Shown one piece after another: positions 1-64,000 of a stretch of 64,000 nt of DNA. The stretch's first letter is position 1. Each line of letters opens with the position of its first letter. Where the stretch lies: the NCBI GenBank assembly GCA_965219345.1, contig OZ244732.1:1152001-1216000 (forward strand). The letters are read 5' to 3'. A program made the position numbers and the translations under genes. The stretch is from Nitrosopumilus sp. Its GTDB lineage: Archaea; Thermoproteota; Nitrososphaeria; Nitrososphaerales; Nitrosopumilaceae. Below the pieces are notes generated by a model, which saw nothing but the letters and a program-made list of their open reading frames with translations, was not told where the DNA came from and did no database searches.

Positions 1-290
1 ATTAATGGTCTTGCAAGTGCTGTAGCAAGACAATATTTTTTCTGATAAAGTGCATTGGCTTTAATTGATGGAAAAATGTAATCCTTGACAAACTCTTTTC
101 TTGCATCGATGTTGTAGTGCTTTTTTACACCAAGTTTTTTTGCCTTGTCTGCTATTTTTTTACTATCACCACCTTGTCCAACATCTACTGTTACTGTGAT
201 GACATCCATGTCATGTTCTGCTTGTAGATATTTTACAACCACTGAAGTGTCAAGTCCTCCAGAGAATGCAAGAATTCCTTTTTGAGTCAT
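1..290 (-). CDS. argG: argininosuccinate synthase, N-terminal part (runs off the window start)
   Basis: Not in the ORF track. Manual translation from ATG at 290 gives [22 protein letters not shown]...TVDVGQ...[18 protein letters not shown], the ArgG signatures. Confidence 0.95.
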
Positions 291-423
291 GTGAGCATCT
301 TTTTCGTTTTATTTTGGAATTTATCTTTTTGTGTTAGGCTGGGCTCCATTTTTTTCAAAAAACTTTTGCCTAGCTTAAGCTAAAATTCGATGATTATTTA
401 ACCGCCAAATATAACGCTGTTTT

Positions 424-1449
424 ATGAAAACTCGTTCAGCAATTTTTGCAGGTATTGCAGGAATTGCACTGTTATCTGTATTGGGAGTGACTCTTAGTTC
501 TAGTGATACTAGTCATGAAAATAAGATTCGTATTGCATATTTTCCAAACATTGGCCATGCTATTCCAATAGTAGGAATTGAAAAAGGATTCTTTGAAGAA
601 AGAATTGGAGATCAAACTAAAATTGAAACCAGAGTTTTTGATAGCGGACCACAGGCAATAGAATCTCTATTTGCTAATTCTGTTGATCTTGCATATGTTG
701 GACCAGGTCCTGCAATTAACGGATTTTTAAATTCAGATGATCATAACGTAAAGATTCTTGGAGGTGCCGCAAGTGGTGGTGCTAGCTTTATTGTTCATCC
801 AAACTCTGAAATTAACTCAGTTTCAGACTTTGCAGGAAAAAAAATTGCCGCTCCTCAAATTGGTAATACACAAGATGTTTCATTACGTCATCATCTTTCT
901 GAAAATGGATTAAAACCAGCTGAAAAGGGAGGTTCTGTAATTGTTTACAATATTTCAAATCCTGACATCTATACCCTATTTGTAAAAGGAGATATTGATG
1001 GTGCATGGATTGCAGAGCCTTGGGCCACAATTTTAGAAACCGAACTAGATGGAAAACGATTATTCCATGAAGAAGAATTATGGCCAAACAAGGAATTTGC
1101 ATCTGTTCTTTTAATTGGAAATGTAGATTACATTGAAAAAAATCCAATAATCATTGCTAATTTTTTGCAATCTCATCACGAAACAGTAACTTGGATTAAT
1201 ACAAATCCCATTGAAACTAGAATTGTTTTTAATGATTTTCTAAATTCATATTTAGGACAATCTTTGTCTGATGATGTTGTGGATATTGCATTGTCTAATC
1301 TTGTAATTACTGCAGATCCTTTACCTAATTCAGTTTTTTCCTTTGCTGAACGAGCTGATGCGCTAGGATACCTGGGAAGAAATGGGTACGATTTGTCTGA
1401 AATTTTTCTCAATTTTGATATAAATTCTATAGTGGAGGAAAGTACGTAG
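424..1449 (+). CDS. ABC transporter substrate-binding protein, nitrate/sulfonate/taurine (SsuA/TauA-like) family
   Basis: N-terminal anchor, then YFPNIGHA, GPQAIESL..DLAYVGPGP and GNTQDV motifs. In an operon with an ATPase and a permease. Confidence 0.85.
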   Translation: MKTRSAIFAGIAGIALLSVLGVTLSSSDTSHENKIRIAYFPNIGHAIPIVGIEKGFFEERIGDQTKIETRVFDSGPQAIESLFANSVDLAYVGPGPAINGFLNSDDHNVKILGGAASGGASFIVHPNSEINSVSDFAGKKIAAPQIGNTQDVSLRHHLSENGLKPAEKGGSVIVYNISNPDIYTLFVKGDIDGAWIAEPWATILETELDGKRLFHEEELWPNKEFASVLLIGNVDYIEKNPIIIANFLQSHHETVTWINTNPIETRIVFNDFLNSYLGQSLSDDVVDIALSNLVITADPLPNSVFSFAERADALGYLGRNGYDLSEIFLNFDINSIVEEST

Positions 1450-2214
1450 ATGACTAAATTAGAAGCAAAAAATATTGTGAAGCACTTTAGTCACGACTCT
1501 CACAAACTTACAGCACTGGGTGGAATTAACCTAAAAGTTGAAGCTGGGGACTTTGTATGTTTGGTAGGTCCATCAGGTTGTGGGAAATCTACATTTTTAC
1601 GAATAATTGCAGGTTTGGAGAAACCTGATGCGGGACAAATTATGTTTGACAGTCATTCCGTTACTGAGACTAGCCCAGAGAGAATTATGGTATTTCAGGA
1701 GGGTGCGCTATTTCCATGGCTTACGGTTCAGGATAATGTGGAATTTGGATTAAAGATGGCGGGTATTCCAAAGGAGGAACGAGCAAAGATCTCAAATCGA
1801 TATCTGGATATGATGCAACTAACAAAATTTGCAGATTCTTATACTTATCAACTTTCAACTGGAATGAAACAGCGTGTAGCTATTGCTAGAGCTCTTGTAA
1901 TGGATCCTGATGTATTGTTGATGGACGAACCATTTGCAGCACTTGATGCACAAACTCGTGATTTACTATTAGTTGAGATGCAGCTAATTTGGGAAAAGAC
2001 AAAGAAGACAATTTTATTTGTAACTCATAATGTTGCAGAAGCTACAGTTCTTGGAACCAAAGTAGCTGTTTTCAGCAACCGTCCATCAATTATCAAAAAA
2101 GAATTTGAAAATAATTTTCCACGACCTAGGGTAACTGAAGATGAGTCATTACTCAAACTCCAACAAGACATCTTAACAGAACTTAGACCTGAGGTAAAAA
2201 AAAGTAGAGAGTGA
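1450..2214 (+). CDS. ABC transporter ATP-binding protein (SsuB/TauB-like)
   Basis: Walker A GPSGCGKS, signature variant LSTGMKQR, Walker B LLMDEPF. Confidence 0.92.
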   Translation: MTKLEAKNIVKHFSHDSHKLTALGGINLKVEAGDFVCLVGPSGCGKSTFLRIIAGLEKPDAGQIMFDSHSVTETSPERIMVFQEGALFPWLTVQDNVEFGLKMAGIPKEERAKISNRYLDMMQLTKFADSYTYQLSTGMKQRVAIARALVMDPDVLLMDEPFAALDAQTRDLLLVEMQLIWEKTKKTILFVTHNVAEATVLGTKVAVFSNRPSIIKKEFENNFPRPRVTEDESLLKLQQDILTELRPEVKKSRE

Positions 2215-2978
2215 TCATGATGGGAAAAAATTTTACACCTCATAGAATTGCATTTTACATTGGAATTATTGTTGTTTGGCAAATTATTTCAATGGCAGGA
2301 GTTTGGCCTGATAATATTTTTCCATCTCCATATGAAGTAGCTGAAGACTTGGCATATGGTGCAGCAGATGGTAGTCTGTTTTATGGAATTGCAACTAGCA
2401 TGTGGAGATTATCTATTGGGTTAGCAATTGCAATTAGTGGAGGGGTTGTCTTGGGAATTTTCATGGCAAGAATTGAAGTTATCAATCAAACTTTAGGCTC
2501 TTTAGTTTTAGGATTGCAATCAATTCCTTCAATTGCATGGGTTCCACTTGCAATTCTTTGGTTTGGATTAACAGATGGCGGAATTATTTTTGTTACTGCA
2601 ATTGGGGCAATCTTTGCGGTTACAATAAACACCTACACTGGAGTCAAAAACATTGATCCTCACTATATTGAGGCTGCAAGAAATATGGGTGCAAAGGGTG
2701 GTCAGCTAATTACAGCTGTCTTGATACCTGCTGCATTTCCATACATGATTTCTGGCTTTAAACAAGGTTGGGCATTTGCATGGAGAGGCATAATTGGTGC
2801 TGAACTGTTATTTTCTTTCCTAGGACTAGGATTCCTACTTAATGCAGGACGTTCTCTAAATGATGTCTCACAAGTCATTGCAATAATGATTGTAATTATG
2901 GGAATTGGCCTTGTAATTGATGGCATTGTCTTCAAAAGATTAGAAAACAAAGTAATGTCTAGATGGGGATTACGGTAA
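2211..2978 (+). CDS. ABC transporter permease (SsuC/TauC-like)
   Basis: Multiple TM helices, EAA loop IEAARNMGA, AWRGIIGAEL motif. Confidence 0.9.
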   Translation: MIMMGKNFTPHRIAFYIGIIVVWQIISMAGVWPDNIFPSPYEVAEDLAYGAADGSLFYGIATSMWRLSIGLAIAISGGVVLGIFMARIEVINQTLGSLVLGLQSIPSIAWVPLAILWFGLTDGGIIFVTAIGAIFAVTINTYTGVKNIDPHYIEAARNMGAKGGQLITAVLIPAAFPYMISGFKQGWAFAWRGIIGAELLFSFLGLGFLLNAGRSLNDVSQVIAIMIVIMGIGLVIDGIVFKRLENKVMSRWGLR

Positions 2979-2994
2979 TCTTAGAAATTATTTT

Positions 2995-4095
2995 TTATAT
3001 TCTAACTTTTAGTGATACTGCAAAAGCACATGCAATAATTGCAATTGCAAAATACATTACTGCAATATAGTCAAATGCAAATGCAATACTTCCTGCGATT
3101 ACAGGACCCAATACTGTAGCAATTGATAATGTAGAGCTAAAGATTCCAGTGGATGTGGAGCGTGGATTGTTCTCCATTAGATGAAAGTTTCCCCCAATGA
3201 ATAAAAATGCCCATGTTCCACCCACAAGTGCCATAAATGGCATTGCCATCCACCAATCAGTAATTACTGATAATCCTACAAATACAAATACAGTACAACC
3301 AATTCCAATTTTAAATTTAGTTATATTTGAGATATTAATCCTGCTTGCCATCAAGTTCATCAAAATAAATGCAGTCAATGTATTTGCAACATAGATGATT
3401 GATATTTGATAAAGTTCTGCACCTAATTTTTCTATTAACATTAACGGAAGAATTGTCCATACAGCTGCTGCTCCAATATGTCTTAGTAATAATGATAAGA
3501 ACAGAAACTTATTTTTTAAAATAATTTTCTTTGTAGTTCCTGGTTCTAACTCTTTTTCCTGAATTGTGTTTGGTAACTTTATTGTAAACATTAATCCAAT
3601 TAAAAATGAGGCTGCACTAATTATGAAAATTAATTTTAGATCATTTGCAAATCCAGCAGCTGCAATTCCTGCAAGCCATCCTAATGCATGAAATGAAATT
3701 ATAGTAGCAGCTCTTTTTCTCTCAACATTTATCTCATATGCATATGCAATCATTGCAGGGATCATAATTCCACTTGCAATTCCCGCTCCTATTCTTGCCA
3801 GAAATAACAGAGTAATGTCATCTGCAAAATAATGTAATCCAAAGGCTGCAGCACATCCAATGAAGCCAATTCTGATGAATTTGAGCCTAGTTCCCTTCTT
3901 ATCTGAATGTCTGCCAAAATAGATTTCAGATAAAATCTGAGCAAAGCTAAATGAGGCTACAATAAGTCCAATCTCAAGGATGGAATCTGTAACACCTTTT
4001 GCAATAATGGGCATAAATACAAAGATAATGGATACTCCAGCATGTTGAAAAAAGGTTGCACTACGAATTCGATTATTTAATTGAAGATTTTGCAT
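2995..4095 (-). CDS. MFS transporter
   Basis: About 12 hydrophobic segments and an MFS motif-A-like GRHSDKKG. Confidence 0.8.
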   Translation of the reverse strand: MQNLQLNNRIRSATFFQHAGVSIIFVFMPIIAKGVTDSILEIGLIVASFSFAQILSEIYFGRHSDKKGTRLKFIRIGFIGCAAAFGLHYFADDITLLFLARIGAGIASGIMIPAMIAYAYEINVERKRAATIISFHALGWLAGIAAAGFANDLKLIFIISAASFLIGLMFTIKLPNTIQEKELEPGTTKKIILKNKFLFLSLLLRHIGAAAVWTILPLMLIEKLGAELYQISIIYVANTLTAFILMNLMASRINISNITKFKIGIGCTVFVFVGLSVITDWWMAMPFMALVGGTWAFLFIGGNFHLMENNPRSTSTGIFSSTLSIATVLGPVIAGSIAFAFDYIAVMYFAIAIIACAFAVSLKVRI

Positions 4096-4208
4096 AAATG
4101 TACATGTAATTCACCTTTTACCTAATTTCAACATACGTATCAATCACCTCAATGTTTGTGGATTTTTCTGAAAAGAGTTAAACTGTGCTAAAACATTTTG
4201 AAATTAGG

Positions 4209-5171
4209 TTGACAGAAAAAGAACTATTTTTAGATGCATTACAAAATAGAATCTTACTTTTTGATGGTGCAATGGGAACTGAGATTCAAAAGCATGATCC
4301 AAAACCAGAAGACTTTCCAAACAATCAAGATGGTTTTAATGATGGTTTAGTGTTGACGCATCCTGAATGGATTAAAGAAATTCACAGAAATTATTTGGAT
4401 GCAGGAGCTGATTGTATTGAAACAAATTCTTTTGGCTCAAACAAAATAAAATTAGATGAATATGGTTTTGGTGATCAAACAGTTGATTTTAATAAAAAAA
4501 TTGCACAATTAGCATCTGAAGTTTGTGAAAAATATTCAGAAACACCACGATATGTAATTGGTTCTATGGGCCCAACAGGTTTTCTTCCCAGCTCAACTGA
4601 TCCTGACTTGGGACAAAAACCACTTGATGAAATTAGAGAAGCATTTGAGCTACAGGCAGAAGGATTGATTCTTGGGGGCGTTGATGCATTACTCGTTGAA
4701 ACGAGTCAGGATATCTTAGAAGTAAAATTAGTAATTGAGGCATGTCATAATGCCATAAAAAAGACCGGTAAGAAAATTCCCATCATTTCTAATACTACTT
4801 TAGATCAATATGGAAAAATGTTGCTTGGAACAAATATCCAAGCTGCATACACAACAGTTTCTGATATGGGAATTGATGTGTTTGGATTGAATTGCTCTAC
4901 TGGCCCAATTGAAATGAATCCAAGTGTAAGATGGCTTGATGAACAAAATGAACACAGTATATTGGTAGTTCCAAACGCAGGTATGCCTGAAAATCAAGGA
5001 GGAAAGGCAGTATACAAGATGACTCCTGAAAAGATGGGTGATGCACTAGGTGATTTTCTTAATCAATACAAAAAGGTACGAATCATTGGTGGTTGTTGTG
5101 GAACAAATCCTGAACACATCAAAGTTCTGAGAAAAGTAATTGACGAAAAAGCCAACTCTCTCAAGGGTTAG
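4209..5171 (+). CDS. metH: methionine synthase, homocysteine S-methyltransferase module (split MetH, part 1)
   Basis: FDGAMGT, GLNCSTGP, PNAG and GGCCGT Zn-binding motifs. TTG start chosen at 4209. Confidence 0.92.
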   Translation: MTEKELFLDALQNRILLFDGAMGTEIQKHDPKPEDFPNNQDGFNDGLVLTHPEWIKEIHRNYLDAGADCIETNSFGSNKIKLDEYGFGDQTVDFNKKIAQLASEVCEKYSETPRYVIGSMGPTGFLPSSTDPDLGQKPLDEIREAFELQAEGLILGGVDALLVETSQDILEVKLVIEACHNAIKKTGKKIPIISNTTLDQYGKMLLGTNIQAAYTTVSDMGIDVFGLNCSTGPIEMNPSVRWLDEQNEHSILVVPNAGMPENQGGKAVYKMTPEKMGDALGDFLNQYKKVRIIGGCCGTNPEHIKVLRKVIDEKANSLKG

Positions 5172-5203
5172 GTATTTAGAAAAACTGAGGTGATTTTATT
5201 ATA

Positions 5204-7702
5204 TTGGCTATCCCTAGAGTAAGTTCTGCACTAAAAGCAGTTGATCTAAAACAAATTCCAACCCCTCTAATCATTGGGGAGAGAATTAACACTCAGGGTT
5301 CTCATAAAGCAAAGCAGCTAGTTCTTGCTGATGATTATGACGGTCTAGTTGATTTGGCAAGGGCACAGGTTGAAGATGGTGCTCATTGTCTTGATGTTTG
5401 CGTTGCAACTACAGAACGTTCTGACGAACGTGAGTTTATGTTAAATCTCGTTAAAAGATTAAGTTTGGAAATTGATGCACCCCTTGTAATTGATTCAACC
5501 GATCCCGAAGTGGTTGAAGCATCCGTAAAACAAATTCCAGGAAGACCAATAATTAATTCAATTAATCTTGAAGGGGATGGTAGCAGATTTCAAAAGCTAG
5601 CTCCCATAATGGCAAAGTATGGATTGCCTTCCATTGCATTGTGCATTGGACCAAATGGTATGGCAAAAACTCCACAACAAAAGGTAGAGACTGCTGAACT
5701 TCTTTATGAAACTGGAAAAAAATATGGGTTAAAAATTGAACAATTTATTTTTGATGTCCTTACATTTACTTTAGCTACGGGAGAAGATGAATTTCTTGAC
5801 GCAGGAAAAAATACTTTAGAAGGAATTCGTCTTGTTAAGGAAAGATTCCCAAACTCATTTACTACATTAGGCCTTAGCAACATCAGCTTTGGCCTTGCCC
5901 CATATGCAAGAAAAATTATTAATTCAGTATTTCTGTATCATGCACTAAAGTCTGGACTTGACACAGCTATTGTAAATGCTAAAGAGATTATTCCTTATGG
6001 TGAGATTAATGACAAAGAGCGAAAACTTACTGAAGATTTAATTTTTAACACTCATCCAAATGCCCTACCGGAATTAATTTCTTATTTTGAAAAGATAGAT
6101 TCCAAAAGTAGTACTTCTGACAAAAAAGTTGATGTTGATCCTTCTTGGTCTCCTGGAAAACGCGCTAATTTCAGAATTGTAAATAGGCTCAAAAATGGTA
6201 TTCAGAATGATGTTGTATCTGCAATTGCAGAAAAGCTAGGTAAAAATGAACTAATCAAAGAAAATGATGGAATTTTGTCTCTGGATGCTACTCAAGAAAT
6301 TACACATGATGGTGCAATCAGAACTCTCAATGAAGACTTACTTCCTGCAATGAAGGAGGTTGGCGATAAATTTGGTGCAGGAGAGTTAATCTTACCATTT
6401 GTTCTCAAATCTGCTGAATGTATGAAAGCAGCAGTTGATGAACTTGAAAAGTATTTGCTAAAAAAAGAGGGAGTTAGTAAAGGTAAGCTTGTTTTGGGAA
6501 CAGTTTATGGCGATGTGCATGATATTGGAAAGAATTTGGTAAAGACAATCTTTCAAAATAATGGTTACACTGTATATGATTTGGGCAAACAAGTTCCATT
6601 ACAAAAATTCTTAGAAAAAATTGATGAAGTTAATCCTGATGCTATAGGTTTGTCTGCATTGTTAGTTTCAACTTCAAAGCAGATGCAGTTTTTTGTAGAA
6701 CATGCAAGAAAAAACAAAATGACTCTCCCAATTCTCTGTGGTGGTGCTGCAATTAACACCAACTACATTAACAGAATTGCAAAAGTTGATGGAATCTACG
6801 AACCTGGTGTATTTTACTGCAATACCATGTTTGAAGGGCTTAAAACAATGGATGTTTTGGTTTCAGATGAAAAACCAAAACTTTTAGCTACATGGAAAGA
6901 AAAGATGGAAAATTGGAAAGAAAAATCTACGGCTTCAGTAGATTCAGCAAACCTTCCAAAGAGTGACATTAAACCGGTAGAATTCCCAACTCCTAAAAGT
7001 ATTGGAGAAACAATTCATCTAAAAGCAGATCAAATCAATATGGATGAAGTTTGGCAGATGATTGACAAAAAATCACTATTCAAGTTATCTTGGGGTCTCA
7101 GAGGAAAAGCAGGCTCTGAATCAGAGGAAGACCATGAAGATTTGTTAAACCAATGGAAGATTAGAATAATTAGAGAAAAACTCTTCGAGTCTGAGGTAGT
7201 CTATGGGTACTTTAGATGTCACAACAAAGATGGAAAATTACTTGTTGAAAATCCTGCAGGTAATGATGTGGAATTTGATTTTCCACGTTCTACAAAACCA
7301 GAACATCTCTGTTTGACTGATTATTTTGGTAAAGATGACATTGTTGCATTCCAATCAGTAACCGTGGGCAACAAAGTAGTAGAAATAATAGAACAATGGA
7401 ACAAAGAAGACAAGTATGCTGATGCTTACTATTTACATGGATTGGCAGTTGAAGTGGCAGAAGCCTTGGCAGAATGGATTAATCAAAAAATTAAATCTGA
7501 ACTGAATCTAGAACAAGGTGGACTCCGATACAGCTGGGGATTTCCTAGTTGCCCTGACGTATCACAACATCATTTAGTCTGGAAACTCTTACATCCAGAA
7601 AAATCTGGAATGACATTAACCGAATCTGGTCAAATTATTCCTGAACAATCAACTGCAGCAATTGTTATTCATCATCCAAAAGCAAAATATTTTGTACTTT
7701 AA
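5204..7702 (+). CDS. metH: methionine synthase, pterin-binding, B12-binding and reactivation modules (split MetH, part 2)
   Basis: IGERINTQGS, cobalamin motif GDVHDIGKN, GLSALL, RYSWGFPSCPD. Confidence 0.93.
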   Translation: MAIPRVSSALKAVDLKQIPTPLIIGERINTQGSHKAKQLVLADDYDGLVDLARAQVEDGAHCLDVCVATTERSDEREFMLNLVKRLSLEIDAPLVIDSTDPEVVEASVKQIPGRPIINSINLEGDGSRFQKLAPIMAKYGLPSIALCIGPNGMAKTPQQKVETAELLYETGKKYGLKIEQFIFDVLTFTLATGEDEFLDAGKNTLEGIRLVKERFPNSFTTLGLSNISFGLAPYARKIINSVFLYHALKSGLDTAIVNAKEIIPYGEINDKERKLTEDLIFNTHPNALPELISYFEKIDSKSSTSDKKVDVDPSWSPGKRANFRIVNRLKNGIQNDVVSAIAEKLGKNELIKENDGILSLDATQEITHDGAIRTLNEDLLPAMKEVGDKFGAGELILPFVLKSAECMKAAVDELEKYLLKKEGVSKGKLVLGTVYGDVHDIGKNLVKTIFQNNGYTVYDLGKQVPLQKFLEKIDEVNPDAIGLSALLVSTSKQMQFFVEHARKNKMTLPILCGGAAINTNYINRIAKVDGIYEPGVFYCNTMFEGLKTMDVLVSDEKPKLLATWKEKMENWKEKSTASVDSANLPKSDIKPVEFPTPKSIGETIHLKADQINMDEVWQMIDKKSLFKLSWGLRGKAGSESEEDHEDLLNQWKIRIIREKLFESEVVYGYFRCHNKDGKLLVENPAGNDVEFDFPRSTKPEHLCLTDYFGKDDIVAFQSVTVGNKVVEIIEQWNKEDKYADAYYLHGLAVEVAEALAEWINQKIKSELNLEQGGLRYSWGFPSCPDVSQHHLVWKLLHPEKSGMTLTESGQIIPEQSTAAIVIHHPKAKYFVL

Positions 7703-8436
7703 CTAACTGATTTTTCTAAAAATTCATTCAAGCCATTAAAATCACTGGGTGATGTAATCAATACATCCCCTGTAATTTTATGTGCTTTTTTTACAAATTC
7801 CTCAAACTCTTGACTGTGTGATGAGAATTCCAAATTCAAAAATTTGGCAGATTTTTGATTTTTTTCAGAAGGAAATAAGATAATTGGAATTACTAAAAAT
7901 CCTTTTAAATTGTTGGAGAGATTTTGCACTTGTTCTAGATTTTCAACTACTTGTGTCATGAATCCTTTGGGATTTGCTTCTAATTTTTTTCCAATTTTAG
8001 AAAAATTGGGTTTATTTGAAATTGAAAGATATAAATCAATTTTTGAATCAATACCTTTCTCTCTTAGTCTCTTTACAGTTGTGCTTGGAATCTGATCTAA
8101 ATCTAGTTTCCCAGTTTGTGATGGGTCTCCCATGAGTACCAAAATCCCTGAAAGGCCTATGGAGATACAATTCTCTACAAATTCTGAAATCTCTTTTTCA
8201 CTCTTGTCTCTAACTCTAAGACTAATTGTAATTGGAATATCCGGAATTTCTTTTCTAATGATCTTTCCAACTTCAATTGGTGATACCCTTTGATACCCTA
8301 ACACATTTTCAGTAAGATGTATTGCATCACATTTTTTTGAAATAATTTTTATTTTTTCGATAAATTTTACAATTGATTCATTTGTGTCCACATTAGGCAA
8401 AATCTTAGGTGGATTTGCTTCATATCTGATTGTCAT
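7699..8436 (-). CDS. metF: methylenetetrahydrofolate reductase-like protein (short MetF)
   Basis: YEANPP, RVRD, LVLMGDP and FMTQ motifs, convergent with metH. Start set at ATG 8436. Confidence 0.7.
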   Translation of the reverse strand: MTIRYEANPPKILPNVDTNESIVKFIEKIKIISKKCDAIHLTENVLGYQRVSPIEVGKIIRKEIPDIPITISLRVRDKSEKEISEFVENCISIGLSGILVLMGDPSQTGKLDLDQIPSTTVKRLREKGIDSKIDLYLSISNKPNFSKIGKKLEANPKGFMTQVVENLEQVQNLSNNLKGFLVIPIILFPSEKNQKSAKFLNLEFSSHSQEFEEFVKKAHKITGDVLITSPSDFNGLNEFLEKSVS

Positions 8437-8510
8437 GCTGTCATTTTTTCTGTCCTTGGTTAAAACCTTTGAATACCAAAACCCAAATGGAATTGTAGGA
8501 AAGAAATAAG

Positions 8511-9059
8511 ATGCTTTTTGATGATTTAAAACCAATACTTTCAAGCCCCATAAATCCTATGATAGAAACTGATGGAAGATACAGATTGGCGTCAGTGCTT
8601 GTAGTAATTTATGGTAAAGAACCAACTATTATAATGACTGAAAAACCTAAACATATGAGATTTCATGCAGGCGAAATTTCATTTCCTGGTGGAAAATTAG
8701 ATGCCGGCGATTCGGATCTTTTACAAACAGCATTACGTGAAACAAGTGAAGAAATTGGACTTGAAATTACAAAAGAACAGATAACTGGTCAATTGGAACC
8801 TGTTGTTACTTTGAATTCTGGTTTTTTGATTTTACCATTTATCTCAGTTATTGATGAGATTCCAACACTTGCAGCAAACTCTGAAGTTGAAAAAATTTTT
8901 CATATTAAACTAGAACCCTTTTTGAAAACTATGGCAAATGATCCAAATCCATCTCATAACATCATTCAAGAAATGTACACTTTTGAATATCAAAATCAAA
9001 TAGTGTGGGGAGCTTCAGCTAGAATCCTAAGACAAATACAAAATCTTCTAAAACCCTGA
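8511..9059 (+). CDS. Nudix hydrolase, CoA pyrophosphatase type
   Basis: HAGEISFPGG, Nudix box ALRETSEEIGL, VWGASA. Confidence 0.88.
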   Translation: MLFDDLKPILSSPINPMIETDGRYRLASVLVVIYGKEPTIIMTEKPKHMRFHAGEISFPGGKLDAGDSDLLQTALRETSEEIGLEITKEQITGQLEPVVTLNSGFLILPFISVIDEIPTLAANSEVEKIFHIKLEPFLKTMANDPNPSHNIIQEMYTFEYQNQIVWGASARILRQIQNLLKP

Positions 9060-9096
9060 GATTCATTTAAAAAGAGCTCTTCGTGCCTGAAAATCT

Positions 9097-9255
9097 ATGG
9101 CCGCACGCAAGTCTTCTCCGAGAAAGATTCGCCTGCTAAAAAAAACAAAGCAGGCAGTACCAGTACCAGCTTGGATAATTCTCAAAACAAAGCGAGCTGT
9201 TAGAACAAATCCAAAACGTAGAGCTTGGAGATCAACTGATGTGGAGGTAGGATAG
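9097..9255 (+). CDS. rpl39e: 50S ribosomal protein L39e
   Basis: Below the ORF-track cutoff. MAARKSSPRKIRLLKKTKQAVPVPAWIILKTKRAVRTNPKRRAWRSTDVEVG, abutting rpl31e. Confidence 0.93.
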   Translation: MAARKSSPRKIRLLKKTKQAVPVPAWIILKTKRAVRTNPKRRAWRSTDVEVG

Positions 9256-9924
9256 ATGTCTCAAGAATTAGAAAGAGTTTATACAATTAATCTAGGTAAA
9301 GTCAAGCTCTCACAGTCACAACATAGAGCTGTTAGAGCAATTAACATGATTAAAGAATTTGCTCGTCATCATATGAAAGTCGAGGAAATTAAAATTGAAG
9401 AAGAACTAGCTCATCAAGTTTGGGCAAGAGGAATCAGAAGTCCTCCAAGAAAAATTCGAGTTAGAATGAGCAAGACCGATGAAGGTTATATTCTTGTTTC
9501 TCAATATGACGAAGAAGCAGAATCTAAAGTTACTCCTGAAAAAGATGCCAAGAAAGTTGAAGATCAAGTAGAAGAACCATCTACGGAAGCCAAGAAAGTT
9601 GAAGATCAAGTAGAAGAACCATCTACGGAAGCCAAGAAAGTTGAAGATCAAGTAGAAGAACCATCTACGGAAGCCAAGAAAGTTGAAGATAAAATAGAAG
9701 AACCATCTACGGAAGCCAAGAAAGTTGAAGATAAAATAGAGAAGCCAGCTAAAGAAGCACCAAAGAAAGAGAAGCCAATACCAAAGAAAGAGAAGCCAGC
9801 TAAAGAAGCACCAAAGGAAGAGAAGCCAGCTAAAGAAGCACCAAAGAAAGAGAAGCCAGCTAAAGAAGCACCAAAGGAAGAGAAGCCAGCTAAAGAAGCA
9901 CCAAAGAAAGAACCTAAAAAATAA
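9256..9924 (+). CDS. rpl31e: 50S ribosomal protein L31e with a long repetitive C-terminal extension
   Basis: ERVYTINL, RAVRAI..IKEF..HHMK and VWARGI.SPPRKIRV motifs, followed by Lys/Glu/Pro repeats. Confidence 0.93.
   Translation: MSQELERVYTINLGKVKLSQSQHRAVRAINMIKEFARHHMKVEEIKIEEELAHQVWARGIRSPPRKIRVRMSKTDEGYILVSQYDEEAESKVTPEKDAKKVEDQVEEPSTEAKKVEDQVEEPSTEAKKVEDQVEEPSTEAKKVEDKIEEPSTEAKKVEDKIEKPAKEAPKKEKPIPKKEKPAKEAPKEEKPAKEAPKKEKPAKEAPKEEKPAKEAPKKEPKK
9547..9911 (+). repeat. coding tandem repeats: about 4.6 x 42 bp (AKKVEDQVEEPSTE), then about 5 x 30 bp (EKPAKEAPKK/E)
   Basis: GCCAAGAAAGTTGAAGATCAAGTAGAAGAACCATCTACGGAA is exact at 9547, 9589 and 9631, with a variant at 9673. GAGAAGCCAGCTAAAGAAGCACCAAAG units follow. 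Confidence 0.95.
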
Positions 9925-9959
9925 ATTCCTTCAAAAAATTATAATTTTAAAAAATTATT

Positions 9960-10910
9960 TTATTCTAGTTGATATAGATCCAATTTGCAATCAATACTGC
10001 AATCTGGTGTAGGCCAATCAAGTGTGTTTTCTTGTGGAATCATTCCAAGTGGATCGTAGTTGTCAAACTTTGTCATTCCTTGAATGGAAGACAACATTAC
10101 AACTTTGGATTCATCAGAAGTTGATATCACGTCTATTTGTGAATTACCTTCATTTAGAATCCCACTTGTGAGATTTGTGATTGAGTTTAAGACTCCAACG
10201 GGAATATTGCTTCCTCCAACTACATACAGCATTGAGCGTTTTATTGCATTTGGTGGGGCATTTTCATAGAGCATTTTTAGTGAATCCCTTAGAGAATCTT
10301 CAATATTTTGTCCTTCTTTGCTTGTTGTGAGAATGTTTGTTTCAGAAGACATTTCAGATGAATTAAGTGATTTTACTACGTGCATAATTGCAGAGTTTGC
10401 AATATCATAACATACCTTGGGACTCAAATCTGGATTACTCTCAAGTAACGAATCATTATCAAGTACAATAGTACATTCTGAGTTTTCTCTAACTCTTTTT
10501 AGGGATATTCCAGAATTAAAAATTCTATCTTTTTCATATTTGAAAGGCATAATTGCAAATGAAATCAATCCTTTGTCGGACTCTTTACAAATTTCTGATA
10601 CTACCGGTGCTATGGCTGAACCCGCTTTTCCAGCCAAGTTACTCATCAGAATTACTGTGGAATAGTCTGCAATCTTTGATTTTATTTCATCAGCAACCTT
10701 GTAAGTTGAGCCTCTGATTAATTGAACAGATGGATTAACTACCGAATCTGTTGAAACGTGAATAGATGGATTCTCCGCTGAGAGATCTTTAGCATCATTA
10801 CTGATTGTTAGACAATCCGAATTGATAGAATCTTTTGCTTTAATTGCTAATTTTGAGCCTACACCGCCTAAACCTATGACTAAGATTGGTTGTTTTACTT
10901 GAAAACTCAT
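9960..10910 (-). CDS. ftsZ: FtsZ/tubulin-family protein (divergent thaumarchaeal FtsZ)
   Basis: VIGLGGVG, degenerate signature NLAGKAGSAIAP, MPFKYE, VLDNDSL. Confidence 0.85.
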   Translation of the reverse strand: MSFQVKQPILVIGLGGVGSKLAIKAKDSINSDCLTISNDAKDLSAENPSIHVSTDSVVNPSVQLIRGSTYKVADEIKSKIADYSTVILMSNLAGKAGSAIAPVVSEICKESDKGLISFAIMPFKYEKDRIFNSGISLKRVRENSECTIVLDNDSLLESNPDLSPKVCYDIANSAIMHVVKSLNSSEMSSETNILTTSKEGQNIEDSLRDSLKMLYENAPPNAIKRSMLYVVGGSNIPVGVLNSITNLTSGILNEGNSQIDVISTSDESKVVMLSSIQGMTKFDNYDPLGMIPQENTLDWPTPDCSIDCKLDLYQLE

Positions 10911-10983
10911 TTCAGATACTATTCTTTGATTTAGATAAAAAACCTTCTTACGTTTTTTTAATCAAATCTTAGATCGAAAAAAA

Positions 10984-12252
10984 TTAGCTTGCGATCTTTC
11001 CAAGAAGACTGTTTACAGTAACATCTGTAATCTCAACTGTATAAAATTGACCGATACCTACTTCATTTCTAACAAAGATAGGCTTGTAAGCAAAATTTCT
11101 ACCTTTGATGCCGTCATCTGTCTTCTCATCAAATAGAACTTTGCCCGTCCAACCGATCCACTTTTTGTTATTGTCCAATGATATTTTGTTGATCTGTTCA
11201 AAAATCATCTTACTTCTTCGTTTAACTTCAGCAACATCAATTTGTTCCCATTCAGCTGCCTCAGTACCAGGTCTTGCACTGTATTTTGACAGATTTACAA
11301 TATCTGGTCTTGTTTCGTTAAGTAGATTTGCTGTTTTTTGAAAATCTTCTTCAGTCTCTGAAGGAAATCCAACTATGACATCAGTTGAAATAGTAAAGTC
11401 TCCGAACCTTTCTTTTGCCCTTTTTACAATTTCTCTGAAAGTACCAACAGTATGGCCTCTTTTCATGTCATTGAGTACTTTGTCGCTTCCACTTTGTACT
11501 GGAATGTGAAGAAATTTGAAGACTTTGTCATTGTCAAAAGATTCTATCAGTTCTTCTTTGATCCTTGGCATGTACATTGGGTTCATCATGCCAACTCTAA
11601 CCATAAAATCATCTGGAATTTCTACAATCGCATCTATTAGTGATGGTAGATCAGTTCCAATGTCAAACCCATAACATCCGTTATCTGTAGATGTCAACCA
11701 CACTTCTTTACACCCTTCCTTGATCTCTGTTTGGACTTGTCTTACGATATCACCCAATCTATAACTTGAAAGATCTCCTTTGGATAGTTTGGTCTGACAA
11801 AATGTACATTCACTCATACATCCACTTGCTATCTCTATAATTCCAACTACTGGATTTAATCTGACCTTTGGAAGTCCAGTCTTTGATAAATCAGAGTCTT
11901 CTAACGAAATCTGTTTTCTACCATTTAATGTTGAATCAATCACCTGAAGTGTTTTTCCTAATGAGTTAGGTCCTAACAGGCTAGCATTTTCCGCAAACTT
12001 TTCAACAGTACTCTTTTCTGCTTTTGGAAAACATCCTGCCACAACCAATGGTTTTGATTTTAATGATTTTATTCTATGAATCATCTTGTTTGCAGTAGCG
12101 TCTTTGACAGAGCATGTTACCACTAAATTCAAATCAGATTCTGAAGAGTCATCTACTAAAGTATGACCGCCATTTAGAATAAGTCCTGAAATCATCTCTG
12201 AATCTGCAAAGCTAGCAGAACATCCGTAAGCTTCTACGAAAATCTTTGCCAT
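10984..12252 (-). CDS. mtaB: tRNA t6A methylthiotransferase (radical SAM, MtaB/CDKAL1 type)
   Basis: UPF0004 YGC..S...TCSV...GC, CxxxCxxC (CMSECTFC), GMMNP, C-terminal TRAM domain. Confidence 0.88.
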   Translation of the reverse strand: MAKIFVEAYGCSASFADSEMISGLILNGGHTLVDDSSESDLNLVVTCSVKDATANKMIHRIKSLKSKPLVVAGCFPKAEKSTVEKFAENASLLGPNSLGKTLQVIDSTLNGRKQISLEDSDLSKTGLPKVRLNPVVGIIEIASGCMSECTFCQTKLSKGDLSSYRLGDIVRQVQTEIKEGCKEVWLTSTDNGCYGFDIGTDLPSLIDAIVEIPDDFMVRVGMMNPMYMPRIKEELIESFDNDKVFKFLHIPVQSGSDKVLNDMKRGHTVGTFREIVKRAKERFGDFTISTDVIVGFPSETEEDFQKTANLLNETRPDIVNLSKYSARPGTEAAEWEQIDVAEVKRRSKMIFEQINKISLDNNKKWIGWTGKVLFDEKTDDGIKGRNFAYKPIFVRNEVGIGQFYTVEITDVTVNSLLGKIAS

Positions 12253-12255
12253 AAT

Positions 12256-13617
12256 CTACCCAAATAGAGAATTGATTTCCTTGTTACTAAATAGTTTCTT
12301 TGAAACAACCAACTCTCTGATGGTCTTTCCAGTTTTTAGTGATTCTTTGAAAAGTTCTGCAGATTTTTGATATCCTATTTTTGGAGTTAGCAAAGTAACA
12401 ATTACTGGACTATTTTCAATGTCCTTACGTAACTTGCCTTTGTTTGCAGCAAGTCCATTAATTAGATTTGCAGAAAATATTGGCAAGAAATTTTTGAGCA
12501 TATCTGTCGATTCTAGCATACACTTCAGCATTCCAGGCAACATGACATTGAGCTCAAACTGTCCGCTTTGTGCTGCATAAGCCACTGCTGTATCATTCCC
12601 AATTATGTTAAAACAAATCATGTTCATACATTCGGCTAAAGATGGATTTACTTTACCTGGCATAATGGACGAACCTGCATGTACTGCAGGAATTCCAAGT
12701 TCAGCCAATCCTGCAATTGGACCCGATGCCATTAATCTGATATCGTTTGCGATCTTTCCTATCTCTAGTGCCAAGTTTCGTAAAGACCCTGACAAATTTG
12801 TAACTGCAAACTTGCTTTGTAAACTATACTGCATATCTTTTTCAGGTTTTAGTGAAAGTCTGGAAATTTTTCCAAGTTCAACTATTGCAATCTTTCTGTA
12901 ACCTCTTGGTGTGTTTGCACCCGAGCCTACAGCTGTTCCTCCAAGAGCAACATTTTGTAATTCTTTTTGTGATGAAATAATTTCATTTCTTGCTTTGGTA
13001 ATTGATGTTACATAAGCTGCAAATTCACTACCTAGTGTTACTGGTAATGCATCCATTAGATGTGTTCTTCCAATTTTCTTAAATGATGAAAATTGTTTTG
13101 CTTTCTTTGATAGTGACTTTATCAAAATATCAATAGCTGGAATCACATCTTTAAGATTCATCAAAATTGCAACATGCATAGCAGTTGGATATGTGTCATT
13201 ACTTGATTGTGACATGTTTACATGATCATTTGGATGTAAGAATTGGTATTGTCCTTTCTTTTTATGTAGTATTTCTAGTGCAACGTTTGCAATAACCTCA
13301 TTAGAATTCATGTTAAATGCAGTACCTGCACCAGAGTTGATCATGTCTACTGCAAATTGATCAACATATTTTCCAGACAAAATTTTATCACATGCAGAAA
13401 CTATGGCCCTTCCACGCTTTGTGTCAATGGACTTTGTCTTCATATTTGCTAGTGCTGCAGAACGTTTAATCATTACAAATGACTTGATCAAATTTTCATG
13501 GCTTTTGTTTCCTGTAACATGATACTGTTTGATTGCTCTTCCAGTAAACGCCCCATAATATGCATCAGCTGGGATTTTGACTTTTCCAAGTGAATCTTGG
13601 TCTAATCTAAATTTCAT
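12256..13617 (-). CDS. class II fumarate hydratase / aspartate ammonia-lyase
   Basis: HPNDHVNMSQSSND, GRTHLMDA, GSSIMPGKVNP. FumC versus AspA cannot be resolved by eye. Confidence 0.9.
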   Translation of the reverse strand: MKFRLDQDSLGKVKIPADAYYGAFTGRAIKQYHVTGNKSHENLIKSFVMIKRSAALANMKTKSIDTKRGRAIVSACDKILSGKYVDQFAVDMINSGAGTAFNMNSNEVIANVALEILHKKKGQYQFLHPNDHVNMSQSSNDTYPTAMHVAILMNLKDVIPAIDILIKSLSKKAKQFSSFKKIGRTHLMDALPVTLGSEFAAYVTSITKARNEIISSQKELQNVALGGTAVGSGANTPRGYRKIAIVELGKISRLSLKPEKDMQYSLQSKFAVTNLSGSLRNLALEIGKIANDIRLMASGPIAGLAELGIPAVHAGSSIMPGKVNPSLAECMNMICFNIIGNDTAVAYAAQSGQFELNVMLPGMLKCMLESTDMLKNFLPIFSANLINGLAANKGKLRKDIENSPVIVTLLTPKIGYQKSAELFKESLKTGKTIRELVVSKKLFSNKEINSLFG

Positions 13618-13729
13618 ATTGATTTTATAACAAATTATCTCCTATTATTCATTCTTTTTCAGATAATTTCATAATTACATAAGATGGGAATGCCAATTAT
13701 TATATAGGAATCATAAATGATCGGTTTTA

Positions 13730-15142
13730 ATGAATAAGCGTGTTAGTATGCTCTTTACAATTGCAGCTGTAGCTGTAATGGGAGCAACCTTATTCGGAAG
13801 CACATACACACAAACCCAAATTAGCGGACAATCCCTTGACATGTCTCAAATAGACATGGATATGATGGATCAGATTCGTCAAATGGGCGGTTTACAGCTT
13901 GTAATGCCACAAGCATTCGCAGAAACTGATTGTGGTGCACTTGCAGATACTGGACGCGACGTAGTTGAGTTCAATCTAACTGGTGAAAGTGTTGAACTTC
14001 CAATAATGGGAGGAAAGACATACAACGCCATGACTTTTAATCAACAGGTCCCAGGACCAACATTAAGAGTCACACAAGGTGATGTCGTAAAAATGACACT
14101 TTCAATTCCAGCTGATGAGGTTACTGGTCACGGTAACGACATGCACGCATCACAAATTACTGCATTGGCTTTTGACTCCGTAAATCCTGGAGAAACAAGT
14201 CAATACTGTTACATCGCTGAATCCGCAGGTGTTTTCAAATACCACTGTTCTGGTGTCCACTTAATTGGAATGGACCAACACGTACTTTCCGGCATGTACG
14301 GAATTGCAATTGTTGATCCTGCAAACGGATACAAGAAACTAATGGTAGAGAAGACAAGCGGCAGTGGTGAACTTGACAGACAGTTCTACAGTGCAGATGC
14401 ATTAGAGTTCACACTGCAATTCAACCAGTTATACCTTACACCTGAAGGCAATTATGACATGAGCAAAATGATGTCTCACCAAAATACTGCAACAGTAGTC
14501 AATGGAATGCAATTTGGTTACACTCCAAACATGGCACATAATTTACTCGTCAAAGGCGACGTGGATACCGACTTCTTTGTCGTACAACCATGGAAAGGAC
14601 TTGATTTGAAGCAGTACCAATCACAACTATTGTATGTTGAAAATGATCAACATGTAAGACTCTTTATTGAAAACCAAGGTAACGAGCCAGTATTCTTCCA
14701 CATTGTTGGAGAAATTTTGGATAGAGTTACACAAGGCAATAGAGTTCAGTCAGCAGCAACTGAAACATGGTTGCTTGGTGGTTCACAGAACATGATTGTG
14801 GATTTGGTATTTGATGAACCAGGAGCTTACGCACTAGTAAACCACGACTATGCAGCAATTTATTCTGGCGGACTTGGTCTATTTGTTGCAGGTGATCCAT
14901 TCAACTTGAATCCACTTTTAGTTGAAAAAGGAGTCATCCCTGCACCAGTGGCATCTTATGCACATGCATTAGGTAATCCAAGTGATGCTGTCCCACCAAT
15001 GGGAATGAACAGTATTGCACATCCAAAAGTAAACATTCATGGTCTATACACTGACGAAGTAGCTTCTGAAATGCAAGCAAGTGGCGATTATATCGCATTA
15101 TGGGAAGTAATTCCTGTAGTAGCAGAAATGTTAACTTCTTGA
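13730..15142 (+). CDS. nirK: copper-containing nitrite reductase (AOA-type NirK)
   Basis: Signal peptide, PGPTLRV, HGNDMH, YHCSG...HVLSGM (type 1 Cu ligands), FHIVG, NHD. Confidence 0.92.
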   Translation: MNKRVSMLFTIAAVAVMGATLFGSTYTQTQISGQSLDMSQIDMDMMDQIRQMGGLQLVMPQAFAETDCGALADTGRDVVEFNLTGESVELPIMGGKTYNAMTFNQQVPGPTLRVTQGDVVKMTLSIPADEVTGHGNDMHASQITALAFDSVNPGETSQYCYIAESAGVFKYHCSGVHLIGMDQHVLSGMYGIAIVDPANGYKKLMVEKTSGSGELDRQFYSADALEFTLQFNQLYLTPEGNYDMSKMMSHQNTATVVNGMQFGYTPNMAHNLLVKGDVDTDFFVVQPWKGLDLKQYQSQLLYVENDQHVRLFIENQGNEPVFFHIVGEILDRVTQGNRVQSAATETWLLGGSQNMIVDLVFDEPGAYALVNHDYAAIYSGGLGLFVAGDPFNLNPLLVEKGVIPAPVASYAHALGNPSDAVPPMGMNSIAHPKVNIHGLYTDEVASEMQASGDYIALWEVIPVVAEMLTS

Positions 15143-15147
15143 TCACA

Positions 15148-15170
15148 CCTTCTTTTTCTTTATTTTTTAC
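15148..15170 (+). terminator. oligo-T terminator after nirK
   Basis: CCTTCTTTTTCTTTATTTTTT directly after the stop codon, typical of archaeal terminators. Confidence 0.5.
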
Positions 15171-15208
15171 TCATAATGATTATATTCGGTGAATAAAGGC
15201 AATCATTC

Positions 15209-16141
15209 ATGAGTTTTGAAGATTCTGTTTTAATCTGTGATGAGGTAGATCCAATACTAAACAAAATTTTAGAGGACAATGGTTTGAAAGTTTCTTATGA
15301 ACCTACAATCACTGCTGAACAAATCAAAGAAACAATAGGACAGTACGATATTGTAATTGTTAGAAGCAGGACAAAATTAACTAAAGATCTAGTTGAAAAA
15401 GCAGATAAATGTAAAATTATTGCACGTGTTGGTGTTGGGCTTGATAATATAGATCAAGACGCAGCCAAAGCAAAAAACATTCGTGTAATTAATGCAGTAG
15501 AAGGTGCAATGAATGCGGTAGCTGAATTAGTTTTGGGATTAATGCTATCTTTGGCAAGACAGACTGCTCGAGGTGATCGAGAAATTAGAAATGGAAATTG
15601 GCTTAAAAAAGAACTCAAGGGTACAGAACTCCGAGGAAAATACCTTGGAATTATTGGTTTAGGAAATATTGGAAAAAGATTGGGAAGACTTGCACGTGCA
15701 CTTAATATGAATATTATCGGGTATGATGTAATTCCGATTGATGAAGAATTTTCAAAAGAAGTTGGTTTAATGAAAGCAGATTTGAATACACTCTTGCAAA
15801 GTTCTGATTTTATCTCAATACATGTTCCTTTGTTAGATTCTACATATCATCTTCTAGATGCTCAAAAAATGTCTACAATGAAAAAAACTGCAAAAATTAT
15901 CAATACATCACGAGGTGGAGTCGTTGATGAGGATGCTCTGTATGATGCCATCAAAAATGGCACATTAGGTGGTGCGGCTTTAGATGTATTTGAAAAAGAA
16001 CCAGCCATTGGAAACAAATTGGCAGAACTAGACAATGTAATTCTAACGCCGCATATTGGTGCACAAACAAAAGAAGCTCAGTCTTTGGCTGCAAATGTAA
16101 TTGCTGAAAAGATTGTCCAGATACTTCGAGGCGTAATCTAG
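15209..16141 (+). CDS. D-2-hydroxyacid / D-3-phosphoglycerate dehydrogenase (SerA-like, no ACT domain)
   Basis: RVGVGLDN, GIIGLGNIG, INTSRG, ALDVFEKEP, TPHIGA. Confidence 0.9.
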   Translation: MSFEDSVLICDEVDPILNKILEDNGLKVSYEPTITAEQIKETIGQYDIVIVRSRTKLTKDLVEKADKCKIIARVGVGLDNIDQDAAKAKNIRVINAVEGAMNAVAELVLGLMLSLARQTARGDREIRNGNWLKKELKGTELRGKYLGIIGLGNIGKRLGRLARALNMNIIGYDVIPIDEEFSKEVGLMKADLNTLLQSSDFISIHVPLLDSTYHLLDAQKMSTMKKTAKIINTSRGGVVDEDALYDAIKNGTLGGAALDVFEKEPAIGNKLAELDNVILTPHIGAQTKEAQSLAANVIAEKIVQILRGVI

Positions 16142-16324
16142 TTTTCTCATAGAATTTCTGCCTGAACTTTAAAAATAAGCAAAAAAGCTTGACTTGTACG
16201 TGATTAATTATCGTCTCATTCTTTTTAACACCAGTTTGGAGGATCTGATATCGTATTGAATAATTACAAAATGGATGAACTGCAATCTGAAAGACTAAGG
16301 CATTTTCCTAATGTTAATCTTCTG

Positions 16325-17143
16325 TTGAAAATCTCACTTGGTTTGATATTTTTTACAATCATTTCTTCTGCATTTGTATATGCAGAAACTCTTTCTGTAG
16401 ATATTGAGGGAAATTCATTTGATGTTGACTATACCGCAACAGGAATGACTGTATCTGGAATTGAAGCTGATTTAGATTTTATTTCCCTGATCTTGACTGT
16501 TGATGTTTCTGATTCTCCTGGAACTCTGGATATTACATTTGACAGATCTTTCTTTGATTCTATTTTTAATGGAGCAGATGATGACTTTATTATTTTAGCA
16601 GATGGCGATGAACCCGATTCCACAGAAACTGACACAACTGCTCAAAGCAGAACTCTAAGCATTCAAGTACCTGCAGGAACTGAAGATATAGAAATCATAG
16701 GCTCTGTCTTTGGTAATCCTCCAGCAGAAACAGAAGAAACCACGATGGAAGAGACCATGGAAAAAGAGACCACGATGGAAGAGACCATGGAAGAAGAGAC
16801 CACGATGGAAGAGACCATGGAAGAAGAGACCATGGAAAAAGAGACCACGATGGAAGAGACCATGGAAGAACCAACAGAAACCGTTGTTGAGACATCAAAA
16901 GTCCAATGTGGACCTGGAACTGTTCTTAAAGATGGTGCTTGTGTACTGGATGAAAGATGCGGTCCTGGAACTGTTCTTAAGGATGGTGCATGCGTTCTTG
17001 ATTCAACACCAAAGTCTTCTGGAACTTCTGTTAAAGTAATTGGCAAAGAATTGATTACAGGAACTGTTGCAGCATTTGTAATTGCTATGATAACTGTAAT
17101 TATTTTGGGAGCAATCTCTAGAGCTAGCAAAAGTGAAAATTAA
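16325..17143 (+). CDS. membrane-anchored surface protein with an acidic repeat linker and Cys-pair repeats
   Basis: Signal peptide from TTG 16325, acidic beta-domain, ETTMEETMEE repeats, 2 x CGPGTVLKDGACVLD, C-terminal TM helix. Confidence 0.75.
   Translation: MKISLGLIFFTIISSAFVYAETLSVDIEGNSFDVDYTATGMTVSGIEADLDFISLILTVDVSDSPGTLDITFDRSFFDSIFNGADDDFIILADGDEPDSTETDTTAQSRTLSIQVPAGTEDIEIIGSVFGNPPAETEETTMEETMEKETTMEETMEEETTMEETMEEETMEKETTMEETMEEPTETVVETSKVQCGPGTVLKDGACVLDERCGPGTVLKDGACVLDSTPKSSGTSVKVIGKELITGTVAAFVIAMITVIILGAISRASKSEN
16736..17002 (+). repeat. coding repeats: GAGACCACGATGGAA/GAGACCATGGAA units and a 45-bp duplication
   Basis: Visible directly. The 45-bp copies are at 16907 and 16958. 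Confidence 0.9.
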
Positions 17144-17184
17144 TCACAAGACAAATCCTCATGCTGTGATGATTGAATGTTTAT

Positions 17185-17841
17185 TCATATTTGATTTTCT
17201 ATTCCTGTTGGCGAAGAAATAATGCTTTCATCAATGAGATAACTTATCACTTGAGCAAAGTCTTTATCTGAAATTATTCCTTGAACCCACCAAAATCCTA
17301 TATTTTTTACCCAATCTGGTACATCTATTTCATGAATGTTTTCATCATCAATTTCAAAAGGTATATCAATTAATTCTGTATCCACATATTTCTGAAATGC
17401 ATCCATTAGATAACCATCTGATATTTTATCATTGAGCCATTCTATCAAAAACTGTCTAACTGATTCTGGAATACATTTATTATCTGAATCAATTAAATTA
17501 AATTCTGCTGTAACTTTTTCATCTGCATATTCTACATCAATAAAATATTTTCCTAATGGAAAAATTTCTTTTTCAAAAGCAAGTAACGATGGAACTGAAT
17601 TTTGTAAATTGGTAATTGGTATTGAAATTGCACTACTTCCTTTACCTGTTTCATCCCTGATATGAATAATTGCAGGTTCCCCTGTAATCTCTGAGACTTC
17701 AATTATGTAGAATAGTCTTTCACAATAACTGTATGTTGTTTTTTCCATTATGATAGTTACTGGGGGCTCTGCATGAGCAGCTGGCAAAAATACAAAAGTT
17801 ATTGCCAAAATTATAGGCAAGACAGCATTCCTTACTCTCAT
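17185..17841 (-). CDS. secreted protein with a C-terminal thaumarchaeal PxWVK..WW domain
   Basis: Signal peptide and VPDWVKNIGFWWVQGIISDKDF...YLI motif. Confidence 0.7.
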   Translation of the reverse strand: MRVRNAVLPIILAITFVFLPAAHAEPPVTIIMEKTTYSYCERLFYIIEVSEITGEPAIIHIRDETGKGSSAISIPITNLQNSVPSLLAFEKEIFPLGKYFIDVEYADEKVTAEFNLIDSDNKCIPESVRQFLIEWLNDKISDGYLMDAFQKYVDTELIDIPFEIDDENIHEIDVPDWVKNIGFWWVQGIISDKDFAQVISYLIDESIISSPTGIENQI

Positions 17842-17889
17842 TTTCTCTCTCTGGGAATTGCTCAATAAAAATCACAAAGCAAAATTGAG

Positions 17890-18009
17890 GGTTCTGTAAC
17901 GTTATAGGCACCTAGGAAGGTACCAGTTCCGTCCTTACGATCAAAAAATGTTACTAATCTTCAATCCTTAGAAGATCCATATCTCAGGTGCCTATTACGT
18001 TACAGAACC
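17890..18009. mobile_element. 120-bp MITE-like element with 24-bp terminal inverted repeats (IS6-like ends); a structured ncRNA is the alternative
   Basis: Left end GGTTCTGTAACGTTATAGGCACCT and reverse complement of right end GGTTCTGTAACGTAATAGGCACCT match 23/24. No substantial ORF inside and no target duplication seen. Confidence 0.6.
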
Positions 18010-18028
18010 GTGTTTATACAACTTTTTG

Positions 18029-18046
18029 TTTGATATTTCTATCAAA
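18029..18046. promoter_or_regulatory. palindrome TTTGATA-N4-TATCAAA upstream of rpl15e
   Basis: Perfect 7-bp arms about 25 bp upstream of a TATA-like TTATTAAA. Function is inferred only. Confidence 0.3.
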
Positions 18047-18090
18047 GGGGGCATTTGAACGATTTTACAGTTATTAAAGGGGATTTTACT

Positions 18091-18555
18091 ATGCCCGATA
18101 TGCCTAGTCATCAAGACAAGATATGGATCAGACTTTGGAAAGAAAATGCTACCGAACTACGTGAACGTGTAGTTGGATGGCGTAGGCAGAATGCTGTTAC
18201 CAGAATCGAAAAACCAAGCAGACTGCAAAGGGCCAGAAGATTAGGCTACAAGGCAAAACAAGGAATCATTGTTGTCAGAATGAGAGTTGGAACTGGTGGT
18301 ATGAGAAAACAGAGACCTACAGGTGGGAGAAGACCAAAACATCTTGGAGTTACAAGAATCAAGGCGGATGACAATATGAAAACAGTTGCTGAAAGAAGAG
18401 TTCTTGAGAGATATCCAAACATGAAACTTTTGGGTTCATACTATATCTACAAAGATGGAAAACACTATTGGTTTGAAGTTATCCTAGCAGATCCAGCACA
18501 TCCAAGAATTGCTCAGGATAAAGAATTAAACCAACGAATATCTCAAGCTGCATAA
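18091..18555 (+). CDS. rpl15e: 50S ribosomal protein L15e
   Basis: RARRLGYKAKQG, AERRV..RYPNMKLLGSY, WFEVILADP.HP.I. Confidence 0.96.
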   Translation: MPDMPSHQDKIWIRLWKENATELRERVVGWRRQNAVTRIEKPSRLQRARRLGYKAKQGIIVVRMRVGTGGMRKQRPTGGRRPKHLGVTRIKADDNMKTVAERRVLERYPNMKLLGSYYIYKDGKHYWFEVILADPAHPRIAQDKELNQRISQAA

Positions 18556-18556
18556 A

Positions 18557-19369
18557 TTGAAATTATTTTTATTCATTCCATTATTTTTGTTTTTAATAGT
18601 TGCACCTGCATTTGGTCAACTGTCTGATTCGACTGGTCTGGCAAAACGTTTAGACGTCGAAACAGGTGGCTATACATTTGAAATTGAAACTGTTTCAAAC
18701 TTTGACTTAAAAGAACATGAATTTGATATAAATGAAAAACGACTGACAATTTTCATTAACAGTGGATTGGAAAATAATTTGGGTGAAATAATTATTCCAA
18801 AAATGTTACTTGGTGGTAATTTTACTTTTTATCTAAATGATATGGAGTTCAACCCAAAAATAAAATCAAATGACAAGATTTCATTTATCACTCTAAACTT
18901 TACTGGAACAGGTAACCACAAAATTGACATTATTGCGACTAATGCTGTTACCGAAGTAGAAGAAAAATCAGAAATCCATATTATTGATGAATCTACGTCT
19001 GAAAATGGTGGATGTCTAATCGCTACTGCAACATTTGACTCAGAACTAGCACCTCAAGTACAGCAACTAAGGGAAATACGTGATCAAAAGTTAATGAAAA
19101 CAGATTCTGGACAATTATTTTTGAACTCTTTCAATGAATTTTATTATTCATTTAGTCCGATAATTGCTGATTATGAACGTGAGAATCCTGTTTTCAAAGA
19201 AATTGTCAAGATTGTTATCACCCCAATGCTTTCAACACTTTCAATTCTGAATTATGTTGATATGGATTCAGAAGCTGAAGTACTAGGTTATGGAATTGGT
19301 TTGATTCTTCTAAATATCGGTATGTATTTTGTGGCTCCTGCTGTTGTAATTATAAAAATTGGAAAATAA
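18557..19369 (+). CDS. secreted protein with a CFI-box-CTERM-like domain
   Basis: Signal peptide, GGCLIATATFDSELAPQVQQLREIRD...FYYSFSP, C-terminal TM helix. Confidence 0.8.
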   Translation: MKLFLFIPLFLFLIVAPAFGQLSDSTGLAKRLDVETGGYTFEIETVSNFDLKEHEFDINEKRLTIFINSGLENNLGEIIIPKMLLGGNFTFYLNDMEFNPKIKSNDKISFITLNFTGTGNHKIDIIATNAVTEVEEKSEIHIIDESTSENGGCLIATATFDSELAPQVQQLREIRDQKLMKTDSGQLFLNSFNEFYYSFSPIIADYERENPVFKEIVKIVITPMLSTLSILNYVDMDSEAEVLGYGIGLILLNIGMYFVAPAVVIIKIGK

Positions 19370-19446
19370 ATCAATATGGAAATCCAAAAATTGCTCTAAT
19401 TGGAGGGTTTGGTTAGTTGTGGCACTATCAATAGTCGTTGTTTTGC

Positions 19447-20112
19447 TTAGTCTTCGTTAAGTAATTTTTGAATCATAGCCTCAATATTCCCTGCTTGTCC
19501 AAATGATACGTCTCTGAGAATGCCTTTCCTATCAACTAAAATAGCTGATGGTGTACCTTGTAGAGAAAATTTTTCAAATGTTTCAGCTGAATACTCTTTT
19601 GATTTCATGTGATCTTTTACTTTTTGAATAATTTGATTTTTGTACTCCTCTGGCTGTGAGTCAAATTCAGGAATCTGTGGATAGATAAACTCCATGATTT
19701 TTTCTTGAGTAATCTCTCCTGTGGCCTTTGTCAAATTATCCATTCCTAGTGGAAATGGAATTTTGTAATGTAACTTGTTTCCATCTTGTAATTTTCCATA
19801 CATTGAAAGTGCATTCTTGGTTTCTCCGACTACTTCACCTGTTTCTGCAAGCATTTTCAAATTCTCTAATGTGTTCTTATCAAAATCTTCAAAAGCAGTT
19901 GCAAGTCCTAAAACTCGAACTCCATCATCTTTGTATTTGTTGTATATTTCAATTGCCTCTGGAATTGCATTCATAAAACAACCCGGACAATTGACTTGAA
20001 AGACTTCCAATAACACAACATGGTCTTTTTCTTGATCAAAATTTGTTGGAGCGCCTTGTATCCACTCTGACACTCCAAAATTTGGTGCTTCTTGACCTAT
20101 TACTACACTCAC
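19447..20112 (-). CDS. TlpA/redoxin-family thioredoxin-fold protein
   Basis: FQVNCPGC (CxxC), GTPS..LVDRKG. Confidence 0.8.
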   Translation of the reverse strand: MSVVIGQEAPNFGVSEWIQGAPTNFDQEKDHVVLLEVFQVNCPGCFMNAIPEAIEIYNKYKDDGVRVLGLATAFEDFDKNTLENLKMLAETGEVVGETKNALSMYGKLQDGNKLHYKIPFPLGMDNLTKATGEITQEKIMEFIYPQIPEFDSQPEEYKNQIIQKVKDHMKSKEYSAETFEKFSLQGTPSAILVDRKGILRDVSFGQAGNIEAMIQKLLNED

Positions 20113-20210
20113 AAAACATCCTCCAATTTTTTCCGTTAAATACATACCTCTACAAATTTTATATTTTTCTCGAGTAACCTAATATAGGACACTAAAAATC
20201 CCAAAACAAA

Positions 20211-20699
20211 TTGCAGGCAGTAACTGATGATCGATTAGCACTTTTTGGTGAAATGGAGTCAAAATATGAACAAAAAGATACAGAGTATTTTGTTTCTCTT
20301 TTAGAACATCCTGATTATGTGGTTAGAACAAGAGCTACCTGTATTTTGGTTGATTTTGGTGGAGAGGATAAAGTTCCCCATATTGCTAAAGTTTTAAAAA
20401 ATGATGAAAATGAATTGGTACGACATGAGGCTGCGTTCTCATTAGGCCAGATGTGTTACTCTAGTTCAATTCCTCCTCTAAATGATGCAACACTTAATGA
20501 TCCAAGTATGTTTGTACGTCATGAAGCTGCAATTGCTTTAGGTATTGTTGGCTCTAAAGATGCAAAAGAAACTTTGGAAAAGGCATTAAACGATCCTGAT
20601 AAATCAGTCGTTGAATCCGCAATTGTTGCCTTGTCTAATATTCAATTTATGGAAACGTTAAGTAAGAATGAAAAGTTTGCGAAGTTGACAGGTGGATGA
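20211..20699 (+). CDS. HEAT-repeat protein (PBS lyase / deoxyhypusine hydroxylase-like)
   Basis: Two VRHEAA..LG repeats. Confidence 0.8.
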   Translation: MQAVTDDRLALFGEMESKYEQKDTEYFVSLLEHPDYVVRTRATCILVDFGGEDKVPHIAKVLKNDENELVRHEAAFSLGQMCYSSSIPPLNDATLNDPSMFVRHEAAIALGIVGSKDAKETLEKALNDPDKSVVESAIVALSNIQFMETLSKNEKFAKLTGG

Positions 20700-21687
20700 G
20701 ATGAATTTTGCATATTATGTTATAGCTATAGTTGGCGTTCTTGCTGCAATAATTTTAGGATTGATTGCTGCAGCACCTGATGATATTATAGAACCAAGAG
20801 TAGCTTCTGTTGAAGATATTTCTGTCAATTCTTACATTCTGCCAAAAACTGCAACTGTGGGTGATATTTTACTTATTGAAATTGAGTTTAGAGATGATGG
20901 AAAGAAAATTGTTGATCATGTAAATTATGATATAATTGCTACACAAGATGGAGATACAATTCTTTCAGAACCTGGTTCTCATAGACACCCTGGAATGCAT
21001 CCAATTCATGAAACTAGTGTATTAAGCGAGTCTCCACTTGAAATTCAAGTTACTTTACAAGGTTTAGGTCATGGTGATGATATCTCAGAACCAAAGGGAG
21101 ATGTAACTACTTTGACTGTTGATCCTGAAGTTGGACCAATTGCATGTACTTTGGAACATGCACCAGTTTGTGGTGTTGATGGTGAAACATATGGTAATTT
21201 GTGTATGTTAGATGCTAGTCATATTAAATTAGATTATGAAGGTGAATGTGTGATTGCACAACCAGAACCAGTTGAAGAGAAACCAACTACTTTAGCAGAT
21301 AATGCAGAAGTAACAATTGGAACAGTAGAACAATCTGCGTTTGGTCAGGACTGTGTGGCAGATGGTTGTTACACGCCAAATTCTGCAACTATTGATGTTG
21401 GTGGTGTTGTAACAATGACAAACACAGATACTACTGGAGTACATACATTCACATCCGGAACAGTTGATGGATTTACTCCTTCTCCAAATGGTACATTTGA
21501 TTCAGATATCCTATTATCGGGAGATTCATTTGAATGGATTCCAGATACTGCAGGTGAAGTTCCTTACTATTGTGTGCTTCATACTTGGATGCAAGGCACA
21601 ATCATAGTACAAGAAGCAGAAGAAGAAATCATGGAAGAAGTTGAAGCAACACCAGAACCAGTTGCAGAAACATCGAACCATCAATAG
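20692..21687 (+). CDS. membrane-anchored Kazal-domain / plastocyanin-like blue copper protein, C-terminally truncated
   Basis: N-terminal TM helix, Kazal CTLEHAPVCGVDGETYGNLC, cupredoxin HTFTSG...YYCVLHTWM. It stops abruptly after a frameshift in the linker. Confidence 0.8.
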   Translation: MDEMNFAYYVIAIVGVLAAIILGLIAAAPDDIIEPRVASVEDISVNSYILPKTATVGDILLIEIEFRDDGKKIVDHVNYDIIATQDGDTILSEPGSHRHPGMHPIHETSVLSESPLEIQVTLQGLGHGDDISEPKGDVTTLTVDPEVGPIACTLEHAPVCGVDGETYGNLCMLDASHIKLDYEGECVIAQPEPVEEKPTTLADNAEVTIGTVEQSAFGQDCVADGCYTPNSATIDVGGVVTMTNTDTTGVHTFTSGTVDGFTPSPNGTFDSDILLSGDSFEWIPDTAGEVPYYCVLHTWMQGTIIVQEAEEEIMEEVEATPEPVAETSNHQ

Positions 21688-21772
21688 CACTAACAATATT
21701 GCATGCTTTTGACAATTTCCATCAATGTTAATGATGTTGCAGAAACATCGAATCATCAGTAGCACTAACAAT
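21661..21772 (+). repeat. two 37-bp direct repeats (35/37 identical) separated by a 38-bp insert
   Basis: GTTGCAGAAACATCGAACCATCAATAGCACTAACAAT at 21661-21697 and GTTGCAGAAACATCGAATCATCAGTAGCACTAACAAT at 21736-21772. Confidence 0.95.
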
Positions 21773-21787
21773 CTCAATTCCTAAGGC

Positions 21788-22306
21788 ACTATCAAAGGTG
21801 TAAGAACCATTATGAGTGAAGGAGGAGATAACGCGTATTATGTTAATGTCTCATCAGAATCTAAAATTCAAGCTATTGCATGTACGATGGCTTGTATGAT
21901 GTTTAATGAGAAAAAAAATAATTTAATTCCTTATTATGTTCAACCAAAAGAATATTTTGATTATAATGGGAAGCAAATGTCAACAGGATTAGAAAAAATA
22001 ATCTACGTGCCACAGTATGAAATTAAAACACCTGATGAAAAACTAATGCAATCTTTGCAAATCATAAAAGAAAATGATAATCGAATTACAAAAAGTGATT
22101 TAGCAAAAGCTGTAGATGAAAAAAATATTATTGAAATTGGTGCTAAACAAGAGAATTATGAACAAGCAAGATTCACGAGTTTAGATAAAAATATAATTCA
22201 ACCTTTAAAAGATAATTGGAAATTTATCCAAGAAAACAAAATTGGAAGAACAAGATGGGTTGAGATCACTCCTGAAGGAGGAAATGTATTAGAAATTTTA
22301 GACTAG
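21788..22306 (+). pseudogene. 5'-truncated DUF6293 / HFX_2341-like (CARF-like plus wHTH) regulator
   Basis: YVNVSSESKIQAIACTMACMMF...PYYVQP and a C-terminal wHTH. The frame is open only from about 21788, so the N-terminal half is missing. Confidence 0.65.
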
Positions 22307-22318
22307 AATTAATATTCT

Positions 22319-24745
22319 TTAATTCATTCTAGAAATTTTAGAAATTTCTTCTTGTTTTGAAATCTGAAATATGTTATCTACATAGGCTTCAAGCTCTTTT
22401 TCATGAGAAACAAGCACAATTTGCTGTGATTTTAATTCATCTAGTATTTCCCTGATTTTGCCTAATTGGTTTTTAGAAAATCCATCAGTTGGTTCATCTA
22501 AAATCAGCAAGTTTGATTTTAATGATTTTGTCTCCTTTCTCATTAGAGAATTCAAAGTTAATCTATATGCTAATGCAATGCTGGTTTTTTCCCCACCTGA
22601 AAGGTATCCAACCTCTTGTTCATATCCATCTTGAGTTACAATTGGTGTAAAACCCTCGTCAATTCTGGATTCTTTGGTGGGATCTTCAACAAGAATTGAA
22701 TACCATCTATGATACGTTTCATTAAAACTCTGCAAAATTGATAATAATACCTGTTTTTCAATCTGAGATATGGTTGGAATAAAAAATTCAGTTAGCCAGT
22801 CAAAATATTCTAAAAATTTACCATGCCTCATCTTCCATTTTTGAGATTCGGCAATCTTTTCTTTATTCATTGAAATCTTTTCCTGTTCATTTTCTAGATT
22901 TTGTTTTGATAATGCACTCACAATAGAGGCTTGGTTGATCTTTTGATTATTTTCTTTAAATTTTTGTTCAGTTGATTTTATTTCATCATCAATGTCTACA
23001 AATCGGTTTACTTGTTTTTCAATACTCTGAATCTCTTTCTTATTTTTTACAATGTTCGCCTTAAATGATTTTAAATCAGTTTGATACTTTGAAACTAATT
23101 TTAGAATCTTTTCTTGATTCTTTTTTGTATCTGTTATTGTTACCGAAGAATTCTCGTATTCTACTAAAGCGTCTTTAAGAGCAGAAAGATACTCTACTGG
23201 TTCACTAGATTCATACTTGAATTTCTCTGTTAGAATTTTATTTTGCATCTCTAATTCCTTAATTTTAGCCTCAATTTGAGCAGATTTTATCGATTTTTCT
23301 TCAAATTCTTCAATTTCAGGAATCATTTGTTGATTGTCAAATATTTCAGATTTTAGTTTTTCAATTTCTTTAGAAAATTTTGTATGGTGTTTTTCTGTAT
23401 CAAAAAACGTATTTACAATCTTTTTTAATTCCATGCTTAATTTATTTAGTTCTGTTTTTCGTTCACTCTCTACACCTTTCAAATGTTCTGCTGTAATCTT
23501 TTGCTCACATACAGGACATTTTGCTCCGAGTTTTGTAAATCTGCCAATATCATTTTGTAAATTTTCTATATTTGTTTCATATTTTGTTTTTTGTATTTTT
23601 AGACTATCGATCTCTTTTTCACTTTCTTCAAATATTTTTAGAGTATTCTCCAAGGTTTTTTGTTTATCAATTGTTTCTTTTTGTATTTCTTTTTTATTTT
23701 TATCTGATACTTTTTTACTTAATTTTGAAATTGATGATGATAATTCTGAGACAATAGTTTTTGATTTTACTAATTCATCATTGATTTTTTGAAATTTTTC
23801 AGTCTCTTTTTTGATTTGTGTAACTGTTTTTGTTGTCGGTCTTTTGATTTTATTTAATTTATTTAATTTTTCTTCAAATTCTTCAATTTCTTCTTTGGCA
23901 TCATAGATATCTGTATTAGTTGATTCAATAGATGATTCATAATCTACAATTTTTTCTTCTAATTTATTTTTTATACTTTCAAGTTTTACTTTTTCTATGT
24001 TATGTTTTTGTAGTTGTTTTAATTTTTTGTCTACTAGAATATTTTCTGACTCTAAATCTTTTCTTTCTTTGTCTAATTGAGAAATCTCTGCATTTATCTC
24101 ATCAACTAAATTCTTTGATGCTTTATTTTCTTCTTCTAATTGTCCAGTATCTCTAAATCTTTCTTCTAACCGTGCCATCTGTAGTTCTATTGATGCCGCA
24201 ATATTTTCGGAATTTGTAGCTGCAACAGCATAATCTTCAATTCCAAATGCTCTTCTTATTGTCTCTAGTCGTGTTTTAGAATCTCCAAGAACTTTTTTCA
24301 TCTCTTCCTGAGGTGTAAATACTGCATAACGGAAGATTCTGCTTTCAGATCGCGCGTCTCCAGGCTCATTGAATTTGAGAATCTGAAGTACTCGTTGCTT
24401 TAGCTCTGATGGTGAGAGTAGCTCTTTTTCATCATTTGTTTTGATATACGAATTTTTTGGATCCTGATTTACTCCTGTTGATTTTCTTTTGAGTGTACGC
24501 TTTATCTCGTATTTTTGATCATCCACTGTAAACTCTAAAATCGTATAACCACTGTCTGCTTTTTTTGCAAGAAGCGATTCTGCTTTTTGTGAACCTAAAC
24601 CAAATAATGCAAACTCTATTGCCATCAATACTGTAGACTTGCCAGAACCGATGTCTCCTTCAAACAAAGTAATTCCACGTGGAAACTCTATTTCTTCATG
24701 AGAGTAGCTTCGAATATTCCCTAACACAAGTGAATTAAGAATCAT
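22319..24745 (-). CDS. rad50: Rad50 (SMC-family ATPase)
   Basis: Walker A GDIGSGKS, coiled coils, Zn-hook CPVC, LSGGE, LILDEPT. Confidence 0.92.
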   Translation of the reverse strand: MILNSLVLGNIRSYSHEEIEFPRGITLFEGDIGSGKSTVLMAIEFALFGLGSQKAESLLAKKADSGYTILEFTVDDQKYEIKRTLKRKSTGVNQDPKNSYIKTNDEKELLSPSELKQRVLQILKFNEPGDARSESRIFRYAVFTPQEEMKKVLGDSKTRLETIRRAFGIEDYAVAATNSENIAASIELQMARLEERFRDTGQLEEENKASKNLVDEINAEISQLDKERKDLESENILVDKKLKQLQKHNIEKVKLESIKNKLEEKIVDYESSIESTNTDIYDAKEEIEEFEEKLNKLNKIKRPTTKTVTQIKKETEKFQKINDELVKSKTIVSELSSSISKLSKKVSDKNKKEIQKETIDKQKTLENTLKIFEESEKEIDSLKIQKTKYETNIENLQNDIGRFTKLGAKCPVCEQKITAEHLKGVESERKTELNKLSMELKKIVNTFFDTEKHHTKFSKEIEKLKSEIFDNQQMIPEIEEFEEKSIKSAQIEAKIKELEMQNKILTEKFKYESSEPVEYLSALKDALVEYENSSVTITDTKKNQEKILKLVSKYQTDLKSFKANIVKNKKEIQSIEKQVNRFVDIDDEIKSTEQKFKENNQKINQASIVSALSKQNLENEQEKISMNKEKIAESQKWKMRHGKFLEYFDWLTEFFIPTISQIEKQVLLSILQSFNETYHRWYSILVEDPTKESRIDEGFTPIVTQDGYEQEVGYLSGGEKTSIALAYRLTLNSLMRKETKSLKSNLLILDEPTDGFSKNQLGKIREILDELKSQQIVLVSHEKELEAYVDNIFQISKQEEISKISRMN

Positions 24746-25991
24746 CTAACTTTAATCCCAATACCCCTAATGCACCTTGTTTTATTCTTGAAGCATAATC
24801 TGATTTTTTCTCATTTTCTAATGCTGGTTGCCCTAATTCTGATAGTAATTTTTTTGCAAGAGCAACTCCTGAATCTCCAATCAGATTCTTTTGGTTGAAT
24901 CGTAATTGACCAATATTTTCATCAAACACATTTGTCTCAATTTCTGTTTTATTTTTTCCTTTAGATTCAGTAATGTTATACTCTTTGGATGTTAATTGAT
25001 TCTTACTTACATTGACTATCAAAGCATTTCGTTCATTAAGGCTCTCTCGAACTATAGATATATCCACATCCGCAGTTTTACCTACAGTTAACTCACCTGC
25101 TATTTTGATTATTACAACTTTATTTTCAACATCAATGTCTTTGGTTTTTTCTAATAATTCTTGATTAATTGATTCTGCTTTTCTGTTATTGGCATCAACT
25201 TCAATTATTTCATATGCTGTATTTTCAATCTCTATCAACTCTACTGATTTTACAACATCCTCAAATTCAACCAAAACAAAACCTCTTTTTTGCCCGTTTG
25301 CATTACCCTCTAAATCTGCATGATATCCTGCAAATGGGGTTCCGGAATACACAACGTGAGAATATCCGTCAAATGATTGATGGTTGAACTTATGCATGTG
25401 ACCTCCTGCATAGTATGAAAATTCTTTAGGTAGCAAAGAAAGAGGCATTTGGTCCCCATCCATACCTGTATCCGTCTTCATATCAGAAATTCCACCATGA
25501 AACAAGAATATCTTAAAGCCTGATTCTGCCTCCAAAGAATTTCTATCTAGTTTCTCATACCATTCTCTATCTTTTCCAACCTTGAGACCTGACAAACCAG
25601 TAATTTTTGCACCTGTTTTTTCATCAACTACAAATTCCAAAGATATAGTGTTATCATCATGACTTGTAGCGTGAGTTACCTTTGTAATATATCCAATTTC
25701 TGCTAATAAATCAATTACGGAATTTGATACGGGAGAAAAATCATGACTTCCATAAACAACATACACTGGAATTCCAGCATCATGGATCTGACGAAACTTT
25801 GCAAATGCAAATTTTTGAACTCTCATCTCTGGAATATTTACATGAAACATATCGCCCGGAATTAAAATAAAATCCACGTCCCGAGAGATACATTCATCCA
25901 TTGTTTTTTCAAATACTTGCCGTTCTATTTTTTGTAAGGATTCATGTTTTTGAAAACCTAGATGAATATCTGACAAATGCGCAAATAACAA
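24735..25991 (-). CDS. mre11: Mre11 nuclease
   Basis: SDIHLG, GDMFH, GSHD and GHMH phosphoesterase motifs. Overlaps rad50. Confidence 0.92.
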   Translation of the reverse strand: MLFAHLSDIHLGFQKHESLQKIERQVFEKTMDECISRDVDFILIPGDMFHVNIPEMRVQKFAFAKFRQIHDAGIPVYVVYGSHDFSPVSNSVIDLLAEIGYITKVTHATSHDDNTISLEFVVDEKTGAKITGLSGLKVGKDREWYEKLDRNSLEAESGFKIFLFHGGISDMKTDTGMDGDQMPLSLLPKEFSYYAGGHMHKFNHQSFDGYSHVVYSGTPFAGYHADLEGNANGQKRGFVLVEFEDVVKSVELIEIENTAYEIIEVDANNRKAESINQELLEKTKDIDVENKVVIIKIAGELTVGKTADVDISIVRESLNERNALIVNVSKNQLTSKEYNITESKGKNKTEIETNVFDENIGQLRFNQKNLIGDSGVALAKKLLSELGQPALENEKKSDYASRIKQGALGVLGLKLDDS

Positions 25992-25992
25992 A

Positions 25993-27576
25993 CTAGAACA
26001 CCTTTGTCTTGCCTATCTCTACCCTGATACCTTTTTCTTTTACGATATCTTCAAACAAAGGAATTTTGATTGGCATTGCAAATGGCACAAAGATACTAGT
26101 AACTATCGCCTCTCCTTTATCTAGACTGGCAATATTTTTGTCATCTTCAGATAAATCTTGAGAAGCAGAAGATATGATCGCATCTCTTTCTTGTTTCATC
26201 TCGTTTCCTAAAATTATTTTTGTATTCATATTTGCAAGAATTGTTTTTGGAATGACACTACTCAATTGTGTAATTGCAGTTAGTCCAACTTTAAATTTAC
26301 GTCCTTCCTTGGCAATTGTAGAATAAATATTGTCATTTCTTGATGTTAACACATCTATCCCGATAACGCGAGGTGCTTCTTCAATAACTATGGTAGCTAC
26401 TGGTTTTCTATCTAATTCTCCATTGGCTTTGGCATCTTTGTATTTTTGTAATAATTTGGATGCAATGATGTTTCCAACTAGTAATTCTGCCTCATCTCCT
26501 AATCGTGATGTATCAAGGATCACAACTTTACCTTGCTCAATATCTTTTACAATGTCGTCAACTGTGGTCAAACCCTTTGTAGTTGAATCAAATACCTCAT
26601 GTCTTGAGAATACAATGTCTTCCTCATCCTTTTCCAGGCTCAAAAGCAGGCGTAGTTTCCTCTGAACTACCATCATTGTGGCTGCCGCAAAATCTCCCCT
26701 ACTTTGACTTGTATTTTCCATCCCTGAAGCAACTGCATCTGTAATCATTAACTCTCGAATCCAGTTTGATCTATGCTGTCTATGAGCCATTCTGATTGCC
26801 TGGAATTGTGGATCTGAAAAATCAATAATTCCTTCAAAGTGCTCAGGTCTGATTGATTGCAAATTAACTGTTAATCTATTTGTACCAACTGGTGGATTTG
26901 ATGGTGTATAATACATCAAATTGTCTTTGGCATGGGAATGGTCTTTTAGCCCCATTCCGGTTCGTCCAAAATATTCGTCATGTGCATCTAAAACCAAGGC
27001 ACCCACTTTGTTGGTGTCTAATACGTGCCAAAGAATAGTTTTCACTAAATTTGATTTACCACGACCAGTAGTTGCAGGAATTAACATGTGATGTGAAAAT
27101 ACATCTTCTGCAGGTAACCATACTTCTGCTTCTTTGATTACTTTACTTCCACTTCGAATATGTCCTACAAAGATTGAATCTTTCTCCTTTTGTAAGAATT
27201 TCAAATCATCTTTACTGATTAATCGTAATTTGTTGAAAAACGAAGGTAATGATTTTGGAATTTTCACCTCTCCTCTCTCTTTGAATACTCGAGCAAGTGG
27301 CTTTATTCTAGCCAAAACATAATTTACAAAATCAGGTTCATAAAAGTGCGCATCAGCAACATCTTGCTCTAAATTAACGCCTGACATCATCTGCTGCATT
27401 CTATCTTGAATTTGACTACCGTACTCCAATGCAAACACTTGTAAAATTAAAAATGAGCCATTCTCTTCTGATACCATCAAGTCTCCAATCTCTAAATCGG
27501 TTCCAGCTTTTTGACGAATTATAATATCTCCAAAACTTCCTCCAACTACTTGGCCTACAATAGATGATTCATCCAT
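25993..27576 (-). CDS. herA: HerA helicase/translocase
   Basis: N-terminal HAS-barrel-like region, [25 protein letters not shown]...TQ. Confidence 0.92.
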
Positions 27577-28673
27577 TAACTAGTCACTTCATTTAGCACA
27601 TCATGTGCTGTCAAACTCGCACTATACTTTTGTAATCTCTTCCATTCTGGATGACGCATCTTTTCTGACATGATAAATCCTTGATACATGTTCAGTTCAT
27701 CACGCCTAACTTGGGCAAATCTGTCTGCATCAATTGCACCATATGGGTAGCCAAGCATGGCTACATCCTGGGAATTCTCAACCAAACTGGCAAGTACGGA
27801 ATTTAACATTTCCTTGTCCATCTTCTCAAACTGTTCTCGCAATATCTCGAATCTAAATACAAATCGTGATTTTGCATGAAGCTTTACTGCAAGTATGAAT
27901 CCCTTATCCTCGGTCGATATCTCTTCAGATACTTTGACATACCATCTCTCATGTGGAACGTCTTCTGCAATCTCGGCAATCCTTGCAAGTAATGGATCCC
28001 CTGATTCTGTAATTAGTCTACTAGTTTTTGCCAATCCACAAACAATTACTCCTTTTTTAATTGCCAAATCATATAGTCTCTTTACATATTTTATTTCATT
28101 TTTAAAATTAGTTTGTAATGAACCATCCATTACAATCATGTCTCCCTTCTCAAGTTCTGATTCAACAACATGAATTGCTAATTGCCATTCAGCAAATCGT
28201 CTACCTAAAGAATTCAGCTTTGCACCTTGTAGAACTATGGTACTTTCAGTGCTGGATGTTAAATCTGATTCTGCCGGCAAATATTTTTTATCTTCTGCAG
28301 TATGTGGAAATAATTTTGTACTGTACATGACAGTTTTTTCCCCATCAACGGTTTTAATACTTGAAGTTACACTGGAATAGAATTGAACTCGGGGATTTGC
28401 TTTGGGTTTGATTCTTTTTTTACCCTGAAATATTGAAAAGTATACGCGATTAATTGTGATTAAAAAATTTGGTGATTCTTCTAGTGGTCCATCGCCACCA
28501 TCAACAAATGCAATCTTTCGAGGATTATTCACTGATTTAATTTCAGAAAACTCTGAAGGTGCAATTAGAAACTGTTTCCCTTTTCCATTATTTAGTACTA
28601 TATCTGAATGCTCTGTTTGTGATAGATGAGCACCTAATTCTTCAATCAAACTTTTTACTGGATCTTGAGTCAT
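27576..28673 (-). CDS. nurA: NurA 5'-3' nuclease
   Basis: AFVDGG, AE, MDGSL, LAKTS, GYPY..IDADRFA. First gene of the operon. Confidence 0.88.
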
Positions 28674-28870
28674 GTGTAATTTCTTACCTATTGACCTCAT
28701 TGTATACAGTATTGGGCACAACAATGGTTAGTTGGATTGAATAAATCCTTTATGTTATGCTGAACTTTGACAAAACTGATCCATCAAAACCATCCATCCT
28801 TAATGAGAAAATCTGACTTATTTCCTGTTTGGACTAGAATTAATTAAGTGAACAGATCCAGTAAAAACAC

Positions 28871-29689
28871 TTGAAAAAAATTGGTTTGTTGGGTTGTGGT
28901 GCAATAGGAACCCAAATCGCTCTTGCAATTGATTCTGGAAAAATACCTGCAGTTCTAACTCATGTTTATGATAACTCTAAAGATGCTGCAGTTGAACTTG
29001 TTTCAAAATTAAATACAAAGCCTGAAATTGTTGAAAACTCTCACCTTTTATCTTCACATCCAGTACACATTATAGTTGAAGCCGCTTCTCAGGACGCTGT
29101 AAAAGATATTGCACTAAGCGTTTTGCAAAATAAGCGTGACTTGATGATTATGAGTGTTGGTGCATTACTTGATGAATCCATCTACGAAATTTTATCAGAT
29201 GCTTGTAAGGATTTCAACAAAACAATCTACCTTCCTTCAGGTGCAATTGCTGGCTTGGATGGAATAAAATCAATCAAAGATGAATTGGAATCATTGTCTA
29301 TTACTACAACAAAACATCCCGGATCTCTTAAAGGCGCCAAGTTTTTTGAAAATTCTGACATTAATTTAGACGCAATTAGCTCTCCTACAACAATCTTTGA
29401 GGGTACTGCAAAGGAAGCTGTCTCTTTATTTCCTGCTAACATCAATGTCGCTGCACTCTTATCATTGTCAGGAATAGGCAGTGAAAAAACAAGTGTAAGA
29501 ATTGTCGCTGATCCTGACACTGATAAAAACACTCATCGCATTACAGCTTCAGGAAAATTTGGAAAGATGACATTTACAATAGAGAATTTTCCAGATACCA
29601 ATAATCCAAAAACTAGTAGGTTGGCAATTTTATCTGCAATTGAAACTCTGAGAAAATATTGCTCAGATGGGATTCAGATTGGTACCTAA
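28871..29689 (+). CDS. nadX: L-aspartate dehydrogenase
   Basis: GCGAIG, EAAS, PSGAIAGLD, FPANINVAA, NPKTS.LA. Confidence 0.93.
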   Translation: MKKIGLLGCGAIGTQIALAIDSGKIPAVLTHVYDNSKDAAVELVSKLNTKPEIVENSHLLSSHPVHIIVEAASQDAVKDIALSVLQNKRDLMIMSVGALLDESIYEILSDACKDFNKTIYLPSGAIAGLDGIKSIKDELESLSITTTKHPGSLKGAKFFENSDINLDAISSPTTIFEGTAKEAVSLFPANINVAALLSLSGIGSEKTSVRIVADPDTDKNTHRITASGKFGKMTFTIENFPDTNNPKTSRLAILSAIETLRKYCSDGIQIGT

Positions 29690-29799
29690 TATGGCAATAT
29701 GCGTGCAGAAAAGACGTACAATATAGCTATTTTTACAGCGATCATACACAATAAAACGCACTGTAACAAACTTTATCCTTTCATGGGAAACGAAACCTC

Positions 29800-29975
29800 A
29801 TGACTAAATCTCGATGTGAGATAATATTTGAGGCAAGCATAAAGTCAGAGCATACTAGGATAAACTATCTTAGATGTATGAAAAAATTCAAGGCCTTTGT
29901 TGGAGTTGAGGGTCTTGATGAATTATTGCATGGTGATCAAAAGACAATTCAAGAAAAAGTCGAAGATTATGTAAT
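29800..29975 (+). pseudogene. N-terminal stub of a tyrosine integrase
   Basis: FEASIKSEHTRINYLRCMKKF...LDELL..DQKTIQEKVEDYVI resembles the core-binding domain of thaumarchaeal integrases. No catalytic domain follows. Confidence 0.65.
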
Positions 29976-30075
29976 TCCACATGATTTCAGATATTCTAAA
30001 ATTTCTGTGTTGTCATGTAATTTACGTTCCCTTAATTCCCCAACAATTTCATTGGCTCGTTTTTTATTAAGCAAA

Positions 30076-30345
30076 TTATTCTTCCTCTAAATATTCTTGA
30101 ATTCTGTCAATCATCTTTGGATTCAAACTGACCTCTAATCCATATCCTGTAGGTTTTGATAAAATCAGATTCTCTTTGATCAGGGATTCTCCCATTTTAT
30201 CCACTTTTTTGGAACCTTGTTTTCCAGTATCTCTCTGTGTGAACCCTTTCTTGAGATTTTCAAATGAGGTATGACTAGCACCCCAATTTCCACGTCTGAA
30301 GAGTTTTCGTATGATTCTACCTTTAATTTCATCATCTGTTAGCAT
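30076..30345 (-). CDS. small basic hypothetical protein (winged-helix-like)
   Basis: Intact 89-aa ORF (KLFRRGNWGASHTS..NL.KG, LI.SKPTGYG.EVSLNP), divergent from a wHTH gene. Confidence 0.7.
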   Translation of the reverse strand: MLTDDEIKGRIIRKLFRRGNWGASHTSFENLKKGFTQRDTGKQGSKKVDKMGESLIKENLILSKPTGYGLEVSLNPKMIDRIQEYLEEE

Positions 30346-30407
30346 GTGTTCACTTACAGTACCTTTGTTGGTTCACATTTAAATACATTTAAAATCATAG
30401 TATTACT

Positions 30408-30731
30408 ATGAAAGACCAATCACTACTCCTACAGTACATGGGAGATACTCCTAAACTCAGAATAATAGACTTCTTTCTGGATAATAGAGAGAGTGACTAT
30501 TCTAAAAAAGAGATTATAGAATACACTGGTATTTCTAAAACTACGTTCTACAAGGTTTGGGATGGAATTTTAGAATTTGAGTATCTAAAAACTACAAGAA
30601 AGTATGGTAAGGCACAACTGTATGCATTAAATCCAGATTCTACACTTATCCAGAAGTTTAAAGATCTGGATAATGAACTTGGGAAGCAATCTATGAAAAA
30701 AGCAGTACAAGAACCAATTCCTGCCTTGTAA
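30408..30731 (+). CDS. winged helix-turn-helix transcriptional regulator
   Basis: GDTPKLRIIDFF..DYSKKEIIEYTGISKTTFY...TRKYGKAQLYALN. Confidence 0.8.
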   Translation: MKDQSLLLQYMGDTPKLRIIDFFLDNRESDYSKKEIIEYTGISKTTFYKVWDGILEFEYLKTTRKYGKAQLYALNPDSTLIQKFKDLDNELGKQSMKKAVQEPIPAL

Positions 30732-31006
30732 AACTTATCAGTTAGTGTAGTGTGGAAGGTGTGTGGGTGTAGTATGTCTCTAAAAGCAACATTGTACAGA
30801 AGCAGTAAGGAATCAAACGTTAGAACAGATCTTAATTTTGTGGAAGCATCACTAATCGAGGTTGATGGGAAAAACAAGTGGAAAACCATAATCCAAAACG
30901 CCTTATTGAACACAGCTACGGAGCAATTTTTTGGAGAAAACATGTCTCGAAGATTACACAGAACCTTGAAATTAATAAAACATACGATATTTCAGGATGA
31001 TTGAAA

Positions 31007-31534
31007 ATGGGTGTCAAAAATTTTTGGTCATTACATGTTGATGAAGCACTAGTTGCAAGTAAAATAAAGGACAAATTATCTAGTGATTACGAAGTATTTT
31101 TCCCTTATAATTCTCAATTAAAAGATTTTGATTTGATAATATACAATGTAAAAAATCATAAAACAAAAACTGTTCAAGTAAAAAGTTCACAAGGGTATCG
31201 TTCTTATGATTCAACTGCAAGTGGTCATAAAGTTCCTAAAAAGAAAATAAATCCTGAAAAGGTAGATTATTTTATTTTTACTTCACATCTTGAAGTTCCT
31301 AAAAAAAATAAAATTAAACTGGGTATTAAAACCCATTATGTAATAATCCCTACAAAGGAACTTCTGGAGATCGTAAATAAAACAAAAATTTCACCTAAAG
31401 GAATTTGCCGTTTTTCATTTTGTATAGAAGATAAAAAATTATGGGACTGTTGGGAAGGATACCTTAAACCTGCGTACAAAGAAAAGTGGGTTTCATATGA
31501 AAAATATCATGATAAGTGGAAACAACTGTCTTAG
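31007..31534 (+). CDS. PD-(D/E)XK-family endonuclease
   Basis: E-helix DEALV, then FDL...VQVKS, i.e. a D...QxK catalytic pattern. Confidence 0.65.
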   Translation: MGVKNFWSLHVDEALVASKIKDKLSSDYEVFFPYNSQLKDFDLIIYNVKNHKTKTVQVKSSQGYRSYDSTASGHKVPKKKINPEKVDYFIFTSHLEVPKKNKIKLGIKTHYVIIPTKELLEIVNKTKISPKGICRFSFCIEDKKLWDCWEGYLKPAYKEKWVSYEKYHDKWKQLS

Positions 31535-31713
31535 CTGCGATATCTTTGGATAGACATTTCGTTGGAACTGAAAAAGAAAAAAAATATTACAAAATTGCTC
31601 TTAAACGAATTAAAGAAATTGGCAGAGAATCAAGAAAGTATTCCTCTAATCCACGGGAAAAAATAAAATTAAATCCTAATCAAAATAAATTGTCTAAATT
31701 GCAGACCTATTGA
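31531..31713 (+). pseudogene. C-terminal remnant of an N4/N6 DNA methyltransferase
   Basis: LAAISLDRHFVGTEKEKKYYKIALKRI matches the AA..L.R.F.G.E...Y..IA..RI tail of beta-class MTases. The upstream motifs are absent. Confidence 0.6.
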
Positions 31714-31718
31714 ATATT

Positions 31719-32425
31719 ATGAGTACATCTAAAAAACAAAAAACTAATTTTCAAAAATATCTTTGTGTGGATCCTAGTTTTTTTTCTAGTGTAAAACGAT
31801 TTGATACTCTTCCAGATGTTTTGAATAATTTAAAAAATTCTGAATCAAAAATTGTTTTACCTTCATCGTTAAAACCACTTTCTCCACATCGTGATGACTA
31901 TAATGAAAGACTTTCAACGGATCTGATGTTATAGAATTTCTGCAAAAGTGGAATCCTTTTTTTAATAAAAAAATTAAAACAGAATTTATATCCATTAAAG
32001 AAAAATTTCTCGAATTTTTCCAAACATTTAGACCTGTTTTTGCAGATGAGCTAGTTGGTAATTTAGAGAAAATTGGTCCACAATCAATTCATGGATCAAC
32101 TGTTATGGAAAAATTAGGCAAAATTGGTGATAGTATCTTTGAATTAATGGCAGTATGCACTGAAAAATCTGGAATTATTGTATCTTATGGGAAAAAACTT
32201 GTTTCATTTATCCGTAAAATAACTACTCCCCTTCTGGAAGGTTATTCAAATCATAAACATGACATGATTGATAACGGTTTTGCTCCAAAAACTTTGAAAA
32301 TTCTTGGAATCTTTTTTTCTGCATTATCTGCTAATGATTTTATTGACACTTTTGATATCGTAGGTATGCCAATCCCATTAACTGACATTGGTGAATTTGG
32401 TTGGGCAATTATTGCAAATGGATAA
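31719..32425 (+). pseudogene. frameshifted hypothetical gene (possibly PIN-like)
   Basis: The ORF from 31719 (LCVDPSFF) shifts frame near 31920 into a frame that stays open to 32425. Confidence 0.5.
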
Positions 32426-32426
32426 T

Positions 32427-32833
32427 TCTATGTCTTTTTGTCAGAATCATTCATAAAATCAGAGACTTTTTGATTAAATTCTTTCAATTCTGGCAAGTAC
32501 TCTGGATGCTCAGGAGATGGACAAGCAAAAATATCTTTTCCTTCGGTTAAGGCCCCCACCAAAACATTGATTCAATTGCTCAAATGATGCTTTATCATGC
32601 CTGATAGTAATTACAATTGCACCAAACTTTCCAAATCCTCCATATGACTCCTCCTAAGATTTAATGTCTGTATCAACTACTAACTCTGGACATGTCTTTG
32701 ATAGTCTAAATTCTAAAGCTGGTAAAGCATCATTTGATGTCATGATTATTCACCATTCTCTACTTCTAATGTATGGATGAATAATTCCAAAGATTTCTTC
32801 TTGTTTTACTTCTTTGGGGTTTAGTTTGTACAT
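32427..32833 (-). pseudogene. degraded gene coupled to the 3' end of the helicase gene
   Basis: ATG overlaps the helicase stop (MYKLNPKEVKQEE...). Coding-like sequence is interrupted by stops and frameshifts. Confidence 0.35.
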
Positions 32834-35800
32834 TATTCATTTACCATCTTTGCATCACAAATACTCTGATATGAACAAAACTTACATGCCCGATAACTTG
32901 GTGTCGGTTCAAAATTTTCTTTGAGAATCTCTTTTGTCATTTCCATAATTGGCTCTATTGCATCATCAACTGATTCTTTAGTCACTGGGTATTCTACCAT
33001 CTTGTCTTTTTCTACATAAAACAAAGATGCTTTGACAGGTAACTCGCCTTTCATTTTTTCAACTGCTTTAGCATAGATATTAAGCTGCGGATCTATCTTT
33101 GCTTTGTTTTTGGATTTAACTGAAGAGCCAGACTTGAAATCAACTACTTCATATTTTCCATCAGGATTTTTCTCCAACCTGTCAATTCTTCCGGTAAATG
33201 TAATCTCACCAATTTTTACTTCAAATGGAATCTCTGCATCTACTAGTGTATTTTTTGTCTCATCTTCCCATTTCAGATATGTGTCAATCATTTGTTCTGC
33301 CCTTCCCAGTGCTCTGTTCTCATCTGTTTGATTTTGATAAGAACGGAAAATCCATTTCTCTTTGAGTTTTTCCATGCCTTTCTTTTTGGTTAATTTCTTA
33401 CCTTTTGCTTTCTCATCTGCCATATCCTCAGCAACCGCATGAATTACAGTTCCAAGATCAGTAGCTATGCTTGCGGGTTGTGGAACTCGCATAATTTTTT
33501 GATACTTGAATTTCAAAGGACAGTCCTCATAGGCTTTGATACTGCTAGGTGACAGAGTGAATGTTTCTTTGTTGATCAGATGCTGTTTAATCCCCGCATA
33601 TTCTGAAGACAGATCCAAGTCACTGACATCAATTTTTAATATCGTTTCAGGCTCAAAACCCTCAAAATTTCCTTGTTTCTCATAGTGTTTTAGTCTGGCG
33701 AGCTCCACTATTCTATGAATTGCAGTAGTTAGATGAGATTGATTTATGGCGCTAGTTGCTTCTTTTTGAAGGTCCGACTTTTCTCTTTCAATTACATCTT
33801 CTGCTTCCATGTTAAGGTCATCCGATTCGTCAAAGTCAATTAGTTTGATTAGTGGATTCTTTTCATAATCTAATTCCTGCAAAAACTGTGATGGTGGTTT
33901 TTCATTGATGTTTCCAGTATATCGTTTTGGATATAACAAAAATAATTTGTTCATTGCTCTAGTCATACACACATAGAGTAATCTTCTCTCTTCTTCAATA
34001 TGTAACTCACCAGTATCTGCAGTTCTATCCATCCCTTTCATTAATTCTGTTGGTATTGTAAATGGCAGCTCTCTCCAATTTCCAGGGAATTTTCCATCAG
34101 CCAAATCAGTAACGAAAACGATTGGAAATTGTTTTCCTTTGCTTTTGTGCATTGTTAAAACATTAACAGTATCTTCTAGAATTATATCTTCAATTTCGAT
34201 CTCAAATTCACTTATAATTTCAATGTGTTCTAAAAATTCAGATAGCGGACTAGTAGGATAAATATCTTGAAACTCTTGTGCAATCTCATAGAATTTATTT
34301 AGTAATAAAATATTTTTTTTGTCATATGCTTTATCTGAATTTACCGATTTTTTATACAGATCAGAAATATTAAACATAATTTTATAGACCAGTTCGCTAA
34401 TTGCTGCATGAGCAGTCAGTCCCAGTACTTTGTCAATTTGCTCAATCAATTCTGCAATCTCTGATTTTTGTGCAATGTCAAATTTATCGTAATCCCTCAT
34501 AGTTTCCAAAACTAAATCTTGCTCTCCTGCATAGACATGTCTTGCTTTTTTATGTGCGGCATTGGTTAGAACTGCAATGTTTTGATCAGAGGTTCCATGA
34601 CTTTTGAGCAGTCGATATATTTCAGCTCCCGTTGTTGTAGGTGAATTGGCTATTTTTAGAAATGAAAATAAATCCAAAATGGCAGGACTGGTAAAGATAT
34701 TGGTCTCACCCACAAAGGTGGCAGGAATTCCAAAAGAGCGAAGGGATTTTGTAAATTTCTGGCCTTCAACTTTACGCCTAGATAGAATTGCAATGTCTTT
34801 GTAGGTGATTGGTGAGGTGGTACCGTCCCGTCTTTTGAGTGGTTTATCAATTAATGAGCGAATTGTCTTTACTGTAAATTCAACTTCACCATTGTCCGTT
34901 GGGGTTCTAACTACATTGACTAGATCCCCGTCTTCTTCATCAGAATATAGGGATTTTCTCTCTCTTTGTTTAATTGGATCTAATAGTTGATTTGCAAGCT
35001 TTACAATATTTTTTGTACTACGATAGTTTCTGGACAGTTCAATTTTTTTAAAACCAGAATATGTTTCCTCAAAGTCTTTAAAGATTCCAAAATGTGCTCC
35101 CTGAAATCTCATAATGCATTGATCATCATCACCTACTACCGTGATATTTCCTGCCTTGGCTAAAATTTTGACTAGTTGTAACTGAGAATAATTGTTATCT
35201 TGAAATTCATCTACAAGAATATACTTGAATTTATCCAGATAGTTTTGCAATACTGCTGGATCTTTTCTTAATAGTTCTATAGCTTTGGTTATCATATCAT
35301 CATAATCAATTAGGTTTTTCTCTTCACGATAATCTTCATATGCTTTGTATACTTTGTTAAATTCATTTAATCTATGGTAGAATTTTAATTCCTTTTGAAC
35401 TTCGACATCATCCTGCTCTGCCTTGCATAATTTTTTCAAATTTGAATCAATATATTTTTCTAATTCTTGTGGTGTGGTTATCTCTTCTTTGAAAGAACTG
35501 ATTGCTTTCAGTATTGCAGCATAGGTTCGTATCTGATTATTTCCAAGATCTAAATAATCCGTGTTAAAATCAAACTTGTCGGTATTTCTTATACACCAAA
35601 CAAGCTGTGATGTTTTTTTGAAAATTTTGGTTGACTTGCCCAAACCTGACTCGATAAAGTTGTCTTCAAGAATCTCTTTTGTAAATGCATGAAATGTGTT
35701 TATCTTTGTATCGAGTATTCCATGCTTTTCTAGCCTCAGTTTCATTTCACCTGCAGCTTTTCCAGTAAATGTCATACACAAAATCGATGATTGTGGAATT

Positions 35801-35934
35801 CCTGATTTAACTAGATTGAGAACTTTTTCGACAATGACAAAGGTTTTGCCACTGCCAGGACCCGCAATGATCATAGATGGACCTTGAGTTTGCTTTATTG
35901 CCTCTTTCTGTTGTTCATTAAGTTGTGAACTCAT
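32833..35934 (-). CDS. UvrD/PcrA-type SF1A helicase fused to a C-terminal RecB-family PD-(D/E)XK nuclease with Fe-S cysteines (AddA/AdnAB-like)
   Basis: AGPGSGKT, VDEFQD, VGDDDQ, NYRS, TMHKSKGKQF, EERRLLYVCMTRA. Nuclease part: LSPS...CP, GRIDR, DFKSG, QLNIYA, CKFCSYQSIC. Confidence 0.9.
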   Translation of the reverse strand: MSSQLNEQQKEAIKQTQGPSMIIAGPGSGKTFVIVEKVLNLVKSGIPQSSILCMTFTGKAAGEMKLRLEKHGILDTKINTFHAFTKEILEDNFIESGLGKSTKIFKKTSQLVWCIRNTDKFDFNTDYLDLGNNQIRTYAAILKAISSFKEEITTPQELEKYIDSNLKKLCKAEQDDVEVQKELKFYHRLNEFNKVYKAYEDYREEKNLIDYDDMITKAIELLRKDPAVLQNYLDKFKYILVDEFQDNNYSQLQLVKILAKAGNITVVGDDDQCIMRFQGAHFGIFKDFEETYSGFKKIELSRNYRSTKNIVKLANQLLDPIKQRERKSLYSDEEDGDLVNVVRTPTDNGEVEFTVKTIRSLIDKPLKRRDGTTSPITYKDIAILSRRKVEGQKFTKSLRSFGIPATFVGETNIFTSPAILDLFSFLKIANSPTTTGAEIYRLLKSHGTSDQNIAVLTNAAHKKARHVYAGEQDLVLETMRDYDKFDIAQKSEIAELIEQIDKVLGLTAHAAISELVYKIMFNISDLYKKSVNSDKAYDKKNILLLNKFYEIAQEFQDIYPTSPLSEFLEHIEIISEFEIEIEDIILEDTVNVLTMHKSKGKQFPIVFVTDLADGKFPGNWRELPFTIPTELMKGMDRTADTGELHIEEERRLLYVCMTRAMNKLFLLYPKRYTGNINEKPPSQFLQELDYEKNPLIKLIDFDESDDLNMEAEDVIEREKSDLQKEATSAINQSHLTTAIHRIVELARLKHYEKQGNFEGFEPETILKIDVSDLDLSSEYAGIKQHLINKETFTLSPSSIKAYEDCPLKFKYQKIMRVPQPASIATDLGTVIHAVAEDMADEKAKGKKLTKKKGMEKLKEKWIFRSYQNQTDENRALGRAEQMIDTYLKWEDETKNTLVDAEIPFEVKIGEITFTGRIDRLEKNPDGKYEVVDFKSGSSVKSKNKAKIDPQLNIYAKAVEKMKGELPVKASLFYVEKDKMVEYPVTKESVDDAIEPIMEMTKEILKENFEPTPSYRACKFCSYQSICDAKMVNE

Positions 35935-36617
35935 AATTTCACCTGATAATACCAATAGATCTAGTGCCACATAACTTGGATCTTATTACGTAATTCTTGG
36001 ATTTTTCACTCATCTCAATTACCTTGATAAAACTTACTCCAGAAGGAAGTAATACTGCATCATCTTTATTTTGATGCAAAGGTGCGGTATTTGGATTTTC
36101 TTCTAATGACTTTTTTACTCTAAATATGATGATTGATTTGTGCCTGAAGTGTGATTGATTCAGTGATTTGATTGAAAATTTATGCTTGATTTTACGCATG
36201 CAAATCAATCAATAACTTCCCATATATTATAGAGGGGTCATGGTTTGATTGATTGATTCAATTGGAGTGACAACCATGATTATTGAAATCAAAAACGGAC
36301 TCGAGTAATATGGATTATTCATTAATCTAATAATTGAAGCACACGTGACATGCAGACAAGATTTTTAGGATTTTATAATGGATTTTGAATTTCCATTCCA
36401 GTCATAAAGTCTAGACGGCCCAGACTTTCATTTCATACCATGTTATATTCTACCAGAAGAAGATAGAAGTAGAATGGATGCAATTCAAAATGAAAGTGTT
36501 CATTGTGCGTCTTTGAGTGACTGTTCTGGCAATTATTGCCACATTTGGTAGTTTTTTAGAGAATTCTGGACTACTTCCCATTCTTTAAATCCTTACTGAC
36601 TCAATTTTTTATGGTTT

Positions 36618-37574
36618 ATGCTAGTACAACAGACTCCAGAACTTAAAGATGAGATTCTGAGACTCAAGAAAGAAAAAGATGTGATCATTTTGGCACACAA
36701 TTACCAGATTCCTGACGTACAGGATGTAGCTGATTTCACAGGAGATTCTCTGGGTCTTTCAAGACAAGCAGCAAAAGTTGATCAAAAAACAATTCTGTTT
36801 TGTGGTGTAAAATTTATGGCAGAAACTACTGCAATCATCAGCCCTGAAAAAAAAGTGTTGCTTCCGGATTTAGAGGCTGGGTGTTCATTATCTGACTCTA
36901 TTACTGTTGATGAACTACAAAATTGGAAGAAACAACATCTAGGTGCTATTGTAGTTGGTTATGTTAATACAACTGCAGAAATCAAAGCAGAACTTGATTA
37001 TTGTTGCACATCTTCAAACGCTATAAATGTTGTAAAAGCAATTCCTGAAGATAGGGAAATTTTATTTTTACCTGACATGTTTCTTGGCGCTTATGTTGCA
37101 AAAATGACTGGAAGAAAAAATATGCGCATATGGGCAGGTGAGTGTCATGTCCATGCAGGAATCACTCCTGAAGATATTGCCAAAAAATTAGATTCAATGA
37201 AAGATGCTGAATTTGTTATTCATCCAGAGTGTGGTTGTACTACTCCATTCATGTATGATATTGCAGATGGACGTTTTGATGATAAAAAAGTTTCAATACT
37301 TTCTACTGATGGAATGCTAAAACATGTCAATAAATCAAAATCAAAGAACTTTGTTGTTGCTACTGAAACTGGAATACTGTATAGAATGAGAAAAGATAAT
37401 CCTGGAAAAACATTTGTTCCTGCATCGGATAAAGCTGAATGTCAATACATGAAGATGATTACACTTGAAAAAGTGTATGATGCATTGGTAAATGAAAGAT
37501 ATCTTGTCACCGTTCCTAAAGAAATTGCCGATAAGGCTAGCCTGGCAATTAATAGAATGCTTGAAATCAAATAG
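36618..37574 (+). CDS. nadA: quinolinate synthase
   Basis: AHNYQ, GDSL, FCGVKFMAE, AGCSL, YVNT, CHVH, HPEC, CQYMK. Confidence 0.96.
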   Translation: MLVQQTPELKDEILRLKKEKDVIILAHNYQIPDVQDVADFTGDSLGLSRQAAKVDQKTILFCGVKFMAETTAIISPEKKVLLPDLEAGCSLSDSITVDELQNWKKQHLGAIVVGYVNTTAEIKAELDYCCTSSNAINVVKAIPEDREILFLPDMFLGAYVAKMTGRKNMRIWAGECHVHAGITPEDIAKKLDSMKDAEFVIHPECGCTTPFMYDIADGRFDDKKVSILSTDGMLKHVNKSKSKNFVVATETGILYRMRKDNPGKTFVPASDKAECQYMKMITLEKVYDALVNERYLVTVPKEIADKASLAINRMLEIK

Positions 37575-37579
37575 ATTGC

Positions 37580-37981
37580 GTGGCTATTTTGGTTGGGTTA
37601 TTTAGTAGAACGCCAAAAGATTCTCAAACAAAAGATGATATCCGAAAATTCAAAGAACTCAAGAAACTTGTCAAAGAAAAAAAGTATCCAGCTGCATTAA
37701 AATCAGGCACAGAAATTTTGAAAAAAACCCCTAACCATCATGATGTTTTGTTTATTGTTGGCGGAATTTACTATATGAAAAACAAGTACAAGACTGCCAT
37801 TCCCTACTTTGACCGATCTCTTGAAATTGGTTCTCACGATATTGATGTCTTGCTTTTGAAGGCATATTCACATCAGAAATTGAATGAAAACAAACGAGTA
37901 CTCCAATGTTGTGAAAAAATTCGAGAAATTGATCCAAAAAATAAAGCAGCTTCTGAATTATTAGAACGATTGAATTCTTAA
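37580..37981 (+). CDS. TPR-repeat protein
   Basis: Three TPR-like units. Confidence 0.75.
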   Translation: MAILVGLFSRTPKDSQTKDDIRKFKELKKLVKEKKYPAALKSGTEILKKTPNHHDVLFIVGGIYYMKNKYKTAIPYFDRSLEIGSHDIDVLLLKAYSHQKLNENKRVLQCCEKIREIDPKNKAASELLERLNS

Positions 37982-38796
37982 ATTTCTAAACTCATATCAA
38001 TTCCTTTCACAGAATTTGTAATGGCACCAATTGAAATAATGTCAACTCCAGTTTTGCCATATTTAGATATGTTCTTAGAATTTATCCCACCCGATGCTTC
38101 AAGCAACACCCTGTTTCGTAATTTCTGGTTCTTAAGAACTTTAATTGTTCTCTTGATTTGAGTTGGAGAAAAATTATCCAACATAATTATTGTTGCTCCT
38201 TCTTTTGCAGCAAGAACTGCATCCGGAATATTTTCAACCTCTACTTCAAATTTTTTATATCTTCTCTTTGCTCTTTTAATTATGAATGATAATGAATTTA
38301 CAACAGCAATGTGATTATCTTTAATCATAACCATTTCATCTAACCTAATTCTGTGCTTTTTACCTCCTCCTATCTCGACTGCTTCTTTGTCAAAGTATCG
38401 AAGACCTGGGGCAGTCTTTCTTGTTGCATACAATTTTGTTTTCTTTGGAATTTTCTTCACAAGTTCATTCGTTTGAGTTGCAATTCCGCTCATTCTTGTG
38501 AGAAGATTTAGTGCAGTTCTTTCACATGCCAAAATCTTTCCTGCATCTCCACTAATAATCATTATAGTTTGATTTGGTTTTATTTTGGACCCATCTTTTT
38601 TTGAAATTTTGACATTACATCCATTTAGTTTGAAAATTTCTTTTGCATGTATTGCACCTGCAATAATAGCATCTTCTCTTGAAATAATCCTAACAAAAAT
38701 TTTTATCTTGGGTAAAAGCGCACTTGTAATATCTCCTTTACCCATATCTTCAGCAAGAAATCGTGATAATTGTTTTTTAGAATTAAATGGCAACAT
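37978..38796 (-). CDS. nadC: nicotinate-nucleotide pyrophosphorylase (quinolinate phosphoribosyltransferase)
   Basis: ERTALN, SGIAT, TRKT.PGLR, IKDNH, MLDN, EASGGI. Confidence 0.95.
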   Translation of the reverse strand: MLPFNSKKQLSRFLAEDMGKGDITSALLPKIKIFVRIISREDAIIAGAIHAKEIFKLNGCNVKISKKDGSKIKPNQTIMIISGDAGKILACERTALNLLTRMSGIATQTNELVKKIPKKTKLYATRKTAPGLRYFDKEAVEIGGGKKHRIRLDEMVMIKDNHIAVVNSLSFIIKRAKRRYKKFEVEVENIPDAVLAAKEGATIIMLDNFSPTQIKRTIKVLKNQKLRNRVLLEASGGINSKNISKYGKTGVDIISIGAITNSVKGIDMSLEI

Positions 38797-38837
38797 AATG
38801 TAAAATGTTAATGTAATTTTAAAGATTTAGAAATATC

Positions 38838-39026
38838 TTATGTCACTTTAATAGCGTACTTGCCTTTTTGAGTGATGCCAAGAGTTTTTGAAATTTCTGA
38901 ATTTGTTGGTTCAACTACAAGTACTATTCCATTCCAATCTGGCGTCAAGTCTGATGATTTACAAATTGGACAAACTTTTCCTGTTGTTATAAATTTGCAT
39001 TTTCTGCATGCCATTTCCCGTGCCAT
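38838..39026 (-). CDS. spt4: transcription elongation factor Spt4 (RpoE'')
   Basis: ACRKC...CPICKS..LT.DW.G...SEI, directly downstream of rpoE'. Confidence 0.93.
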   Translation of the reverse strand: MAREMACRKCKFITTGKVCPICKSSDLTPDWNGIVLVVEPTNSEISKTLGITQKGKYAIKVT

Positions 39027-39027
39027 C

Positions 39028-39624
39028 TTAACTTGCCTCCACTTTAGCTTCTTTTGCTGGTTCGTTCTTATCGCTACCAGATTTCTTAATCTCTTCAGCA
39101 ATCCATGCATCAGCACCAAGGAATGGTTGTCTACATGTAATTCCGATCTTGCCCATTGAAGCTGCTTTTCCTAATGAGACCGCAGTGATTCTTGCACGAA
39201 GTGTAGAGCCAACTTTGAGTGTTCTGCCACTTTGATTAGCTAGAATCATTCCAGATTTTACATCACTCTTAAGATAATCATCCATTACTTGTGACAAGTG
39301 AAGTAACGCATCAGTCGGACCAATTCTTACAAATGCTCCGAAATCTGTAATATCGACAATTTCTCCTAAAACAATTTCTTGTAATTTTGGATAAAATGTC
39401 AATACTTCAAATTCAACTTTATGAAATGTTCCGCCGTCACCTGCAATCATCTTCCCCATTTCATCAACTTTAGCATCTAAAATCATAATGATATAACCCA
39501 AGTCTGCACTAATCATACTCTCGTACTTGTCCTTGAGAATGTTTACTGTAGCCTTCTTGAGTGTAGTTCCAAACAGGCTTGGAGGAATCCTAACAACATC
39601 CAGTAGGGTAGATATAGAAAACAA
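39028..39624 (-). CDS. rpo7: RNA polymerase subunit Rpo7 (RpoE')
   Basis: DVVRIPP, GDGG, FGAFVRIGP.DALLH.SQ, TCRQPFLG. Confidence 0.95.
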   Translation of the reverse strand: MFSISTLLDVVRIPPSLFGTTLKKATVNILKDKYESMISADLGYIIMILDAKVDEMGKMIAGDGGTFHKVEFEVLTFYPKLQEIVLGEIVDITDFGAFVRIGPTDALLHLSQVMDDYLKSDVKSGMILANQSGRTLKVGSTLRARITAVSLGKAASMGKIGITCRQPFLGADAWIAEEIKKSGSDKNEPAKEAKVEAS

Positions 39625-39771
39625 CTGTACTGTTTTTTTGAATTTCAATTTATGAATCTTTGGATGATTTAGGCCTGAATTTTCAAAGATTTTACTAATT
39701 TTCCATATAATTGTTAATTTCTTTTATTGTCTAACCTATGTTTAAATAATGTAAACGGACTTTTTTACACA

Positions 39772-40887
39772 ATGGTTGGAATCGATCAAGTTCTTGAAAA
39801 ATTAAGTACGGTCATTGATCCTGATTTGAAAAAAGATATTGTATCTATGGGCATGATAAAAGATATAGAACTTAATGAAGGAAGTCTGAAATTTACTTTA
39901 GAATTAACAACACCTGCCTGCCCTTTCAATGTCGAAATTGAAGAAGATGTTAGAAAAGCGATTGATGAAATTTCTGACTTGAAAAATTTTGATATGAAAG
40001 TAACTGCAAAAGTCATGGAAGGACGTTCACTTGATGCAGATACTGGAATGGCAACTGTCAAAAACATCATTGGTGTTGCTAGTGGAAAAGGAGGTGTAGG
40101 AAAATCAACCGTTTCTTTGAATTTAGCTTTGGCATTATCTCAAACAGGAGCTAAAGTTGGATTGTTAGATGCTGATATCTATGGTCCTAGTATTCCACTG
40201 ATGCTTGGAATGAAAGATACATTCATGCAAGTAGAAGAAAACAAACTTCAACCTGCTGAATCGAACGGGCTAAAGGTAGTCTCATTTGGTTTCTTTGCAG
40301 AGCAATCACACCAAGCAGCAATCTATCGCGGTCCAATTATCTCTGGAATATTAAAACAGTTTCTAGTTGATACTGATTGGGCTGATCTGGATTATCTTAT
40401 TGTAGATCTTCCACCAGGTACGGGTGATATTCCATTAACACTTGCACAAACAATTCCAATCACGGGTATTCTAGTCGTTACAACTCCACAAGATGTTGCA
40501 AGTAATGTAGCAGTCAAAGCAGTTGGAATGTTTGAAAAACTAAATGTTCCACTTATTGGGGTTGTTGAAAACATGAGTCACTTTATTTGTCCAAACTGTG
40601 ATGAGAAGCACTACATCTTTGGTGAAGGAGGTGCAAAGAGAATTAGCGAACAATTTAACATGCCTTTCTTAGGTGAAATTCCATTAAACTCTGGAATAAT
40701 GTCTGGTTCGGATTCAGGTAAACCAATCATGATTACAAATCCTGATTCTCCAAGTGCAATTGCTTTTCGAACAAGCGCAAAAAATATTGCAGCACAATGT
40801 AGTATACTTGCAGCAAAACTACAAGAAGAGATAGAATCTGAAGCATCTGAAAAAGAACAAGCACCAGAGGCAAGTACTTCTAACTAG
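39772..40887 (+). CDS. mrp: Mrp/Nbp35 (ApbC) Fe-S cluster carrier ATPase
   Basis: DUF59 N-terminus (LTTPACP), SGKGGVGKST, DLPPGTGD, ENMS..CPNC. Confidence 0.92.
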   Translation: MVGIDQVLEKLSTVIDPDLKKDIVSMGMIKDIELNEGSLKFTLELTTPACPFNVEIEEDVRKAIDEISDLKNFDMKVTAKVMEGRSLDADTGMATVKNIIGVASGKGGVGKSTVSLNLALALSQTGAKVGLLDADIYGPSIPLMLGMKDTFMQVEENKLQPAESNGLKVVSFGFFAEQSHQAAIYRGPIISGILKQFLVDTDWADLDYLIVDLPPGTGDIPLTLAQTIPITGILVVTTPQDVASNVAVKAVGMFEKLNVPLIGVVENMSHFICPNCDEKHYIFGEGGAKRISEQFNMPFLGEIPLNSGIMSGSDSGKPIMITNPDSPSAIAFRTSAKNIAAQCSILAAKLQEEIESEASEKEQAPEASTSN

Positions 40888-40898
40888 CCACGATTCCT

Positions 40899-41393
40899 GT
40901 GAAATTACCAGATTCCTTGAGAGACCAATTGAAGATTCCTTTAGGAATACTCTTGCCTGAAAGTCAAGCCAATAAAACAAATATTGAAAAATATTTTTCA
41001 GAAAATTCCTATGTAATTACAGTTGGTGACCGAACAACTGAAAAAATGATTGAGTTTGACTTGATTCCCTCTCTGCAAATTATTGATGGTAAGGAAAAAA
41101 GAACAAAAAGAGAACCTCCAAAACTAGCAAATACTGCTGAATTAACTACAGACAACCCTGCAGCAGAAATTACTCCTCAAAGTATCGACATAATTAAGAA
41201 GGCCTTTACTATGCAGCCTCCTGTACGACTCAGTGTTAATGGCGAAGAAGATCTTCTGGTAATACCAGTTTGTATTTATGCTCCTGAAAATGCTATAATT
41301 TTGTATGGCCAACCAAACGAAGGGCTGGTTATAGTCAAAATCACTCCAGAAATTAGAAATAAAACACAAAAACTACTTGATTCAATGGAATAA
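40899..41393 (+). CDS. GTP-dependent dephospho-CoA kinase (DUF359)
   Basis: VGD..T, DGKEKR, NPA, GEEDL, YGQPNEG. Confidence 0.88.
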   Translation: MKLPDSLRDQLKIPLGILLPESQANKTNIEKYFSENSYVITVGDRTTEKMIEFDLIPSLQIIDGKEKRTKREPPKLANTAELTTDNPAAEITPQSIDIIKKAFTMQPPVRLSVNGEEDLLVIPVCIYAPENAIILYGQPNEGLVIVKITPEIRNKTQKLLDSME

Positions 41394-41395
41394 TT

Positions 41396-41454
41396 GGGGT
41401 ATGATGAGACGGTGGCTGTATGATTAATGATTACACTACTAAAACTCTGACCCC
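41396..41454 (+). ncRNA. box C/D guide sRNA
   Basis: GGGG, C box ATGATGA (41401), 12-nt guide, D' ATGA, C' ATGATTA, 13-nt guide, D box CTGA (41447), CCCC closing stem. Confidence 0.85.
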
Positions 41455-41545
41455 GTTAATTCATAATTTTGAAGAATCAAAATAAACCAAATATCTTACA
41501 ACAATTGACATTTCCAGATAAACGCATATTTCATGATGTTCTGAT

Positions 41546-41908
41546 GTGAAGCTAGATCCTGACCTTACATTGCAAATTTTAGAGAAAGTTGGAATTTATT
41601 CAAATAGATTTTCTATTCCAGAGCCCAAGATCTTGTTTGTTACAAAAGATGTACTAAACATGCCACGTGAAATAACAGAAGGATGTAGAACCTCTGCCTA
41701 CAAATATTATGGTGTATCTTACCTTCAACACAATCTAGTTTTTCTTAATATCAGAAAAATCCCTGATGAGAAAACTCTAGAAAATACCATTGTTCATGAA
41801 TTGATCCATATGAGATTTCCATATCTTGCTCACGGTAAAAGATTCAACAAATTGGTAAGGCAAGGACTTGGAGGAAAAACATTTTCACCATACAAGAAAA
41901 GAAAGTAA
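41546..41908 (+). CDS. small HExxH zinc-metallopeptidase-like protein (SprT/YgjP-like)
   Basis: TIVHELIH......HGKRF motif. Confidence 0.65.
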   Translation: MKLDPDLTLQILEKVGIYSNRFSIPEPKILFVTKDVLNMPREITEGCRTSAYKYYGVSYLQHNLVFLNIRKIPDEKTLENTIVHELIHMRFPYLAHGKRFNKLVRQGLGGKTFSPYKKRK

Positions 41909-41958
41909 ATTTCCCTCATTGATTTATATTTCCCAGACTAGGGCAACCTGAGTATAAC

Positions 41959-43998
41959 ATGGAGATTCCAGAAATTCTGCCATTTGTTGCGGGCATTGCA
42001 TCATTTTTAGTCGCTGGCGGCTTGGTTGCATGGATTATGAAACAACCTGCAGGAACAAAAGAGATGATGGATATTTCAAATGCTGTCAAAGAAGGTGCAG
42101 CAGCATTTCTAAAACGAGAAATGATGATTATAGTTCCAGTTGCTATAGCATTATCATTAATTATTGGGGCATTTCTTCAACCATCAAATGGAATCGCATT
42201 TGCCGTTGGTGCAGCACTTTCTGCAGTTGCAGGAATTATTTCATTAAAAATTACAGTAAAAGCAGCAGTTAGAGCTGCAAATTTGAGCAGTAGTGGATTA
42301 GGAAAGACATTTGCTATGGCCTTTAGAGGTGGAGCTACAGTAGGGCTTGCAGTTCCGGCAATGGCATTATTGGCAATCACTGGTCTTTACATGATTTATC
42401 CAGATCCAATCACAATTGCCGGTGTTGGAATTGGTGCTAGTCTAATCGCATTATTCATAAGAATTGGTGGTGGCATCTTCACAAAAGCTGCAGATATGGG
42501 CGCAGACTTGGTAGGAAAAGTTGAAGTAAATATACCTGAAGATGATCCTAGGAATCCTGCCACTATTGCAGATAACGTGGGTGATAACGTTGGAGATGCA
42601 GCAGGAATGGGATCTGATGTTTACGAATCTTATATTGTTACAGTACTTGCAGCATTGTTAATTGCAGCATTAATTGGTGCACCAAACTTTTTCCTCTACC
42701 CAATTTTGATTGGTTCTTCTGGAATGATTGCATCAATTATTGGTGTTGTAATTGTTGGCTCTAAGAATATAACCGATGTAATGAAGCCTCTTAGTCGTTC
42801 ATTTTATGTTTCAGCAGCTATTGCAATTGGATTAAACTATGTATTTATTACACAATTCATCGGTGATTCTCCAACATCATATGCTTTGTTTGGAAGTACA
42901 GTAATTGGCGTGATTTTAGTTCCTGTAATACAAAAGATCACTGACAACTATACAAGTTACAAAAAAGGACCTGTAAAGGAAATTGCAGACTCTGCAAAGT
43001 GGGGATATGCATCATTAACTTTAATGGGAATTATCAAAGGTATGCAGTCAACAGGACCATTTATGATTTCATTGGTAATTGCAATCATTGTATCCTATAG
43101 CATTGCATCTGCTGCAGCACCTGAAGGTGCAGACCCCGTACTTTATGGAATCTTTGGAACAGCTCTGACTGCAATGGCAATGTTAAGTCTTGCCGGAATT
43201 GTCCTAAGTATTGATGCATTTGGCCCAATTGCAGATAATGCCGGTGGAATTGTTGAGATGACCGGAATGGGCGAAGAAAATCGTAAAGTTACAGATGAAA
43301 TTGATGCAGTTGGAAATACAACTAAAGCAGTTACCAAAGGATTTGCTATTGCTAGTGCTGCATTAGCTGCCCTGGCAATGATTCAGGCATTTCAGTTCGA
43401 AGCATCTCATATCTTTGAAGGTGTATTGGAATTAGATTACAGTTTAACAAATCCTGCAATAATTGTTGGATTGTTAATTGGTGGTTTGATCCCATTTATC
43501 ATTACAGGCCAACTCATTAATGGTGTTTCAAGGGCTGCAGGAAAAATGGTGGATGAAGTTAGACGGCAATTCAAAGCCGATTCTGGAATTCTTGAAGGAA
43601 CATCAAAACCAGATTATGCTAAATGTGTAGATATTGCTACTGTTGCTTCAATTAAAGAGCTTTGGAAACCGGCAATTGTCGCAATTCTTGCTCCAATAAT
43701 TTTAGGAATATTGTTGGGTCCGACTGCTGTAGCTGGATTATTAATGGGCGCAGTTATTACCGGAATCTTGTTGGCATATCACTTGGCAAATACTGGCGGT
43801 GCATGGGATAACGCAAAGAAACTAGTAGAGATGAAAGGTGAAAAGGGTTCTGAAATACATAAAGTTGCAGTTGTAGGTGACATTATTGGCGATCCTTACA
43901 AAGACACTGCCGGACCTGCACTTAACACTGTCATTAAATTACTAAACACAATTGCCATTGTCTTTGTATCTGCCTTTGTTGCAATACTTGCTATCTAA
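41959..43998 (+). CDS. hppA: membrane-bound H+-translocating pyrophosphatase, K+-independent type
   Basis: GGIFTKAADMGADLVGKVE, EDDPRN, DNVGDNVGD, GNTTKA (Lys at the K+-dependence position), GDPYKDT. Confidence 0.95.
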   Translation: MEIPEILPFVAGIASFLVAGGLVAWIMKQPAGTKEMMDISNAVKEGAAAFLKREMMIIVPVAIALSLIIGAFLQPSNGIAFAVGAALSAVAGIISLKITVKAAVRAANLSSSGLGKTFAMAFRGGATVGLAVPAMALLAITGLYMIYPDPITIAGVGIGASLIALFIRIGGGIFTKAADMGADLVGKVEVNIPEDDPRNPATIADNVGDNVGDAAGMGSDVYESYIVTVLAALLIAALIGAPNFFLYPILIGSSGMIASIIGVVIVGSKNITDVMKPLSRSFYVSAAIAIGLNYVFITQFIGDSPTSYALFGSTVIGVILVPVIQKITDNYTSYKKGPVKEIADSAKWGYASLTLMGIIKGMQSTGPFMISLVIAIIVSYSIASAAAPEGADPVLYGIFGTALTAMAMLSLAGIVLSIDAFGPIADNAGGIVEMTGMGEENRKVTDEIDAVGNTTKAVTKGFAIASAALAALAMIQAFQFEASHIFEGVLELDYSLTNPAIIVGLLIGGLIPFIITGQLINGVSRAAGKMVDEVRRQFKADSGILEGTSKPDYAKCVDIATVASIKELWKPAIVAILAPIILGILLGPTAVAGLLMGAVITGILLAYHLANTGGAWDNAKKLVEMKGEKGSEIHKVAVVGDIIGDPYKDTAGPALNTVIKLLNTIAIVFVSAFVAILAI

Positions 43999-44183
43999 TC
44001 TTTATCTTCAACAATCAATGTCATATCTAATTCATCAATCTGGGCATGTATTGCTTTTTTCAAAGTCTCATTATGTGAATTACAGAATTTGAAATAACCA
44101 TCAGCTGTTTGAAAACACCCGCAAATCCATTTTGTTTTCTTGTCTCCTTCCACTGTCCACTTTGAGTACTTGTGTTCTGACAT
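43995..44183 (-). CDS. small Cys/His hypothetical protein
   Basis: 62 aa with CGC...FCNSH. Confidence 0.55.
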   Translation of the reverse strand: MSEHKYSKWTVEGDKKTKWICGCFQTADGYFKFCNSHNETLKKAIHAQIDELDMTLIVEDKD

Positions 44184-44242
44184 GCTATCTCTACGTCCAT
44201 TAATCTAAAAAATATAGTCTTTTAGAAAAAGAAAAAAAGTGT

Positions 44243-44500
44243 TTAAGGACAGCCTTCCATTTTTTGGATAAAGTAGCCGTTTTCCTTAATTGCCTGTTCA
44301 ACAGGCTCTGGCGCATTTTGCGAATGGCAGAACTGACATTCGTTTGTTGTCATTTCTGCATTTTCTTCGCCAACTGATTTTAACCACTCTTTGCCATATG
44401 TGAGGGCTTTATCGTGGTCTTTTTCACCAGTAATGACATCAAAGTGCATGGTATGACCATCTGCTGCTTTGACATAGGTATCGTATACGTGAATTTCCAT
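44243..44500 (-). CDS. DUF2024-family protein
   Basis: VYDTYV..DG.TMHFDV, CQFCH, MEGC. Confidence 0.8.
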   Translation of the reverse strand: MEIHVYDTYVKAADGHTMHFDVITGEKDHDKALTYGKEWLKSVGEENAEMTTNECQFCHSQNAPEPVEQAIKENGYFIQKMEGCP

Positions 44501-44555
44501 GATTATTATTAAAAAAAGGGATATTTAATTCAAAACATCTTCTTGAAATCTTGAA

Positions 44556-44948
44556 TTATTTCTCTTCAATTGGAATTTCTATTATATCTGATTCAAGAAA
44601 ATATGCTTTGAAATCCTTGTTAATGCCAGAATAAATTATCCATACCACTGGATTGCTGCGCATGAATTTTTTGTCTGTATTTGATGGGTATGCGTCTGAA
44701 TTAGGATGTGAATGAAAGATGGCTATAACTTCGACCTTTTTTTCTTCTGCAGTCTTATATCCCTCAATTAACTGCTCATTTGAAATTGTGAAACTAACTG
44801 GCGATTCCCGGATATTTTTTGTTAAAAATATCTCTGAGACAAGGTTGTCATTGCCAAATAGCATAGCACATGACTCATTAGGTTTCTCAGTTTCTGCATG
44901 TTCGGTCAGTATTTTTTTGTCTGATTGTGATAAGATAATTTTCTGCAA
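44556..44948 (-). CDS. JAB/Mov34 (JAMM) metalloprotease
   Basis: PNESCA, FHSHP....PS.TD. Confidence 0.88.
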   Translation of the reverse strand: MQKIILSQSDKKILTEHAETEKPNESCAMLFGNDNLVSEIFLTKNIRESPVSFTISNEQLIEGYKTAEEKKVEVIAIFHSHPNSDAYPSNTDKKFMRSNPVVWIIYSGINKDFKAYFLESDIIEIPIEEK

Positions 44949-44950
44949 AT

Positions 44951-46081
44951 CTATTCTACGTTAACTGTTCCAATCATCCATGGATGGAATGTGCAATAGT
45001 AATCTTGACTTCCTGCATCTGTAAACGTAAATTCATACTTGTCTCTTGCTACCATCACTTCTGAATCAAACATTTCACTTGGTCCTCCAGTTGGATCCCC
45101 TGCAGTTACTGTATGTACTGTATTGTCTAGGTTTTCCCAGGCAACTGTAGTGCCAACTGTTACATCAATTATTTGGGGATCATAATGGATTTGTCCTTCT
45201 TCGGGGATTCCTGCTCCTTCTGGAATTGTTACTCTGATTGGCTGTTTTGGTTCTTCAATACTTAATGTTGCAATCATCCAAGGATGTATGATGCACAAAT
45301 ACTCGTATTCTCCTATTTCCAAACTAGCTGTATCTAACGTAAAGATATCTCCTGCATTCATTATGCTAGAATCAAATGTGTCTCCAAAGTCTACTGCACT
45401 AGTAACTGTATGTGCAACTGAGTCTGCATTTGTCCATTCAATTGTATGCCCTTGTGTAACAACTGCAGCATCCGGTTCATAATCCGGATTTCCTTCTTCA
45501 GCTGATCCTTCCAGAACTTGAATTGCAAAGATTGACCCTGTCGACATTGCTTCTTGAATTGCAAAGATTGACCCTGTCGACATTGCTTCTTCAATTGGTT
45601 CTTCAACTTCAACTTGTTGAGGAATCATGTATGCGTCAGGACTCACGAATCCAAATGCAAACCACATGATAATTCCTGTTGCTGCAGCCATTCCAACGAT
45701 GGCACCAACTGGTTTTACTATGGTTGGGTGCTTCATTGCTAGATATGCTATGATGATTGCCGGGAACCCAATGGCCATTAAAATTCCTGCTAACGTAACT
45801 GTAAAGTCTGATGTATTCATGATTGCTAAAGCGTACATTCCAAATGATAATGAAATTCCCAAAACTACCAAAGTAGTTGCCTTTGCCTTATTGCTGGTTG
45901 AAATACCTCCATCTAAGATACCCACTGCTAAGAAAATCAGTCCTACAAACATAGTAAGACCAGATAATGCATGCATACCATCGATGAAAGTATGTGCAAT
46001 GCCCGCATAAGCTAATACGACACCAGCTAAACCTATAGCTGTTAATCCCATCCCTGGCATCATGAGGTCCCAGTTGCTCAT
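44951..46081 (-). CDS. membrane protein with two plastocyanin-like cupredoxin domains
   Basis: About 5 TM helices, then HTVT...YLCIIHPWM and HTVT...YYCTFHPWM. Confidence 0.88.
   Translation of the reverse strand: MSNWDLMMPGMGLTAIGLAGVVLAYAGIAHTFIDGMHALSGLTMFVGLIFLAVGILDGGISTSNKAKATTLVVLGISLSFGMYALAIMNTSDFTVTLAGILMAIGFPAIIIAYLAMKHPTIVKPVGAIVGMAAATGIIMWFAFGFVSPDAYMIPQQVEVEEPIEEAMSTGSIFAIQEAMSTGSIFAIQVLEGSAEEGNPDYEPDAAVVTQGHTIEWTNADSVAHTVTSAVDFGDTFDSSIMNAGDIFTLDTASLEIGEYEYLCIIHPWMIATLSIEEPKQPIRVTIPEGAGIPEEGQIHYDPQIIDVTVGTTVAWENLDNTVHTVTAGDPTGGPSEMFDSEVMVARDKYEFTFTDAGSQDYYCTFHPWMIGTVNVE
45518..45589. repeat. perfect in-frame 36-bp tandem duplication (EAMSTGSIFAIQ x2)
   Basis: TTGAATTGCAAAGATTGACCCTGTCGACATTGCTTC at 45518 and 45554. 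Confidence 0.95.
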
Positions 46082-46174
46082 TCAACGTAGCTGGCAGGGC
46101 TGAGATACTTATTCCTTTTGAAACATTATGGATCACATGGACGAAGAAATTAAATGGCTTTGGAATAGGGTAGA

Positions 46175-47068
46175 GTGAGATTGGGATTTAAAGAAATAAT
46201 GGAGATATCCAAACCCAGGATAGTTGTTCTTCTAGTTATTACTGCAATAACTTCAATGTATGCAGCAAGTAAACTGGTTGATGGTGTCCCGGAACTTGAT
46301 AATTGGTTATATCTACACATAATTATTGCAGGTGCATTGGCATCTGCAGGATCCAGTGCTCTAAATCACTATTATGACAAAGACATTGATCCTAAAATGA
46401 CGAGAACTAGTACAAGACCTATTCCATCTGGACGTATGGCAGCATCTCATGTATTCATTTATGGATTTGTTGTAAGCTGCGTATCTGTAATCTATGGTTA
46501 CTTTACTCTAAACCCTGTATCTGCTTTCTTTATTGCTGTTGGCATATTCTCTTATGTGATTATTTATACAGTTTGGCTAAAACGTCTAAACTCTTCCAAC
46601 ATTGTAATTGGAGGAATTGCTGGCAGTGCTGCAGCTTGGGCTGGATGGTCTGCAGCTACTGGCAGTATGGATTTGTTAGGATTCTTAGTTGGATTCTTGG
46701 TCTTTGTTTGGACTCCTTCTCACTTTTGGTGTCTTGCAATGAAGATTAAAGATGAGTATGCACAAGCTGAGATACCTATGTTACCTGTTGTAATTGGTAT
46801 GCAAAAAACATCAAAGTACATTTTAGGAAACACGATAATTTTAATTCCTTATTCTTTGACACTTTCATTTATTCCCAATGGTTTGGGAATTGTTTACACT
46901 GTAATTGCGCTGGTCTCTGGTGGACTGATGCTTGCATATCACTACAAGCTAACAAAGAATCCTACATCTGAATTTGCTTGGAAAGCATACAAAGTTACTG
47001 CTCCATATCTTACAATAATTTTTGTAGCAGTAGCATTGGATGCTGCATTTCATTTCCCTCTGTTCTGA
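46175..47068 (+). CDS. cyoE: protoheme IX farnesyltransferase (heme o synthase)
   Basis: KPRIV, N.YYDKDID..M.RT..RPIPSG, YT.WLKR, WTPSHF. Confidence 0.93.
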   Translation: MRLGFKEIMEISKPRIVVLLVITAITSMYAASKLVDGVPELDNWLYLHIIIAGALASAGSSALNHYYDKDIDPKMTRTSTRPIPSGRMAASHVFIYGFVVSCVSVIYGYFTLNPVSAFFIAVGIFSYVIIYTVWLKRLNSSNIVIGGIAGSAAAWAGWSAATGSMDLLGFLVGFLVFVWTPSHFWCLAMKIKDEYAQAEIPMLPVVIGMQKTSKYILGNTIILIPYSLTLSFIPNGLGIVYTVIALVSGGLMLAYHYKLTKNPTSEFAWKAYKVTAPYLTIIFVAVALDAAFHFPLF

Positions 47069-47072
47069 GGCA

Positions 47073-47369
47073 TTATTTTTCAAAACCTGGGAAACTTGCT
47101 TCATAATCTTTTTCTACCATTTCCTTATTTTGCTCTTCAATTTTGTCTTCCTCTTTTTCAACTACAACTATTTCTATTCTACGCTCATCTTTTGTAATCC
47201 ATATTACTGTGATGAGGCCAAGAACCTCTAAATCTAAAAGTATTTTGTTGAATTTGTCTTCAGGAAGAGTATATCCTTCTTTTACTAAGATTTTAAAAAG
47301 CTTAACATCCGTTAAGGAATTTGCCTCCTTGATCTTGTCATATACTGTATTTCGTATTGGAATTGTCAT
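47073..47369 (-). CDS. conserved archaeal hypothetical protein (wHTH-like) coupled to cdc48
   Basis: FNKILLDLEVLGLI.V motif, 2 bp downstream of cdc48. Confidence 0.7.
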   Translation of the reverse strand: MTIPIRNTVYDKIKEANSLTDVKLFKILVKEGYTLPEDKFNKILLDLEVLGLITVIWITKDERRIEIVVVEKEEDKIEEQNKEMVEKDYEASFPGFEK

Positions 47370-47371
47370 TT

Positions 47372-49540
47372 TTATCCGTAGAATGTTTTATCCCCTGTCT
47401 TAGGTACAACGTTAGATATACTTTCTCTTATAGTGTTGTACCATTGATCAACTTCCTTAGTTATAGATGGTTTGACCTGCTTCAAACTACTTGCAAAATC
47501 TTGACTTGAAATTTTTGACGAATTGTTTTTCATTGCTTGAACTGCTGCTTCTCTACAAAGTGCTGCTAAATCTGCACCAGTATAGTTTTGTGTGGCTACT
47601 GCAATCTCTTGTAATTTTACGTCATTTACTAGTGGCATCTTTTTTGTTAAAATCTTAATAATTTCTAATCGTCCTTTTTCATCTGGAGGCTCTACATATA
47701 GAACTAAATCTAGTCTTCCCGTTCTTAGCAAGGAATTATCCAAAACATCTGGTCTGTTTGTAATTCCAATTACCACAACTCGTGAAGAAATACCTTCTTC
47801 AATCTCTGTTAGCAATTGACTTAGAACATTTTCACTTGCTCCTCCTTCTCCTGACTTGTAACGTGCCAGTGAATCAAGTTCGTCAAAAATTACTACACAT
47901 GGCGCTGCTGCTTTTGCTTTTCTGAATATTTCTCTAACAGCTTTTTCAGATTCTCCAATCCATTTTGAAAGGATCTCAGGACCTCTAACTAGAATCATAT
48001 TTGCACCAGTTTCAGTTGCAAGCGCTCGTCCAAGCAATGTCTTCCCACATCCTGGAGGACCATAAATCAAAGCTCCTCTTGGCGGTCTAACTCCCATCTT
48101 TGTAAACTTGATTGGCTCCTTCATTGCTACAATAAGATTGTCTGTTAATGATTTTTTTATATAATCTAACCCTCCAACGTCTTTCCACCAGACTTTAGGT
48201 CTTTCGACATAAAATTCCCTCATTGCCGTGGGAACTACCTCGTGCATTGCATCGTAAAAGTCAATTAACTTGATCTGCATTGATTGCAACACTTCAGAAG
48301 GAATCTTTTCTGTTTCAAGATCTATTTCCGGCAGGTATCTCCTAATTGACTTCATTGCAGCTTCCCTACAAAGTGATTTGATGTCCGCACCTGTGTATCC
48401 GTGTAGTTCTGATGCCAAGTCTTTCAGATCTACATCATCACTTACCGGCATTCCTCTTGTGTGAATTAAAAGAATCTCTAACCGTCCGTCTTCGTTTGGT
48501 ACAGATATTTCAAATTCTCTATCAAATCTACCTGGTCTTCTAAGTGCTGGATCAACACTTTCTGGTCTATTTGTAGCGCCAAGTACAATTACATTTCCTC
48601 GGTCGGTAAGACCATCCATTAGTGCTAACAATTGAGCAACAACTCTTTTTTCAACGTCACCATAAGCCTCTTCTCTTTTTGGAGCAACTGCATCAATCTC
48701 ATCAATAAAGATTATGCTTGGAGAGTTATCTTTCGCTTCTTTGAAAATTTCCCTAATTTTCGCTTCGGTTTCACCATAATATTTGTTCATTATCTCTGGA
48801 CCATTTATTAAAAACATGTTAGCTTCTGATTCACTGGCAAGAACTTTTGCAAGCAATGTCTTTCCACATCCTGGAGGTCCGTAAAGTAAAATTCCACTAT
48901 GTGGCTCAATCCCTAGTCTTGTAAATAACTCGGGATGTCTTAATGGAAGCTCTACAATCTCTCTCATTGCTTTAACTTCCTGCCTAAGTCCTCCAACCTC
49001 CTCATATGTCACTCGAACTTTTCTATCAACTGCAGTTTCTGTTGAAATTTTAAGATTTGTAGTTCGATCTATCTTTACTACTCCTTTTGGAGAGGCCTTT
49101 GTAATTTTAAAGTCCATAGAATTTCCTAATATCATTACAGAAATTTCATCACCATGAGTAATTGGCAATCCTTTCAATCTGTTTTTAACAAAATCTGTAA
49201 ATTCTTTATCTACTGTAACGGAATCATTTACAGGTGTTAAAGAAATTGTTTTTGCAATCTTTGATACCCCTTTTCTAATTTTTACAATATCATTTAGTGA
49301 TGCTCCGACATTTTTTCTTGTCTGTCCATCAACTCGTATGATATCTGGAAACTTTTCATCTTCATCAACTGGCCAAACAACTGCACAACTGGATCTTGAA
49401 CCCATCACTTCAATTATGTCGCCAGGAGTAACTTTGAGAAAATCCATGGCTTCAGGTCCAATTCTAGCTCGTTTTTTACCAACATCCCTTTGCTTTGCTT
49501 CTCCAATCCGCATTTGCAAAGGCTCTTCTTTGCGTACCAA
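47372..49540 (-). CDS. cdc48: CDC48/VCP-family AAA+ ATPase
   Basis: N-domain plus two AAA modules (GPPGCGKT x2, DEID/DELD, RPGRFD). Confidence 0.95.
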
Positions 49541-49548
49541 AAAATCAC

Positions 49549-49830
49549 CTATTTCATGTCAACTGACATTCTACTCATATTGAGGACTTCTAATTCACTA
49601 ACGCCCTCAGTTGATTTAACAGAATTTTCTAATGAGTCCATTTGTCCTTCCTTATCATCTAAGATGAATTCTGCTTTTAGAAATTCTAATCCAAACGCCA
49701 ATGGTTCTTTGACATGTCTTTTCATCGTTATTCCTTCTTTTAGTGATAACTTGATAAATTCTGCTAGTTTATCCAGATCCACCTCAGTGTCTTTAGGAAG
49801 AATTTTTGTAATTAACAGTAATTGAGCCAT
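49549..49830 (-). CDS. ef1b: translation elongation factor EF-1beta
   Basis: [20 protein letters not shown]. Confidence 0.9.
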
Positions 49831-49834
49831 TTTT

Positions 49835-50014
49835 TCAAGGTCCCTGAAAATTACATGAAGAACAAGTGTAGTTTCTTGCTGCTTCTCTGCAACTTTGACA
49901 TCTCCAAATTAAATCAGCACCACAATCAGGACAATTGAATTTTACACATTTATCATTAGGCATAACATGTCTGTGACAGCAGCTACATGTAGGTAATGAA
50001 ATAGTAGATGACAT
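49835..50014 (-). CDS. DUF1610 / HVO_2753-like zinc-finger protein
   Basis: CSCC...F.CPDCG..IWRC..CR....Y.C..C.F.GP, upstream of EF-1beta. Confidence 0.88.
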
Positions 50015-50067
50015 ACCCCGATTTTCTGTCAACATCATTTATACCTTCCTTAGAATTTGAGCACATT

Positions 50068-51204
50068 TTAGCTCACCAATTTTTTCAACTCTCCGCCAAT
50101 TAGAGTTTGTGCAGTTTTAATCGAACCTTTCATTCCTAGTAATCTTATGATGGAACTAGTATGAAAATCAAAATCATCTTTCTCTGAAATTTCTTTTATA
50201 ATCTCTGGTGTAATTGACTCAAATAGTTTATTGATTGTTTCATTGTCTACTCTCTCCAAAATCTTTCTTGCAAGTATCTGTTTTGTAAACTCTTTACCAA
50301 ATCTTTTTGTCCATTTTTTTTGATATTGTTCAAGATCTGACATGTTATTTGTTTTCAAAAACTCGGATATTGCCTGTCCTGCATAAACACCTCCCATTCC
50401 GCTGGTGAAAATTCCTCCTGCAGTAGTTGGTTTTGCCTGTCCTGCAGCATCTCCAATAGTTACTGTCTTTCCTTCTACAAAGTTTGCAATAGGACCTTTT
50501 ATCCAGATTGGAGCAAAAATTTTTCTAATTGTTGAATAATTTCCTTTTTCTTCAAGAATTTTATCTAGTGTTTCAGCTACGTTGATTCCTCTCCCGGCAA
50601 CTCCTACCTTGCCTTTGCCTTCATTAGATGGAATGACCCATGCAAAGAATCCTGGATATTTTTCTTGATCAAAAATTACTTCTACTTTTCCTTTCTTGAT
50701 CCAATCTGCATAAATTTCGTATTGCGCTGATAATAAAATTCCAGTTCTGTCTTTGTTTACAAGTGAGGAAACTCCTCTTGCATCAACAAAAATCTTACAA
50801 CCAATTATCTCTTCATTTGTTCTAATCCCTGTATCTGTAATCTCTTGAAAGCTTGTTCTGACTTTGATCACTGCGCCATTTTTCTGAGCTTGAAAAGCTA
50901 TCTGCTTATCTAACTCTCTTCGACTAATTTCAACTACTTTTTGTTTCTCCGAGTTAATTGTAAAACTATTCCCATTCGGTGCCGTGATTTCAGCAGATTC
51001 TATCATATGATCAAAAGTTTTTCTAAATGGGATTACTCCTAGTTCTTCTAATCCTGTCATGCTAACTAATCCCCCACAATGTTCGGGGGTTCCTATCTCA
51101 TAATCTTCTTCAATTACAAGTACTGAAAATCCCTCTGAAGCAATTTCTCTTGCACATAATAATCCTGCAACACTCCCTCCGGCAACTACTACGTCAAAGT
51201 TCAT
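50068..51204 (-). CDS. geranylgeranyl reductase-family FAD oxidoreductase
   Basis: VAGGSVAG, HCGG, FAWVIP, GDAAGQ.KPTTAGGI. Confidence 0.85.
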   Translation of the reverse strand: MNFDVVVAGGSVAGLLCAREIASEGFSVLVIEEDYEIGTPEHCGGLVSMTGLEELGVIPFRKTFDHMIESAEITAPNGNSFTINSEKQKVVEISRRELDKQIAFQAQKNGAVIKVRTSFQEITDTGIRTNEEIIGCKIFVDARGVSSLVNKDRTGILLSAQYEIYADWIKKGKVEVIFDQEKYPGFFAWVIPSNEGKGKVGVAGRGINVAETLDKILEEKGNYSTIRKIFAPIWIKGPIANFVEGKTVTIGDAAGQAKPTTAGGIFTSGMGGVYAGQAISEFLKTNNMSDLEQYQKKWTKRFGKEFTKQILARKILERVDNETINKLFESITPEIIKEISEKDDFDFHTSSIIRLLGMKGSIKTAQTLIGGELKKLVS

Positions 51205-51270
51205 AGATTTTGTTTCTTTGTCAATTATTTAACTCAAAAGTTTTTCATTGGGCCTGTGTTTCATTACAGT

Positions 51271-51624
51271 ATGGGAAACATCAAACAAGTAATTGTTGTT
51301 AGAACTGATCTAGACATGGGAAAAGGAAAAATAGCAGCCCAAGTGGGTCATGCCTGCGTTCTTGGATCCGAACATGTGAGAAAATCCCATCCTGAATGGT
51401 ACACTGAATGGTCGAATGGACAAGAGAAGGTCGTCCTTAAGGTTTCTAGTATCAAAGATTTACAGGAAGTAAAAAGGCACGCAATTGATCTGAATCTTCC
51501 ATGGTCTGAAGTCACCGATGCCGGACATACACAGATAGCTCCTGGAACAACAACATGCATCTCAATTGGCCCAGCTCCTGAAAACCTGATTGATAAAATA
51601 ACTGGCGATCTAAAATTACTATAA
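51271..51624 (+). CDS. pth2: peptidyl-tRNA hydrolase Pth2
   Basis: KQVIVVRTDL.MGKGKIAAQ..HA, DAGHTQI.PGT.T. Confidence 0.95.
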   Translation: MGNIKQVIVVRTDLDMGKGKIAAQVGHACVLGSEHVRKSHPEWYTEWSNGQEKVVLKVSSIKDLQEVKRHAIDLNLPWSEVTDAGHTQIAPGTTTCISIGPAPENLIDKITGDLKLL

Positions 51625-51676
51625 TTTGTACACTTGTTGGGAATAAGATATAACACGGCTAGATATTTTTTGAGAT

Positions 51677-53278
51677 ATGAAGAAGAAAGGACTCGTAGTG
51701 GTATTCTTTTTTGGTGGAATCATGGTAACGTCAGGGTTTGGACTGCAAAGCATGATGGGACCTCCTCCTGAAGACAGTCTGGAGTTCACAGTCACTGGAA
51801 CTCCAGCTGATAATTTTCCTGATGAACAACGTGCTCAATTTTGTGGTTCTGGTGATCCCAAATTTACTGACTATGTTCAAGAATTCTCAATTCCAACACC
51901 ATGCACAAATCCATTGGCAGTTGTAACAGATTATGATGGAAATGTTTGGTTCGCTCAAACAAATACTGGTAAACTAGCAAAATTTGATCCATCTACTGAA
52001 AGATTTACAGAGTATGACAATCCTTCATGGCCGCCAGGAGAACGTTCTATGATGTGGGGAATTGATTATGCGCCAGATGGTTCTGTATGGTTTACTGATG
52101 AAAGAACTGATTCAGTATGGAGGTTTTCAACTATTGATGAGAAGTATGAACGAATAGCATATCCTTCTGAAGGAAACTCTTTACCACAAAAACTCAAAAT
52201 TGATGGCTCTCAGATTATTATCAATGATTTTACTGGAAATAAACTCACATTATTAGATCCCAATCCCTCTAGCGGTGAAATAAACTATCTTAGCATTCCA
52301 TCCCCTGTTGATAATTCTGTAACTGCAGATTTTGCAGTTGACCCAAATGACAATATCTGGTTTACAAATTGGTTATTCCAACAAGGTGGGGTTTTAGTAA
52401 AATTTAATCAAAATGGATATCGTGATTTATCTACAAATTCTGGTGAACAATTTCTTCCTTTACAAGATTTTGTTGAAGTCTATCAATTGCCGCCAGAACT
52501 ACTTACTCCAAACGGTGCTGTGGTAGATGATGATGGAACTATTTGGTTAACAGATACTACGTCATCTTCCTTCTTCAATTTTGATCCTTTCACTGAACAA
52601 TTCACTCAATATGTTACATCTGAACCCCAACTTAGTACATATGGAAATCAAACAGGAGTTGTAACGTCCCCCATTTCTAGACCTTATTGGATTGAAACTG
52701 ATGGACTAGGACGCATTGTTTTCAATGAACAAACTGCAAACAACATTTCTGTAATGGATCCAAAATCCCAATCTCTTGTGGAATATCACGTTCCTTCTAA
52801 GAACCCTTACTGGGGTGATTGTAATCCTGGAACTGGTATAATGTCAGCTAATTGCGGTATAGCTCAAATCTTTGACTTTGCAATTTATGGTGAAAAAATT
52901 TGGTTTACTGAATGGGTAGAAAATAATATTGGAGTAGTTGATACCTCCGTTCCATTACCAATTGAAATTCAACTAGAATCTGATTCCTTAACTCTTACGC
53001 CTGGAGATTCACAACACCTAGACTTTGTTGTATCTCCTACGTTACAAAAAGATCTGTTTGATGTTTCATTGATTCTAATCACAACTCATGATTTTCTAAA
53101 TATTGATCTTACTAGTGGCACTCCTGAAATATTCCAATTAGATTTTGATGGATCAAGACACATTCTCACAACTATCTCAGCCTCAGAAGATGCTATACCT
53201 GGCACATACAAAGTTCTACTGGGAGCACAATCTCCTGATATTGCAATTAGCAAATTTGTTACAGTGACAATAGAGTGA
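51677..53278 (+). CDS. secreted Vgb-lyase-like beta-propeller protein
   Basis: Repeated DG.VWFT/A blades, signal peptide. Confidence 0.75.
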   Translation: MKKKGLVVVFFFGGIMVTSGFGLQSMMGPPPEDSLEFTVTGTPADNFPDEQRAQFCGSGDPKFTDYVQEFSIPTPCTNPLAVVTDYDGNVWFAQTNTGKLAKFDPSTERFTEYDNPSWPPGERSMMWGIDYAPDGSVWFTDERTDSVWRFSTIDEKYERIAYPSEGNSLPQKLKIDGSQIIINDFTGNKLTLLDPNPSSGEINYLSIPSPVDNSVTADFAVDPNDNIWFTNWLFQQGGVLVKFNQNGYRDLSTNSGEQFLPLQDFVEVYQLPPELLTPNGAVVDDDGTIWLTDTTSSSFFNFDPFTEQFTQYVTSEPQLSTYGNQTGVVTSPISRPYWIETDGLGRIVFNEQTANNISVMDPKSQSLVEYHVPSKNPYWGDCNPGTGIMSANCGIAQIFDFAIYGEKIWFTEWVENNIGVVDTSVPLPIEIQLESDSLTLTPGDSQHLDFVVSPTLQKDLFDVSLILITTHDFLNIDLTSGTPEIFQLDFDGSRHILTTISASEDAIPGTYKVLLGAQSPDIAISKFVTVTIE

Positions 53279-54471
53279 TACCAAATTTAGATTCTAAAGT
53301 AGGTATTTCTATTTACAGTACAGAGTTTAGTGGAATTGGAGGGAAAATTAGAGTTGAACCTGAAGATTTCCAAGTAACTGAATTAATTTCTCAAAGAGCA
53401 CAAAACTCCATTAATGATCAAGAAGGTTATGCTGTTTACAAATTAAAAAAGAAAAAGATTGATACTAACCATGCTTTATCTGATGTTTTTAGAAAAAAAG
53501 GAACTCGCTTAAAGGCTCTAGGACTAAAAGATGCATCCGCTATAACAGAACAATTTGTTTGCTCTGGAAATAAAGGAAAAACAATTGAAAATTTTTCAAC
53601 TAACAAATATTCTCTTGAAAAAATCGGCTTTGTAAAAAAACCATTATCAAAAAAAGATATGATATCAAATCATTTTAAAATTAAAATCTCTGATTGTTCT
53701 GATGATTTGTCTTCTTTTAGTGAACATACTAAAATTCTGAACTTTTATGGCTATCAACGCTTTGGTTCCAAGAGACCCGTGACTCATCTTATTGGAAAGG
53801 CAATTCTGCAGAAAGATTTTAAAAAAGCTGTTGAATTGATTTTATCTTTTACATCTCCTTATGACTCGAAGGAAAATACTGAGATTCGTGAAAAACTCTC
53901 TGATAAGGAGAACTATAAAAAATATTTTGACCAGGTTCCATATCAAATGGATATCGAAAGAATTGTTCTAAAAGAAATGATTGAACATGGTGATGCCCTT
54001 CGTGCAATTCGCTCAATTCAGATATCATTGCGTAGATTTTACGTTCAGGCCTACCAGTCTTTTCTCTTTAATCAGTCTTTAAGTACAGCCTTTTCTGATG
54101 GCGAAAACCTGTTTGAAGCACGACCAAGTGATATTTGTTTTGATTTTCATGGAGTGATTGGAAAATATGTGAAAGGAATGGAACAACGATTAGCATTGCC
54201 GTTTGTTGGATACTCTTATTACAAAAAAACAAGATTTGATTATCAAATCTCCAAAATATTGGAACAGGAAGAAATTGCTCCGAAAGACTTTTTCATAAAA
54301 GAGATGCAGGAAGTAAGTAGTGAGGGAGGTTTTAGACAAGCTGCCATATGTTGTTCTGACTATTTATCCAATGATACTATCGTAGAGTTTTCATTATCTC
54401 GAGGTTCTTTTGCAACAATCCTATTAAGAGAAATAATGAAACCAGAAGATCCAATAATTGCAGGTTTTTGA
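53275..54471 (+). CDS. truD: tRNA pseudouridine(13) synthase
   Basis: EDF.V.E, GLKD..A.T.Q, NFYGYQRFG, AYQSFLFN, F.L.RGSFAT..LRE. Confidence 0.93.
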   Translation: MIPNLDSKVGISIYSTEFSGIGGKIRVEPEDFQVTELISQRAQNSINDQEGYAVYKLKKKKIDTNHALSDVFRKKGTRLKALGLKDASAITEQFVCSGNKGKTIENFSTNKYSLEKIGFVKKPLSKKDMISNHFKIKISDCSDDLSSFSEHTKILNFYGYQRFGSKRPVTHLIGKAILQKDFKKAVELILSFTSPYDSKENTEIREKLSDKENYKKYFDQVPYQMDIERIVLKEMIEHGDALRAIRSIQISLRRFYVQAYQSFLFNQSLSTAFSDGENLFEARPSDICFDFHGVIGKYVKGMEQRLALPFVGYSYYKKTRFDYQISKILEQEEIAPKDFFIKEMQEVSSEGGFRQAAICCSDYLSNDTIVEFSLSRGSFATILLREIMKPEDPIIAGF

Positions 54472-54531
54472 GATCTATTTTACTGAAATAATTCTTTAGA
54501 TGTCTTTAAGTTAGCCTATTTTTTAGAAAAT

Positions 54532-54771
54532 ATGATTGAAATGGATAAAGCTTACATGTTAATTAGTTGTGAAATGGGAGAAGAACAGTTACTATATTCG
54601 CAACTAAAAGAGATTCCTGAAGTCAAAGATTGCACGATAACTTTTGGCAGTTATGATGTTGTTGCTGAATTTGTCACCGACACTCCTTCACAAATGAATG
54701 AAATAATTATATCTAAAATTAGAAAACTCCAAAAAATTAAAAGCACAATTACCCTTCGTGTGATAAACTAA
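54532..54771 (+). CDS. Lrp/AsnC ligand-binding-domain protein
   Basis: AYMLI...G.YDVVA...IR.L..I.ST.TL. Confidence 0.85.
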   Translation: MIEMDKAYMLISCEMGEEQLLYSQLKEIPEVKDCTITFGSYDVVAEFVTDTPSQMNEIIISKIRKLQKIKSTITLRVIN

Positions 54772-54977
54772 CTTCTTTTGATTTTATTAATCCCTGTTCC
54801 TACTACAACTATGATTATTCCTAATACTGTAATTTGAACACCATAAGTAACCCAATCTGGATTTGAATACATAAAAGAGGATTCTGGTCCTAATATCGAT
54901 TTTCCTTGAAGATGGAAGATTAGGCCAAAAATCAAGATAATTATGCCTATTATGACTAATGGTTTTGCTCCTTTCAC
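54768..54977 (-). CDS. small two-TM membrane protein
   Basis: QG..ILGP.SSFMY.NP.W between two TM helices. Confidence 0.6.
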   Translation of the reverse strand: MKGAKPLVIIGIIILIFGLIFHLQGKSILGPESSFMYSNPDWVTYGVQITVLGIIIVVVGTGINKIKRS

Positions 54978-55041
54978 GAAGAATCTATTTGATTTCAGGT
55001 AAAAAGGGTAAACAGAATTGATAATTTGACCAAATGATTTT

Positions 55042-55767
55042 TTGATTTGGTCTTTAATGATTTTCTTAATAAATCAAAAGATGTACAACTGGAATAGTCT
55101 ATCAGAGTCAAATGGTCACAAACATCTGGGTTTGATATTATTTGGTATGGCTGCTTCACTCGCAGTAATTTTATTTCTGATTTTTCACCCTCAAATTGAG
55201 TCTATCAACAAGGAATCTCCTATCTTGATCAATATTATGTTCATTCCTGCTATGGCGGTGGGGTTTCTTTATGGAGTTAGAATTACAGAACGTGCAGTCA
55301 ACCCTTCAGAAATTCGCGGTGGATTAAAAAGATCAATTGTAAAAATCTTCTTGTTCTTGTTTGTAATTGGCGGTATGTTCAGTTCTGTAAACTTTGCAAT
55401 AAATGGAGGCAGTGTAATGCCTGATGTCACAATTTTAGATGATGGACTTTTGATTTGGTTAAATGCATTTATTACAGTAAATGGCGGGGCAACTTTTCTG
55501 ATAATTACTAGCATTGCATTGATGGCAGCAGCTTCCAAAAGAATTGTTGGAATGGACTTTGGATTTTTAAATAGAATGGTAACATTTGTTGGAACATTTG
55601 TATTCTTTACGATGCTTGTTCTAAGTTTTACAAAATCTGATCCAACATCATCAGGTGTTTTCTTGTATACCTTTTATCAAGCAGGAATTGTTGGTGGTGC
55701 ATTTTATGCAATGAATAGACTAACAAAAAATAAAAACATGCTAGAAGACTTTAGTAAAGGATACTAG
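55042..55767 (+). CDS. multi-pass membrane protein (start uncertain)
   Basis: About 6 TM segments. Confidence 0.6.
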   Translation: MIWSLMIFLINQKMYNWNSLSESNGHKHLGLILFGMAASLAVILFLIFHPQIESINKESPILINIMFIPAMAVGFLYGVRITERAVNPSEIRGGLKRSIVKIFLFLFVIGGMFSSVNFAINGGSVMPDVTILDDGLLIWLNAFITVNGGATFLIITSIALMAAASKRIVGMDFGFLNRMVTFVGTFVFFTMLVLSFTKSDPTSSGVFLYTFYQAGIVGGAFYAMNRLTKNKNMLEDFSKGY

Positions 55768-55769
55768 TT

Positions 55770-56018
55770 TTAGTCATCTAGATCTATATAAATTCCTGAG
55801 ATATCATTGTTGATTCTATCCCAGTATTTTTCACAACCATCGGATTTGAAATCATTCTCCTTACATTCATTGAAATGAGCTGTATTTCCTCTTTGTATGT
55901 TATCTGCAAAAAGCACATCATTACCAATTGCTAATCCTATAAGAGCAACTGCTACAAGACTAGCGGCAACCACAATCATGGCAAATCCTACTTGTGCATG
56001 ATTGCCATATCCTGTCAT
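55770..56018 (-). CDS. small membrane-anchored hypothetical protein
   Basis: One TM helix plus a Cys pair. Confidence 0.55.
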   Translation of the reverse strand: MTGYGNHAQVGFAMIVVAASLVAVALIGLAIGNDVLFADNIQRGNTAHFNECKENDFKSDGCEKYWDRINNDISGIYIDLDD

Positions 56019-56139
56019 TTACAAAAAATCCCTAACTCTCGAATTTAATCTTTTCAAGTTTGGATTTTGCGATCAAATTAGTGATACTAGTATAGTTTTT
56101 TGGGAAAAAAAGAAAAGAAAGCACTCAAAACTACCATCA

Positions 56140-56637
56140 TTGAGCATTCAAATCCTCCAGTTTGAGTTTTTAGGACCTGTTCCTCTTGATGAATGGGGAC
56201 CTCCTATGGAAAAAGTGGTATACTTGATCTTTTCTAGAGACAAAGACAAATTCAATATTGTTTATGTTGGTGACTGTGAAAAGACTGATGACAAGTCTTT
56301 TTTTGTTCAACATTCACATTTCAAATGTTGGGTTCAACAATCCAGGTCTGAAAAATCTTTGTACCTTGGAATATTGCCTATGTTTGAATCGAATAGTAGT
56401 GCTAGACAAAATGTACTCAATAAAATAATGACTTACTACAAACCACCTTGTAACTCAAAAAAACCTGAAGTAAAACCTGATTATGTTGTTAGAAAAACCG
56501 AAGAACCAAATTTAGAGCAAGAAAAATTTTCCTGTCCGTGTTGTGGTTCTGAAATGAAATCTGAAAAAATTCTTGAAAGATCTACTCTCTATCGTTGTAC
56601 TGGTTGTGGGATAAGTGATACCAAGCTTAACTCTTGA
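56140..56637 (+). CDS. GIY-YIG-like domain protein with a C-terminal zinc ribbon
   Basis: VVYLI...IVYVG, YKPPCN, CPCC...CTGC. TTG start at 56140. Confidence 0.55.
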   Translation: MSIQILQFEFLGPVPLDEWGPPMEKVVYLIFSRDKDKFNIVYVGDCEKTDDKSFFVQHSHFKCWVQQSRSEKSLYLGILPMFESNSSARQNVLNKIMTYYKPPCNSKKPEVKPDYVVRKTEEPNLEQEKFSCPCCGSEMKSEKILERSTLYRCTGCGISDTKLNS

Positions 56638-56860
56638 CTTTGTTTTGTACATCAAACAATTGCAACATTAACAGGTCCATACCTTTTTTCAAATGCTGAA
56701 ATTCATTAATTGAATGCATTTGGCCTTCCACTAGAGATCTCATGATCTTGATTGAATTTTTTTGATAATCATCTGATGCAACAATTTCCATGGCATTAAG
56801 TTTTGATAATATGTTATCCAGATCTTTAATCATTTCATCTGATGGTTTGTGTTTATCCAT
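56627..56860 (-). CDS. hypothetical helical protein
   Basis: Intact 77-aa ORF. Confidence 0.6.
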   Translation of the reverse strand: MDKHKPSDEMIKDLDNILSKLNAMEIVASDDYQKNSIKIMRSLVEGQMHSINEFQHLKKGMDLLMLQLFDVQNKVKS

Positions 56861-56893
56861 AACTTATCTTGAAAGATTTTGATATATGAATCG

Positions 56894-57046
56894 TTACAAC
56901 AGATCTTCATCAATCTTTTGGATTGGATCCAAGAATTGCTGGCATGTGCATGTTGGGATTTGACATTTACCTACCTTAATCATTGAACTGCTATCTTCAT
57001 TTGGAATGTGTACTTCGTCTGTATGATGACATCTCTTACAATTCAT
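56894..57046 (-). CDS. 50-aa Cys/His-rich small protein
   Basis: Not in the ORF track. MNCKRCHHTDEVH...GKCQIPTCTCQQF...DEDLL, co-oriented with its neighbours. Confidence 0.65.
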   Translation of the reverse strand: MNCKRCHHTDEVHIPNEDSSSMIKVGKCQIPTCTCQQFLDPIQKIDEDLL

Positions 57047-57082
57047 ATCAAAAAATCACTTTTCCCAATATTTAAGCCCAAA

Positions 57083-58117
57083 TCAAGGAATCAGAACTGC
57101 TCTTGCCTCAATTTCTGAATCTTTTAATTTTTTGAGTACTTGATTTGCGCTTTCCAATGGAAATGTTTGAGAAATCACTTCGATGTTTTTTTCATCACAT
57201 ATCTTAATTACTTGTTCCATGTCTTTTGTTGTACCTATTAGAGTTCCCCTGATTGTCTTTTCTTCAAATGCCATGAATGCTGGATTTTCTCCAACCGTTG
57301 CAATTACAATCAATCCTCCCTTCTTTACTGATTTAATTGCAGTATCTGTAACAATATCTGCTGGTGCAAAAACTATGGCAGCATCTAGCATTCCATGTTT
57401 TTCTTTTAATTTACCTAGAAACTCTTCTTGATTTTCAGAAAAAGTCATTGTATCTATTGCACCTAATCTTTTTGCAACATCTAGATGATTTTGAGCTCGG
57501 GAAAATGCGATGACATCACAATTTTCTACCTTGGCAAATTGAACTGCCATGTGGCCAACTCCACCAATTCCAAAAATTCCAATTTTTTTATTTGGTTTTG
57601 GTTCTGCAGCTTTGACTGCTTTGTATGCTGTGATTCCAGCACAAAACAATGGTGCAGCATATTCTGGTTTCATACTTTCTGGAACTTTTGTTGCAAAATC
57701 CTCTGCCACTGTAATGTATTCCGTATATCCTCCCTTGAAAGATTCTCCTGTTATTGTCGATGATTCACAAAGATTCTCTTTTCCTTCTTTGCAATATTGA
57801 CAATCTTTACATGACTCAAGAAGTGGAGTAATCCCCGCCCTATCTCCAACTTTGAATTTAGTTACATCATCTCCAAACTGAACTACTTTTCCAACCAGTT
57901 CGTGACCTGGAACTGTTGGGAGAGTTGGTGGAATTCCTATGTCTTTCCAATCTCCTTCAATTCCGTGAAGCTGAGAGTGACAAACCCCACATGCCTCAAT
58001 TTTTAGTAAAATCTCATTTGGCCTTTGAATTTCATGCCTATCTATCTCAGTTAGTTTCAATGGGTTTGTCTCTATTTTAGCACATTCAGAAAGTACCATT
58101 GCACGCATCTTTTCCAT
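57083..58117 (-). CDS. zinc-dependent alcohol dehydrogenase
   Basis: CGVCHS, PGHE..G, CxxCxxC...C, GIGGVG. Confidence 0.92.
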   Translation of the reverse strand: MEKMRAMVLSECAKIETNPLKLTEIDRHEIQRPNEILLKIEACGVCHSQLHGIEGDWKDIGIPPTLPTVPGHELVGKVVQFGDDVTKFKVGDRAGITPLLESCKDCQYCKEGKENLCESSTITGESFKGGYTEYITVAEDFATKVPESMKPEYAAPLFCAGITAYKAVKAAEPKPNKKIGIFGIGGVGHMAVQFAKVENCDVIAFSRAQNHLDVAKRLGAIDTMTFSENQEEFLGKLKEKHGMLDAAIVFAPADIVTDTAIKSVKKGGLIVIATVGENPAFMAFEEKTIRGTLIGTTKDMEQVIKICDEKNIEVISQTFPLESANQVLKKLKDSEIEARAVLIP

Positions 58118-58190
58118 AATCTCAAAAATTAAGCACGAAATTTTAAGATTCGCACATTAGAAAAATAAAGGACTGATATTGTACCATACC

Positions 58191-58424
58191 ATGACTCAAA
58201 TTTCAAATGAAGATCGTGAAAGAGTTAAACTATTACGACTTGTTTCAGACTCCAAAAATGAATTCAAAAAACTCTCCTTGGAACAATTAAAACGCTTGGA
58301 AGAACTAATTGAAAAAAAAGATTACAGTCATGACAAAAAAGCTCACAAATCAAAAGTGAAATTACTTAAAAAAATTAATGTTAGGATTTACGAAATAACA
58401 GAAGGAAGAAGTATATGGGGATAA
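58191..58424 (+). CDS. small basic hypothetical protein
   Basis: Intact ORF ending EGRSIWG. Confidence 0.6.
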   Translation: MTQISNEDRERVKLLRLVSDSKNEFKKLSLEQLKRLEELIEKKDYSHDKKAHKSKVKLLKKINVRIYEITEGRSIWG

Positions 58425-58467
58425 TCAAACCAATTAAGTACAAATATCCTAATGATTTTGATTAACT

Positions 58468-60495
58468 ATGGCAGAAAACAGTCTAATTAATGAATCAAGT
58501 CCATATTTGCTTCAGCATGCACACAACCCTGTTGATTGGTATGCATGGAATAATGAAACACTAAAAAAAGCAAAAGATGAAAACAAGCCAATTTTTCTGA
58601 GTATTGGATATAGCTCATGTCACTGGTGTCATGTAATGGCACACGAATCATTTGAAAATGATGAAGTTGCAAAATTTATGAACGAAAATTTTGTGAACAT
58701 AAAGGTTGATAGAGAAGAGAGACCTGATATTGATGATATTTATCAAAAAGTTTGTCAGATGGCAACTGGTCAAGGTGGTTGGCCATTGAGTATCTTTCTA
58801 ACTCCAGATCAAAAGCCATTCTATGTTGGAACTTATTTTCCTGTATTGGATTCTTATGGACGTAAAGGATTTGGAAGCATTTGCAGACAACTCTCACAAG
58901 CATGGAAAGAAAAACCAAAAGATATTGAAAAATCTGCTGAGAGCTTTCTTGATGCACTACATAAAACCGAAACTCGCACGGTTTCGTCAAAATTAGAACG
59001 AATCATCCTTGATGAGGCTGCCATGAATTTGTTTCAAATAGGCGATTCAAGTTTTGGTGGATTTGGTTCTGCTCCTAAATTCCCTAATGCTGCAAATATT
59101 TCGTTTTTGTTTCGATATGCAAAACTTTCAGGTCTCTCAAAATTCAATGAATTTGCGCTCAAAACTCTCAATAAAATGGCAAAGGGCGGAATCTTTGATC
59201 AAATTGGAGGTGGTTTTCATAGATATTCAACTGATGCAAAGTGGTTGGTTCCTCATTTTGAAAAGATGCTTTATGACAATGCTCTGATTCCTGTAAACTA
59301 TGCAGAAGCCTACCAAATAACAAAAGACCCTTTCTATCTTGATGTATTACAAAAAACACTTGATTTTGTACTACGTGAAATGACTCTGCCAGAGGGTGGA
59401 TTCTATTCTGCATATGATGCAGACTCTGAAGGAATAGAAGGAAAATTCTACGTCTGGAAGAAAAGCGAAATCAAAGAAATTCTTGGCAATGATGCTGATC
59501 TCTTTTGTCTTTATTATGATGTTACTGATGGAGGGAATTGGGAAGGAAACAATATCCTGTGTAATAATCTCGATATCTCTAATGTTGCTTTCAATTTTGG
59601 AATCCCAGAAGAGAAGGTTAGAGAGATTTTAAAATCATGCTCTGAAAAATTATTAAAAGTTCGTTCAATGAGAGTTTCTCCAAGTTTAGATGATAAGATT
59701 TTAGTTTCATGGAATTCATTAATGATTACCGCATTTGCAAAAGGCTATCGTGTAACAAACAATCCAAAGTATCTGAATGCTGCAAAAACCTGTATTGCAT
59801 TTATTGAAAGTAATCTTTTTGCGGATGGAAAACTATTACGAACTTACAAAAATGGAACTGCAAAAATTGATGGATATCTTGAAGACTACTCTTATTTTGT
59901 TAATGCATTATTAGATGTATTTGAAATTGAACCTGAACCAAAATATCTTAAACTAGCTTTGAAACTGGGACATCATTTAGTTAATCACTTTTGGGATTCT
60001 GAGAACAATAGCTTTTTTATGACTTCAGATGATCATGAGAAACTAATCATTCGACCAAAAAGCAATTATGATTTATCTTTGCCCTCAGGAAATTCTGTTT
60101 CTGCTTTTCTAATGCTCAGATTGTATCATCTATCTCAAGAGCAAAATTTCCTTGAGATTGCTACCAAAATTCTGGAATCTCAGGCACAAATGGCAGCTGA
60201 AAATCCCTTTGGATTTGGATATCTACTTAACACCATTTCTATCTACTTGCAAAAACCTGTGGAAGTTACCATTATCAATACAGAAAATTCCGAGCTCTGC
60301 AAATCTCTTCTTACAAACTATTTGCCCAATTCCTTTATGGTTATAATTCAAAATTCCAACCAGTTAGAAAGTCTGTCTGAGTATCCTTTCTTTACTGGAA
60401 AAAGTTTTGAAGCTAAAACTTCAGTTTTTGTTTGTAAAGATTTTTCTTGTTCTTTACCATTACACACAATTGATGAAATAAATTCACATCTTTAG
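58468..60495 (+). CDS. thioredoxin-domain protein YyaL/SPATA20 family
   Basis: [41 protein letters not shown]. Confidence 0.92.
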
Positions 60496-60812
60496 ATTTT
60501 TTTCAAATCTACTTCAATTGTATTCCCAACTTGGGGCCTTCCAATATTGCTATATCTTGATTTTGGCATTGTTATTACGATTTGTGTTTGTTGATAGGTT
60601 TTGATATTGACATTTGGTTGAGCTTGTAATATTGCTTCTAGCAATGGCATTACCTGTTCTTTAGTTTCTGAATCAAGCTTTTTTGAAACATTTTCAATAA
60701 TCATTTGTTTCTGTGAAACTGGCTCAGTAGAGACATTTTCAATTAATGTTAATTGAACCATTTGAGCATTATCCACTATTTGTGAAATTTTAAATTCATT
60801 TGTTTCTGACAA
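60492..60812 (-). CDS. hypothetical protein
   Basis: ORF from TTG 60812. Confidence 0.6.
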
Positions 60813-60843
60813 TGTCTTATTTGATTTTCTTGATGATTTATCT

Positions 60844-60936
60844 TTAACGAATAGAGAAATACAGCGCAAACACAGCTATCCCAACAGCTGAGATTACTCC
60901 TAGACCAAAGATGATTTTACTCCCATCTATCTTCAT
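60844..60936 (-). CDS. 30-aa single-TM peptide
   Basis: MKIDGSKIIFGLGVISAVGIAVFALYFSIR. Confidence 0.45.
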   Translation of the reverse strand: MKIDGSKIIFGLGVISAVGIAVFALYFSIR

Positions 60937-60988
60937 AGTTCTTTTTCTTACAAATACCATTAAACTGTAACTAATTTTCTGCCGAATC

Positions 60989-61312
60989 TTAATCGGATTT
61001 GTTTTCTGATTCCTTTTCACCAGCTTGAACTTCAGAGGACCCAAGTATGGATTTTTTGATTTTAGGGGCTTGCTCTTTTATTATTTGATTAAATTCTTGC
61101 ATATCTTCTAAACTTGGTGTCTCTTCTTGGTTTTGACATGCTTGCAAAAATCCAGAATAAACACATCCTGTGATGATTCCAAAAGCCGTGTCTGGAACAG
61201 ATTCTACCTCTGGCACAAAATTTTCTGCAATCTGTCTATATGATTCTGATTCACTAATGTAGTAATCAATCAAACTACCGATGAAATCCTTATTCTCTCT
61301 AGAAATTGCCAT
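60989..61312 (-). CDS. hypothetical protein
   Basis: Intact 107-aa ORF. Confidence 0.65.
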   Translation of the reverse strand: MAISRENKDFIGSLIDYYISESESYRQIAENFVPEVESVPDTAFGIITGCVYSGFLQACQNQEETPSLEDMQEFNQIIKEQAPKIKKSILGSSEVQAGEKESENKSD

Positions 61313-61386
61313 GACTTTTTCTATTTTCCCTAGTTTATTTAATTGTCTTCGATAAATCGTTTATTTATTCATAAATTATTTTCTAG

Positions 61387-61845
61387 ATGTTGTGGAAATT
61401 AGAATTAGATGAAGGTTATTTTCGTATATTTGATTCCAAAAAATTGATTGTAGGATATTTTGATCCTGATTATGGTGAAATTTTTCCAAAGGAAAATTCT
61501 GAAGAAATTATTTTATCCATGTTAAAAAATCATGACAAAATTTTAGGTGGAGTAATTATGATCCCTCTTGTCAAGTTTGGATTATTCGATACTGATTTGG
61601 ATACCAGTATTTCCGAAGTGGAACAAAATGTAAATCGAGTATCTGAACATTTACAAAAATGGAAAAATTTCTTATCTCAAACAGACCGTCATGTTCACTC
61701 TATTAGAATATCTCATACTGATCAAGATATGTTAACAATTACTTTTAAGATGGAATTTTCAAAACCAACACCTCTAGAAAAAACAAAGCTAATTGGGGAA
61801 ATTTTTCCTACCTTAGATTTGTTGCAGAAATCAGGTTTGGTATGA
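61387..61845 (+). CDS. hypothetical protein
   Basis: Intact 152-aa ORF. Confidence 0.6.
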   Translation: MLWKLELDEGYFRIFDSKKLIVGYFDPDYGEIFPKENSEEIILSMLKNHDKILGGVIMIPLVKFGLFDTDLDTSISEVEQNVNRVSEHLQKWKNFLSQTDRHVHSIRISHTDQDMLTITFKMEFSKPTPLEKTKLIGEIFPTLDLLQKSGLV

Positions 61846-62566
61846 TTCTGCCTGAATACTTAGTGATCCCAATATATGCAGATAATGTCCCTACTAACAA
61901 AACAAATGTTCCAGCAGGAAATTCTGGAACAGCTGCGTACTCTTCTGATTCTGCAATCAGTGTGTAATCATTTATTCCAGCAGTCTGGATTTTGTCAGAT
62001 ATTGCTACAACAAAGAACGCATTATCGTCTACTCTCAGGTAATCTGGTTCTGGGTGAACTCTAGACACTGCTGCAACATTTCCTTCTTTGTCGTAAAGTG
62101 TCGCAATCACTGCCACAGTGTTAGCTGTAATATCACCTTTATTGGTAACAGTGCCGGTTATCACCAAATTATTGTAATTATCTCTAGACAACTCTGATTC
62201 AATAATGTCTATGACCTGATTTTTTGGCGGACTAACCTTGTAATCTAATTCCAATGAGTATGATTTAGTTTTTTTTACTTCATAATCTGTTATAATAAGA
62301 TCAAATGGACTTTTCATTCCTGGCATGATTATGTTTACTAAGGAATTTGTCTCCTTTGTAACAATTAGGTGTCCATTTTCATCAAGTAAAGTTACATGAA
62401 CATTAATTTGGTTTAATGGAACTTCCAAGTTGTTTATAATTTCACCAATAATATGAAGTGCGTCATCATCTCCTATATACTGTTGATCATTTTGGATAAA
62501 CACTTCTCCAAATGCTAGTGGCGTTAATCCGACAAAAATAATTGTAATAATGAAAATTTTTTCCAT
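61808..62566 (-). CDS. secreted FxLYD-domain protein with a PEF-type C-terminal sorting signal
   Basis: Signal peptide, two GEI.N/GTV.N...ATLYD..G domains, VPEF followed by a TM helix. Confidence 0.75.
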   Translation of the reverse strand: MEKIFIITIIFVGLTPLAFGEVFIQNDQQYIGDDDALHIIGEIINNLEVPLNQINVHVTLLDENGHLIVTKETNSLVNIIMPGMKSPFDLIITDYEVKKTKSYSLELDYKVSPPKNQVIDIIESELSRDNYNNLVITGTVTNKGDITANTVAVIATLYDKEGNVAAVSRVHPEPDYLRVDDNAFFVVAISDKIQTAGINDYTLIAESEEYAAVPEFPAGTFVLLVGTLSAYIGITKYSGRIIPNLISATNLR

Positions 62567-62615
62567 GATTTCCTTGTGTTATATTCTTTAAAGAAGTTTA
62601 TGTCTAAATTTCTAT

Positions 62616-63305
62616 TCAAGGTAGGTGTTCAGTCTTCCATTTTTCTGCTTCATTGATACAATTGAACCAATCAATTTCCATACTATCCGAATCAAATTCC
62701 CCTGATTCGTTTCTAAATTCAGTATTACATTGACTTTTCTTATTTTCTGATACTTGGATGACTTTTTGTGTTAAACCACTTTGTGGGGCATCAAACTTTT
62801 CTCTTTCGTCATAATTTTTTACACCTGTCTTTGCTGAATAAAATTCAACTAATCCTTGCATCTCATATTCTAAAGCTTCTTGAAATTGCGTGTCTGATCT
62901 TATTTTTGCTGATTCATCTCCTGTTTTTATCCATTCAATGAGTTGTGAGTCACTTCCTAACTGAGTTTCAGATGAAATTTTTAACAATTCTACAGAACTC
63001 TTGAACAGTTCTGGCGGAGATAATTCATCATACCTAGAAATTATCTCTTTGAACTTCTTCAAGTGTTTTTCATAGTATTCCAACAATTCTTCTTTTGAAA
63101 TATCCCCTTCATTCCATCTAGTTTTTTCAGAATAGAACTTAATTTGTAACTCTTGAACCTCTTCTTGAATTTGTTCTAATCCAATTCCAAACTGTAGGCC
63201 TTTTTGTTTGGTTTGTTCAACTGAATAACTGTATGCTGCAATTGATCCAATAATTAGAATAGCAACTGAAGCAATTATGATGTTTTGAATTTTCTTTTTT
63301 TTCAA
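62616..63305 (-). CDS. membrane-anchored hypothetical protein
   Basis: N-terminal TM helix and helical ectodomain. Confidence 0.65.
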   Translation of the reverse strand: MKKKKIQNIIIASVAILIIGSIAAYSYSVEQTKQKGLQFGIGLEQIQEEVQELQIKFYSEKTRWNEGDISKEELLEYYEKHLKKFKEIISRYDELSPPELFKSSVELLKISSETQLGSDSQLIEWIKTGDESAKIRSDTQFQEALEYEMQGLVEFYSAKTGVKNYDEREKFDAPQSGLTQKVIQVSENKKSQCNTEFRNESGEFDSDSMEIDWFNCINEAEKWKTEHLP

Positions 63306-63592
63306 AGATAATCCATATAATTTCCGTTTTCGTCTAACTTTAGTTCAATTGTAAATTCAGTACCGCTGATAAATGAATCATTGCGAGTTGTTCTCACTCT
63401 TGCTATGACAAGCTCATATGGCCAAATCTCAACTACTATTGCACCTACTTTTGCAGTTGGTGTTTCTGTTAGTACAATGTCTTCACGCTTTACTCCGTGT
63501 TTTTCTAGCATGTGAAGAGTATGGTCTACTAGTGGTTGAGGATTGTTATAATTTAGCACCCAAACTGTTCCTTCATAATCAATTTTTTGCAA
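63302..63592 (-). CDS. hypothetical protein
   Basis: 96-aa ORF overlapping the next gene by 4 bp. Confidence 0.6.
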   Translation of the reverse strand: MQKIDYEGTVWVLNYNNPQPLVDHTLHMLEKHGVKREDIVLTETPTAKVGAIVVEIWPYELVIARVRTTRNDSFISGTEFTIELKLDENGNYMDYL

Positions 63593-64000
63593 TTTGAAAT
63601 AATCCTAACTAACTCATATAACAATTATTCAATCTACTAATTTCATGCCTGTTTTTTAACATTATAACAAATTTACTAATTAAAAATTATATTAATCTTG
63701 GTTAAAAAAACTATTATTTAACTTTAATTCTTAAGTAGATTCACTGGTTTCTGATTTTTTTTGTAAATACTGTAAATATGTACATCCATCCTTTATACCC
63801 AAATATTCTATCATATTTTTATGTAGTTACATACCCTTTCAAATCTTTTACAATGTTTTTGATTTGTTTTTCAGTCAAAGCATCTTGTCTTCTCATCAGA
63901 AAGAAATTGATTTTATCCAAGCTATGACAATAATATAATAAATAATATTCAACTTAATCTGCTTTTACTAAAAAATAACATTCATCACTCAACAGTGTTA

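Follow-up and report, generated by a model that had tools for sequence, protein, structure and literature searches.

A short unit of repeat, insert and repeat at positions 21661-21772 of a 64,000-nucleotide stretch of a Nitrosopumilus sp. genome (the window) is best read as an off-target, or ectopic, spacer integration by the resident type I-G Cas4/1-Cas2 complex, left behind as a non-functional scar. We give this reading a probability of about 0.85, the agent being deduced from comparisons of sequence. On this reading, about 30 fixed events are present in a wild archaeal genome; a relative retains empty sites, the integration sites have a motif, the inserts are of self and foreign origin, and some genes are broken. 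What a CRISPR adaptation module costs its owner through insertional mutagenesis, and which targets it intrinsically prefers, would then be measurable from genome sequences alone.

Structurally, the unit is made of two direct repeats, 35/37 identical and spaced 75 nt from start to start (Table 1). Direct alignment confirmed the two 37-nt repeats around a 38-nt insert (21698-21735) that the earlier note had described, as well as the likeness of this geometry to a one-spacer CRISPR unit; the minimum of a CRISPR array is present, namely two near-identical copies and one spacer of 38-39 nt. The 37-mer occurs twice in the window with up to three mismatches allowed, and two matches were obtained in 0 of 100 shuffles. 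The leading G of copy 1 (21661) may be a chance match, which would leave a copy of 36 nt. Because the hppA match of the insert extends one base into copy 2, a division of 36/39/36 is as good as 37/38/37, and the period of 75 is then the sum of 36 and 39, the latter being the length of the hppA match. This period is also a multiple of three, like that of the coding repeats behind the false positives found in the closest relative, G007. The insert occurs only once in the genome. The unit is real sequence rather than an artefact of assembly, as contigs from runs of two studies cover it: an 8.5-kb contig of run X9 (spanning 21396-22500) and, from the other study, contigs of 218-223 nt of X10 and X11 (spanning 21565-21787). 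All three have, at position 21678 of copy 1, the base that stands in copy 2.

Table 1. Features of the unit, its surroundings and the adaptation genes, in positions of the window unless C1 is given
Feature	Position	Strand	Remarks
Kazal-domain ORF with C-terminal copper-site-like motif, 331 aa	20692..21687	+	Pfam: only Kazal reported
Target-site duplication, copy 1 ("repeat 1")	21661..21697	+	37 nt as aligned; alternative 36 nt, 21662-21697
Inserted fragment ("spacer"), 38-39 nt	21698..21736	+	The + strand reads antisense to hppA
Target-site duplication, copy 2 ("repeat 2")	21736..21772	+	Differs from copy 1 at 21753 and 21759
5'-truncated DUF6293 / HFX_2341-like gene	21812..22306	+	Pfam and comparison with G007
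Own hppA stretch homologous to the insert	43010..43048	+	32/39
Empty site of an independent G156 unit (G156 C1:1400043), separate from the hppA-insert unit	47033..47067	.	Sequence comparison
Cas4g/Cas1g fusion and Cas2	C1:1639572-1641549		Profile matches

The insert is a fragment of hppA, a gene present in the window as ORF 41959-43998 (Pfam H_PPase, 761.7 bits). The reverse complement of the insert gives a gap-free alignment with this own copy at 43011-43048, at 31/38 identities as had been observed, or 32/39 when the G at 21736 is counted. The suspicion that hppA of other lineages would be nearer proved right, with 36/39 in three genomes of other congeneric species and 35/39 in 20, against 32/39 in the own copy. 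These matches reach E values of about 1e-9 to 1e-10 per genome and therefore lie beyond chance. The runs X9, X10 and X11, from other strains, have T at 21713 and C at 21718, which are the hppA-like bases and thus the ancestral states of the insert. In its ancestral form, the insert matches the hppA alleles of G090 and G161 at 38/39 and the own hppA at only 34/39, so the own copy is not the donor allele. By the same alignments, the donor was probably foreign DNA bearing the hppA of another species, in support of the earlier proposal of a captured hppA piece placed with duplication of its target.

The target lies at the 3' end of the Kazal-domain ORF, whose C-terminal motif may be that of a cupredoxin. 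The first part of the repeat is indeed linker coding sequence, and copy 1 contains the final codons of the ORF and its TAG stop (21685-21687); since the 3' end and stop fall inside copy 1, the protein is unaltered by the insertion. The DUF6293 neighbour is a remnant as proposed, with a Pfam match spanning only the end of the N-terminal domain and a full-length gene in G007. Homology to that full-length gene starts at 21786, 13 nt to the right of copy 2, and the segment 20800-21785 has no counterpart in G007.

This rearrangement breakpoint at 13 nt, together with the adjoining mre11-rad50 genes, would suit a scar of replication or repair, in which a nascent strand switches to an hppA template, copies 38-39 nt and returns 36-37 nt behind its exit. 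Such a switch can yield the geometry of the unit with no CRISPR protein. In alleles such as that of G090, the donor's 5' flank and the target's left edge have 7 nt in common (CCAGTTG), which could indicate a homology-guided event; this identity lies 37 nt from the junction. However, the two real junctions show only 1-2 nt of microhomology, and the template would need to be a foreign allele; the own hppA, 21 kb away, matches the ancestral insert at only 34/39.

A CRISPR integrase is at hand. The earlier note recorded no cas genes, which holds for the window but not for the genome, where a complete type I-G CRISPR-Cas system lies 468 kb from the unit. The search for cas1 that it had proposed returned a Cas4g/Cas1g fusion (NF049935, 754 bits against a cut-off of 560). 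The true array, which follows Cas2, contains 164 repeats of 36 nt, 163 of them identical, at a mean period of 74.0; its 163 spacers measure 35-53 nt, with 150 of them in the range of 35-40 nt. A GSU0053-family protein and Cas3 are found downstream of the array. The adaptation module, comprising Cas4g/Cas1g, Cas2 and an array of near-uniform repeats, is thus intact in this genome. The lengths of its repeats and spacers account for the geometry of the unit, with a duplication of 36 or 37 nt beside a repeat of 36 nt and an insert of 38-39 nt inside the spacer range. In the neo-CRISPR units of Nivala, Shipman and Church, the duplication reportedly has the length of the repeat.

The unit does not stand alone. 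C1 of the same genome (1.87 Mb) was scanned for isolated units with a duplication of 30-39 nt, a period of 64-76 and an identity of at least 94%, which gave 31 units, or 16.6 per Mb. Each has its own local duplication of about 36 nt and its own, different insert of 32-40 nt. The period falls at 71-76 in 28 of the 31, with a mean of 73.1 (74.0 in the true array); it is not a multiple of three in 23/31, and the duplication is perfect in 20/31. Among all isolated direct repeats in the scan (n=61), the commonest duplication lengths were 36 nt (12), 37 nt (9) and 38 nt (4). Chromosomal sources elsewhere were found for five inserts at 100% (37-39 nt) and for one at 97% (36 nt), and the GC content of the inserts (43.1%) is close to that of the true spacers (42.1%), against 36% for the genome. 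Several of the units break genes, an IS1595 transposase being among the genes struck, and paralogous targets have been struck independently (404166 and 1448839; 1824847 and 1483340). None of the 31 has grown beyond one spacer. Three other 3-copy loci, considered as possible multi-spacer neo-arrays, were coding or simple tandem repeats.

Comparison with other genomes of the genus shows sites before insertion and ties the units to the adaptation module. At four of the 31 units (43479, 497370, 1248140 and 1824847), G007 has the empty site, that is, flank, a single copy of the target and flank. G156, which has the same CRISPR repeat, contains five units in the 0.8 Mb scanned (one-third of its genome), and for one G156 unit, at C1:1400043, the empty site is found both in the window and in G007. 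The hppA-insert unit has no empty site among the genomes compared: none of 150 other genomes of the genus contains its target, and a 28-nt string from its right flank had no match in metagenome_contigs. Among the contigs of four sequencing runs, none leaves out the 75 nt, although contigs can reveal only the presence of a form and not its absence. A search for Cas1 in G007 gave no match. The same scan of G007 (1.625 of 1.885 Mb) gave three candidates, or 1.8 per Mb against 16.6, all with a period of 72; two are short tandem repeats, one is a 72-nt repeat at 37/38 identity, and none is convincing. The units are therefore near-absent where the adaptation module is missing, as judged from a single control genome of which 86% was scanned.

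A template switch predicts neither 31 units in which about 36 nt are duplicated around inserts of 32-40 nt, which are the resident lengths, nor their near-absence from a relative without Cas1. The earlier view that a repair or template-switch scar was at least as likely is at odds with this fixed geometry, with the empty sites and with the near-absence without Cas1, and we regard such an origin as improbable. A further alternative is another integrase or mobile element whose lengths coincide with those of CRISPR, or a unit formed in another lineage that arrived with the segment 20800-21785. A second set of units with shorter duplications of 30-32 nt, which the 36-nt repeat does not explain, speaks for it, as do a Cas1 fragment at C1:1123019-1123234 and the lack of the unit-bearing segment in G007. 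Against another integrase, the inserts of the sister units are all different and without terminal repeats, and some are exact copies of ordinary chromosomal genes; we know of no transposon with such varied inserts and no terminal repeats. Import of the segment would alter the place of the event, not its mechanism. Taken together, this alternative seems to us slightly more doubtful still than a template switch.

Integration by the Cas4/1-Cas2 complex also accords with the sites themselves. The integration sites have a common weak motif of 7.0 bits, compared with 4.1 +/- 0.3 in 40 random sets (maximum 4.7), and the hppA-insert unit matches it: scored with itself left out of the motif, it obtains 5.55 bits, which places it in the best 1.0% when 50,000 random sites are scored. 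The motif resembles the reverse complement of the ends of the true repeat, and the units as a whole show a modest likeness to these ends (mean 6.4 vs 5.5, P about 0.002). When the motif is read as the reverse complement of the repeat ends, the TTG flank of the donor comes to lie at the textbook PAM-distal end, and TTG is found on that side in only 3 of 7 identifiable insert sources. In hppA, this flank is TTG in the own copy and in five of seven tabulated alleles of other species, the remaining two having TGG and TAG. A characterised I-G Cas4/1 (PMC10504553) uses a TTC-type PAM, equal to GAA on the other strand. The donor TTG would fit the PAM of that studied system.

None of the true spacers yielded a protospacer from which the PAM of the resident system might be read. 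The 163 own spacers and 929 distinct spacers of relatives gave no credible protospacer in the own genome, in 1.6 Mb of G007 or in 0.8 Mb of G156. The best match was that of one true-array spacer of G014, 35/40 to a conserved ATPase gene of the genus in G007; a gapped match between C1:1515224-1515252 and a spacer of G009 was set aside as unreliable. When the entire array was compared by megablast with 50,697 phage records, no match came back, and three 28-nt pieces of leader-proximal spacers had no exact match in viral_contigs. A genus-wide search with the 12-kb array returned mostly the arrays of relatives among the matches listed (best two candidates per genome).

The geometry also raises the possibility of a working orphan mini-CRISPR, transcribed into a guide or into an antisense RNA against hppA mRNA or related incoming DNA. 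Transcription of the + strand would give an RNA antisense to hppA, the genome has an effector module, and the unit is kept in strains of two studies. However, the duplicated 37 nt is unique local DNA and not a CRISPR repeat. The earlier note had proposed a search for further copies with other spacers; there are none in the own genome beyond the two, and none in 150 other genomes of the genus (up to three mismatches), while each sister unit has a "repeat" of its own. In the true repeat there is a 7-bp hairpin (-8.3 kcal/mol, z -3.7), which compensatory changes keep in relatives, whereas the pseudo-repeat folds no better than its shuffles (z from -1.0 to +0.6). The pseudo-repeat also does not end in ATTGAAGC at its 3' side, as the true repeat does, and overall the two are identical at 9-10 of 36 positions (counted by eye), no more than chance. 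An Rfam search gave three matches, all far under the gathering scores, and no family fits. The insert, moreover, has gained changes away from every hppA allele. The suggested guide or antisense role is left unsupported by a "repeat" of this kind, and we consider it the least probable of the alternatives. The duplicated sequence being local DNA with no leader, repeat hairpin or 3' handle, the unit is most likely never processed into guide RNA. As a neutral scar it has since gathered differences: two between the copies, two derived ones in the insert, and more polymorphism among strains.

Ectopic integration by the resident complex could have proceeded as follows. Cas4/1-Cas2 would have captured about 39 bp, flanked by 5'-TTG, from incoming DNA bearing the hppA of another congeneric species. 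The complex would then have passed over the junction of leader and repeat in the true array and attacked the 3' end of the Kazal/cupredoxin-like gene, at a chromosomal site fitting the weak motif that it prefers. Its two strand transfers, staggered by 36 bp as they are across the true 36-bp repeat, would have followed, and gap repair would have duplicated those 36 bp on either side of the insert.

Such units offer a view of how new arrays might begin, and the hppA insert would be a physical trace of chromosomal DNA of another species entering this lineage, a kind of gene exchange that is otherwise difficult to observe among these archaea. Where CRISPR finders report isolated one-spacer "arrays" in a genome that has cas1-cas2, an off-target origin should be looked for before these are labelled orphan arrays. 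More speculatively, and in our view rather unlikely, ectopic integration may be a used activity of the type I-G module and not noise. If so, a motif-directed CRISPR integrase would be writing spacer-sized fragments throughout the flexible genome and knocking out genes of integrated mobile elements, such as the IS1595 transposase. It would also supply raw repeat-spacer-repeat units, a possible birthplace of new arrays, and the inserts would form a datable fossil record of all entering DNA, including the chromosomal DNA of other congeners.

Compared with known systems, the unit resembles a transposon or casposon insertion in having an insert between direct duplications of the target; sister units also have empty sites in a relative. 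Unlike in these, the inserted sequence comprises 38-39 nt from a housekeeping gene, differs from unit to unit, and has neither terminal inverted repeats nor element genes; the conserved ends or genes in several copies expected of a transposable element were not found. The duplication of 36 bp also departs from that of casposons, which is typically 14-15 bp.

Canonical type I-G adaptation is another related system. The one described in PMC10504553 has an enzyme of the same family (NF049935), and the length of our insert is in the range of array spacers, with a donor TTG compatible with the TTC-type PAM. The unit differs in lying away from a leader-repeat junction and in duplicating 36 bp that are not the CRISPR repeat. 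Our literature search for Nitrosopumilus, CRISPR and type I-G found nothing.

A close precedent is the off-target, "non-canonical" integration that produces neo-CRISPR units, reportedly shown with Cas1-Cas2 in over-expressing E. coli (Nivala, Shipman and Church 2018, Nat Microbiol 3:310). There, too, a spacer-sized fragment outside the array makes a repeat-spacer-repeat unit of local DNA. In two other species, natural cases are supported by what a citing preprint regards as circumstantial evidence. The Nitrosopumilus units differ in being natural, fixed and archaeal, in involving a type I-G Cas4/Cas1 fusion and a duplication of 36 bp, in their number (31 in 1.87 Mb, several breaking genes), and in having a site motif of their own with no growth beyond one spacer.

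Finally, haloarchaea that mate across species boundaries are reported to acquire spacers from the chromosomal genes of related species (Turgeman-Grott et al. 2019; 10.1101/2025.06.18.660351). The present insert likewise comes from a conserved chromosomal gene of a congener and not from a virus, and the G014 spacer that matches an ATPase gene is similar in this respect. Unlike the haloarchaeal case, the event belongs to a different archaeal phylum, and the hppA fragment landed outside the array.

The unit within the window consists of two direct 37-nt copies, identical at 35 of 37 positions, on either side of a 38-nt insert. As described in the earlier note, the reverse complement of this insert aligns ungapped with the hppA gene of the window at 31 of 38 positions; counting the G at 21736 gives 32 of 39. 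Because the match spans 39 nt, a reading with duplications of 36 nt around an insert of 39 nt serves equally well. A search tolerating three mismatches located no copy of the 37-mer in the window beyond these two, and none of 100 shuffles yielded two matches. The unit is real, since contigs from public sequencing runs of two studies span it; one contig of 8.5 kb (run X9) covers 21396-22500 free of gaps, and those of the second study (X10 and X11, 218-223 nt) cover 21565-21787. A further run, X6, is identical to the window; as the window may derive from that very sample, the run lends no independent support.

The stop codon of the preceding open reading frame falls within copy 1, so its protein is unaltered by the insertion. 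A Kazal domain is the sole Pfam report for this frame, which is presumably cupredoxin-like, judging by a copper-site motif. A DUF6293/HFX_2341-like gene begins 40 bases downstream of the unit and lacks its 5' part. It is full-length in the closest of the relatives compared, G007 (identity 84-92% across the flanking 40 kb), in agreement with the remnant reported earlier, and homology between the two genomes picks up again at 21786. A segment of about 1 kb, with no counterpart of the window's sequence in G007, was replaced between them; it carries most of the Kazal/cupredoxin-like frame and removes the DUF6293 5' part. The hppA-insert unit lies 13 nt from its right edge.

The duplicated 37-mer was considered as a CRISPR repeat and rejected. 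It is confined to a single locus, with no further copy in the 1.91-Mb genome and none, at up to three mismatches, in 150 other genomes of the genus; shuffled sequences fold just as well, and Rfam holds no match to it. With neither leader, hairpin nor handle, the unit is most probably never turned into a guide, and the guide RNA once proposed is unlikely.

The earlier note found no cas genes, which holds for the window but not for the genome. A Pfam Cas1 search over 151 genomes of the genus gave a match in 59, including the genome under study, whose contig C1 carries a complete type I-G locus. The cas4/1-cas2 genes lie next to an array of 164 repeats, 163 of them identical, whose start is 468 kb from the hppA-insert unit. 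Beyond the array come a GSU0053-family protein, two large proteins that match nothing in Pfam and a Cas3 that has helicase and HD domains. The array's repeat measures 36 nt, has the 3' end ATTGAAGC, and bears a 7-bp hairpin (-8.3 kcal/mol, z -3.7) preserved in relatives through compensatory changes. The 163 spacers are 35-53 nt long, 150 of them within 35-40 nt. Given these sizes, the 36 + 39 + 36 geometry is exactly that of one spacer-integration round by this system. The best supported reading, to which we give a probability of about 85%, is that the resident Cas4/1-Cas2 integrated a fragment off target. Some 39 bp would have been joined through two strand transfers spaced 36 bp apart, and repair would then have duplicated the 36 bp. 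The repair scar, rated in the earlier note as at least as likely as a guide RNA, is unlikely.

Coordinates of the features discussed (window positions unless a contig is named)
Feature	Position	Remarks
Kazal-domain ORF	20692-21687	
Copy 1 of hppA-insert unit	21661-21697	
Copy 2 of hppA-insert unit	21736-21772	
Replaced segment	20800-21785	G007 side: locus L029, 18945-19911
Mrp/NUBPL-type ATPase gene, conserved	ORF 39727-40887	G014 spacer match 40191-40230, - strand
hppA	ORF 41959-43998	H_PPase, 761.7 bits
Cas4g/Cas1g fusion and Cas2	C1:1639572-1641549	fusion NF049935, 754 bits (cut-off 560)
Lone Cas1 fragment	C1:1123019-1123234	83-aa open frame, model positions 210-281
Tandem-repeat runs	C1:1127433-1130719, 1130778-1132741	periods 60 nt and 162/324 nt
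Lone 44-nt match in G017	G017:C1:1535361-1535404 (L091)	98% to array query (L078 1433-1476)
Units with 30-32-nt duplications	C1:1251065, 1265409, 1448839, 1483340, 1573079, 1573477	outside the window
Unit clusters	C1:~1495000-1520000, 425000-432500, 910000-915000	GC 45-57%
Unit in G156	G156:C1:1400043	empty site 47033-47067 and in G007

Some further traces were seen. A lone Cas1 fragment, 29 kb ahead of the window, may be what is left of a casposon or a second CRISPR locus. The lone match in G017, another genome of the genus, amounts by its coordinates to one true repeat and a few flanking bases, distant from that genome's own Cas1 gene. Two long tandem-repeat runs in C1, flagged by a simple CRISPR finder, were rejected because their units abut and hold no unique spacers.

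A whole-genome scan for two-copy direct repeats returned 61 isolated cases, with lengths peaking sharply at 36-38 nt and periods at 71-76 nt. Under strict limits (duplication 30-39 nt, period 64-76, identity at least 94%), 31 units pass in C1, or 16.6 per Mb. Each has its own local sequence duplicated around its own insert, and more than one spacer was seen in none; one unit is present twice (37490 and 243305), within a repeated element. Periods of 71-76 account for 28 of the 31 (mean 73.1, sd 1.3; array mean 74.0, sd 2.4), 23 of 31 periods are not divisible by three, and 20 duplications are perfect. These units are insertions with target duplication. At four of them (43479, 497370, 1248140, 1824847) the site is empty in G007, where a single target copy stands between the left and right flanks. 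For fourteen of the 31, the surrounding DNA has no G007 counterpart within 400 nt.

At several units, in silico deletion of the insert and one copy fuses the flanking frames, giving 666 aa from 439 + 257 aa at 1519410, and 303 and 304 aa at 1339320 and 1503080. Genes struck include an IS1595-family transposase, an ABC-transporter permease, a UDP-glucose/GDP-mannose dehydrogenase and an FMN reductase. Six inserts have sources on the same chromosome (five at 100% over 37-39 nt, one at 97% over 36 nt); the remainder have no source in their own genome, and their GC of 43.1% equals that of true spacers (42.1%) and exceeds the 36% of the genome. Several units cluster in stretches of high GC, which are probably acquired islands. 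A second, smaller set combines duplications of 30-32 nt with inserts of 34-36 nt at periods of 64-67. The genome holds no array with 30-nt repeats, and these units may have arisen through imprecise events or be left over from a second system since lost.

The targets share a preference. With the units oriented by expectation-maximisation before scoring, flanks and ends reach 7.0 bits, against 4.1 +/- 0.3 (maximum 4.7) in 40 random sets. The main positions are C two bases before the duplication and G, T, A/T, G at 1-4, followed by A at 6 (24/31) and T at -7 (22/31). The hppA-insert unit has all main positions, and scored with itself left out it attains 5.55 bits, as do 1.0% of 50,000 random sites. 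Independent events struck both members of two pairs of paralogous targets, with differing inserts. On the donor side, the flank is TTG in the genome's own hppA and in five of seven tabulated alleles of other species (the other two TGG and TAG). This suits the TTC-type PAM (GAA on the other strand) that PMC10504553 gives for another, characterised I-G Cas4/1 fusion. The PAM argument is weak because no PAM could be derived for the resident system, TTG stands on that side in only three of seven identified sources (T at -2 in six, G at -1 in five), and the site motif is more akin to the ends of the true repeat in reverse complement, a reading under which the TTG flank would lie opposite to where it is expected. 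Seven nucleotides, CCAGTTG, are shared by the left edge of the target (21655-21661) and, in alleles such as that of G090 (L035), the 5' flank of the hppA protospacer; coincidence, microhomology or a preference intrinsic to the integrase could account for them.

The earlier note's captured foreign piece with target duplication was borne out. Closer hppA alleles were found in other species: over 39 nt, the insert matches G083, G090 and G161 at 36 positions, 20 further genomes at 35, G007 at 34 and the genome's own gene at 32. Contigs of X9, X10 and X11 have T at 21713 and C at 21718, where the window has C and T. Since the antisense strand of hppA has T and C there, the window's letters are later changes, and the original insert matched the G090 and G161 alleles at 38 of 39 positions but the genome's own hppA at only 34. 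The duplicated copies disagree at two of 37 positions, and the two studies' versions of the unit are four letters apart in about 220; with so few differences, the five from the genome's own hppA are hard to ascribe to divergence after the event. The donor was thus likely DNA from a different species within the genus, with the caveat that an earlier allele of the genome's own hppA, later replaced by recombination, could have served. Uptake from congeners' chromosomes may not be rare, as spacer 60 in the genuine type I-G array of G014 matches a chromosomal ATPase gene (35/40 in G007, 32/40 in the window) 2.8 kb from the hppA protospacer. Haloarchaeal mating work, as cited in 10.1101/2025.06.18.660351, offers a parallel.

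The comparison base is one control genome and one partially sampled positive genome, not a survey. G007, with no Cas1 match, gave three candidates under the strict limits in 1.625 of its 1.885 Mb, all of period 72: two short tandem repeats and one 72-nt repeat of 37/38 identity. G156, whose true repeat is identical, gave five in a sampled 0.8 of 2.39 Mb. Another of its units, outside the strict limits, has an empty site in both the window and G007 and is an independent event of the same kind.

A search of the main texts of freely accessible papers turned up neither a description of numerous fixed events in nature nor one of type I-G in this archaeal group. In E. coli over-producing Cas1-Cas2, off-target integration is reported, in other papers' accounts of Nivala, Shipman and Church (2018), to create new repeat-spacer-repeat units; for natural cases in two other species, a preprint that cites this work considers the evidence circumstantial. 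The hppA-insert unit is of the same kind, a new repeat-spacer-repeat unit outside the array. Beyond this known kind, it stands out by the scale of the phenomenon, the archaeal type I-G system, the interrupted genes and an insert from a likely foreign housekeeping gene.
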